Below are positions 1 through 30,670 of a stretch of 30,670 bases of DNA, piece by piece. The DNA is from an uncultured Candidatus Saccharibacteria bacterium (GTDB lineage Bacteria; Patescibacteriota; WWE3; UBA101185; UBA10185). Numbering within the stretch: the stretch's first letter is position 1; every line of letters starts with the position of its first letter. The stretch lies in NCBI GenBank assembly GCA_964464645.1, contig CAYXGU010000001.1, positions 1,716 through 32,385 on the forward strand. Reading direction: 5' to 3'. The notes below the pieces were generated by a model. It had not been told where the DNA came from and ran no database searches. It was given only the letters and a program-made list of their open reading frames with translations. A program made the position numbers and the translations under genes.

Positions 1-506
1 ATTTCGCCTGTCGCGGGCACCCCACCAGTCACAGCTTTTGGCTGAAAGTGATCTCCTTGTATAAACACCGGCCCCTGCCAGCCGGTTTTAATAGCCGCCG
101 CCAACAGTACACACACGTATTCTTCGGGGGTCTGGAACGTATATTTCATTTCACTCCGTGCGAGTTCAAACACAAAAGCACCAACATGCGAATCTTTGGC
201 TACGTTAAACACCGTTTGCGCAACATCATAAATTAATCCGCGGATGTTCATAGCCGGTACGGTAAACACAGGTGTAACTTTGTTATCGGCAATCGCCGAA
301 TACAGACCAAGAATAGATGCGGGATAAATTCCAAGCTCACGTGCCAATTCCCAAATTAACCAGCGGGTAGATTGTTTTTCTTGTTCCAGTCCAAAAACGC
401 TTTCGTGCACAATTTGATCAATTGATACCGTCCGCAGTATATGCTCATCAAGAATCGTCACTTTATCGCCGGTAATTTTTATTGGGCTTACAAGTCTTGT
501 TATCAC
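1..506 (-). CDS. Class II fructose-bisphosphate aldolase-like protein, N-terminal part (runs off window)
   Basis: Absent from the ORF track. Manual translation from GTG at 506 is open to the window edge: VITRLVSP...TVPAMNIRG...FVFELARSEMKYT...GPVFIQGDHFQ. The A-x-N and D-H motifs match class II aldolases. Confidence 0.75.
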   Translation of the reverse strand, partial: MITRLVSPIKITGDKVTILDEHILRTVSIDQIVHESVFGLEQEKQSTRWLIWELARELGIYPASILGLYSAIADNKVTPVFTVPAMNIRGLIYDVAQTVFNVAKDSHVGAFVFELARSEMKYTFQTPEEYVCVLLAAAIKTGWQGPVFIQGDHFQPKAVTGGVPATGE

Positions 507-542
507 TACCTTAAATTTAGCATAAATGTGTATACTTTATGC

Positions 543-1742
543 ATGGAAAAATTTACGTTTCCGGTAGATTTTGTGTGGGGCACAGCAACATCCGCGCATC
601 AGGTCGAGGGTAACAACACAAATTCAGACTGGTGGGAGTGGGAAGAAAAGCGAAGTCTAAATCAAGAATTTCCACGGGAAAAATCAGGTATTGCATGCGA
701 TTCCTACAACAGGTACGAGGAAGATTTCGATATTTGCAAAGAGTTAAACAATAATGCGGTACGCTTTTCGGTTGAATGGGCAAGACTTGAACCAACACAG
801 GGCACATTTAATCAAGCGGAGTTTAATCACTATCGCGAGGTACTACTGGCAGCAAAAGCACGGGGACTTAAAACTTTTGTAACCTTGCATCACTTTACAA
901 ATCCGCTCTGGTTTAGCAAAAAAGGCGGGTGGGCAAATTCGGAATGTATTAGTTTGTTTGCAAATTACGCAAAAAAAGTTGCGGAGGAACTTGGCGACCA
1001 TATTGACTTTTTTCTGACCATAAATGAACCGCAAGTTTATATGTTCCAAAGTTATTTTAGAGGCATTTGGCCGCCACAGAAAAAAAACCCATTTGTCTCA
1101 CTTTTTGTGCAACGCAATATGATTCATTCACATAACCGCGCGGCAACGGCAATAAAAAAAGTTAATCCGCAGTACCAGGTTGGGCTTGTAAAAAACATCG
1201 TGTGGTACGAAACCGATCCATACACTAAAGCTAAAATCTGGGACAAAATAGCAGTTAAGATGCTTAATTGGCTTGGGCGGGATTCTTTTTTGTGGCCAAT
1301 CCGCAAACATTTGGACTTAATCGGCTTAAATTATTACTTCACCAATCGCATAACAAACCTGCGCCGTACAAACCCCGATGATTATGTAAGTGATTTAAAC
1401 TGGTGGATCAATCCAAAGGGTCTTGAACACATTTTAGTGTATTTAAAAAGGTATCATGTTCCGGTGTACATAACTGAAAATGGGCTGGCAGACGCAAAAG
1501 ATCAGTATAGACAGCGCTTTATTGTCGATCACCTTATTGCATGTGCTATGGCCATGAAAAGGGGTGCCCATCTTAAAGGGTATTTTTACTGGTCTTTGCT
1601 TGACAATTTTGAGTGGCACGAGGGTTTTTGGCCGCGCTTTGGGCTGGTTGAAATTGACCGTGAACATGACCTTAAACGCACACTTCGCGATTCGGGGTAC
1701 ATGTATGGTGAAGTTTGCAAGGAAAACACAATAAGATGGTAA
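543..1742 (+). CDS. Glycoside hydrolase family 1 (beta-glucosidase-like)
   Basis: FPxDFVWGTATSAHQVEG N-terminus, TINEP acid/base, YITENG nucleophile, DNFEW. Start moved to ATG 543 because TATACT lies 6 nt upstream. Confidence 0.95.
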   Translation: MEKFTFPVDFVWGTATSAHQVEGNNTNSDWWEWEEKRSLNQEFPREKSGIACDSYNRYEEDFDICKELNNNAVRFSVEWARLEPTQGTFNQAEFNHYREVLLAAKARGLKTFVTLHHFTNPLWFSKKGGWANSECISLFANYAKKVAEELGDHIDFFLTINEPQVYMFQSYFRGIWPPQKKNPFVSLFVQRNMIHSHNRAATAIKKVNPQYQVGLVKNIVWYETDPYTKAKIWDKIAVKMLNWLGRDSFLWPIRKHLDLIGLNYYFTNRITNLRRTNPDDYVSDLNWWINPKGLEHILVYLKRYHVPVYITENGLADAKDQYRQRFIVDHLIACAMAMKRGAHLKGYFYWSLLDNFEWHEGFWPRFGLVEIDREHDLKRTLRDSGYMYGEVCKENTIRW

Positions 1743-2803
1743 ACACTGTCAAAAAAGAAGCAAAAAAAGCTTTAGAACTAATAAAAAAATTATTTTCGCT
1801 GCGCATTGTGCGGTATCTTTTTTTCTTGTGTGTGACAATTGTTGTGTTACCGTTGCTGATATTTGTTTTCATAAAACCCACGCCGCAGCAAAATATTAAC
1901 TATGGCACAACATTTAGTAATAAGTATGCGGCAGAGATGGGTCTAAACTGGCAGGAAACTTATTTGGCAATTTTGGATGACCTTGGCACAAAAAACATTA
2001 GGCTGGTTGCCTATTGGGATGACATTGAAAAGACAAAAGACCAATACGATTATACCGATATTATGTGGCAGCTTGATGAAGCCGAGAAAAGAGATCTAAA
2101 CGTAACACTTGTCGTCGGCCGCAAGGTGCCGCGCTGGCCGGAATGTTTTGAGCCCGACTGGTGGACAGATATTCCAAATGAAGACGTTAAAAAATTCGAG
2201 CAATATGAATTTGTTAAACAAACCGTCCAAACTTTAGCAAAGTACGATGTTATTAAAATGTGGCAGGTTGAAAATGAGCCCTTCTTTCCATTTGGCGAGT
2301 GCTTAACCATAGAACAAGATGTTGTTGAACAAGAAGTAAAAATTGTGCGCAGTCTTGACCGCCGGCCGATTTTGGTACAGGACAGCGGCGAGGGCGGCTT
2401 GTGGTATCCAACACACAAACTTGGAGATAAACTGGGCATTTCAATGTATCGAAAAATTTGGTTTGATTTTTGGCAGGTGTTTGGAGGCCGATCAATCTAC
2501 TTTCAATACCCGCTCGCACATTGGACATACAAAATTAAAGCCGATATTGTCCGTGTACCACCTGCGGACATTATAGTCACCGAACTTCAGGCAGAACCAT
2601 GGGGACCGGGCATCAACTCCCAATTGTCTGAGGAGGACAAAAACAAAACTATGTCCAGAACCGACTTTTTGTCAACAATAAGCTATGCGCAAAAAACCGG
2701 CTTTGCTGATTTATACCTGTGGGGCGCTGAATGGTGGTATTGGGAAAAGACTGTTAACAATAATCCGTTCTTTTGGGATACCGCTAAAGCCTTATTTAAA
2801 TAA
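1736..2803 (+). CDS. Membrane-anchored clan GH-A glycoside hydrolase (GH5/GH42-like)
   Basis: N-terminal TM helix, then TIM-barrel-like motifs WQVENEP and VTELQAEPW. Overlaps the GH1 stop codon. Start ATG 1736 preferred. Confidence 0.75.
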   Translation: MVNTVKKEAKKALELIKKLFSLRIVRYLFFLCVTIVVLPLLIFVFIKPTPQQNINYGTTFSNKYAAEMGLNWQETYLAILDDLGTKNIRLVAYWDDIEKTKDQYDYTDIMWQLDEAEKRDLNVTLVVGRKVPRWPECFEPDWWTDIPNEDVKKFEQYEFVKQTVQTLAKYDVIKMWQVENEPFFPFGECLTIEQDVVEQEVKIVRSLDRRPILVQDSGEGGLWYPTHKLGDKLGISMYRKIWFDFWQVFGGRSIYFQYPLAHWTYKIKADIVRVPPADIIVTELQAEPWGPGINSQLSEEDKNKTMSRTDFLSTISYAQKTGFADLYLWGAEWWYWEKTVNNNPFFWDTAKALFK

Positions 2804-3421
2804 CTACGGAGTTGAATAGTAAATTATTAGTGCCTCGGGCTTAATTTCAATCCGCTCTAAATTTCCCATATCTTGCTGAGAATACACACTGGTTAAGGTT
2901 TGCTCCATAATGGTGCCGGCGGCAGATTCAAACACCGAATCCATAAAACCAAACCCCGATACATCGACATTACTTATTGAAAAAGATTTTGCGTCAGCAG
3001 TCGGCGCAACGGTTGCACTTACAGTTTGCCCTTCTTTCCACTGTGCATAAACCGTAGCTGACCCATCGCCTAGATCAATTTGCACAGTTGTTACGGGATT
3101 TTCACTACCCATGTCTTGGGGAATATTGGCAGTAATCATCTGGTTAATTGTACTTTCGGGTATTTCAACCTTAAAAGTGCCGTCATCCATCGCCTGCGGC
3201 ACAACATCTGTAAATTGCAGATTTTCGGAAATTGCTAGCGGCAAATCTGCAGGCAACTCTGGGCTTGGAAGCCACATGTTTTCTTGAATTTGACTTTGCG
3301 CCTGTTCAATACTGTTGGATACCTGCTTTTGCTGAAGCATATTTTTTGACACTGCTAGCATAAAAACCACTCCAACCACTAGAACCAATGCTTTTATAAG
3401 TGTATTTCCTTGAGAAGTCAT
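2804..3421 (-). CDS. Hypothetical N-anchored exported protein (possible LmeA/DUF2993-like lipid-binding fold)
   Basis: ATG 3421 with TGC-TATACT 6 nt upstream; N-terminal TM helix. The track's 3595 start would overlap pepF. Fold guess is weak. Confidence 0.6.
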   Translation of the reverse strand: MTSQGNTLIKALVLVVGVVFMLAVSKNMLQQKQVSNSIEQAQSQIQENMWLPSPELPADLPLAISENLQFTDVVPQAMDDGTFKVEIPESTINQMITANIPQDMGSENPVTTVQIDLGDGSATVYAQWKEGQTVSATVAPTADAKSFSISNVDVSGFGFMDSVFESAAGTIMEQTLTSVYSQQDMGNLERIEIKPEALIIYYSTP

Positions 3422-3427
3422 GTAAAT

Positions 3428-3447
3428 AGTATAGCAGATGGTAAAAT
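3428..3447. promoter_or_regulatory. Back-to-back extended -10 promoters of divergent leaderless genes
   Basis: Minus strand TGC-TATACT (3436-3428) is 6 nt before ATG 3421. Plus strand TGG-TAAAAT (3439-3447) is 6 nt before ATG 3454. Confidence 0.7.
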
Positions 3448-3453
3448 GGGCGT

Positions 3454-5241
3454 ATGAAAACAACTTGGGATTTGTCACTTTTACTAGTAAGTGACGCGGA
3501 TCCGACAATAAAAATATTTTTGGCAAAATGCGAGACCGAAGCACAAAAATTTGTAAAAAAGTGGGAACCTCGTACCGACTACCTCTCCGAACCAAAAATC
3601 TTAAAAGGTGCGCTGAGTGAGTTTGAAAAATGGGTAACCACCTACGCCATGGGCGGAAAGGTTGGCTTTTACTTTAGTCTTAAAGGGTCGCTTGATAAAA
3701 ACGATCCAAACATTAAGGCCATGAATAATAAAATAGCCGAGCAGTCAGTGAGGATCGAAAATGAGATGCAGTTTTTTATGCACCGGGTTTCGACCATGCC
3801 TAAAAAAGACCAAAAACGATTTTTGGCCTACGCGGACCTTAAGGAGTACAAACACTTTCTGGAGAAAAGTTTTGCCGAAGCCAAATACTTGCTAACCGAA
3901 CCCGAAGAAAAAGTAGTCAATTTAATGGCAAAAACCTCGTTTTCAAATTGGCGGGCAATGCTTTCGGCTTTGCTAGCTAAAGAGGAGATTGTGGTTTTGA
4001 CCGAACAAGATAAGCAGACTAAGGTCCCTTTTTCTCAAGCTCCAAACCTACTTGTAAGTAAGAACAAAAAAGTTCGCGACAGTGTAGCACAAGAAATAAA
4101 CAGAGTGCTTGAAAAACAGTCTGATGTGGCCGAGCATGAGCTAAATTCACTGCTTGAAGCAAAAAAAGTTGCTGATGATATGCGCAAAATTAGCCGCCCC
4201 GATCTTGGACGCCACATTTCAGATGATATTGAAAGCAAAGTGGTAGACGTAATGCTTCAAACTGTTGCCGACCATTTTAGTATTTCGAAACGCTATTACA
4301 AATTAAAGGCGCAACTCTTGGGTGTGCCAAAGCTTGAGTACCACGACCGCTCAGCCGAGTACGGAACTGTTAACACACGGTATGATTTTGCGAAGGCGTG
4401 CACCCTAGCACGTGAGACTTTTTACGACCTGGACCAGGATTTTGGCAAGATCTTTGACACGTATGTTGCCAATGGCCACATTGATGTGTATTCAAAAAAA
4501 GGCAAGTCGGGCGGTGCATTTTGCACAACCTGGTTAAGAGATCACCCTACTTATATTTTGCTTAATTACTCAAACAAGCTAAATGATGTATTAACCCTTG
4601 CACACGAGGTCGGGCACGGTATTAATACTGAACTTATTAAAGTTCAGAGTGAGCTAAATTATATGACACCGCTGTCAACCGCAGAAGTTGCAAGCACATT
4701 TATGGAAGACTTTGTGCTGGAAAGGGTTTTGCGCGAGGCAGACGACGAAACCAAACTGGCAATTATGATGATGAGAATGGACGACAATGTGGCGACAATT
4801 TTGCGACAAGTTGCCTGCTATAAATTTGAACAGGAATTACATGCAACCTTTAGACAAGCGGGCTATTTATCAAAAACGCAAATTGGCAAGCTGTTTCAAA
4901 AACACATGAAGGCATATATGGGTTCGTATGTTAACCACCCACCGGAATCGCAAAACTGGTGGATATACTGGAGCCACATTAGGAGTTTTTTTTATGTGTA
5001 CTCATACGCAAGTGGCTTGCTTATTTCGAAAGCCCTGCAAAATAAGGTAAAGCAGGATCCGAAATTTATTTTAGCTGTAAAAGACTTTTTAGCCGCAGGC
5101 GGGTCGGAATCACCAAAGACCAGCTTTCGAAAACTTGGAATTGATATTACCGACAAAAACTTTTGGGTTACAGGGCTTGCAGAAGTAGAAACACTGTTGC
5201 AAGACACACAAAAATTAGCAAAAAAGCTTGGGAAAATATAA
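3454..5241 (+). CDS. pepF: Oligoendopeptidase F (peptidase M3B)
   Basis: 595 aa; WDLS N-terminus, KGKSGGAFC, LAHEVGH zinc motif, AEVASTFME, HIRSFFYVYSYASG. Confidence 0.93.
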   Translation: MKTTWDLSLLLVSDADPTIKIFLAKCETEAQKFVKKWEPRTDYLSEPKILKGALSEFEKWVTTYAMGGKVGFYFSLKGSLDKNDPNIKAMNNKIAEQSVRIENEMQFFMHRVSTMPKKDQKRFLAYADLKEYKHFLEKSFAEAKYLLTEPEEKVVNLMAKTSFSNWRAMLSALLAKEEIVVLTEQDKQTKVPFSQAPNLLVSKNKKVRDSVAQEINRVLEKQSDVAEHELNSLLEAKKVADDMRKISRPDLGRHISDDIESKVVDVMLQTVADHFSISKRYYKLKAQLLGVPKLEYHDRSAEYGTVNTRYDFAKACTLARETFYDLDQDFGKIFDTYVANGHIDVYSKKGKSGGAFCTTWLRDHPTYILLNYSNKLNDVLTLAHEVGHGINTELIKVQSELNYMTPLSTAEVASTFMEDFVLERVLREADDETKLAIMMMRMDDNVATILRQVACYKFEQELHATFRQAGYLSKTQIGKLFQKHMKAYMGSYVNHPPESQNWWIYWSHIRSFFYVYSYASGLLISKALQNKVKQDPKFILAVKDFLAAGGSESPKTSFRKLGIDITDKNFWVTGLAEVETLLQDTQKLAKKLGKI

Positions 5242-5250
5242 AATAAAACT

Positions 5251-6549
5251 ATGGAACAAATTCAGCCCGAAGCACAACAGCCAACCATACCCGATACTAT
5301 TTCCGCGACAGACGCCCTAACACCGGTAAAAAGACGCCGCAGTCACAAAGCAAGCGTATTTATTCTTTTTGGGCTAATTGTGATAGGGTTGGGCATTTTT
5401 GTAACATATTTTTTGATGCAGGCCGGAATTAATCCGTTCGTGTTTTTGCGAGAGCAAATTGCGCAAGTTACTGACCCTTCACAACCTTCTGAACCAACCC
5501 CAGAACCCGAGGAACCAATAATAGAAGAGCCCGAGATAACAGATGGTACATGGAAAACGTACTTTAACGTAAACGAGGGTATTTCGGTAATGTACCCGCC
5601 GGAAGCCAAGCTAACTGAACCGGCACCTATTACCGGAACCGAGCTCGCAACTTATAAAATTACGTATGAGGGCAAAAATCAGGAAAAACCTATTGTTGAA
5701 GAAACTGACGTTGTTGACGGTTATTTGGTAAAAATTGTGCTGCACGGTGAAGTTGTGAATACCAACCTCGATGAAATTGCAAATGCACGCAAAAATACAT
5801 ATTTACGCGTGTGTCCGGACACAGTCTTTATTTCAAAAATTGATAACATTGCGATTTCGGATTTTGCCGCAAAGCGGTTTGGGGTTGAAAATTGCGATGT
5901 AAATTACGTCCAGACTTTTGCGTTAAAAGAAAATAATTTGTTTGAAATTATAGAAGTCTACAACGGTGACATCGGTTACGAACAAGTGTACAAAAATACT
6001 GCAGATCAAATTGCCAACTCCTTTACATTTACCAACACTATTCAACCGACCCCGATAGATACGTGGGAAACTTACAACGGTGGTGGCAATGAAATTTCGT
6101 TTAAGTATCCGAGTGAGCTGGATGCCTCTTGCTGTTCTATAAACGGGCCGATTTCAACCGGATCACGTCGCCTTATTGTACTTGCGCACCCCGAAAGTCT
6201 GGTAACTGGTAATGTGCAGGAATTTGACGGTTTTGGCGTTTTTGCCGACTCCAACCCAACAAAGATGGGCTTTTGGGAATATGTTGATTTGCAAAAACAG
6301 CTATTGGTTGAAAACTACCGTATAACTATTGGCCGTGATCCCGAAAACCTGGTGCAAGAAGACTTTACCATTGCCGGCGTAACAGGCACCGTGCTAAAAG
6401 GACACGCATGGTGGGGGGACATTATATTTATACAAGCACCGGGCGAGCAAAGAATAATAGCTATCTCACGCATTGAAACAAAACCCGGCAACTTTGACGC
6501 CTACTTTACACAAATAATGGAAACGTTTAAGTTTGAGGCTGCGCAGTAA
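5251..6549 (+). CDS. Membrane-anchored exported protein with two PsbP-like repeats
   Basis: TM helix plus Pro/Glu linker. Two domains begin WKTYFN..ISVMYP and WETYN..ISFKYP, each ending in a TF(T/K)F strand. Confidence 0.65.
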   Translation: MEQIQPEAQQPTIPDTISATDALTPVKRRRSHKASVFILFGLIVIGLGIFVTYFLMQAGINPFVFLREQIAQVTDPSQPSEPTPEPEEPIIEEPEITDGTWKTYFNVNEGISVMYPPEAKLTEPAPITGTELATYKITYEGKNQEKPIVEETDVVDGYLVKIVLHGEVVNTNLDEIANARKNTYLRVCPDTVFISKIDNIAISDFAAKRFGVENCDVNYVQTFALKENNLFEIIEVYNGDIGYEQVYKNTADQIANSFTFTNTIQPTPIDTWETYNGGGNEISFKYPSELDASCCSINGPISTGSRRLIVLAHPESLVTGNVQEFDGFGVFADSNPTKMGFWEYVDLQKQLLVENYRITIGRDPENLVQEDFTIAGVTGTVLKGHAWWGDIIFIQAPGEQRIIAISRIETKPGNFDAYFTQIMETFKFEAAQ

Positions 6550-6556
6550 AAAAACC

Positions 6557-6597
6557 AAAAAAGAAGGCGCTCCAAGTAGGAACGCCCATCTTTTTTT
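6557..6597. terminator. Probable bidirectional intrinsic terminator
   Basis: A-tract, imperfect GGCG-TCC/GGA-CGCC stem and T-tract between convergent genes. Confidence 0.6.
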
Positions 6598-6611
6598 GCG
6601 ACTATGCGTAC

Positions 6612-7382
6612 TTACTGATTCTCGGTTACTATCACGGTAGGCCCATCAACTACTTTGTACAGTACTGCACGTCCTTCTTCGTCTACTTGTGTTATCTCAA
6701 CTGTTACTTCGACCAGTTCGCCAACTAGGTCTGCGACTCTGTCTGCTTCTGCACCTTCAAACACAAAGTAAAAAGTTGCACCGATGTTCTCGTCTACCAG
6801 CGTATAAAATACACCAAGCGGACCGTCTGAAACCTGCGGTTTAAGCACACCTTCTAAGGTGACAACGTCGCCAACTGAAACTACCGGTGTTTCAACCGGA
6901 TCGCCGTTTTCGTCAACTTCGTCATCTGACGGCTGGTCAACAACAACGGCAAGTGCATCACCTATTCTAGTTTTTACCTCTTCTAAAACAACTGCGAGTG
7001 CATCTTGCACTTCTTGTGGAAAAGTGGATTTGTCTTCAAGTAAAACTGTGGGATCGGTTTCGACAAACAAAACTACTACATCTAGGTTTGTTTGGCCGGC
7101 CTCTGAAAGCAGCGGCTCGATCACATTCACATAATCCGTAAAGATCTTTAGCTGAGCGAGCGCCTTTGCTCTGGTCATATCTTCTTCGGTCTGATCGCCG
7201 GTGTCGGCACCATCTTCCGGCTGTAGTGTTTCTTCTTCGGTCGGGGGAGGAGATTCTGCGCTGTTACTTGATAGCCAATATAACCCAAGTCCGCCAAGTG
7301 CCAAGACTACAAGAATAACAATCACGGTTTTCATTGTGCTGTCTTGTCCACCTTGGGGCTGGGATGGTGTTGTTTCTGTCAT
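6612..7382 (-). CDS. Hypothetical acidic membrane-anchored protein
   Basis: 256 aa, N-terminal TM helix, AGGAGG Shine-Dalgarno upstream, beta-rich C-terminal domain. Confidence 0.75.
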   Translation of the reverse strand: MTETTPSQPQGGQDSTMKTVIVILVVLALGGLGLYWLSSNSAESPPPTEEETLQPEDGADTGDQTEEDMTRAKALAQLKIFTDYVNVIEPLLSEAGQTNLDVVVLFVETDPTVLLEDKSTFPQEVQDALAVVLEEVKTRIGDALAVVVDQPSDDEVDENGDPVETPVVSVGDVVTLEGVLKPQVSDGPLGVFYTLVDENIGATFYFVFEGAEADRVADLVGELVEVTVEITQVDEEGRAVLYKVVDGPTVIVTENQ

Positions 7383-7559
7383 GTTACACCTCCTTTGAGA
7401 GAAAAATTGTTATGTGAATATTACAACAGGGTTTGGGGTGTGTGTCAATGTTTTAGCTCATAACACGGTTTTGGAGCTGAATGGCTGCCAGTTTTGAACC
7501 ATTTTTTGCAACCAACACGCAAGAACGCCCTGCATATTATGGTAGTATTATAGACATCT

Positions 7560-8684
7560 GTGATTATACATCATGATAATTTTTCAACCACTAGAGAAGA
7601 GGAGAGCAGCGCCATAAGGTTGTTGGAAACAAAATTAGCAAGTCAAGTTGAGGCAAAACCAAACCCATTCTACAGACTAAATTCGGAAGACCTGAAAAAA
7701 TTAGTGTTATTACCCGTTGCCGAGGGATTTGGCGAAACTGTTGTGTTTTATGGAACTGAGTATGCCTCTAGAGGAAGGGAAATAGGCGATTCCAGGCATG
7801 CGGTTGAGATAGAGGATATAAACGGATACAAAACTATTGGAATTGTTACAGTAAAAGGTGTTGGACTCAGAGACCCGTTAAACGAGGGGGATTACACTTA
7901 TGGGGGTTCAGCCGGTCTGTTAGGGATTGATGAAACAACAATAGATGCAGGGATGGGGAATTTCCTGCGAGAGTGTGGAGCAGATATTGGAGATAGTATA
8001 GGATTGTTACGTTTACCAACAAAAGAATTCTTGCAATTTCTTGAAGCGCATGGTGCCACTGAATATGCTTCCGTTTTACGAAAAAACGAATTTGAACAGA
8101 GAGATGTAGTGCCGGCGATGGTACGTTTGTCCGATCCGGAAAGACTGGGGGATGTATTTGAGAGTAAACAAAGTATGCATACTTCAGCAATGTGGATGGC
8201 GGCCGAACTAACTTCTAATGGAAAGGCAAGTTTTATCGCGAGATATGATGTTCCTGAAGAGTACCTTACCCAGTTGGAAAACCTGACCACCGAAACATTC
8301 ACAGACGCAGCGGCTCAAAATCATGCGCGTCTGTTAACATGGCTTATAGCCAGAAACTATGCGATTTGTCTAAAAAATAAAGTGAGTGCTGATTTTTCCG
8401 AACGGCAGATCGGAAACCTGGGCAAACTCCATGATTTTGCTGCGACTTTGGATCAGCCAGAAGCTGATGGTGTAAACCAGTCTACCACCTCAACATTTAC
8501 AACATTACTTGCTGAAACAGTAATTGCAAAAGGAAAGTTTTTGGATGAAGATGAAATAACTAAAATATTGAGCAAGGTAGAAGAAATTTTTGAGCTGGAC
8601 TTAACATCAGAAAAAAATATTGTCGAGGAAAAAGCCGGGCTTTTTGTCAAAAAATATTCCGACCCGCCTTTTTTGACTTTCTAA
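7560..8684 (+). CDS. Hypothetical protein, possible remote SelO/kinase-like fold
   Basis: 374 aa ORF with no credible competitor. Fold resemblance is by eye only (see findings). Confidence 0.7.
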   Translation: MIIHHDNFSTTREEESSAIRLLETKLASQVEAKPNPFYRLNSEDLKKLVLLPVAEGFGETVVFYGTEYASRGREIGDSRHAVEIEDINGYKTIGIVTVKGVGLRDPLNEGDYTYGGSAGLLGIDETTIDAGMGNFLRECGADIGDSIGLLRLPTKEFLQFLEAHGATEYASVLRKNEFEQRDVVPAMVRLSDPERLGDVFESKQSMHTSAMWMAAELTSNGKASFIARYDVPEEYLTQLENLTTETFTDAAAQNHARLLTWLIARNYAICLKNKVSADFSERQIGNLGKLHDFAATLDQPEADGVNQSTTSTFTTLLAETVIAKGKFLDEDEITKILSKVEEIFELDLTSEKNIVEEKAGLFVKKYSDPPFLTF

Positions 8685-8857
8685 ATATATATATAAACAG
8701 TTACCGCCTCCGGGTGATGTCAACTCGCTTGAATGGTAATCGCACATACTCTCATTACACGCGCCACGATAGCTGATCTTGAGCTAACTACGATAAACAT
8801 GGTCTGAACTTCGACACCACCGCAATACACACCCAAACATAAGCTATAATTAAAAGC

Positions 8858-9790
8858 GTGAAGAAACTTGCGGTTGTACTAATTATGTTACTGCTAATTT
8901 GCGCAATTGCATTTGTATTCAGCCAAACAAACACCCGTCTTGAAACCTACGCCGCAGCCAGATACCACAGCCTTGTATATTTTTCTTATTGCGATGAACC
9001 AATAGGCTTTTCGCTTGGTGGACTTGATCCCAAATTTAATATCGACATGCAAACCTTTAAAAACGATGTTTTGGCGGCAGCCGAAATTTGGAACACGGCT
9101 TACGGAAAAACGCTTTTTGTCCATGATCCAACTGCAGAGCTTGATATTCACCTAGTTTTTGACGAACGCCAAAGACTACTTAGTACCTTGAATAACGCGG
9201 ACTCACAGATTTCGACTGCTAGCCAAGATTTTGAAGCACAGATTTTGGCGTACGAAGCACAGGTGGTAACACTAAATGCAAAAATTCAAGCACTAAACGC
9301 AGAAATTGCCGAGTGGAACAAAAAAGGCGGCGCGCCCGAAGACGTATACGAAAAAATTATTGCTGACCAAAATAGGCTAAGAGCCGAAATTGCACGCGTA
9401 GATAACGAAGCTGCCATCTTGGCACAAACTCAAAGTCAGCTTAATGAAAAAATTATCGGCTACAACTACACCGTGGATGAGTTCAACACAACCCTAGCTA
9501 CAAAACCCGAAGAAGGGTTATACACTAGTGCCGATGAGAAAATTGAGATCTATTTTTACGACACCCGTGATAGATTTGTGCATACAGTTGCACACGAACT
9601 TGGGCATGCATTGGGCTTGGATCACGTAAGCAATACGCAAGCCATTATGCACCCTACTACGTCTGATGCGCTTGCTTTATCCGATGAGGACTTTGCCGCA
9701 CTGACCGCAAGATGTGCTGAAATAAACAAAGTGGAGTTTTTTTATGATGCATTGGTGGGTTCTGTTAGTCGGTTAGTTGCACTACAGTAG
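8858..9790 (+). CDS. Matrixin-like (M10) zinc metalloprotease with coiled-coil insert
   Basis: HELGHALGLDH (HExxHxxGxxH), Met-turn AIMHP, N-terminal signal/TM, long heptad segment. TATAAT 7 nt before the GTG. Confidence 0.9.
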   Translation: MKKLAVVLIMLLLICAIAFVFSQTNTRLETYAAARYHSLVYFSYCDEPIGFSLGGLDPKFNIDMQTFKNDVLAAAEIWNTAYGKTLFVHDPTAELDIHLVFDERQRLLSTLNNADSQISTASQDFEAQILAYEAQVVTLNAKIQALNAEIAEWNKKGGAPEDVYEKIIADQNRLRAEIARVDNEAAILAQTQSQLNEKIIGYNYTVDEFNTTLATKPEEGLYTSADEKIEIYFYDTRDRFVHTVAHELGHALGLDHVSNTQAIMHPTTSDALALSDEDFAALTARCAEINKVEFFYDALVGSVSRLVALQ

Positions 9791-10297
9791 CAAGTACCCT
9801 GCTCCAAGCAATAAAAGAGGCAAAAATAACAAAAGGATGTTCTTTGCAGTTGGTTTTTCCAAAACATCTAGTCCTTTATAAATTGGATAAAGTAGGGCCG
9901 TTGAGAAAAACAGCATTACCAATACTTCATGCAGATTTGCTGACAAACTGTTTTCCCTAGACATAAAAGCTGTAGCAGAAAGCAGAACTATAATAAGGAA
10001 GAATAAGTTTGCGCCAGCCCTGCCCAAGTTTAGAAGATAGTGCCACTGGCTGACTAACGATCGTAAAGAAGCCGGATTCTTATCGACATACTTTGAGGCT
10101 AGAATGGCTACCGTTCTAAGTAAAGCAACTACACCACCTACAAAAACAAAGAATTTTAAGTATACGTGCTCAACTAGAATGGGGTCGGGAAGTTCCTTCA
10201 TTATAGAATTGTCTACAAAGATTCCATAAGCAAAAACTATAAGAAAAATGGTCTCTATGATAGCTGACAGCTTCTTTGTGTAAAAGAATTTTTCCAC
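9782..10297 (-). CDS. Hypothetical multi-pass membrane protein
   Basis: 171 aa with about 5 hydrophobic segments. TATACT 8 nt before the GTG; directly downstream of tRNA-Glu. Confidence 0.7.
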   Translation of the reverse strand: MEKFFYTKKLSAIIETIFLIVFAYGIFVDNSIMKELPDPILVEHVYLKFFVFVGGVVALLRTVAILASKYVDKNPASLRSLVSQWHYLLNLGRAGANLFFLIIVLLSATAFMSRENSLSANLHEVLVMLFFSTALLYPIYKGLDVLEKPTAKNILLLFLPLLLLGAGYLLL

Positions 10298-10346
10298 CTA
10301 GAAAGAGTATACCTAAAACTTAATGGAACAAAGCGACAAACACCTT

Positions 10347-10421
10347 TGGTGACCCCACGGGGAATCGAACCCCGGTTTCCAGGATGAGAACCTGACGTCC
10401 TGACCGCTAGACGATGGGGCC
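10347..10421 (-). tRNA. tRNA-Glu (anticodon CTC)
   Basis: GGCCCCA/TGGGGTC acceptor stem, TCAGG-TT-CTC-AT-CCTGG anticodon arm, GGTTCGATTCC T-arm, encoded CCA. Confidence 0.97.
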
Positions 10422-10554
10422 ACGGATCACAAACTAGCTCAAATAAGACATAGGAATTTTACCAAAAAACTAAAATTTGTGCGGGCACTACCTTTAGGTA
10501 GTTGTATAAGGAAGACTTGCTTCCTGCCCGCATATACACTTTTGGCTTCCCAAC

Positions 10555-10737
10555 TTAAAGCAGCCAGATCGCCACAACGAATACTGCGACAATCATGAGC
10601 GCAATGGCTGCTACAAGAGCCATTTCGCGGTTAAACACTGCCCACTGCTCTTTTTCTGCCTTTTGCAAAGGCGATAACCCGTCTGGGTCACTATAACCAC
10701 CCGTCAGGGTCCTTTGCTCTTGATCAATATCGCTCAC
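10555..10737 (-). CDS. Small membrane protein (60 aa, C-terminal TM)
   Basis: AGGAGG SD just upstream of the GTG; hydrophobic C-terminal helix. Confidence 0.65.
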   Translation of the reverse strand: MSDIDQEQRTLTGGYSDPDGLSPLQKAEKEQWAVFNREMALVAAIALMIVAVFVVAIWLL

Positions 10738-10757
10738 TTGTACCTCCTACTGATTTG

Positions 10758-10886
10758 CTAAATAAGAAGAATCGCGTACACAACCGCGATGCACCCCAAC
10801 GAGAAAACGAGTGTTGTCATAACAACACAACCAAGTGAAAACAAACGCTCCGCCAAATTTGGCTGTGGGTTTTGCGGTTTTGTCAT
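10758..10886 (-). CDS. Small membrane protein (42 aa), not in ORF track
   Basis: GGAGG-TAGAA-ATG, then MTKPQNPQPNLAERLFSLGCVVMTTLVFSLGCIAVVYAILLI*. Stops just before the next gene's SD. Confidence 0.6.
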   Translation of the reverse strand: MTKPQNPQPNLAERLFSLGCVVMTTLVFSLGCIAVVYAILLI

Positions 10887-10975
10887 TTCTACCTCCGCTA
10901 TGGGTTACTGAGTTGGGCGAATTCTACCACATTCCCAAACTTGCGCCTATATATCTAACCAAATATACTTAATTA

Positions 10976-11419
10976 ATGCCACAAAAGCCACTGTCTTCAA
11001 ATCTATTAATTGCGTTTTCTGCTTTGGCGATTTTGTCGCTTGCGGTTTATGTTAAGTTTTCGGCATTTGCACCCAAAGCACTAGTTGAAGTACCCGAAGT
11101 AAAAAGTGCCCAAAGCCAAATGCTCGATACAAATCTGCCGTACCCTAAAGGGTCCACAAAAATCGGCTCGAGCAACAGTTCGAGCACACAGCAAATTACA
11201 CTCGAAACACCACAATCGCAGGACGAGGTACAAAGTTTTTATAAAAATATTTTGCTGGAAGAAGGGTGGAAGGTTACAACCGAGTGGTATGCCGGCATTT
11301 TTCACACAGTTGAATACGCAAAAGACAACAAGGCAATTGCGATCTCAACGTCTACTCAACAATCAAACCAACCGGAAGCAAATAATCAAACAATTGTTGG
11401 AATCGAAATTACCCTCTAG
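10976..11419 (+). CDS. Hypothetical N-anchored exported protein
   Basis: 147 aa, N-terminal TM, LPYPKGS and FYKxxLxxxGW pattern. TATACT 6 nt before ATG. Confidence 0.7.
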   Translation: MPQKPLSSNLLIAFSALAILSLAVYVKFSAFAPKALVEVPEVKSAQSQMLDTNLPYPKGSTKIGSSNSSSTQQITLETPQSQDEVQSFYKNILLEEGWKVTTEWYAGIFHTVEYAKDNKAIAISTSTQQSNQPEANNQTIVGIEITL

Positions 11420-13137
11420 TCCTTTGTACCAACCAGATAGATTGCACGCCAGGGTTGGTAGCGGGTGGTAAAAGTGTCTTCATATAAAACTTCGTTTCCA
11501 CGGGTCACAGTGCGATCAAATGACGCCGTTCCGCCCCACGCCGAAAAATCCACTTGCTTGGTGACTCCTTTTTCTAGGGTCGGGTCATCTTGGTACAAGG
11601 GTTCTGGTGGCGCAACTACATTAACCAATATTGCCTCCGACAATTCTACTTGTCTACCATCCGGCGTGCCATATAGTTTAAAGCTTAGCGTGCTTTCGTC
11701 GGTGTTTGCGCTTGTAGTTACCAGAATGTAATTTGCGGTATCATTCTGAAATCTAAAATCAAGTCCCGGTTGGTATACCGAAGCATCAAATCCTGCCGGC
11801 ATATCTTGCTCGTAATAATACACCCGATATGCATGCGGATGTCTGGTCACAACCGGTAGTCCCGCATTTAGCACCGCCCGAAACAACGTGGTGGATGTTT
11901 GGCATACGCCCCCGCCATCGCCCAGCACCGTGCGCCCGTTTGAAATTACATATGCAGTCGCAAACCCCGTGGCCGCACTAATTTCACCCACCGTGTTGTT
12001 GAACGAGTATGTTTCGCCTGGCGGCACCAAAACGCCATCGGTACGCTCAGCGGCAAGAGTTAGATTATGAATTCGCGCCGACGCTGAGCCCTTGTACGAC
12101 GATGTGCCCTCGGCTAACAACGCGTGAATACCGTATTTTGCGGGGTCTTCGCTGCCTTCGACTTTGGTAACACTCAGCGCAACTGTAGTGCCACCACTCA
12201 AAAATGTATTTTTAAAATCACCCGTAAATTTTTGCTCGTCAAGTGCGGTTCCTGCACTCACAAATTCAAAGGTGATAACTTTGCCGTCTTCACCCTCGGT
12301 TACTTTTCCCTTTGGAAGCTTGTTTATCTCTTTTGCTAACCGTGCTGAATAAGCTTCAAGCGCAGGCGAGTTTATGTCTAGCTTGCCGGAACTCACCGCA
12401 ATAAAACTTACCAGCTCTTCGGGAGTAACTTCCCAAGTACGGTCTTCAAACGTAATGAAAAAGCCATTCTTAACCATGTCTTCGACCTGGGGCAAAAATA
12501 CTTCAAGCTGTTCTTTGGACAATTCAGGTTCTACCTTAACTACCTCGACTTTTTTGGCAGAAAAATCCATATTGTCAAAACTGGCAACAACCACATCGTA
12601 TAGCTTTTGCCCATCTACTTTTTCACCGGTTTTTTGGGGTACAACTGTTAGCTCACCATCTACGTATTGAAAGTATGCGTTATCGGAGGATTCGTTCACC
12701 TCACCTTTAACAAAAGACAATAGGTCGCTTAATGCGTCATCACGTAAGTCATAAAATGCATTTACTTTAAGTGGCTTAATCAATCCGGCAAGTTTATCTT
12801 TTGTGTCTAAAAAGAGGTTGCCTGTTCTGCCAATTTCAAACGCACGCACCACTGCCGCATCTGTGTTGTATACGAGTCCAAGCTCTTCCTGCGTAAACTC
12901 AAATGTGTTGTCGCCGTACACCAGCTGTAAATTTTTGGCTAATGCCTGCTCGTACTCGGTAACCTCGGCCTTAGCATCGACAAAGTTTTTGCCGCCAACA
13001 TACACTTCACCAATGTACACGCCTGGAATTATTTTTTGCGCATACACAAAGTGATACCCGCTAAAAATCGGCAGGCAAATGAGTAACCCGTAGGCTAATT
13101 CGCGAACATACTTAGTTGGCAACCGGACTTTTGGCAT
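11416..13137 (-). CDS. VanW family protein with peptidoglycan-binding (PG_binding_4-like) region and C-terminal G5-like domain
   Basis: SFNxTVG, GGGVCQTSTTLFRA, HPHAY..YY, DASVY.PGLDFRFQN; N-terminal TM. Confidence 0.92.
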   Translation of the reverse strand: MPKVRLPTKYVRELAYGLLICLPIFSGYHFVYAQKIIPGVYIGEVYVGGKNFVDAKAEVTEYEQALAKNLQLVYGDNTFEFTQEELGLVYNTDAAVVRAFEIGRTGNLFLDTKDKLAGLIKPLKVNAFYDLRDDALSDLLSFVKGEVNESSDNAYFQYVDGELTVVPQKTGEKVDGQKLYDVVVASFDNMDFSAKKVEVVKVEPELSKEQLEVFLPQVEDMVKNGFFITFEDRTWEVTPEELVSFIAVSSGKLDINSPALEAYSARLAKEINKLPKGKVTEGEDGKVITFEFVSAGTALDEQKFTGDFKNTFLSGGTTVALSVTKVEGSEDPAKYGIHALLAEGTSSYKGSASARIHNLTLAAERTDGVLVPPGETYSFNNTVGEISAATGFATAYVISNGRTVLGDGGGVCQTSTTLFRAVLNAGLPVVTRHPHAYRVYYYEQDMPAGFDASVYQPGLDFRFQNDTANYILVTTSANTDESTLSFKLYGTPDGRQVELSEAILVNVVAPPEPLYQDDPTLEKGVTKQVDFSAWGGTASFDRTVTRGNEVLYEDTFTTRYQPWRAIYLVGTKD

Positions 13138-13675
13138 GTTGAATATTTTCTTTGACCTTAAAAAGATTTCTGGATTTTATAAGGTACTTGGCAGGTTCTT
13201 GGCACATGTCTATGACTTCGTCTGCGTATTCGAACAGCTTTGCCGACCCTGTTTTGCCAAACGCAATTACTTCGGTTCGCACACCCTGACTCTTTGCGTA
13301 TTCGAGCATCGGTACATAATCACCGTCTCCCGACACCAAAATCATCACATCAATTTTTGGCAATAATCTAACAACATCCATACACAGTCCAACATCCCAA
13401 TCGCCTTTTTTTGACCCATCAAAAAACACCTGCAACTCTTTGGCCTTAACCTCAAACCCACGCTGTTCCAAAGCCGAGAAAAACTCGCTTTCAAGACCGA
13501 CATCGGCTTTAATAACATATGCAAATGCGCGAATTAACTTTCGAGTTGCAAGCCCTTCTTTTAGCACTCGGCCAAAATCAACCTTTGACGAATACAGGTT
13601 TTTTGCCGAATAGTACATATTTTGCACGTCTACAAAAATGGCGACTCTTTGTTCCATATGCTTTTGTGTGTTCAT
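13112..13675 (-). CDS. NYN domain (LabA/DUF88) PIN-like protein
   Basis: AIFVDVQNMY, KGDWDVGL, LVSGDGDY motifs. Confidence 0.92.
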   Translation of the reverse strand: MNTQKHMEQRVAIFVDVQNMYYSAKNLYSSKVDFGRVLKEGLATRKLIRAFAYVIKADVGLESEFFSALEQRGFEVKAKELQVFFDGSKKGDWDVGLCMDVVRLLPKIDVMILVSGDGDYVPMLEYAKSQGVRTEVIAFGKTGSAKLFEYADEVIDMCQEPAKYLIKSRNLFKVKENIQHAKSPVAN

Positions 13676-13773
13676 GCACTGATTTTAGCACCCTTTTGCC
13701 TATTCGCTATATATTGCGGTATCATATTAAAAGTTGTTATTTTTGATTATTTTTGGAAGGAGGAGATTGTAGA

Positions 13774-14037
13774 ATGTTTGACAATTTAAAAAAGATGTTA
13801 GGAATGGGCGGCAGTACAGACACAAATACAAGTAGTACAGGAGGCGTTATGCAAGATACAACCCCACAGGTAACTATGAATGAGGAGCCTGAAATGACCG
13901 GTACGGAAGAACCTGCTGACCAAAATATACAAGGTGTGCAAAGCGCACAAACTCAGACCGCGTCCGCTGAAACCAAAAAGTGTGAGTGCGGTAAGAACGG
14001 TTGCGTATGCAATGATGGCGAATGCGCCTGCGAATAG
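13774..14037 (+). CDS. Small acidic low-complexity protein with C-terminal (CxC)3 tail
   Basis: AGGAGG SD before ATG 13774; 87 aa ending KKCECGKNGCVCNDGECACE. Confidence 0.75.
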   Translation: MFDNLKKMLGMGGSTDTNTSSTGGVMQDTTPQVTMNEEPEMTGTEEPADQNIQGVQSAQTQTASAETKKCECGKNGCVCNDGECACE

Positions 14038-14104
14038 TTGGCGGCAGGCTGAGCGGTTGCATTTTTCCCAAAAAGGTAAATAATGTGGTGTGTTGGTAAG
14101 TACA

Positions 14105-14160
14105 TTGGGGATTGGTGTGACGCAAGAGTACTTGCTATCACCATCGTTGGGGATTGGTGT
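14105..14160 (+). repeat. 14-bp direct repeat of the tRNA-Gln 5' end enclosing a hairpin
   Basis: TTGGGGATTGGTGT at 14105-14118 and 14147-14160; GCAAG-AGTA-CTTGC hairpin between them. Confidence 0.85.
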
Positions 14161-14221
14161 AATGGCAGCACGCTGCACTCTGGATGCAGAAATCGGGGTT
14201 CGAATCCCTGATCCCCAGCCA
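14148..14221 (+). tRNA. tRNA-Gln (anticodon CTG)
   Basis: TGGGGAT/ATCCCCA acceptor (U1-A72), CTGCA-CT-CTG-GA-TGCAG anticodon arm, GGTTCGAATCC T-arm, encoded CCA. Confidence 0.97.
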
Positions 14222-14671
14222 TATAGCCTGGAGAAACCTTGTATGATATGGGTGATATACTTGTATAATGCTTATTAAAATTACACCAGAAATAATAAAT
14301 GCAGTTAAAACTATAGAGGGAATTTTAATTTCTAAGAATTATAAGAATCTTTCCTCCGAAAAAAGGACTAATAGATTAAGTAACGATGAGGTAGAAAAAG
14401 CGATTAAGAATTACGGAGGTTCTGTAACAGAAAGACCTGCACTCAGCTTATCTGATTTACAAGTTATTAAAATCGAAGGAAGTGATTTTGATACATATCA
14501 TGTAGACTACGATTTATATATTGACGGTAAACAAAGTGATCTCACATTATCGCTAATAGTTACCAACATTGACGGTAACTACGTAGCTTCAATAGAAGAT
14601 TTACACGTTTTATAAATCCTAGAGAATTAATTGGTTCCTGACCGACATGCTCAGCCATATAGCCTGGAGAA
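14216..14671 (+). repeat. 20-bp exact direct repeat spanning the tRNA CCA end, flanking one gene
   Basis: CAGCCATATAGCCTGGAGAA at 14216-14235 and 14652-14671. Confidence 0.95.
14268..14615 (+). CDS. Hypothetical protein (DUF7668-like), cassette 1 cargo
   Basis: 115 aa, AT-rich, SDLTLSL...IEDLHVL C-terminus. Own TGA-TATACT 6 nt before ATG. Confidence 0.7.
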   Translation: MLIKITPEIINAVKTIEGILISKNYKNLSSEKRTNRLSNDEVEKAIKNYGGSVTERPALSLSDLQVIKIEGSDFDTYHVDYDLYIDGKQSDLTLSLIVTNIDGNYVASIEDLHVL

Positions 14672-14740
14672 GACGCATACAGGACAGTTAGCAATAAAAA
14701 AATAATTGAAAATGTACTTTAGAAGTAATATTTTATATCA

Positions 14741-15382
14741 ATGACTATCCCATTCTCAAAAGAAGATTTTTTTGAAATATTCGCAAGCTATAACAATGCG
14801 ATATTTCCTATGCAATTTTTTCTAATTGCCATAGCATTGGTATCGGTTTTTATTGTACTTAAAGGAAATATCAAGTATAAATTTGTTGTTCCAGCAACCC
14901 TAGCTTTTTTGTGGGCATGGATGGGAATTGCCTATCATATAATGTTTTTTTCACAGATAAACCCCGTTGCAAAATTATTTGGATTTGTATTTGTCATTCA
15001 ATCTGTGATTTTCATCTTTGTAGGATTAGTGAGGAAAGATCTTAACTTTGTTAAGCCAAAAGGGTTCAGCTTATATTTATCAATCACTCTACTTATATAT
15101 GCGTTTCTTATCTACCCATTAATAACGATAAGAACCGGACACACGTATCCAAGCATGCCAACTTTTGGTCTTCCTTGTCCGACAACGATTTATACTTTTG
15201 GAATTCTCTTACTTACAGATTTGAAAAAACTACCCAAATACGTAATCGTTATTCCGGCATCTTGGGCTATTATAGGATCAACTGCAGCGTTTAAACTTGG
15301 GATAGTTGCGGATACAATGTTATTTATCAGTTTATTTGGGTTTCTTGGAACAATTTACATCAAGAAAAAAACAACTCTATAG
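14741..15382 (+). CDS. DUF6064-like multi-pass membrane protein, cassette 2 cargo
   Basis: PFSKEDFFEIFASYN..IFPMQ, W.WMGIAYH, PTFGLPCPTTIYT; about 7 TM segments. Confidence 0.8.
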   Translation: MTIPFSKEDFFEIFASYNNAIFPMQFFLIAIALVSVFIVLKGNIKYKFVVPATLAFLWAWMGIAYHIMFFSQINPVAKLFGFVFVIQSVIFIFVGLVRKDLNFVKPKGFSLYLSITLLIYAFLIYPLITIRTGHTYPSMPTFGLPCPTTIYTFGILLLTDLKKLPKYVIVIPASWAIIGSTAAFKLGIVADTMLFISLFGFLGTIYIKKKTTL

Positions 15383-15578
15383 AGTAATTTGGTTTCCGAC
15401 TGACCTGCTCAGCCAGTAAGAGTAAGATCGCTAAAGACAGGATTCTAGTTCAATTAAGTCGAGTAAAACACAAAAAGTAAGTAATTGACAACACTGACGC
15501 GTTCATTTTTCAGGCCGAAGCTTTGCAAGAACAACAAAGCCACAAACATCACCCACAATGGCTTGATATAATGCATAA

Positions 15579-17051
15579 ATGAATCTGAAAGAACTTTTGA
15601 AGGGGTTGGACTGGAACGGGGAGGTAAATAAAGAAGCACCCAACGAAGTATCCTCGATAACAACCGATTCTAGAAATAGTGTGAAGAACTCTTTATTTAT
15701 AGCCATACGCGGTGTGGCTGTTGATGGTCATTCGTATATTTTGGATGCCATTAAGCATGGGGCTAGAGTTATTGTTCATGAAAAAAGCACTGTAAAGCCT
15801 AAGCATTATCCGCAAATTCTATTTATAAAAGTGGGCGACTCACGAAAAGCTAGTGCAATTATTGCCGCAAACTACCACGGCAACGTGCACAAGAGAATGA
15901 AACTGTTTAGTATTACTGGCACTAACGGCAAAACTACAACCAGCGAGTTAACTTATCAACTACTTAAAAAACTAAAGAAAAAGGTTGGGCTTATTTCAAC
16001 AGTATCAGCTAAGTTTTCTGGGTCTGAACTTGACACCGGCTACCACGTAACAACACCCGATTCAATAGAACTGCACAAAATAATTGCCACTATGTACAAA
16101 AAGGGCTGTGAGCATCTAATTATTGAAACAACTTCTCACGGTTTGGATCAACACAGAACTTGGGGACTAAACTTTGAAGTCGGCGCAGTCACAAACGTCA
16201 CACCCGAACATCTGGATTATCACAAAACCTTTACCAAATATTTAAATGCAAAGGCTAGACTATTTGATCAATCTAATGTAACTTTGCTAAACAAATTCGA
16301 TCCAGCTTTGTACAAACTTGTAAAGAGACTTCCGACACACGCTAAGTACGAAATTGTTGATTACACAAAGCTTAAATTCCCAAAAGCATTCGTCAACAAG
16401 TTTCCGGGACAATACAATCTGGAAAACGCCGCCATGGCACATGCGATTGTAGAGAAGATTGCGGGCGTAAGTACCGCGCGTTATTTTGGCAGTCTACAAA
16501 GTGTTAGAGGTAGAATGGAAGTCATTAAAACAAAAACTAACATTACAATTGTGATTGACTTTGCGCACGATGCTACAGCATTGGAAAATGTCTTAAAAGT
16601 TGCAAAAACACTCACGGAAAACAAGCTAATTCTAGTATTTGGGTGCGCCGGGCTTAGAGACACAGCAAAACGGCCAAAGATGGGTGGGTTAGCTGTAAAG
16701 TTGGCTGACCAAGCCGTATTAACAGCTGAGGATCCTAGGACCGAGAAACTAGCCAATATAAATAAGGAAATAGTCGGCGGGATAACAGCAGTCGGCGGTA
16801 AAATAAACAGAGACTATTTTGTCATAGATGATAGGCAAGAAGCTATAAATTTTGCAATTAACAAACTGGCCAAAGATGGCGATTTAGTTTTAATTACAGG
16901 AAAGGGGCACGAAAAATCAATGTGCTTTGGAACTACAGAATACCCATGGTCAGATCAACAGGCTGTTAAGAATGCATTAGCCTTGCAATCTTCGTACAAC
17001 AACATCCCCATCTCTCAAGTAATTAGTCCACCTATCATAACCGTCGACTAG
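15579..17051 (+). CDS. murE: UDP-N-acetylmuramoyl-tripeptide synthetase MurE
   Basis: DSR, ITGTNGKTTT, TTP, EHLDYH, GRME, IDFAH, FGCAGLRD, GKGHE motifs. Confidence 0.93.
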   Translation: MNLKELLKGLDWNGEVNKEAPNEVSSITTDSRNSVKNSLFIAIRGVAVDGHSYILDAIKHGARVIVHEKSTVKPKHYPQILFIKVGDSRKASAIIAANYHGNVHKRMKLFSITGTNGKTTTSELTYQLLKKLKKKVGLISTVSAKFSGSELDTGYHVTTPDSIELHKIIATMYKKGCEHLIIETTSHGLDQHRTWGLNFEVGAVTNVTPEHLDYHKTFTKYLNAKARLFDQSNVTLLNKFDPALYKLVKRLPTHAKYEIVDYTKLKFPKAFVNKFPGQYNLENAAMAHAIVEKIAGVSTARYFGSLQSVRGRMEVIKTKTNITIVIDFAHDATALENVLKVAKTLTENKLILVFGCAGLRDTAKRPKMGGLAVKLADQAVLTAEDPRTEKLANINKEIVGGITAVGGKINRDYFVIDDRQEAINFAINKLAKDGDLVLITGKGHEKSMCFGTTEYPWSDQQAVKNALALQSSYNNIPISQVISPPIITVD

Positions 17052-17717
17052 TACTTTCTTACCACGCATATGTATTTTGCTGACGGTAATTCCGTCTCTT
17101 GCCATGGAGCAATCGGCAAGCTGTAAAGTGCTGTCAAGTTCAACCAAAATACCGATGTGCGTGTGATCTTTTGTGACAAGAAGGTCTAGGGGCATTAAAT
17201 CTGCGTAGTTTGTTACTTCCCCTAGCTGTTCGGAATCAAAAATAAATGCCCCGGCATGTGACGGTTTCATAGTTTCTGGGTCAGCCCAAGCCATAAGCTT
17301 AAGAATTTCTGTTTTCTGCTCCTTTTCTATTTCTGTCAAGATATTGTAAATGTAGCCGGAACAATCCAACCCAACATGCATTTCAACCATCCACTTCCTC
17401 ATGATTTCCGGGTCTGTTGGACTGTAGCTAAGTCTATCAAGCTCTACTACCAGCCTTGCTAGATCTGCGGTTATTTGTTCCGGCGAGCCCTTGCCGCCGG
17501 TACTGCCAAGCGGGGTTTTGCCATCCTTTATAAGCTGGATTGCTTTTTTAATTAGGTCTGTTTCGATGCCCGCTTCTCGCATTACCTGTTTATAAACCTG
17601 CTCAGCGGTGTTAATGAAATATGGCACTTTTAAGGTAGTGTCTCTAAATGGTATGTTTTGGTATTTAGTGGTGACTTGAAGGGCAATAGAATTTCCCTTT
17701 ACTATATCGATATTCAT
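16977..17717 (-). CDS. NlpC/P60-like (papain-fold) hypothetical protein
   Basis: GKGSPEQI, GLDCSGY (candidate catalytic Cys) and HTHIGILV (candidate His). TATAAT 7 nt before ATG. Confidence 0.65.
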   Translation of the reverse strand: MNIDIVKGNSIALQVTTKYQNIPFRDTTLKVPYFINTAEQVYKQVMREAGIETDLIKKAIQLIKDGKTPLGSTGGKGSPEQITADLARLVVELDRLSYSPTDPEIMRKWMVEMHVGLDCSGYIYNILTEIEKEQKTEILKLMAWADPETMKPSHAGAFIFDSEQLGEVTNYADLMPLDLLVTKDHTHIGILVELDSTLQLADCSMARDGITVSKIHMRGKKVLVDGYDRWTNYLRDGDVVVRRLQG

Positions 17718-17734
17718 GCTGAGTATTATACCTT

Positions 17735-18130
17735 TTAAAGGGGTGGGCCATCAGAAACCAAAGTCTGTAGGACAGCCAGGTTTTGGAGTGGCGTACCTAG
17801 CAGCCTCACTATTGTGTAATCCTTAGTTGTATCAAGAGTTTTCTCTTTTTTTAAAAGTGTTTTTAGCGTAATTAACCGACTGTCTGCTTTTATTTCCGGC
17901 GCACGATCGAGGTTTGGCAACCAATCAATAACAATATTAGCGTTGTCATAATTAAAAAAGCTTGGATCAACTTCAGTATTAACAGCTGAGGAAATGTAAT
18001 TAATAATTATAGCTCCACGCTTTATTTTACTTCTATCATCTGCGGTAAGTAAGAACCCCTTGGTGTTTGTGTGGCAAATAATAATGTCGAAGTGACTAAT
18101 ATCGTAGCTAGTTCGTTTGGTTCTGCATGC
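17735..18130 (-). pseudogene. 5'-truncated ornithine cyclodeaminase/mu-crystallin-like C-terminal remnant
   Basis: The frame of the track's 61 aa ORF stays open to 18130 (131 codons) with no in-frame ATG. FDIIICHT...IKRGAIIIN...EVD...IVIDW...IVRLLGTPLQNLAV resembles the OCD NAD-binding C-terminal half. Confidence 0.5.
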
Positions 18131-18164
18131 CTATATTATATGGTTTGTCTGATAAAATAAACGT

Positions 18165-18593
18165 GTGAGCAAAAAACCCATCGTTGTAGAAACCACAATT
18201 ACAGCCCCACTTTCAAAAGTTTGGGACTACTGGACTGGGCCTGAACATATTGTGCGGTGGGCATTTGCTTCAGACACTTGGGAAGCGCCATTTGCCGAAA
18301 ATGACGTCTGCGTTGGCGGCAAGTTTAAAACAACCATGGCGGCAAAAGATAAAAGCGCTAGTTTTGACTTCACCGGTACCTACACCGCGATCGAAAAGCA
18401 CAAACTCATAGAATACGACATGGATGATGGAAGACATGTAAAAATAGAATTTGCTGAGTTACCTGAGCATGTGCGGATTACTGAATCGTTTGAGCCGGAA
18501 GATGAAAATTCTGAGGAAATGCAGCGAAATGGCTGGCAAGCGATTTTGGATAATTTTAAAAGATATGTTGACAAGACCCGGCTTATGTACTAA
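18165..18593 (+). CDS. SRPBCC/AHSA1-like (START-fold) protein
   Basis: VETTITAPLSKVWDYWTGPEHI..W, DV.VGGKF...M, MQRNGWQAILDNFK. Confidence 0.92.
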   Translation: MSKKPIVVETTITAPLSKVWDYWTGPEHIVRWAFASDTWEAPFAENDVCVGGKFKTTMAAKDKSASFDFTGTYTAIEKHKLIEYDMDDGRHVKIEFAELPEHVRITESFEPEDENSEEMQRNGWQAILDNFKRYVDKTRLMY

Positions 18594-18605
18594 CATGTTA
18601 GTACA
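18568..18605 (+). promoter_or_regulatory. TA promoter with perfect 20-bp palindromic operator
   Basis: TTGACA (18568-73), 17 bp spacer, TAACAT (18591-96). TGTACTAACATGTTAGTACA (18586-18605) is self-complementary and abuts the antitoxin ATG. Confidence 0.75.
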
Positions 18606-18851
18606 ATGGTGTTCAATCAAAAACTAACAAAAATAGGCAACTCTGTAGGTATAGTCATTCCAAAAGATCTGCGTAAACTTCTAGGTATAGATGTGGGATC
18701 GGAGCTTTATATTGAAGGTGGTGCGGATCAAAAAACTATTATTTTGAATAAGGAAAAACCAAGCACTAAGGTAGATCCTCAATTTTTTGAGCTTGTAAAA
18801 AAAGTTGATAAACAGTACGAAAACGCGTTAAGAGAACTAGCTTCAAAATGA
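18606..18851 (+). CDS. AbrB/MazE/SpoVT-family antitoxin
   Basis: KLTKIGNSVGIVIPK...LGI..GSEL swapped-hairpin motif; ATGA overlap with doc. Confidence 0.9.
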   Translation: MVFNQKLTKIGNSVGIVIPKDLRKLLGIDVGSELYIEGGADQKTIILNKEKPSTKVDPQFFELVKKVDKQYENALRELASK

Positions 18852-19234
18852 GGTACTTATCAGTTGAAGAGGTACTATTAATTCACGAATACCAACTACA
18901 AAGGTACGGAGGCTCACCCGGACTTAGAAGCATCCACCTTCTAGAATCATCGGTGTGCCGTCCGCAAACTTCATACGGAGGAAATGAGCTATACAGAACA
19001 CCTTTTGATAAGGCGGCGTGCTTGATTCACTCGCTAATTTTAAACCACCCATTTATCGACGGTAATAAAAGAACCGGAATGGTGGCGGGAACTTTATTTT
19101 TGAGACTGAATGGATACTCATTAAAACTCTCCACCAAAAATTATGTTAAAACTGCGTTAGAAATTGCGAATCATAGTCTAGAATTAGGCGACCTGTCAGA
19201 GACTCTCGGAGCAAATTCCAAACCCCATGACTAA
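18848..19234 (+). CDS. doc: Doc/Fic-family type II toxin
   Basis: MRYLS.EEV..IH, LLESS..RP and HPFIDGNKRT Fic/Doc motif. Confidence 0.92.
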   Translation: MRYLSVEEVLLIHEYQLQRYGGSPGLRSIHLLESSVCRPQTSYGGNELYRTPFDKAACLIHSLILNHPFIDGNKRTGMVAGTLFLRLNGYSLKLSTKNYVKTALEIANHSLELGDLSETLGANSKPHD

Positions 19235-19838
19235 CCCAAAACTTATTCTTTTTGACATAGGAGGCGTTTTAATCGAATACGGCAATGTTTTTAAAACCGC
19301 CGCAACAGAACTTAACATTCCACACAACTTAATTGACAGCACATTTGATCTGTACGACAAAGAAATAACAACCGGCAAAATTACACCTCAAGACCTTTAT
19401 CGTAACTGCCTTAGAAACAACAAGATAAAGGCCGATGCGAACTACGATTTTATGCTTAGTTGGATTAAGGACTATTCCAGCATTAGACCTACGCATGACC
19501 TACTAATAGAACTAAGCACACAATATCAAGTTGGCCTGTTTTCAAATATCTATAAAGGCATGGTTCCGGAACTCATTAAGCAGGATTTGGTACCCGATGT
19601 TGACTACAAATATCAATTTATCTCATGTGACATGGGGCTCCAAAAACCGGACGAGGAGACGTACAAATATGTTAACCATGTGGTAGACGTATCTCCACAC
19701 AAAATTTTGTTCATAGACGATGTGGATGAAAACTTACAAGTTGCAAGAAAGTTTGACTGGCAGACATATTTATTTTCGCGTAAAAACCCAAGAGAAAGTG
19801 TTTATAATTTAAGACTAGAACTTAACAATCATGCATAA
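19227..19838 (+). CDS. HAD-superfamily (IA) phosphatase
   Basis: LFDIGGVL, FSN, QKPDEETY, LFIDDVDEN motifs I-IV. Confidence 0.9.
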   Translation: MTNPKLILFDIGGVLIEYGNVFKTAATELNIPHNLIDSTFDLYDKEITTGKITPQDLYRNCLRNNKIKADANYDFMLSWIKDYSSIRPTHDLLIELSTQYQVGLFSNIYKGMVPELIKQDLVPDVDYKYQFISCDMGLQKPDEETYKYVNHVVDVSPHKILFIDDVDENLQVARKFDWQTYLFSRKNPRESVYNLRLELNNHA

Positions 19839-20670
19839 CAACTTATTTCCTATTAAATACAGTGCCTCATTAAAAGACTGTCTCGCTAAGATAGATGACT
19901 ATATTAATGACGTGCGAAACTGGAATTACGAAAAAGCCGATGTGCCATATATCTATGAGCTCGGCAAGCTCAACAAAATACATTACTTTGGCACATCGCA
20001 TGTTACGAGTTTGCGTGAGCCACTAGTTAATTTGCTGGATGAGGACTTCCATACTTTTGTAACTAACATGCACGTTGTTGTGGTGCTAGTAGAAGACTGG
20101 GAACTAGAAAGTTTTAAAAGTTTGAACGATGCGTGCGACAAAAAAGGGGAACGCGGACTTGTAATGTTTTGGGCTAGTAAACTTAATGTCCCAGTTATTC
20201 CAACCGACTTTGATCATACTAAACGCGAGCATTTAAATATAATGGCAAAGGAGTTTAACTACAATGACATTGTGCTGTTCGTGTATCTCTATTTTGTAAA
20301 AGCTAGAAAAGCCCATAAGTTTAAGAAACAAAAAGAACTAGGTAAGTATATAGAAAAGAAAGTAAATGCAACTCTAGAGTGTGCGGGTTTGCCAGTCACC
20401 AGCTTTGTGCATCTTGAAAAGCTTCACCAAGTGGCGTTTGGGCAAACCATCGAACAACGAGTTGATGTGTCGGCGTGGGAGGATTTGGATGTTAACAAAG
20501 AGAGCAATGGAGCTAATACTATGTTCAAAAATTACCACATGCTGCGAGATAGAAATTTTGCGTACCAAATTATTGCACACTACAAAGCCGGAAAAAATGT
20601 GTACTGCATCTACGGCTGTGATCATGCGCAATTTCATGAGCCGCTGCTTCGAGAGCTAATTGAGTTGTAG
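19831..20670 (+). CDS. Hypothetical protein, possible TraB/GumN/ChaN-like fold
   Basis: 279 aa. FGTSH, VLVED, RDRNFA..I and IYGCDH follow the order of the TraB/TIKI/ChaN motifs (by eye). Confidence 0.6.
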   Translation: MHNNLFPIKYSASLKDCLAKIDDYINDVRNWNYEKADVPYIYELGKLNKIHYFGTSHVTSLREPLVNLLDEDFHTFVTNMHVVVVLVEDWELESFKSLNDACDKKGERGLVMFWASKLNVPVIPTDFDHTKREHLNIMAKEFNYNDIVLFVYLYFVKARKAHKFKKQKELGKYIEKKVNATLECAGLPVTSFVHLEKLHQVAFGQTIEQRVDVSAWEDLDVNKESNGANTMFKNYHMLRDRNFAYQIIAHYKAGKNVYCIYGCDHAQFHEPLLRELIEL

Positions 20671-20690
20671 ACACAGTGTTTCTTAAAAGA

Positions 20691-20715
20691 CTGCCCTGAC
20701 CGACATATATAACCA
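20691..20715 (+). repeat. Further copy of the cassette-end site
   Basis: CCTGACCGACAT (20695-20706) is identical to 14637-14648, and CCA follows in the same register (16/25 overall). Lies 20 nt after a stop codon. Confidence 0.6.
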
Positions 20716-20744
20716 AAATATCATGGTGTTGATATACTAAACTC

Positions 20745-21338
20745 ATGACAACCGAAAACTTTTATCCTCTAACATGGGAGCATTATGGAATATTAATCGA
20801 AGACTTATGGAAAGATCTTAATTCAAAACTGCACAACCAAAATATTCATATAGATGCTGTCATCGCAATACTGAGAGAAGGGGCTTTTACTGCGTTTCCA
20901 CTGGCGTACAAGTTAAACACTTATAAAGTTTTAACGGTGCAATACAAATACATGCTATACAACGGTTCCAATGAGTTAAAAAGAATTAGCAAGTTTGCGC
21001 CCGCTGAGTTTGAGCTTCCCGCTTCACCAGTATTTCTACTGTGTGATACATTTCCGTGTGGTGGAAAAACTAAGTTTCTCGCGGCTGAAGAAATTAAAAA
21101 TACCTATCCGACATGCAAATTTGTGTTTGCATCTCTCATTCAGGACCACTCTGTCGAACAGCATCCTGATTTTATAGCTTCCGCCTACGCGTTTGATATT
21201 AACGATAAATGGGAAACAAATCATCCACTATTCAAAGAACTTGGCATTGAAAAAAGTGCGCTTAATGTGTATCTGCCATGGGAAAACAAGGAAGAAGAGG
21301 AAGCGTCAGTCAAGAGTCTGGAGTGGAACTACAACTAA
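20745..21338 (+). CDS. Type I phosphoribosyltransferase-like protein
   Basis: IDAVIAILREGAFTAFPLAYKL, variant PRPP loop FLLCDTFPCGGKT, C-terminal YLPWE. Confidence 0.75.
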   Translation: MTTENFYPLTWEHYGILIEDLWKDLNSKLHNQNIHIDAVIAILREGAFTAFPLAYKLNTYKVLTVQYKYMLYNGSNELKRISKFAPAEFELPASPVFLLCDTFPCGGKTKFLAAEEIKNTYPTCKFVFASLIQDHSVEQHPDFIASAYAFDINDKWETNHPLFKELGIEKSALNVYLPWENKEEEEASVKSLEWNYN

Positions 21339-21431
21339 AACTACTCCCAATCCCACAAAAATTCCGGTTAAAACGTATATAACCAGTGGGCTGATAAATC
21401 CATTGGTAATTTTGGACATCTTGGTCGCCAT
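21306..21431 (-). CDS. Possible 41-aa prepilin-like membrane peptide or truncated remnant
   Basis: MATKMSKITNGFISPLVIYVLTGIFVGLGVVLVVVPLQTLD*. TATAAT 9 nt upstream; the 3' end overlaps the PRTase gene. Confidence 0.3.
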   Translation of the reverse strand: MATKMSKITNGFISPLVIYVLTGIFVGLGVVLVVVPLQTLD

Positions 21432-21471
21432 AATACCGGTATTATACATTTTTAGTGAAAGAACTTTCACT
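21430..21471. promoter_or_regulatory. Two palindromic operator-like sites upstream of wHTH-NUDIX gene
   Basis: ATAATACCGGTATTAT (21430-45, perfect) and AGTGAAAG-AA-CTTTCACT (21454-71). Confidence 0.45.
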
Positions 21472-21507
21472 TGAAGTCACTTTTGCAAACATGTATAACA
21501 CAGCAGA

Positions 21508-22200
21508 ATGCAAAAAACTAACGAACACCAAATTAGAATACTGTCTCACCTACTGTTTAATCCAAAATCCAGATTTAAAGACCTGAATACCGAGGCGTTA
21601 AGTACAGATACTTTTAGCTATCATGTTGCCGTCTTAACAAACGCGGGGCTGATACAAAAAGAGGGCAATTTTTACACCCTCACACATGAAGGAAAGGCAA
21701 CTGCTACAAAAATAGATACAGATACACATGAGTTTGAAAAACAACCGAAGATCAGCGTCATTGTGATCCCGCGCAAAAAAGTCGCGGGAAAAGACCATTT
21801 TGTTATTCATCAGCGAACAAAAGAACCGTATTTTGGGTACTGGGGATTTATTACCGGAAAAGTACGGTGGGGAGAAACACTTGCAGAAACGGCTGCGCGC
21901 GAATTGGCTGAAGAAATTGGAATTTCCGGCAAACATAAGTTTTGCTTTGAAATACACGAAATGGTTTATCAAAAAAGCACTAATAAATTGCTGGAAGATA
22001 AGTTCTTCCATGTGATGGAGGCGTACGATCTTAAAGGAACGGTGCAGGAAAAAACCAAAGAAGGCATAAACAAGTTGGTAACAATGGATGAGTTTAGACA
22101 AATTTCTCCCAAGTACCATAACGAGAACGATATACTGGACTGGTATTTAAGTGGGGATTTTTCTTTTAAGGAAGAGAAGTATTTTGTTGAAGGTTTTTAA
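21508..22200 (+). CDS. Winged-HTH plus NUDIX hydrolase fusion protein
   Basis: N-terminal ArsR-like wHTH (RFKDL...FSYH...L...GLIQK..Y.LT.EG); Nudix box GKVRWGETLAETAARELAEEIG. Confidence 0.9.
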   Translation: MQKTNEHQIRILSHLLFNPKSRFKDLNTEALSTDTFSYHVAVLTNAGLIQKEGNFYTLTHEGKATATKIDTDTHEFEKQPKISVIVIPRKKVAGKDHFVIHQRTKEPYFGYWGFITGKVRWGETLAETAARELAEEIGISGKHKFCFEIHEMVYQKSTNKLLEDKFFHVMEAYDLKGTVQEKTKEGINKLVTMDEFRQISPKYHNENDILDWYLSGDFSFKEEKYFVEGF

Positions 22201-22210
22201 AACTGTTGGT

Positions 22211-22239
22211 TTGACAAACACAATTCACCAACTTATACT
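22211..22239 (+). promoter_or_regulatory. Near-consensus sigma70 promoter
   Basis: TTGACA (22211-16), 17 bp spacer, TATACT (22234-39). Confidence 0.75.
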
Positions 22240-22280
22240 ATAGGGCATCTCATTGGTGGTTACTATATAAAGGGGTACGG

Positions 22281-22961
22281 ATGAAAACGAAACTTGGAAG
22301 ATTATTTCTTTTGCTGGTGGTTTTGGTCGCCTTTGCGGCGGCATGCAGAACCGGGCGTGATGAGACCAAGCTGCCTGAAATTGAGGCGGTGGAGACCGGC
22401 GAGCTGCCGGTACCACATGTGCCATATGTTTCGAATCGGCCCGACCAGGTGGAGATCGAGGTGTCGTACGAGATCTCTCTGCCAACCTGGTTTTATGTTT
22501 ACCAGACCCCAGAGCCCAGTCTGGTCAAGTTTGAGTGGGCTGAGGAAGAAATGGGATTCGTTGAATCCCTGCCACCTCTTATCGTCGAGGGGGCCAATAC
22601 TGAGCTTGGTCAGATCGGGCTCTACGCCTATCCGGAGGGCGGAGAGTGTTATCCGTGGGCCGAGCAAAGGCACGACAACACGTACGTCGTGCGGGTGGAC
22701 GAAGGCTGTTGGGATCTTCCCGACAACCTCGTAATTGAGGTCTGGCCAAAGTTCTGCCAGCCCCTTGGCACAACTGAAATGTTCTGCGAACGGGACGGGC
22801 TCCAGGTGCTGATGGATGAAAATTCCATCAGCTTCACCGCAGGCGGGCCGTTTAAGCCTGTCTACCGCGCCTGGCTGGCGGAGCTGATGTCGTACCAACA
22901 ATACGACGCAACTCTTCCAGCCGTATTGCAACAGGGCACCAACTACCTGTTTACACGGTAG
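22281..22961 (+). CDS. High-GC exported protein with lipoprotein-like signal peptide
   Basis: MKTKLGR, hydrophobic core, AAA-C22. Sampled lines are about 55-58% GC versus lower flanks. Confidence 0.7.
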   Translation: MKTKLGRLFLLLVVLVAFAAACRTGRDETKLPEIEAVETGELPVPHVPYVSNRPDQVEIEVSYEISLPTWFYVYQTPEPSLVKFEWAEEEMGFVESLPPLIVEGANTELGQIGLYAYPEGGECYPWAEQRHDNTYVVRVDEGCWDLPDNLVIEVWPKFCQPLGTTEMFCERDGLQVLMDENSISFTAGGPFKPVYRAWLAELMSYQQYDATLPAVLQQGTNYLFTR

Positions 22962-22968
22962 CCCTGTG

Positions 22969-23009
22969 AAACCCCAAGTGGCAAAAACCATGCGGGGTTT
23001 TTCTTTTTT
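22969..23009. terminator. Intrinsic terminator
   Basis: AAACCCC...GGGGTTT stem followed by a T-rich tract between convergent genes. Confidence 0.65.
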
Positions 23010-23037
23010 ATTTTTACTGCTTTGGATAATTTAAGAA

Positions 23038-23742
23038 CTAAAACTCAGCCAAAATCACCACATTCGCTTCCGCACGCTCTTGTGTTAAAAAGTCTTGAAT
23101 TGCCTGGTTTTGCTTTGTTTGTCTAATCTGCTCAGCTGCCTGTTGACGTAACTCGGGTGTATCTTCCTGACCGGCTTCAATTGCAGGGCCAACCAGCTCT
23201 TCGATTTCGGCGTCAGTAACTTCACTAACGCTCCCGGCTGTAAGACCATCTAAAAGAATTTGGTATTCAAGCTGTTCTTCAAGGCTTTTTCTGGTCATGC
23301 CTTGGGCTTCGAGCTCAGCATCAAGTGTGCTGCCCTGTGCGAGTACATTGGTTTCGATCTCAGAAATTTGTGCGGCGAGCGCTTCGGGTGTTACAGAAAT
23401 ACCTTGCTTAAGTGCGGCTTGCTTAATAAGTTCTTGGGTTACAAGTGCTTCTAACGCTTGCTTGCCGGCTTGTTTTTCTAAAGCTTGTATTAGTGCAAGA
23501 CGGGTAAGCGGTTTACCGTTAACCGTGGCAACAACAACTTTACTACGATTCGAATACACAAGTGCGCCAAGCGCAACAACTAAAAGCACAACAATAAGTA
23601 TTTTTTTATTTCGTTGCGCATTTTTTGCAAACCTGGCGGACAACCCGACAGTTTTGGCATTAGCCTCTTTCTTATTTTTGCCGTTTTCGGAAGCTACCGA
23701 TGGCTTTGTTTCTGCTTTTGTTTCTTTTTGCTTTTGTGGCAC
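23038..23742 (-). CDS. SurA N-terminal/PrsA-like foldase lacking a parvulin domain
   Basis: TM helix, VVATVNGKPLT, LEALVTQELIKQAA.KQGISVT; no PPIase motifs. Confidence 0.85.
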   Translation of the reverse strand: MPQKQKETKAETKPSVASENGKNKKEANAKTVGLSARFAKNAQRNKKILIVVLLVVALGALVYSNRSKVVVATVNGKPLTRLALIQALEKQAGKQALEALVTQELIKQAALKQGISVTPEALAAQISEIETNVLAQGSTLDAELEAQGMTRKSLEEQLEYQILLDGLTAGSVSEVTDAEIEELVGPAIEAGQEDTPELRQQAAEQIRQTKQNQAIQDFLTQERAEANVVILAEF

Positions 23743-23780
23743 AGGGAGATTATAGCAGATATTCTAATGTAGCCAAGAGC

Positions 23781-24116
23781 TTATTTTGAGAAGATCGAAA
23801 AAAACCAGCTGATAAGTGAAACGATAACACCAAATAAGAAAATTGACGTAAGCGACCCAATGTCAAATCCCGGCACAATTAGGGTCACTAGCCAAATTAT
23901 AAACGCGTTGATCACCAATGAAAAAAGGCCTAAAGTCACAACCGTGATTGGTAGTGCAAGAAGTTTTAGAATAGGGCGTAAAAAAGTGTTTAGTACACCC
24001 AACACAACCGCGACCACCAGCGCAACCCACAAACTTTCGACAACAACATCGGGTAAAAGATAGCCGGCAATCAAAACCGTGAGTGTGTTAAGTAAAAGCC
24101 CGAGCACAAGTTTCAT
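23781..24116 (-). CDS. Phage_holin_4_2 / YvlD-like membrane protein
   Basis: ALVVAVVLGVLNTFLRPILKLLALPITVVTLGLFSLVINA signature. Start ATG 24116. Confidence 0.9.
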   Translation of the reverse strand: MKLVLGLLLNTLTVLIAGYLLPDVVVESLWVALVVAVVLGVLNTFLRPILKLLALPITVVTLGLFSLVINAFIIWLVTLIVPGFDIGSLTSIFLFGVIVSLISWFFSIFSK

Positions 24117-24174
24117 AACATAAAAAGTATAGCATGCTACCATACAACAAGTGTAAATTTCGAAAGGATTTTGT

Positions 24175-24555
24175 ATGAACGCGATCACACACTTTGAACT
24201 CCCGGTCACGCCGGAGTCAAAAAAATTTTACCAAGCAGTATTTGGGTGGGAAGTTGAAGAAATGCCCGACATGAACTACACCATTGTGCGTACCTCACCG
24301 GTTGACGCCAACTACATGCCCACAACACGCGGAGCCGTAAACGGTGGAATGATGTCAATAGAAGATAATGGCGGACTGAATCCGGTGCTTGTAATTGATG
24401 TGCCTTCTCTTGATGACGCGCTTGCAAAAGCACAGGAGCTTGGGGCAAAGGTTGTTGCACCAAAAATGGAAGTTGGCGAGATGGGTTTTTACGCGCGTAT
24501 TGTAGATCCGGCGGGTGTTGTAACGGGTATCTGGGAATCTCGACAACCTAAGTAG
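24175..24555 (+). CDS. VOC/glyoxalase family protein
   Basis: ITHFELP, KKFYQAVFGW, NGGMM, GAKVV.PKMEV..MGFYA.I.DP.G...GIWE. Confidence 0.92.
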   Translation: MNAITHFELPVTPESKKFYQAVFGWEVEEMPDMNYTIVRTSPVDANYMPTTRGAVNGGMMSIEDNGGLNPVLVIDVPSLDDALAKAQELGAKVVAPKMEVGEMGFYARIVDPAGVVTGIWESRQPK

Positions 24556-24589
24556 ACCGAGCTCTAATACAGCATGCTAAAATAAACTT

Positions 24590-25489
24590 ATGCAAATTGG
24601 CTACATCGGACTTGGAAAAATGGGGATGGCCATGGTTGCTCATCTACTCGAACAGGGCCACACTGTTATTGCACACAACAAATCCCCGGAAGCGGTTGAT
24701 GAGGCGGTAAAACTTGGAGCGCTTGGGGCAAAAACTATTGATGAGCTTGCCAAAAAGCTTACTCACCCATACGTAATTTGGCTCATGGTGCCACACACCG
24801 CCGTTGAAAAGGTGCTAACACTACTTGAACCCCACCTTGAACCTGGAGACGTTATAATAGACGGCGGAAATTCATATTACAAAACTTCTCAAAAACGCGC
24901 AGAGAAATTTACCAAACAGCACGTGGCATTTTTGGATGTTGGTGTATGCGGGGGTCCGGCCAGCGCGCGGCACGGTGCGGCCATTACGGTTGGTGGGCAA
25001 CGAGATGCATTCGATGTGCTAGAGACGCTGTTTTCTGACATTTCAGCAAAAAACGGGTGTATGTACGCGGGCAAATCCGGCGCGGGGCATTTTGTAAAAA
25101 TGGTACATAACGGCATTGAGTACGGCATGCTACAGGCACTTGCCGAGGGCTTTGATATCCTTAAACACAGCGATTTTGCGCTGTCACCTTCAAAAATCGC
25201 CACACCATACAAAAGCGGCTCAATAATTGCGTCAAGTTTGCTAACTTGGCTGTCGGATGCATATCAAAAGTATGGCGACGACCTGGACGGTGTTTCCGGT
25301 AGTGCGGAGGCTTCGGGCGAAGCTGACTGGACTATTCAGGCTGCAAAAGACCTGGGTATTCCTGCTAAAGTAATCGGGGCTTCATTACGCGCACGAATAA
25401 CAAGCCAAGAAAAACCATCTTATCAAGGAAAAATTGTAACTGCAGTTAGAGGGGAGTTTGGCGGGCACCCAATTGCTGACACCAACTAA
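24590..25489 (+). CDS. gnd: 6-phosphogluconate dehydrogenase, decarboxylating (short form)
   Basis: IGYIGLGKMG, IWLMVP, IIDGGNS, GAGHFVKMVHNGIEYG, SGEADWT, RGEFGGH. Confidence 0.93.
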   Translation: MQIGYIGLGKMGMAMVAHLLEQGHTVIAHNKSPEAVDEAVKLGALGAKTIDELAKKLTHPYVIWLMVPHTAVEKVLTLLEPHLEPGDVIIDGGNSYYKTSQKRAEKFTKQHVAFLDVGVCGGPASARHGAAITVGGQRDAFDVLETLFSDISAKNGCMYAGKSGAGHFVKMVHNGIEYGMLQALAEGFDILKHSDFALSPSKIATPYKSGSIIASSLLTWLSDAYQKYGDDLDGVSGSAEASGEADWTIQAAKDLGIPAKVIGASLRARITSQEKPSYQGKIVTAVRGEFGGHPIADTN

Positions 25490-25490
25490 C

Positions 25491-26309
25491 ATGTATATTG
25501 CAATTGATCTTGGCAGTACGAATACCAGAGTTGCATCATCAGAAAACCTGCGCACTTTTCACAAAGTCCAAAAGTTTCCAACCATAAAAGAGCTGTCTGA
25601 ACAAAAAGTCGCCCTATCAGAGGCGATCGAAGCAGTTTCCGACAATAGCGAGCTTGCGGGTATTGCACTTGGTATTCCCGGAATTGTTGAGCAGCATAAA
25701 ACACCAAACTACTCTGCACTAGATAAAGCACGCTACTCGCAACTTCTTGAGCCAAAGTATTTTCAGGCTCCGATTTACATTCACAATGACGCGCAACTTG
25801 CTGCACTTGGTGAGGCTGTGTTTGGTGCGGGGCAAAAATACGAAAGTGTTGCCTACATTACCCTTAGTACAGGCATTGGCGGAGCAAAAATTGAACACAA
25901 GCAGCTTAATCCGTTACAAAATGTGTCCGAACCAGGCCACCACATAATGCTGGCAACCGGTAGAGCCGAAACCGGCACCGGCATACAAGGTACTTTTGAA
26001 GCCTACTGTTCCGGTACGGCTTTTAAGGAACTGTATGGTGAAGATCCCAAAACGTGCACAAACACAAAGTTATGGCATGACTACGCAGGCAACTTGGCTA
26101 TCGGCTTATTTAATCTTGTAACCTTTTGGCACCCGCAAGTGGTTGTGTTGGGCGGCGGTATGGCAAACAATTTTAGTCTATTTTATGATCCGCTAATGCA
26201 AAAGCTTTCTGCATACAAGTTTTTGCAACTTCCTCCGGTAGTAAAAGCTGGGTTGGGAGATGACTCGGGGCTGTACGGTGGCTTTGCCCTCCTTGCACAA
26301 AAAGACTAG
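25491..26309 (+). CDS. ROK family sugar kinase
   Basis: IAIDLGSTNTR, NDAQLAALGEA..GAG, YITLSTGIGG, EPGH, VVLGGG. Start ATG 25491. Confidence 0.9.
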   Translation: MYIAIDLGSTNTRVASSENLRTFHKVQKFPTIKELSEQKVALSEAIEAVSDNSELAGIALGIPGIVEQHKTPNYSALDKARYSQLLEPKYFQAPIYIHNDAQLAALGEAVFGAGQKYESVAYITLSTGIGGAKIEHKQLNPLQNVSEPGHHIMLATGRAETGTGIQGTFEAYCSGTAFKELYGEDPKTCTNTKLWHDYAGNLAIGLFNLVTFWHPQVVVLGGGMANNFSLFYDPLMQKLSAYKFLQLPPVVKAGLGDDSGLYGGFALLAQKD

Positions 26310-26334
26310 CTGGTAAGGCGTGTATAATATAACT

Positions 26335-26904
26335 ATGTTGAAGATCCTGTTTTCCTCCCTGATTGAAAAACCCAAAAACATGTGTTTTGACGGTGAGGAT
26401 AACGACGAGAAAATTTTATATGTATTCAGGCGCAGTCTTGTGACAAACTTTGACTGGCTTTTAATTGCAGTGGTGCTTGTATTTGCCCCAACACTGATTA
26501 CCTGGCTAATTCAAGAGTCAGCACCTGAGCTATACGGAGCACTTCCTGCCGAACTAAAGTTGATTATGTCTTTATTTTGGGGGCTTTTTATAATTGGGTA
26601 TTTGCTTGTTAATTTTTTGAACTGGTTTTTTAATGTATACATTGTGTCAAGCAAGCGTATAGTCGATATGGACTTTATTGGACTGCTCCACAAAAACATT
26701 TCCGAAGCGCCACTGGCTAGTGTTGAGGACGTTACGTCGCAGGTAAGCGGCACGCTAAGAGTAATTTTTAATTACGGAACAGTGTTTATTCAGACCGCAG
26801 CCGAAGCACGCGAATTTGAATTTACCGACGTTGCTAAACCCGCAAAAGTGCGTGATATTTTGTCGGACATCGTCACCGATGTGCGATCAGGAAACCAACA
26901 ATGA
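26335..26904 (+). CDS. Membrane protein with bacterial PH (bPH_2-like) domain
   Basis: Two TM helices, then YIVSSKRIVD...VEDVT...IFNYGTVFIQTA. ATG 26335 has TATAAT 6 nt upstream. Confidence 0.8.
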   Translation: MLKILFSSLIEKPKNMCFDGEDNDEKILYVFRRSLVTNFDWLLIAVVLVFAPTLITWLIQESAPELYGALPAELKLIMSLFWGLFIIGYLLVNFLNWFFNVYIVSSKRIVDMDFIGLLHKNISEAPLASVEDVTSQVSGTLRVIFNYGTVFIQTAAEAREFEFTDVAKPAKVRDILSDIVTDVRSGNQQ

Positions 26905-27131
26905 TTGTGCCTATATTTGACGTTGATTTGCTAAAAGTTTTTGAAGTGTTGGTAATTTGTTTGCTTGGAGTGTACACACTCTTTGCGTTTATAATTATTC
27001 GCCAGGTCAACTTAATGACCACCAGTTTTGATACTGAAGCTTCGGCTCTTTTTACATTTGTAGCAGCTCTACACTTTTTTGCGGCACTACTGCTTTTGGT
27101 TTTTGCAGTTGTTATACTACTAATACTCTAG
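26901..27131 (+). CDS. DUF5657-like small membrane protein
   Basis: 76 aa, two TM helices, FAFIIIRQVNLMTTS motif; ATGA-coupled to the previous gene. Confidence 0.7.
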   Translation: MIVPIFDVDLLKVFEVLVICLLGVYTLFAFIIIRQVNLMTTSFDTEASALFTFVAALHFFAALLLLVFAVVILLIL

Positions 27132-27143
27132 GATGGAAAAAAT

Positions 27144-28838
27144 ATGGAAAAAATACTAACAGCAAAATTACAAAAAATAACACCCGAGCTACCTGCAAAT
27201 GCAAATGCTATTTCTAATGCCCTTACTATAAAGCCCGACGATGAAACGGCGTTAGAACGCAAGGGTACACTTTATACAGTCTTTGATGTAAGTAGTTCTG
27301 TTTTACTAGACAGTGTACTAATTACAAACATAGTAAACGATGTTTTGCATGACGCCTACTTTCAAACCGAAAGCACATCTCCTATTCAATCGGTAGAAAA
27401 AGCCATTTTACGCCTACGGGATAACTTAATTAAAATTGCAAAAACCAGCGGAAAAGAGGAAACACCAAAATTTAATATCGCTACTGCGATATTGTGGGGC
27501 AACACTTTATACTTGGTACAGTACGGTACAACCAAGATTTTTTTAATGCGGGCGGGACAAATTAAACCAATCGAGTCATCAACCGAGGGTAAATTTTCGG
27601 TTGCCTCGGGTATCGTAAAAGACAGCGATGTGGTTATTTTGGCAACTGAAAGTTTTGCGGCCAAGTTTCCGCCAGAGGAGCTTATTCAATCATCCGGTAT
27701 TGCCATTGACATGCTGGAAGTTATGCAGGCAAGTTTAATTTTGAAGTTTGAAATTTCAAAAGAGCTAAACAAAGATGACATTGTTGACTTTGGCACACTT
27801 GCACCCGAAGAAGAACCGGCTACTATTCCCCAAACAACACCACTACCCAAACAACAAGCTGCTCCGGTTAAAAAAAGGCGAGACAAGACAAAACTAATTG
27901 TAGTGGGGGGCATAGTGTTAAATCTGTTAATTTTGTACGCGGTATTTAATGTGCTATCAAATAAAAGAACCGCCCAAGACACACCGCCGGCGCAACAGGA
28001 AGCAACAGAACAGACAGAAATTAGTCAGGAAAATACCCAAACACCGCCACAGATAAATCAAGAAGAGGATGCTCAAAACAAAGTAGAACGCGTCACGGCA
28101 AGTGTGTTCTACGACCTAAAACTGGTTGAGGAAAATGCAAACGCAAGCGCACTTGAAGTTGTAGGTGACACGTTAGTTGTCGCAGATGACTTTTCGGGCA
28201 CACTGTATACATCGGCTGTAAGCACACCAAAATTAACTCCGCTATCGATTAGTTTTAAGGGAATTAGAAACTTAAAAAATGCCGAGGGTAATCTTGAATT
28301 TACTGATGCTGAGGGCTTTAAGGTTCTTGACCTTGCGACCCAGGAGGTTGTTGAGAGTTTTTCACAACCGAATCTTGGCGCGACTGATTCCTACTTGGAT
28401 TTTATCTACTCGGCACAAGGAGATATTATTACTAAGTTTTCCCGTGCCGGTGATGTACTTGAAGGCGAAGACTGGGCCCAAGCCGCCGAAATTGATGGTA
28501 CGGTGTCTATGGGCATTGACATCAGTATTTTCCTACTGCGGCCTGACGAGCTAATTAGCTTTACTACAGGCGAACGTGATGAATTTAGCCTTAAAGATCT
28601 GGACACACCCTTAAACAACGCAAAAGAGGTAATAATCAACCCTGAATTTGAATACATCTACATTGCCGATGCCGGCAACAAGCGTGTGGTGATCGCAGAC
28701 AGGCAGGGCAATTTAGTTAGACAGCTTAAACTTGAAAACGAGGCTGAGTGGGAATTTATGCGCGGCATTACAGTAACCGATGATGAAGCTACACTGTACG
28801 TACTTGCCGGCACAAAAGTTTTTGAAGTAGCGCTTTAA
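27144..28838 (+). CDS. Degenerate PP2C-like domain, TM helix and NHL/beta-propeller protein
   Basis: TLYTVFDV, LYLVQYGTTKIFLMR and DVVILATESF follow the PP2C layout. Central TM; C-terminal YIYIADAGNKRVVI repeats. Confidence 0.7.
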   Translation: MEKILTAKLQKITPELPANANAISNALTIKPDDETALERKGTLYTVFDVSSSVLLDSVLITNIVNDVLHDAYFQTESTSPIQSVEKAILRLRDNLIKIAKTSGKEETPKFNIATAILWGNTLYLVQYGTTKIFLMRAGQIKPIESSTEGKFSVASGIVKDSDVVILATESFAAKFPPEELIQSSGIAIDMLEVMQASLILKFEISKELNKDDIVDFGTLAPEEEPATIPQTTPLPKQQAAPVKKRRDKTKLIVVGGIVLNLLILYAVFNVLSNKRTAQDTPPAQQEATEQTEISQENTQTPPQINQEEDAQNKVERVTASVFYDLKLVEENANASALEVVGDTLVVADDFSGTLYTSAVSTPKLTPLSISFKGIRNLKNAEGNLEFTDAEGFKVLDLATQEVVESFSQPNLGATDSYLDFIYSAQGDIITKFSRAGDVLEGEDWAQAAEIDGTVSMGIDISIFLLRPDELISFTTGERDEFSLKDLDTPLNNAKEVIINPEFEYIYIADAGNKRVVIADRQGNLVRQLKLENEAEWEFMRGITVTDDEATLYVLAGTKVFEVAL

Positions 28839-28839
28839 C

Positions 28840-29295
28840 ATGCTACTGGCGAAAAACAAAAAAGCAACTCACAACTACGAGATTGTGAAAAAATTTGTAG
28901 CCGGGATAAAGCTAAGGGGATACGAAGTAAAGTCGGTTCGTAATGGCAATGTAAACTTTGAAGGCGCATATGTTACTGTTGAGGACTCGGTTCCCAAACT
29001 GCTAAATTTGCACATCGGCAGATACGCGAAACAAAGCCAAAGTACAGAGCTTGCAAACCCCAAACGCCCGCGCGACCTGCTACTTAACAAACCTGAAATA
29101 GCAAAAATTGCCTCGGAACTTAGTCAAAAAGGCCATACGGCAGTCCCCCTGGCTTTAGTTTTAACCAATAACATGGTAAAATTGGAACTCGCAATAGTAA
29201 AAGGCACCAAAAAATACGAGAAAAAAGCAAAAGAAAAGGAAAAACAACAGCAACGGGACCTTGAAAAAGAACTTAAAACCCATTTTCGGGGATGA
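28840..29295 (+). CDS. smpB: SsrA-binding protein
   Basis: NKKATHNYEI...AGIKLRGYEVKSVR, LHIGRY, R.RDLLLNK.EI; abuts tmRNA. Confidence 0.96.
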   Translation: MLLAKNKKATHNYEIVKKFVAGIKLRGYEVKSVRNGNVNFEGAYVTVEDSVPKLLNLHIGRYAKQSQSTELANPKRPRDLLLNKPEIAKIASELSQKGHTAVPLALVLTNNMVKLELAIVKGTKKYEKKAKEKEKQQQRDLEKELKTHFRG

Positions 29296-29673
29296 TCGGA
29301 TTTGACTGGATTTACCCAACACACGAAAACAAGTCAGATTGCTAAACTCTGTAACAATTAGCAAAATATAAGTGCAGCTAATAAAAATGCACGCGTTCCC
29401 GCCTACGCGGGTGCGCTAGTCTAACCCCTAAAAAGCAGCGACTGGTTGATTGGTTTTCTACCTCGAAGAACACCAATTGGCCTAATACAATTCGGGGTGA
29501 AATGTGCAGTGCCCGGCTAAAACCTGCACGTTAACAACAACTAATTTAGCCATGAACCGGCTTTTCGGGTGCGCCTATGCCCTACCGGTTTTTAACAAAG
29601 TTGGGCTAAGCTTGTAAGTTTTTTTGTGTCTTGGCTTTTCAGCACGCGGGTTCGATTCCCGCCATCTCCACCA
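29288..29673 (+). ncRNA. ssrA: tmRNA (tag ORF 29374-29424, AANKNARVPAYAGALV)
   Basis: GGGGATG...GGATTTGAC 5' end; GCGGGTTCGATTCCCGC-CATCTCC-ACCA 3' end with G3.U70; ATAAGT-GCA resume context. Confidence 0.95.
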
Positions 29674-29676
29674 GTG

Positions 29677-29715
29677 GAAAAGCCGGAAGTGTCTTTAGAT
29701 ACTTTCGGCTTTTTC
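29677..29715. terminator. Strong intrinsic terminator after ssrA
   Basis: GAAAAGCCGGAAGTGTCT/AGATACTTTCGGCTTTTT, about 18 bp stem including G.U pairs. Confidence 0.8.
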
Positions 29716-29726
29716 AGTTATGAGCA

Positions 29727-29827
29727 CACGCGGGGAATCGAATGGCGCAGGCACGACGGTGCCGAGCCGGGGTCGACTGGCTCGCCAGCAGGCGAGAACA
29801 GGTGACCGATTCCCGCCATCTCCACCA
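29727..29827 (+). repeat. Duplicated tmRNA 3' end with a 72-nt GC-rich structured insert at the T-loop
   Basis: CACGCGGG (29727-34 = 29643-50) and CGATTCCCGCCATCTCCACCA (29807-27 = 29653-73) flank the insert. Confidence 0.9.
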
Positions 29828-29856
29828 ATAACGCTTTTTTACCGTATAATTGGTTG

Positions 29857-30537
29857 ATGTTGAAATCTGAGCAACAAGATGTTTGGCAACTTCAGCCAGA
29901 AGAATTTATTACCGCTAATTCTGAGTTACTAAGCGAAGGTATAAGAACAAACTTTTCTAAATCCTATTTTGATGAAGACGACATTCAAGAAAGCCTCAAC
30001 AGAGAACTTAAATTCATGGGTGTTATATTAGCTAGCTATGAGCTGTGGGCACAAGAGCCAAACAATGTTGTGTTGTGGGATGTTGACGACACGATGGGCA
30101 AGGCCAAATTTTTAAATGAAACATCAACACCCGAATGGTTTTTTCGCCCCTCCATGCAATTGTTGATTCCTTATATTTCTAAACGATACCCAACCATTAA
30201 AAATGGCATAATCTCCAATCGGCGAGTAGACGAGGCTCGTTATGGCTTTGATAAATACTCCGAGCTCTTTGATGAGTACCCATTCTTTGATCCAAACTAC
30301 ATTTTTAGTTGTAGAGATGAGCCCACAGACAAAGCAGCGGCAAAAGCCATATCCCAAGAGCTATTTGCACTTTATCCGGGCCGCACATCAAGAGACGCAG
30401 AAAAAAAATTGTTGATTCTTAGACAACTTGCAGCAACACGCCACGACATTAAGTGGCGCGTCATAGACGACATGGTAGAAGCTAGCGCTATGGGAGAAAG
30501 TGGTGCGGATGTTTATTACCTAATGCCATTATTTTAG
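29857..30537 (+). CDS. HAD-superfamily-like protein
   Basis: VLWDVDDTM (motif I), GIISNR (II), VIDD (IV). TATAAT 6 nt before ATG 29857. Confidence 0.7.
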   Translation: MLKSEQQDVWQLQPEEFITANSELLSEGIRTNFSKSYFDEDDIQESLNRELKFMGVILASYELWAQEPNNVVLWDVDDTMGKAKFLNETSTPEWFFRPSMQLLIPYISKRYPTIKNGIISNRRVDEARYGFDKYSELFDEYPFFDPNYIFSCRDEPTDKAAAKAISQELFALYPGRTSRDAEKKLLILRQLAATRHDIKWRVIDDMVEASAMGESGADVYYLMPLF

Positions 30538-30670
30538 TGCCTCTATTTCCTCACTTTCCTCATCCGCTGACTTTCCTATTGGGTTTGCTGCAAAATAATT
30601 TCAAGCCGATGTATATCTTCGTCTGTCGTACAAAAAAACCAGAATCTGTATAGCGGGTAAATTTTAGAAA

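Follow-up and report, generated by a model that had tools for sequence, protein, structure and literature searches.

The gene for tRNA-Gln(CTG) in the genome analyzed here is preceded by a 42-nt unit, in which the first 13 nucleotides of the same tRNA are repeated, the D-loop is replaced by a small hairpin, and a short strand folds back on the copy. We favor, with a probability of roughly 0.55, the reading that this unit is an insertion scar, or a minimal member, of a tRNA-invading selfish DNA, with the gene restored and a stub of it carried in the leader. The window (the whole stretch of DNA that was analyzed, 30,670 nt, from an uncultured Candidatus Saccharibacteria bacterium) contains three stable-RNA genes, for tRNA-Glu, tRNA-Gln(CTG), and tmRNA (ARAGORN, Rfam).

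Transfer RNA genes are classic landing sites of large mobile elements and partial copies of them are usually taken as att scars. The partial copies described here are tiny, 5′-sided, broken in loops, and always with a hairpin at the break. Turnover of such stubs is rapid, in genomes that are below 1 Mb and otherwise carry little DNA to spare. Should a dedicated mechanism be at work (the leading candidate being nuclease-driven homing), it would constitute a new way for selfish DNA to reside inside essential RNA genes. Besides, the stubs can mislead tRNA annotation and they add structured leaders that RNase P must handle.

Layout of the unit

The features of the locus are the following (coordinates of the window, strand, description).

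14075..14084, +, promoter-like −10 element GGTAAATAAT, 21 nt before the stub (putative assignment)
14105..14118, +, dead 5′ stub: one leader T and tRNA-Gln positions 1–13, an exact 14-nt direct repeat of 14147–14160
14119..14137, +, hairpin plug in place of the D-loop: GAC, a 5-bp stem (14122–14126 with 14131–14135) closing a 4-nt loop, and TA
14138..14146, +, fold-back strand: TCAC, resembling the D-stem 3′ strand (GCAC in the gene), then the complement of stub positions 9 to 5
14148..14221, +, intact tRNA-Gln(CTG) with encoded CCA (ARAGORN; Rfam RF00005, 63 bits)

The stub comprises the 5′ strand of the acceptor stem, positions 8 and 9, and the 5′ strand of the D-stem of tRNA-Gln. The two copies of the 14-nt repeat (14105–14118 and 14147–14160) are spaced by 42 nt. 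In dinucleotide-preserving shuffles of the window, the 14-nt word finds on average 0.13 matches with two mismatches allowed. The hairpin of the plug reads GCAAG/AGTA/CTTGC (14122–14135). The following TCACCATC (14138–14145) pairs back with positions 9–12 and 5–7 of the stub: in the RNAfold structure, 14139–14142 pair with 14114–14117 and 14143–14145 with 14110–14112, with one T bulged. Together, stub, plug, and fold-back strand form a D-arm with its loop replaced. The original prediction, made from the letters only, had described a copy of the 5′ quarter of the tRNA 42 nt upstream, a hairpin in place of the D-loop, and the look-alike TCAC; the exact repeat and the RNAfold pairs bear out all of these. 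The whole unit folds as a nested hairpin with a minimum free energy (MFE) of −13.1 kcal/mol and a weak z-score of −1.8 (RNAfold). The thermodynamic z-scores of the units in general are weak (−0.3 to −2.4), so that the case for the hairpins is one of recurrence and not of energy.

Between the two 14-nt copies there are 28 nt, non-coding and unique. A simple tandem duplication was rejected, since just 14 of the 42 nt recur and the other 28 are unique. A tRNA intron (group I or bulge–helix–bulge) was rejected as well: the 74-nt tRNA-Gln downstream is uninterrupted and no intron family of Rfam scored. With Rfam, at gathering and E-value thresholds, tRNA was the sole match in this region of the window and in three related loci. 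Neither integrase, nuclease, recombinase, nor cargo is present at the tRNA-Gln unit, with its 28 non-coding nt between the repeats. An inverted repeat of 14 nt (79% complementary) links 14090–14103, just before the stub, with 14128–14141 in the 3′ half of the plug; this pairing yields another hairpin for the leader, and the MFE structure of the 127-nt precursor adopts it.

Occurrence before tRNA-Gln in relatives

A BLAST search against 40 relatives matched the body of the tRNA only. Reading of the upstream flanks in a genome of another genus (G016) revealed 5′ copies before both of its tRNA-Gln genes. A pattern scan for the 5′ word of tRNA-Gln repeated 20–120 nt upstream was run on 134 genomes of the class; a 5′ copy precedes tRNA-Gln in nine of them, all of one family, and the control with the reversed pattern gave none. 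The genome of the window (G000) escaped that scan because position 7 of its tRNA-Gln differs; with it, there are 10 genomes from six genera, in one family. The units are 42–148 nt long (none above ~150 nt), often in tandem, and each has the same order of elements: a copy (positions 1–13, 1–15, or 1–18/20), an inner hairpin, and a strand that re-pairs with the 5′ strand of the D-stem. Arrays hold from one to more than three units; the outer tandem units are more diverged and carry extra insertions.

The plug frame GAC-GC...GC-TA is common to the window and to two other genomes, G092 (L062) and G120 (L068), where the fold-back stem reaches 9 bp. The common frame and fold-back imply that the three units are homologous. 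Their loops are AGTA in the window and TTC and TTT in G092 and G120; the AGTA loop is not conserved, and the AGYA cap that the hairpin was said to share with an insert next to tmRNA cannot be upheld as a common trait. In all three genomes the stub is identical to the gene, although the tRNA differs at position 7 between them, and the fold-back stem of these units is kept despite a wobble-compatible change and an indel. Stub identity and a kept fold-back stem could instead reflect selection on RNA structure; the three known members of this plug type are too few for covariation to have statistical power.

The boundaries were surveyed in 38 stub/gene pairs. Of the 38 stubs, 23 begin no more than 2 nt from tRNA position 1, and 32 end at positions 12–22, in the D-loop. 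This clustering at position 1 and in the D-loop counts against random breakpoints. It would be expected if the incoming DNA mimicked the conserved 5′ part of a tRNA and recombined by Campbell-type integration or homing repair. By this survey only, two tandem units of 82 nt were found upstream of tRNA-Asp in G119 (L102), each with positions 1–28 of tRNA-Asp.

A gene for an NYN-domain protein next to tRNA-Gln(CTG) is a neighborhood common across the family and shared by G000 and G092. Via the NYN protein, 80 metagenome loci were fetched, 56 of which have an adjacent tRNA-Gln(CTG): nine of these have a 5′ stub and 47 are without any. Genome G012 keeps the neighborhood, including a small Cys-rich open reading frame (ORF), yet has no unit; a decayed remnant is not claimed there, the alignment being too weak. 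In genus g56, the unit and the tRNA together were matched in 7–8 of 14 genomes and the tRNA alone in five of 14. The original prediction had named alleles without the unit as something to look for; at the level of orthologous loci, versions with no unit do exist, in the 47 of 56 metagenome contigs and in G012. The Cys-rich ORF lies between the NYN gene and tRNA-Gln (13753–14037 in the window; L004:1164–1409), at the same place in G012 with a very different sequence.

Plugs as modules

The tRNA-Gln unit of genus g56 has a plug (~40 nt) with further matches elsewhere, at 90%–98% identity. Every copy that was fetched lies in the D-loop of a 5′ stub upstream of tRNA-Asn, tRNA-Thr(CGT), or tRNA-Gly(CCC), so that this plug is found in the stubs of four tRNAs (Gln, Asn, Thr, and Gly). 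Aligned, 29 copies share a nested hairpin of 16 pairs, the outer stem of which differs on both sides between tRNA types; these two-sided changes mostly reflect the differing natural D-stems. Behind the plug, the tRNA-Gly stubs have a strand of the Asn/Thr type and not the natural one of the Gly D-stem, which implies that the module carries this strand along. Some stubs extend to about position 30, and the modules there are true insertions into the D-loop, flanked by a 3-nt duplication. The tRNA-Gln stubs across the family have, in their D-loop, plugs of at least five unrelated types.

The plug type of the window is rare. In G000, its frame occurs near a tRNA once (single-copy). Searches with the exact stub-plus-plug pattern in ~185,000 species representatives place it in three genomes: the exact 18-mer gave 21 matches in genome contigs, of which only those in G092 and G120 are real, the other 19 being in unrelated phyla and at chance level. 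In metagenome contigs, the longer stub-plus-plug pattern had no match. In viral contigs, the stub-plus-plug pattern had three matches, all to one unrelated stretch with no tRNA beside it, and patterns for the g56-type and anticodon-arm-type plugs had none. The frame GAC-GC...GC-TA was rejected as a common junction module: in ~390 kb of related loci, the three homologous units and one tRNA-Thr stub are the only places where it comes after a tRNA fragment. The window plug does not belong to a REP/MITE-like class, with no dispersed near-identical copies in G000. The g56 plug does have many dispersed near-identical copies in other genomes, and in this, as in being small imperfect palindromes, the plugs resemble REP/BIME-type and miniature palindromic repeats. 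They differ from these in being confined to pseudo-tRNA arms beside tRNA genes, not spread over intergenic DNA in general.

Two further modules were observed. A second hairpin with a 7-bp stem (GCTATAG and its complement) adjoins the g56 plug in L160, L157, L163, and L175; L160 has three tandem copies, and 3-nt duplications flank the module inside stubs. In G016 (L033, L043, and L037), a perfect GC-rich palindrome of 20 nt lies inside pseudo-copies of tRNA-Lys, tRNA-Ile, and tRNA-Ala, with no target duplication and never in the working genes.

Partial copies at other genes and associated GIY-YIG reading frames

The genome of the window (774 kb, 100 contigs), the relatives of which are labeled Patescibacteria, was searched as a whole with ARAGORN and the words of each tRNA were sought in its own flanks. 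An 11-mer of the gene itself recurs within 300 nt at 13 of 40 tRNA and tmRNA genes (random flanks: mean 0.34, maximum 3). Leaving out neighboring similar tRNAs, about seven of the 40 have true partial copies: Gln, tmRNA, Cys, Met, Ile, Leu(TAG), and Pro(GGG). In each, a GC-rich hairpin stands exactly at the break; the 3′ copies start in the T-loop, and the 5′ copies stop in the D-loop or the anticodon loop. The original prediction had held that a one-off duplication with no similar cases would speak against it; with about seven of 40 genes in this genome and 10 genomes at tRNA-Gln, the unit is not such a case. The parallel it had drawn with tmRNA is real too, the last 21 nt of tmRNA recurring at 29807–29827.

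That tmRNA copy (of 29653–29673) lies 133 nt downstream, behind an insert of ~65 nt with three hairpins. Inserts of the same family, with compensatory changes in the stems, also stand before 3′ copies of tRNA-Pro(GGG) on contig C59 of G000, of two tRNAs of G016 (tRNA-Ile and tRNA-Leu), and of tRNA-Gln both in G011 and in genus g56. On contig C14 of G000 (L080), two units stand in tandem after tRNA-Met, both made of a small hairpin and the last 23 nt of the gene. In the same locus, tRNA-Ile(TAT) has a 5′ copy 94 nt upstream (positions 1–34, with the anticodon stem perfected and the loop altered) and a 3′ copy downstream.

G000 has a single free-standing GIY-YIG ORF (82 aa; L079:1258–1506, minus strand, contig C12; Pfam, 40 bits), the stop codon of which falls in the first bases of tRNA-Cys, and a pseudo-tRNA-Cys is present just upstream of the ORF. 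On either side of ORF plus tRNA-Cys stands a pseudo-tRNA-Cys copy, the two having a hairpin substitution in common. The protein was searched in 86 genomes of the family and gave 16 strong hits (the Pfam scores for GIY-YIG being 40–52 bits). Eight of the 16 lie <50 nt upstream of a tRNA on the same strand, and all eight are preceded by a pseudo-copy of that tRNA; five more lie 47–274 nt downstream of a tRNA or tmRNA. In the pseudo-copies linked to GIY-YIG, a short GC hairpin, the stem of which is conserved, takes the place of the anticodon arm or of the stretch from the anticodon loop to the T-loop. At the tRNA-Gln locus itself, there is no ORF in 14119–14147 and so no GIY-YIG ORF, and most g56 genomes with near-identical plugs have no GIY-YIG match. 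The statistical association is suggestive and makes the free-standing GIY-YIG protein, a nuclease as predicted from its sequence, the only candidate enzyme with such a link.

Promoter position and folding of the leader

A generic scan for sigma-70 promoters and terminators around the unit returned nothing useful and did not call GGTAAATAAT. A −10-like motif (GGTAAAAT, at most one mismatch) is found 9–39 nt before tRNA-Gln in 32 of the 47 orthologous loci without stub. In the nine loci with stubs, it is found 10–52 nt before the outermost stub in all nine and between stub and gene in none. This placement puts the outermost stub at the normal position of the gene start and suggests that the units lie inside the transcription unit. 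The stubs are thus probably transcribed within the tRNA-Gln unit, as judged from the position of the motif.

A gene for RNase P RNA is present in the genome of the window. Folding was done with ViennaRNA, with the acceptor stem constrained to use the true 5′ strand in one case and the stub in the other. For the window, the fold with the stub in the acceptor stem is 0.5–1.0 kcal/mol above the cloverleaf (15%–27% of the ensemble). For seven other units, it is 3.2–9.5 kcal/mol below the cloverleaf, because the insert is antisense to the true D-arm. In such models, a competition of the stub for the acceptor stem is possible on paper. During transcription, stub and antisense strand should pair first, which would protect the gene.

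Proposed origin and its alternatives

In the scenario that we prefer, DNA would have entered the D-loop-coding part of tRNA-Gln together with a replacement copy of the first 13 nt of the gene. The original start of the gene, behind its original promoter, would stay upstream as a dead stub (if this is the direction of the event), its D-loop turned into a small hairpin plug and its end locked in the fold-back stem, while the working gene would continue downstream. Stub and plug would now probably be just part of a 5′ leader of ~60 nt removed by RNase P. An insertion scar in the D-loop with restoration of the gene had been one of the two origins initially put forward, and it agrees with the presence/absence pattern, the promoter-like motif upstream of the outermost stub, the decaying tandem units, and the plug shared between tRNAs. 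The unit may then belong to a family-wide group of pseudo-tRNA repeats, capped by hairpins and with the behavior of selfish, mobile, or homing DNA: a class that would break the loop-coding DNA of tRNAs (D, anticodon, or T), make the gene whole again, appear and disappear among related genomes, form tandem arrays, and have plugs in common across different tRNAs. Mobility of the window unit itself is suggested by analogy with the longer units, 42 nt being too short for an autonomous or circular element. A wider view is more tentative and, to us, somewhat doubtful: the stub would be the smallest footprint of an undescribed selfish DNA made of tiny hairpin modules, with or without a domain-only GIY-YIG gene, that enter the loop-coding DNA of tRNAs and tmRNA. 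The modules would persist because the gene part lost at an insertion is in each case brought along or regenerated. With time, arrays of hairpin-capped pseudo-tRNAs would arise around tRNA genes in the tiny-genome bacteria of the candidate phyla radiation (CPR).

The insert reads in part as an antisense copy of the D-arm, which a template switch during replication would also produce, and a local accident of this kind, with no mobile element, is the least improbable of the alternatives, unlikely as we judge it. The fork or polymerase would stall at the inverted repeat of the D-arm, switch to the opposite strand, copy a short antisense stretch, and switch back upstream of the gene, with vertical inheritance afterwards. 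The layout suits this path, from the sense stretch (1–13) through the plug or loop and the antisense stretch (D-arm toward acceptor) to the spacer and the sense gene; the insert does end in the reverse complement of stub positions 5–12, and 42 nt require no enzyme of their own. Antisense matches extend past the end of the stub in G120 (positions 1–9 plus 15–23, p < 0.002) and are found in G016 at positions 10–21 (p about 0.01 and <0.002), but in the window itself the match is not significant (p = 0.41). A single ancestral event could account for G000 and G092, given their common NYN/tRNA-Gln neighborhood. On the other hand, tRNA position 1 is the boundary of the copy much more often than random switch points would allow, the identical g56 plug in the stubs of four tRNAs does not derive from the host tRNA, and versions that bear GIY-YIG exist.

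The other origin initially put forward, a leader in competition for the acceptor stem that would modulate processing by RNase P, was allowed by the folding energies and not supported by conservation. Stub and antisense strand would constitute a switch in the pre-tRNA that tunes RNase P processing or the output of tRNA-Gln. The modeled stub fold is close to the cloverleaf in the window and below it in the seven other units, the promoter motif upstream of the stubs makes transcription probable, and the stems are kept through a G·U-compatible change (G120) and through the changes on both sides of the outer stem. Against a switch, those outer-stem changes mostly mirror the natural D-stems, no Rfam family matches, the copy number varies from 1 to >3 with older units decayed, and the same site has plugs of at least five unrelated types, with plugs shared between tRNAs of different identity. 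The unit is also missing at 47 of the 56 orthologous loci and in genomes of one genus with others that have it, and such a patchy distribution argues against a selected switch, which we regard as quite improbable. Least probable is a classical att scar, that is, a tyrosine-integrase island or prophage integrated in tRNA-Gln and later almost wholly deleted. A direct repeat of part of a tRNA around foreign DNA is the hallmark of such integration (PMC9897764), and the 3′ side of tRNA-Gln has a separate 20-nt repeat flanking a small ORF. However, with 28 nt between the repeats, no integrase or cargo is left; the 5′ part of the gene is repeated rather than the 3′ part, and the break is in the D-loop. 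To our knowledge, the D-loop is not among the described integration sublocations in tRNA genes, which are reportedly the anticodon loop, the T-loop, and the 3′ end. Moreover, random deletion of kb-sized islands would not yield tiny units at many independent loci with a hairpin exactly at the break. The insertion scar of a tRNA-invading selfish DNA is thus retained as the preferred reading.

Relation to known systems

The nearest published relatives are the tRNA-linked repeats (TLRs) of E. coli and the tRNA fragments at att sites. The TLRs (Egan and Landy 1978; Rudd 1999) are copies of the last 18–19 bp, downstream of the gene (PMC8144298). Like the present units, they are short gene-less repeats with an exact copy of one end of the neighboring stable-RNA gene, single or in tandem and mostly of no known function. 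The TLRs lie in tRNA and rRNA operons, and the position of the −10-like motif suggests a similar placement of the unit. Unlike the TLRs, the unit has the first 13 nt of the gene (13–14 nt of the 5′ end), upstream, with a break in the D-loop and a cap made of plug and fold-back stem. Partial tRNA genes left behind when kb-sized elements integrate are a familiar finding (PMC9897764). As at attL and attR, a part of the gene stands as a direct repeat on both sides of foreign DNA, and the gene itself is made whole again (here, an exact 14-nt repeat, 28 nt between, and an intact tRNA). Those elements are, in contrast, kb-sized, have an integrase, and normally repeat the 3′ part, whereas the unit has 28 nt with no integrase, cargo, or remnants of them between the repeats, no recombinase, and a copy of positions 1–13 broken in the D-loop. 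Neither hairpins nor mini-units are mentioned in PMC9897764; 5′ stubs broken in the D-loop with hairpin caps are in neither PMC8144298 nor PMC9897764, and we found no published description in the searchable literature.

For the GIY-YIG loci, the closest likeness is the homing endonuclease SegB in the tRNA cluster of phage T4, also encoded by a small free-standing GIY-YIG nuclease gene among tRNA genes, which spreads itself and flanking DNA by cutting the DNA of tRNA genes (PMC2330249; PMC13096335). In the family studied here, the ORF of 80–100 aa sits between pseudo-tRNA and tRNA; these cellular ORFs are domain-only and cleavage is only predicted. SegB, unlike the loci of the family, is not reported to leave hairpin-capped stubs.

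On the 3′ side of tRNA-Gln in the window, an exact 20-nt direct repeat (14216–14235 and 14652–14671) consists of the last 6 nt of the tRNA and 14 nt of trailer. It flanks an AT-rich ORF of 115 aa (14268–14615) with a match to DUF7668 (64 bits), and an identical word of 23 nt is present in G002. The ORF with its repeats has the look of a small cassette that entered at the tRNA-Gln 3′ end.

Follow-up and report, generated by a model that had tools for sequence, protein, structure and literature searches.

What are the two short units that follow a tRNA-Gln gene in a tiny genome of WWE3, a lineage of the candidate phyla radiation (CPR), and how would they have come to stand there in tandem? The locus lies in a 30,670-nt stretch of DNA (the window), part of a 774-kb WWE3 genome assembled in 100 contigs. 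Directly 3' of the tRNA-Gln CCA end are two tandem units, each carrying one long ORF and both closing with GGTTCYYGACYGACMTGCTCAGCCA. The features of the locus, in window positions, are:

14148..14221, + strand: tRNA-Gln(CTG) with encoded CCA (ARAGORN; Rfam tRNA, 63 bits)
14222..14657, + strand: cassette 1, 436 nt, made up of left end, DUF7668 ORF, box and 25-nt site
14222-14237, + strand: type-A left end of cassette 1, TATAGCCTGGAGAAAC
14268-14615, + strand: ORF of cassette 1, DUF7668 (E 1e-17)
14618-14626, + strand: box of cassette 1, CCTAGAGAA
14633-14657, + strand: site of cassette 1 (site 2; PWM 45.9 bits)
14658..15415, + strand: cassette 2, 758 nt, made up of left end, DUF6064 ORF and 25-nt site
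14658-14673, + strand: type-A left end of cassette 2, TATAGCCTGGAGAAGA, with a CCTG..CAGG hairpin
14741-15382, + strand: ORF of cassette 2, DUF6064 membrane protein (E 6e-48)
15391-15415, + strand: site of cassette 2 (site 3), somewhat diverged (nhmmer E 0.0018; PWM 32.7 bits)
15416..15578, + strand: flank after the last site, starting GTAAGAGTAAG and leading to murE
15579-17051: murE, downstream of the array

The last 25 nt of the tRNA gene (14197-14221) form the arm that corresponds to the cassette sites, with the common stretch CAGCCA at 14216-14221. The original prediction, made from sequence alone, had claimed three 25-nt segments with equal ends, starting at 14197, 14633 and 15391, and this anatomy is confirmed and far from chance: the degenerate 25-mer matched only 14633-14657 and 15391-15415 in the window and nothing in 100 shuffles, and the 20-nt CAGCCATATAGCCTGGAGAA occurs exactly at 14216 and 14652 and never in shuffles. 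The claimed counts also held, namely 21/25 identities between sites 2 and 3 and 16/25 between site 2 and the tRNA end (by direct reading), with 14 identical nt after the CCA. One gene per unit (436 and 758 bp) was likewise confirmed, as were extended sites beginning at or within 3 nt of the cargo stop codon: the extended 39-nt copies (14619-14657 and 15377-15415) are 79% identical, the DUF7668 stop (14615) lies 3 nt before the extended site, and the DUF6064 stop (15382) lies inside it. Separate promoters for the units, which the prediction had also claimed, were not established: the region has 10 promoter-like matches, against 6.5 +/- 2.2 in shuffles.

Upstream of the array stand an NYN-domain gene and a small Cys-rich ORF, downstream of it murE, and no recombinase gene was found near it in the window. 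When the whole 774-kb genome was scanned with nhmmer and the PWM, the two sites were the sole significant copies; further candidates on contigs C16 and C28 were rejected, since they fall in or near ORFs and appear to be chance matches. The flank at 15416-15578 could be native, or it could be the left end of another element. No exact empty-site comparator for this genome was found among the relative loci fetched, because the murE, 246-aa and Cys-rich genes of the window never stand beside tRNA-Gln in them. In one relative (G007) a similar GTAAGAGATAA... lies directly after the tRNA-Gln CCA, and the likeness of the GTAAGAG flank to the window is suggestive only.

Comparison with relatives gave the result that the original prediction expected, in that cassette number, order and content vary. 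The upstream synteny (tRNA-Glu, a 142-aa gene, VanW, NYN, tRNA-Gln) is kept across genera, and everything after the CCA differs. The sites always lie on the tRNA strand, downstream of tRNA-Gln(CTG) or tRNA-Gln(TTG), and number six on G061:C13, four on G061:C6, three on G032:C5 and up to eight on one metagenome contig. Defining a unit as the interval between consecutive boundaries gave 64 distinct units, or 100 once metagenome loci were added. Unit length ranges from 186 to 3364 nt (median 725 nt), coding density is 85%, and 46 of the 64 units hold a single ORF. The single ORF runs on the tRNA strand in 34/45 cases and on the opposite strand in 11/45, and the start codon follows the CCA by only 5-12 nt in 10 of the 34 on the tRNA strand. 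Cargo is nearly all unrelated between units, with five small homologue groups among about 90 cargo ORFs; it includes UDG, PRTase-like, HAD, SDR, radical SAM, glycosyltransferase and alginate lyase proteins, and many cargo proteins have no Pfam match.

The 25-nt site proved to be an element end used throughout the family. Its consensus, GGTTCTAGACCGACATGCTCAGCCA, was derived from a logo of 85 non-redundant sites, in which the information content stays high between -24 and 0 and drops to about zero at +1, directly after the CCA; positions -24 to -18 are strongly conserved although they lay outside the search pattern. With up to two mismatches (<=2), the 18-nt core gave 99 matches in 40/86 same-family genomes and 26/51 genera, against one match for the reversed control. 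Beyond this family, the site extends to four more families of the class, and 67 metagenome contigs contain it; a box, CCYRGAGAA, is often found 8-10 nt upstream of it. In a collection of one genome per species (185k species), the exact 24-mer was limited to records titled WWE3, Patescibacteria or Saccharibacteria, the last of these being automatic labels. These data show a real, family-wide cassette system at tRNA-Gln.

The boundary at the CCA is sharp. Native flanks after the tRNA vary in their first base between genera, and CAGCCA is kept at every junction. On the left side, 25/100 units, including both window units, have a type-A end (TATAKCCTGGAGAAAC followed by a short hairpin with a co-varying stem), which is kept across genera; 14/100 have a type-B end (GAATGGGCAC..GACCA..); and in the other 61/100 only a purine at +1 is conserved. 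Within arrays there are also a few genuine partial tRNA ends, and native terminator hairpins come after an array's last site.

The sites had been proposed to mimic the tRNA, and this part requires correction. The site differs consistently from the tRNA end, and because it has only GGTTC and CAGCCA in common with the tRNA, it is better described as one arm of a serine-recombinase attP, a likely assignment for which the evidence is given below. T-arm mimicry was considered and rejected, since the 4 bp of the would-be T stem pair in site 2 of the window and not in other copies. Folding both strands of both window sites as DNA gave z-scores of -0.7 to +0.9 relative to shuffles, with no significant hairpin or palindrome, and Rfam searches returned nothing but tRNA matches. 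The absence of an integrase and of an attC-type palindrome, stated in the original prediction, held near the array in the window.

An RNA-level explanation would make the site a tRNA-like 3' processing signal or a termination element, placed after each gene of a transcript started at the tRNA. Consistent with this, the site ends in CCA, has the length of the T-arm plus the acceptor 3' strand, and sits just past stop codons. On the other hand, it has neither an Rfam match nor a stable fold, its orientation follows the tRNA even when the cargo runs on the opposite strand (the 11/45 single-ORF units above), it also closes islands of 7-17 kb, and it is the last site of the array that native terminator hairpins follow instead. 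We regard the RNA-level explanation as very unlikely and keep to the reading of the site as a recombination arm.

Two cassettes recur in different contexts. UDG cassettes occur in G032 at position 1, after the tRNA, and in G003 at position 2, after another cassette; they are homologous from +1 after the CCA to the CCA of their own site, and the alignment ends at both cassette boundaries with nothing beyond. Homologues of the DUF7668 cassette (71-83% aa identity) were found on three metagenome contigs (L120-L122); in these, about 47 nt separate the type-A end from the ATG, and about 25 nt separate the stop codon from the site. Preceding them are other sites or, far inside a tRNA-Gln(TTG) array, a partial tRNA end, and their downstream neighbours differ. 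From this recurrence with identical boundaries we infer that the cassette is likely the unit that moves or is exchanged. The nearest homologue of the DUF6064 protein (65% aa identity) lies between decayed site-like ends, and the remaining members of that family come from Bacteroidota and other phyla, consistent with a foreign origin.

The window holds one further trace of the system, 3' of the array:

20691..21338, + strand: probable cassette relic, consisting of a decayed site (20691-20715) and then a PRTase-like gene (20745-21338)

This gene is 75% identical in nucleotides and 83% in amino acids to the cargo of cassette 1 in G003, against 52-68% aa identity for the neighbouring core genes NYN and VanW in the same comparison. 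The decayed site alone is not significant (PWM <12), and no site is left downstream of the gene. Because the gene follows a decayed site, lacks a site of its own and is closer to its G003 counterpart than the core genes are to theirs, it has the appearance of an old, fixed cassette whose own site was probably lost.

Which enzyme could act at these ends? A decayed ORF lying between sites at the end of the G032 array was the lead to large serine recombinases (LSRs). In the bacterial family, LSR genes stand beside tRNA genes in converging orientation in most of the fetched loci (Gln-CTG, Gln-TTG, Pro, Asn, Glu and Ser). The recombinases that the original prediction sought beside matching sites were found, in islands reaching from the tRNA-Gln CCA to the site. 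The LSR clade of the tRNA-Gln islands comprises proteins of 400-440 aa with Resolvase, Recombinase and zinc-ribbon domains, encoded within about 0.2-2.7 kb of the tRNA and converging on it. Directly after the CCA these islands have the type-B left end, and in 6/6 islands with both ends assembled the far end consists of the CCYRGAGAA box and the site on the tRNA strand. The six islands are:

G002:C10, 17 kb, with a type I restriction-modification system aboard
G107:C65, 12 kb
G085:C11, 13.8 kb
G088:C18, 7.2 kb
G062:C159, 12.8 kb, with a degenerate site
G004:C4, 13.4 kb

The islands thus show what is expected of an LSR element, being flanked reproducibly by the target at one end and by an att arm of their own at the other. 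The recombinase gene inside the element, also expected, is present in the tRNA-Gln islands of relatives and absent from the window units, whose genome has its only LSR elsewhere, beside tRNA-Asn.

Sister LSRs at tRNA-Pro provide a matched variant. They have the same type-B end, and their far-end arm is TTCCATGACCGTACTGCTCGACCA, which retains the inner GACCG..TGCTC motif but closes with 6 nt that match tRNA-Pro, not tRNA-Gln. This variant is found in at least nine genomes (>=9), against two control matches; it closes a 20-kb island in G032:C1 and also one- or two-gene units at tRNA-Pro in G015 and G011. LSR islands and LSR-less cassettes are mixed in one array in G002, G011 and G032. The stacking orders differ: in G002 the LSR island is proximal and the cassettes distal, and in G011 and G061 the cassettes are proximal and a type-B element distal. 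A 1.6-kb metagenomic unit (L147) holds only a type-B end, an LSR gene relic, and the box and site. It was considered as a minimal autonomous element and rejected as a relic, since the first ~50 codons of its LSR, among them that of the catalytic serine, are missing; it nonetheless shows which parts belong together. Across genomes, co-occurrence of LSR and site is weak by our own tally of the genome lists, with 17 genomes having both against 14 expected by chance.

The window genome, 96.5% complete, contains no Gln-type LSR; its sole serine recombinase, of 548 aa, is encoded on contig C43 beside tRNA-Asn. We read the window as probably a two-unit tandem array of recombinase-less cassettes inserted at the CCA of tRNA-Gln(CTG), whose site is one attP arm of WWE3 LSR elements. 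The role of the LSR and movement in trans are inferred, and recombination has not been observed. That the tRNA-Gln cassette system is based on a serine recombinase is, with the same reservation, the probable interpretation.

In the mechanism we propose, the 25-nt site would be the P arm of the LSR attP and the tRNA 3' end the matching attB arm, and LSR elements would recombine with the tRNA 3' end inside the common CAGCCA. Insertion would leave the tRNA intact and place the P arm at the far side of the element; a later insertion at the same CCA would push older units outward, so that the newest stands beside the tRNA. The exchanged bases are inferred to lie within the terminal CCA or CAGCCA, because the first bases of the flanks differ and yet CAGCCA is kept at every junction. 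LSR-less units would need a helper LSR supplied in trans for any movement, and cargo on the tRNA strand is presumed to be expressed by read-through from upstream. Movement of the window units would need such a helper, because they contain no LSR and their genome has no Gln-type LSR, and for the latter reason both are probably immobile for now, as long as no helper element gets into the cell. Serial insertion by a trans-acting recombinase, as originally predicted, remains an inference. Public contigs of about 5x depth (four runs, Logan contigs) display only the assembled arrangement, without circles, joints or empty sites, which at this depth is uninformative and not a negative result. Overall, the original interpretation is supported with three corrections, concerning the nature of the site, the promoters, and the inferred status of insertion and mobilisation.

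LSRs normally need two half-sites on each partner, and the single conserved arm of most units is not accounted for by this standard requirement. Possibly one specifically bound subunit per duplex suffices; possibly many units are fixed remnants reshuffled by homologous recombination. The latter possibility, taken to its full extent, gives a graveyard model. In this model, LSR islands arrived one after another and lost the recombinase and most cargo, and the units are what is left of them, no longer mobile; cassettes found in several places were spread after DNA uptake, through homologous recombination between the conserved 25-45-nt ends and without site-specific movement. This model is favoured by the decayed LSR between sites in G032, by the truncated LSR of L147 and by C-terminal LSR remnants in 3/64 units, which make some units decay products and not mobile cassettes. 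The unconserved left ends of most units, the lack of a Gln-type LSR in the window genome and the site-less relic at 20745-21338 also agree with it. However, units produced by random deletion would not all begin precisely behind an intact CAGCCA, most units consist of one intact ORF at 85% coding density, the type-A left end is kept in 25/100 units across genera, and the same cassette appears with identical boundaries at different positions. We consider the graveyard model unlikely as a general explanation and retain LSR-mediated insertion as the preferred one.

The units had originally been called integron-like, and this holds for the layout only. The arrays resemble integrons in their diverse, mostly single-ORF units, with the site at the 3' end of each unit, co-oriented behind one fixed primary site; most ORFs share one strand, and many leave too little space for a promoter. 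The defining features of integrons were tested for and are absent. No IntI gene lies beside the primary site, where the gene upstream of the tRNA encodes an NYN-domain protein, and there are no folded attC palindromes. In contrast to integrons, the WWE3 arrays have no IntI-type tyrosine recombinase, their sites show sequence conservation, a tRNA end acts as the primary site, and the recombinase, when present, is carried inside an array element.

A rival explanation would nevertheless make this a true integron-type system, with a tyrosine recombinase acting on folded single-stranded sites, or one driven by an HUH (IS200/IS605-type) enzyme cutting 3' of CAGCCA. It is supported by the integron layout, with single-ORF units, 34/45 on one strand and start codons 5-12 nt past the boundary in 10/34, and by conservation on one side of the cut only, as at HUH nick sites. 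It is contradicted by the sites, which fold no better than shuffles and are conserved in sequence and not in structure, and by the LSR islands that end in the same site. Moreover, no tyrosine recombinase was found near any array: no homologue of the genome's three PF00589 proteins, whose genes lie on other contigs, was present in 1.37 Mb of array loci. The cargo scanned contained no HUH gene. IS200/IS605 and other HUH elements are marked by subterminal hairpins at both ends and by a TnpA or Rep gene in autonomous copies; the site has no significant hairpin, and the autonomous copies carry an LSR instead. This rival is very unlikely, and the LSR elements remain the better model.

Among known systems, the staphylococcal cassette chromosome (SCC) is, by analogy, the closest mechanistic counterpart, and a composite SCC island with a pseudo-SCC has been described (bioRxiv 10.1101/336396). 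In both systems LSR elements insert at the 3' end of one conserved gene and stack in tandem, a short direct repeat of the target end marks each junction, and recombinase-less elements (the ccr-less pseudo-SCC) share the array. The WWE3 arrays meet this pattern, being tandem elements, some without recombinase, 3' of one conserved gene with a repeat per junction. They differ in scale and target: SCC elements of 20-60 kb insert at rlmH, whereas WWE3 units, mostly of 0.4-1.2 kb and with one gene, insert at the tRNA CCA. Unlike in SCC, the WWE3 junction repeat is a 25-nt element-specific arm with only GGTTC and CAGCCA in common with the target. SCC encodes a ccrAB pair, whereas in the CPR host we saw one LSR gene per island, a point looked at only superficially.

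Tycheposons of Prochlorococcus also insert in tandem at tRNA genes, where newcomers push older elements outward and degenerate remnants persist; 910/937 have a tyrosine recombinase plus replication genes and 27/937 use an LSR (bioRxiv 10.1101/2020.12.28.424599). The likeness thus extends to tRNA-gene insertion, tandem pile-up and a minority use of LSRs. Their separators, however, are partial tRNA copies, whereas those of WWE3 are a conserved non-tRNA sequence, with a serine enzyme and single genes without integrase. Of the tycheposon hallmarks, primase and helicase modules were not found in the small units in our cargo scans, and the site is only 16/25 like the tRNA. Streptococcal cis-mobilisable elements (CIMEs) keep only attachment sites, rely on the recombinase of a related ICE and form tandem composites. 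The enzymes there are tyrosine integrases, and both attL and attR persist with full core sites, whereas WWE3 units mostly keep one conserved arm.

The one-armed single-gene cassettes are the genuinely new part, if active. The literature searched yielded nothing published on cassette arrays in WWE3 or on cassettes at tRNA-Gln. Reports of serine recombinases targeting tRNA genes are rare, and according to the 2014 Islander paper none was known at that time (PMC4383910). Cassettes with one conserved att arm would challenge the two-half-site picture of LSRs. A bolder reading, which we put forward with less confidence than its negation, is that a serine recombinase drives an integron-like platform for gene capture in WWE3 bacteria and possibly in further CPR lineages. 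One-armed cassettes would then be caught at the tRNA-Gln CCA (or at tRNA-Pro with a matched arm), stacked by arrival and read through from the tRNA promoter. If this were true, the LSR would work with one specific half-site per partner, and the arrays would be one of the main routes by which genes enter and leave these minimal genomes. In CPR bacteria, whose genomes are tiny, few mobile elements have been recognised, and little is known of how accessory genes are exchanged; in the arrays described here, one tRNA end is the landing pad for very diverse one-gene units, with almost no repeats among the 100 distinct cassettes sampled. If activity is confirmed, the LSR and its short, defined sites would be candidates for genome engineering, the tRNA CCA being a target present in many organisms. 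The arrays would also be a handy marker of strain-level variation in WWE3 populations.

Two further observations concern the ends and the enzymes. In LSR elements, attP and attB each consist of two imperfectly inverted half-sites flanking a central dinucleotide. Compared by eye with the reverse complement of the type-B end, the site matches at about 12/25 positions, a weak inverted symmetry, and in 61/100 units the right-hand half is not conserved. Read in antisense, the site encodes WLSMSV-stop. A second LSR group, of about 530-550 aa, has ORFs that run antisense into the tRNA or the preceding site, and two of these ORFs end at the WLSMSV-stop of the antisense site.

Both cassettes following tRNA-Gln begin with a type-A left end, a conserved class of cassette start lying just after CCA. 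This left end (TATATCCTGGAGAA...TAYAGGAT) is a repeat, in direct orientation, of the 5′ box region of the full P arms (TATATCCTAGAGAA...TAGGTTCT), the P arm being the 25-nt site read as one arm of attP. It contains a hairpin of 5-7 bp, the stem of which co-varies from copy to copy. Examples are as follows.

Window 14222-14251: type-A left end
Window 14658-14686: type-A left end
L128 (fetched locus) 4843-4900: type-A left end

Some cassettes leave little sequence between the site and the gene. The start codon lies 5-12 nt past CCA in 10 of the 34 same-strand cassettes (examples in the arrays of loci L082, L083, L090 and L092), so that neither a promoter nor a normal ribosome-binding site would fit inside the unit.

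The same type-A cassettes, one of them carrying a DUF7668 homologue, are also bordered by site variants with a final CGACCA (tRNA-Pro type) or CCGCCA, suggesting that cassettes are exchanged between arrays located at different tRNAs. The variants were found at three fetched loci.

L122 441-458: site variant
L121 7-24: site variant
L028 about 4364-4375: site variant

Within the window itself, a probable cassette relic was recognized, in which the PRTase-like gene shares 83% amino acid identity with a cassette gene from another genus.

Window 20691-21338: decayed cassette-end site, then PRTase-like gene

Accessory-type genes occur across 18.1-22.2 kb of the window, namely AHSA1-like, a MazE/Doc pair, HAD, PRTase and NUDIX.

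A second group of large serine recombinases (LSRs), of about 490-550 aa, is characterized by an ORF ending antisense within the adjoining tRNA gene, which is Asn-GTT, Gln-TTG or Pro-CGG. The sole serine recombinase of the window's genome belongs to this group and adjoins tRNA-Asn.

G000:C43 (contig of the window's genome; L032:490-2136): second-group LSR
L044, L048, L055, L056, L062 and L077 (fetched loci): second-group LSRs

At several loci, inserts of ~150-170 nt separate tRNA-Gln from a second, true copy of the last ~20 nt of the tRNA. In genome G011, the short insert comprises the native terminator hairpin followed by a GC-rich stretch. Such inserts have the look of a very small element, or else of a duplication of attB (the tRNA 3′ end), different from the canonical site.

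L067 about 7090-7265 (-): short insert
L132 about 16340-16487 (-): short insert
L190, L206 and L120: short inserts

On the 5′ side, the 14-nt region at the start of tRNA-Gln (TTGGGGATTGGTGT, window 14147-14160) is repeated exactly 42 nt upstream (14105-14118); this upstream copy is conceivably the scar of a 5′-side event, or a leader element.

Follow-up and report, generated by a model that had tools for sequence, protein, structure and literature searches.

Folded, gene-less elements of about 100 bases behind tmRNA and tRNA genes of CPR bacteria: a possible family of miniature insertions

Organization of the tmRNA locus

The window analyzed here, that is, the whole stretch of 30,670 nucleotides from an uncultured Candidatus Saccharibacteria bacterium (genome G000), contains close to its right end an intact one-piece tmRNA gene (29288-29673) that is identified by ARAGORN and matches the Rfam family RF00023 over the full length with 127.8 bits. 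A repeat search shows that the 3' end of this gene, CGATTCCCGCCATCTCCACCA, is present twice, at 29653-29673 and again at 29807-29827, with 21 of 21 positions (100%) identical; both copies span the segment from C56 of the T-loop to the CCA. This duplication, the 72-nt insert with 49 G+C in front of the distal copy (29735-29806) and the distance of 133 nt between the copies reproduce what had been described in a preceding sequence-only reading of the locus. There is no open reading frame in these 133 nt. The sequence-only reading considered the distal unit to be a tmRNA 3' fragment in which the TT of the T-loop is replaced by the insert. The underlying match is genuine, given that CACGCGGG at 29727-29734 matches tmRNA 29643-29650, but the left arm turns out to be T-loop antisense, the complement of positions 56-63: GGGAATCGAA (29733-29742) and TTCGATTCCC in the tmRNA (29651-29660) together form a perfect inverted repeat.

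The minimum-free-energy fold of 29727-29827 consists of a closing helix and two arms (-49.4 kcal/mol, z = -3.49, none of 200 shuffles as good) and includes all the stems that had been named from the sequence. The hairpin at 29675-29716, which had been recognized as terminator-like, likewise stands, with a 12-bp stem followed by T5 between the tail copies (-27.3 kcal/mol, RNAfold). The arrangement behind the tmRNA is not an assembly artefact because independent Logan contigs from four public DNA runs agree over the junctions, covering 29576-29726 and 29720-29870 with zero differences. The components of the locus are the following; A2 denotes an alignment of 24 copies from relatives and R1 the covariance model built from it.

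29288-29673, + strand: tmRNA with the tag AANKNARVPAYAGALV*, the target or host gene (ARAGORN; Rfam RF00023)
29653-29673, + strand: proximal 21-nt tail, belonging to the functional tmRNA (repeat search)
29675-29716, + strand: spacer hairpin with an A-tract, a 12-19 bp stem, a TTTA loop and T5, resembling an intrinsic terminator for the tmRNA (inverted repeat, RNAfold)
29717-29729, + strand: linker of 13 nt that includes TTATGA (comparison of copies)
29730-29742, + strand: left arm, the reverse complement of the tmRNA T-loop and T-stem 3' strand (GCGGG-G-AATCG + AA), forming the 5' strand of the closing helix P1 (inverted repeat; in 53 copies it covaries with tRNA positions 56-63)
29744-29768, + strand: arm P2/P2a, GGC..GGCAC-GACG-GTGCC..GCC (folds; pairs 13-15/36-38 and 19-23/29-33 of A2 covary)
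29772-29806, + strand: arm P3, GTC..CTG.CTCGCC-AGCA-GGCGAG..CAG..GAC, with the conserved end GGTGAC (folds; changes on both sides in 11 of 12 pairs)
29807-29827, + strand: distal 21-nt tail, whose first 8-10 nt supply the 3' strand of P1 and the remainder (acceptor 3' strand and CCA) is unpaired (repeat search; the repeat extends 0 nt beyond the CCA)
29732-29827, + strand: full match to R1 (G000:C1:31447-31542; 111.6 bits, E ~1e-26)

A family of modules at the 3' ends of tRNA genes

The element behind the tmRNA gene is a member of a large family of folded, gene-less elements of about 100 bases, found in the ultra-small bacteria of the CPR. In the genome of the window, R1 detects exactly two copies, the second of which is located on contig 59, 50 nt behind tRNA-Pro(GGG). 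This copy is 87-91% identical to the tmRNA-associated one (BLAST, covariance model) and has the tRNA-Pro tail CGAGTCCTGCTACCCCGACCA at its end instead of that of the tmRNA. Six positions distinguish the two modules, and all of them amount to three compensatory pair swaps; the restriction of the changes to such swaps points to strong purifying selection and would fit a functional RNA as well. Among 61 related genomes, 23 carry between 1 and 15 copies each, and copies are also present in 7 of the 151 genomes sampled evenly across the phylum, with three other families among them. Altogether, a module of 60-70 nt with covarying helices recurs at more than 100 places, and the host genes include tRNAs for Pro, Ser, Leu, Ile, Met, Lys, Ala, Glu, Phe, Arg, Gln, Gly and Tyr, representing at least 20 anticodon species, along with tmRNA. 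Tandem units with unrelated spacers are present at a single tRNA on several occasions (L030, L011 and L005/L063).

The family is apparently undescribed. Searches of its loci against Rfam 15, at gathering as well as permissive thresholds, yield only tmRNA, tRNA and chance matches, and nothing relevant to such elements was found in the literature. A scan of viral and genome collections with a 15-mer pattern gave chance matches in high-GC genomes and no module, and a specific 29-mer had no match in viral contigs.

The distribution of the modules bears directly on the simplest explanation of the locus, namely a dead scar: a larger island would have been deleted and its decayed attR left behind, devoid of any activity or function of its own. 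A displaced fragment that runs from the T-loop to the CCA is the classic attR, or right-end scar, of islands integrated in tRNA genes, and the 133 nt encode no protein. Nevertheless, the same covarying module is found at more than 100 places and next to more than 20 different tRNAs, the spacers can be as short as 14-20 nt, and the islands that were examined carry no module at their ends. The dead-scar explanation appears to be largely refuted by these family data and is very improbable. The sequence-only reading had proposed, as its check, a search for copies of the insert beside other tRNA 3' ends with covarying stems, and would have given up the idea of an active element had the insert been unique or devoid of covariation. 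Such copies adjoin many tRNAs and their stems covary; therefore, neither of these objections holds.

Anatomy of the elements and the closing helix

The order of the parts is constant throughout the family: the tRNA gene, a spacer of 14-60 nt that usually contains a terminator, a complement of the T-loop of 7-8 nt, a conserved three-way junction, and the C56-A76 segment of the tRNA. A counterpart of the spacer hairpin is found in most members of the family. Short words such as TATGA or TATAG recur in the linkers of many copies. In approximately 40 of the 54 copies, the same strand encodes a tRNA or tmRNA at a distance of 14-60 nt upstream, the last 21 nt of which also form the end of the copy. 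The direct repeat is exactly 21 nt long in 33 of the 37 scorable copies and extends 0-2 nt beyond the CCA in 31 of the 37; its start is always C56, which follows GTT in the tRNA (GTT|C) and GAC in the element (GAC|C).

The helices are conserved as pairings. In the A2 alignment, 91.2% of the cells are paired, compared to 28-40% when the partners are slid, and both partners have changed in 20 of the 28 pairs; values like these are not attained in any of 500 shuffles. In the closing helix P1, tRNA positions 56, 59, 60 and 61 are paired in 52-53 of the 53 copies. The share is 87% at position 62 and 64% at position 63, and from position 64 on the pairing drops to the chance level. Positions 57-58 are either in Watson-Crick pairs (arm ...TCGAA) or face a GA (arm ...GAGAA), which would form a tandem G·A. 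Rare T-loop variants are tracked by the arm: U56 is accompanied by an A in L059, and A57 by a U in L006, L027 and L029. The arm is the complement rather than a copy of the T-stem because in L028 it has an A, opposite U64, where the 5' strand of the tRNA has G50.

The acceptor strand and the CCA (positions 64-76) are unpaired in the main family but are nonetheless copied exactly. In three tmRNA-linked relatives from metagenomes (L318, L334 and L339), an additional upstream arm, GGTGGAGATG, pairs with CATCTCCACC, so that the entire tail is double-stranded in a cloverleaf-like fold. The distal tail differs from that of the tRNA in 7 of about 41 copies, mostly through single changes in the acceptor part that would be intolerable in a working tRNA. 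The distal tail of L025 is similar to the tRNA-Gln tail found in another genus and not to that of the present local tRNA, and looks like a fossil that preserves the tail as it was when insertion took place.

Signs of movement

Several comparisons between genomes suggest that the distribution of the modules is patchy and mobile-like. Nearly identical modules, including a distinctive AAUUCUC/GAGAAUU helix, are located behind tRNA-Arg and tRNA-Phe in genome G004 and behind tRNA-Ser in G011, a genome of a different genus, whereas the copy at the syntenic tRNA-Arg of G011 is quite different from the tRNA-Arg module of G004. The mean identity of the cores is 0.62 for different tRNAs of the same genome, 0.56 for the same tRNA in different genomes and 0.55 for the background, with values of up to 0.91 inside G000 and inside G016. 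Four genera have an element at the tRNA-Arg(TCG) site, which is empty in G023. Among 33 metagenomic tmRNA loci that share the same 32-nt end, most are empty; these come from distant organisms.

At the tmRNA locus itself, neither an excised form nor a polymorphism nor an empty allele is seen in the DNA contigs, which are of low depth and show the filled form, and SmpB-based searches and exact-protein look-ups yielded no relatives of the locus that could represent an empty allele. The empty allele that the sequence-only reading had hoped for was accordingly not recovered there, and the case for mobility rests on the comparison between genera.

Recombinase-encoding islands and other enzymes

The copies that lack an adjacent tRNA mark the far end of islands that start at the cognate tRNA. 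Three such islands can be delineated:

L063: 2.7 kb behind tRNA-Leu, with a radical SAM gene and without a recombinase
L064: 9 kb behind tRNA-Glu, with a large serine recombinase and methylases of the restriction-modification type
L066: 4.2 kb behind tRNA-Pro, with a large serine recombinase and a CYTH-domain gene

The recombinases of L064 and L066 contain Resolvase, Recombinase and zinc-ribbon domains, and the ends of their genes lie antisense inside the 3' end of the tRNA. The absence of an integrase that had been noted from the sequence thus holds locally, but in relatives, the same tRNA tails also serve islands with large serine recombinases, whose repeats are of another length. The repeats that flank these islands are merely 8-10 nt long (GGGGTCACCA, CCCGACCA and GCCCACCA), and each island is followed by a complete mini-element consisting of the hairpin, linker, module and 21-nt tail, with no module at the ends of the island itself. 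These short repeats, together with the complete mini-element after each island, indicate that islands and mini-elements are separate insertions that share a target. By eye, the likeness between spacer starts and the left ends of the islands is too weak to claim.

An alternative is that the mini-element is a gene-less cassette, or attachment site, of this island system, such that the module and the tail together form the recombination site and the serine recombinase acts in trans. The islands of 2.7-9 kb are indeed inserted between the tRNA and a unit of module plus tail, and two of the three encode the enzyme; in L071, where the arrangement is the other way round, the tail of the mini-element directly adjoins the recombinase gene; cassettes located behind tRNA-Gln in the window end in tail-like sites; and genome G000 encodes one large serine recombinase of this kind, on contig C43. 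The difference between the repeats of 8-10 nt and those of exactly 21 nt speaks against this possibility, as do the invariable position of the islands between the tRNA and a complete mini-element, the lack of a module at their ends, and genome G026, which carries three good copies of the module and in which a large serine recombinase was not found. Furthermore, serine recombinases are not known to require folded sites. Large serine recombinases are present in 19 of the 23 genomes with modules and in 25 of the 38 without, a weak association. Taken together, a serine-recombinase cassette seems a doubtful explanation.

None of the other enzyme families tested tracks the module either. Reverse transcriptases (PF00078) were not found in G000, G037 and G053, which carry 2, 7 and 15 copies, respectively; this finding leads us to dismiss a retroelement, be it tRNA-primed or SINE-like. 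Y1 transposases (PF01797) were not found in G000, G004, G010, G011, G013, G014 and G037, with 2-13 copies each, and a derivative of IS200/IS605 (a PATE or a TnpB omega-RNA) was rejected on this account. The DEDD transposase of IS110 (PF01548) is encoded in only one of the 61 relatives, a genome without the module, which disposes of an IS110 bridge-RNA element. Most of the genomes tested, with or without modules, encode two Xer-like tyrosine recombinases, while G000 has three matches to Phage_integrase and G014 has four; no extra IntI-like tyrosine integrase that would track the module was found. Finally, all-against-all comparison of the open reading frames within 1.5 kb of 50 copies revealed no recurrent neighbor gene, the sole 'clusters' being frames that run through the module.

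DNA or RNA

The mismatches in the helices provide a clue to the form in which the module is maintained. Among the paired positions in the internal helices of 43 distinct copies of the main family, 788 are Watson-Crick, compared to 10 G·U, 9 A·C and 34 other combinations. For 89 distinct tRNAs encoded at these loci, the acceptor and T stems contain 68 G·U but only 1 A·C, besides 997 Watson-Crick pairs and 2 others. RNA helices under selection tolerate G·U and not A·C. The near-equality of G·U and A·C in the module makes the pairing look strand-symmetric and thus favors DNA over RNA. Such parity would be expected if pairing matters in DNA, either because the complement must pair too or because a G·T is a mismatch there, and equally if the copies are young and their mismatches are unselected or decay neutrally; it argues against a + strand RNA that has been under long-term selection at its present place. 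The few G·U pairs that would suggest a + strand RNA are offset, in the full count of 10 G·U versus 9 A·C, by nearly as many A·C. With DNA parameters, both strands fold into the same junction (z = -5.2 and -3.4).

The main alternative, which is considered unlikely but has several observations in its favor, is a family of functional small RNAs of about 96 nt, in which the three-way junction binds a cellular factor and the 3' part mimics the T-stem, the acceptor strand and the CCA of one particular tRNA or tmRNA. Such an RNA would act, for instance, as a decoy or competitor for a reader of tRNA 3' ends, or as an antisense to the recombinase mRNAs that overlap tRNA genes; the serine recombinase genes that end antisense inside tRNA 3' ends would be suitable targets for the latter. 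The strong covariation combined with invariant unpaired bases, the purely compensatory differences between the two copies in G000, the maintenance of P1 in cis (L047), and the tail that is identical at 21 of 21 positions in about 85% of the copies despite unpaired positions 64-76 are all compatible with this possibility. Moreover, copies such as L037 are located inside tRNA operons and so must be transcribed, and with RNA parameters, the + strand folds better (z = -3.49 versus -1.40). On the opposite side are the 10:9 ratio of G·U to A·C compared to 68:1 in tRNA stems of the same DNA and the terminator that usually separates the tRNA from the module, a strong one in the case of the tmRNA, with no promoter-like (sigma-70-like) site scored at 29200-29950. 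The patchy distribution (23 of the 61 relatives), variable copy number and tandem arrays do not favor an RNA gene, and neither does the unpaired 3' tail of 11 nt, which would be exposed to trimming by 3' exonucleases. The structured non-coding RNA or CCA-ended tRNA mimic that the sequence-only reading had offered as its second option is thereby weakened by the equal rarity of G·U and A·C, the preceding terminator and the lack of a scored promoter.

A possible mode of insertion

The best explanation, which is put forward with moderate confidence and coincides with the first option of the sequence-only reading, is that of a miniature, gene-less, non-autonomous element inserted at tRNA-like genes, whose recognition structure would be the folded module matched to the T-loop. 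The unit would comprise an optional terminator hairpin, an arm complementary to positions 56-62/63, the three-way junction, GGTGAC, and the C56-A76 segment of the tRNA itself. The folded module with its T-loop-matched closing helix would be the recognition or attachment structure and would most likely work in the form of folded single-stranded DNA and not of a stable RNA; the element is probably served by host enzymes. It would be joined to the T-loop at 55|56, and bases 56-76 would end up duplicated, so that the tRNA or tmRNA stays intact. Of this scheme, we infer the movement itself, the origin of the duplication at insertion and the host-encoded enzyme.

The arm covers only positions 56-63, which are nearly uniform among tRNAs except for 57, 59, 60 and 62-63, so that a few arm variants would suffice to serve all targets; hence the tRNA-specific acceptor part appears to be best explained by duplication of the target and not by bespoke tails. 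The alternative is a crossover at 55|56 with the proximal tail brought in by the element, in place of target duplication. We know of no precedent for a 21-bp target duplication that ends exactly at the mature 3' end. In a bolder version of the insertion scenario, which we regard as rather improbable, the arm complementary to the T-loop would be a nucleic-acid guide that selects any tRNA-like gene, tmRNA included, and insertion would duplicate precisely the segment from position 56 to the mature 3' end. The mechanism would then have to read the tRNA fold, or a mature tRNA paired to its gene, and not a DNA sequence motif; if so, host enzymes alone would be inserting DNA in a guided, structure-dependent manner that is new.

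If mobile, the mini-elements would be among the smallest site-specific insertion elements known, gene-less, leaving an essential gene intact and homing to the T-arm, the most conserved hairpin in biology. They could then serve as a model for a folded nucleic acid that by itself specifies a safe integration site, and as a candidate tool. Should they encode RNA, a new class of regulators specific for tRNAs would exist in organisms whose genomes are minimal. For genome annotation, the mini-elements are a source of false 'tRNA fragments' and 'att sites' in the genomes of the CPR, a large part of bacterial diversity, and they also mark the tRNA loci at which islands pile up.

Comparison with known systems

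Two explanations that involve the tmRNA gene itself can be set aside. A group I intron in the T-loop of the tmRNA is not compatible with an uninterrupted gene and an insert of 72 nt without an Intron_gpI match. A permuted, two-piece tmRNA is not supported either, considering that the score of RF04321 is 26.3 bits compared to the cut-off of 47 bits and is driven by the T-arm and CCA, and that a one-piece tmRNA is present.

The mini-elements resemble MITEs and REPINs in being small, gene-less, multi-copy, hairpin-forming and patchy among relatives, but differ from these in the inverted arms derived from the target, the tRNA-specific repeat of 21 nt, and the absence of Y1 and IS110 partners. Another parallel is with the RtT RNA (Rfam family RF00391) and the 178-bp tyrT repeats of Escherichia coli, which are likewise non-coding units downstream of a tRNA that each end in the 3' ~19 nt of that tRNA. 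Unlike the tyrT repeats, which are confined to one enterobacterial locus, the mini-elements are dispersed among many tRNAs and possess a helix matched to the T-loop; RF00391 itself was rejected because it has no match at E <=10 at 29600-29900 or in six other loci.

Islands and prophages that use tyrosine integrases are said to have been described by Williams in 2002 as integrated in tRNA and tmRNA genes at a T-loop sublocation. The mini-elements share with these islands the junction in the T-loop, the rebuilt gene, the direct repeat from the T-loop to the CCA, and the use of both tmRNA and tRNAs. Of the hallmarks of such islands, a direct repeat up to the tRNA 3' end with a restored gene is present here and an integrase inside the element is not. 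The differences from the islands are the size of only about 100-150 nt, the lack of any encoded product, the conserved folded module with an arm complementary to the T-loop, and the occurrence of one module family at more than 20 tRNAs, for which a dedicated integrase was not found.

Integron attC sites and the elements that exploit Xer, such as the CTX phage, recombine as folded single-stranded DNA. An integron cassette with an attC in the strict sense was rejected, given that the junctions GTT|CGA and GAC|CGA do not fit the core GTTRRRY / RYYYAAC and that an extra IntI-like integrase was not found. The mini-elements also depart from attC in that the sequence of the module is conserved, unpaired bases included, the target is the T-loop of a tRNA and the repeat is 21 nt long. 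Nevertheless, they resemble attC cassettes and Xer-exploiting elements in having inverted arms that pair to rebuild the target duplex around a branched, variable structure and in the formation of arrays beside one fixed site. The covariation and the parity of G·U and A·C would fit an imperfect palindrome of the attC kind, kept for its pairing and acting as folded single-stranded DNA; Xer-exploiting elements, moreover, need no recombinase of their own.

Additional units and module types

The layout of the mini-element, the gene-less unit that comprises a spacer hairpin, a T-loop-complementary arm, a three-way-junction module and a 21-nt tail copy, is also used by at least one further module type, as seen in a tRNA cluster of genome G137. 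The units considered are:

L002:1589-1650 (contig 59 of G000, the genome of the window): extra unit directly past the tRNA-Pro(GGG) mini-element
L037:1084-1226 (contig 17 of G137): G-rich unit of ~125 nt after tRNA-Lys(CTT), within the tRNA cluster
L040:1485-1591 and L046 (G111): two 107-nt repeats, 87% identical to each other

The unit in G137 differs from the mini-element; at its end, 17 nt of the tRNA-Lys tail are repeated (TCCCAGGCGACTCACCA). The extra unit at the tRNA-Pro locus is of a distinct kind, with a tail shorter than that of the mini-element. It opens with a perfect hairpin, GTGATTGGC-TTG-CCAATCAC, followed on the 3' side by GCAGG and ~34 nt, and ends in a third copy of the tRNA-Pro tail that contains the last 10 nt only (ACCCCGACCA). 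Because this second, shorter-tailed unit follows the mini-element, the locus is a small array. The G111 repeats could represent a module relative that is independent of tRNAs. They contain module-like hairpins, CGCGACGGCG and AAATTTCC-AGCA-GGAAATT; their closing stems match no tRNA tail, and there is no tRNA in the vicinity.

Variant units are located 3' of tmRNA genes at the metagenome loci L318, L334 and L339/L340. These possess an added arm on the upstream side, GGTGGAGATG, which is exactly complementary to CATCTCCACC and, along with a 9-bp hairpin, renders the entire tail double-stranded in a cloverleaf-like fold. The internal modules are unlike those of the main family, and part of the region is a weak Rfam match to permuted tmRNA (32-33 bits, under the cut-off).

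Neighboring genes, islands and cassettes

Window 29854-30537: gene for a 227-aa protein, directly downstream of the tmRNA mini-element
G137:C17:4834-5448: gene for a reverse transcriptase (367-aa frame), with two mini-elements at a distance of ~3.5 kb
G016:C1:408150-428149 (L064): locus with a 9-kb island at tRNA-Glu
G014:C6:5200-25199 (L066): locus with a 4.2-kb island at tRNA-Pro
Window 14148-15415: tRNA-Gln and two single-gene units

Judged by eye, the 227-aa protein looks HAD-hydrolase-like; it contains a DVDDT motif, and a promoter-like TATAAT of its gene (29845-29850) starts 18 nt past the distal CCA. The size of the G137 reverse transcriptase suggests a diversity-generating retroelement; reverse transcriptase is missing from other genomes rich in mini-element copies.

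Each of the two islands encodes a large serine recombinase whose ORF terminates antisense within the tRNA 3' end, and the flanking repeats are only 8-10 nt long. The additional cargo consists of Eco57I-like and N6/N4 methylases, a DUF2779 protein and an HTH protein at tRNA-Glu, and of a CYTH-domain protein at tRNA-Pro.

The two units behind the tRNA-Gln of the window have a common start, TATAGCCTGGAGAA, and each is closed by a tail-like site (...GACCGACATGCTCAGCCA and ...GACTGACCTGCTCAGCCA). Whereas the mini-elements carry exact 21-nt tail copies, the ends of these units merely resemble the tRNA tail.
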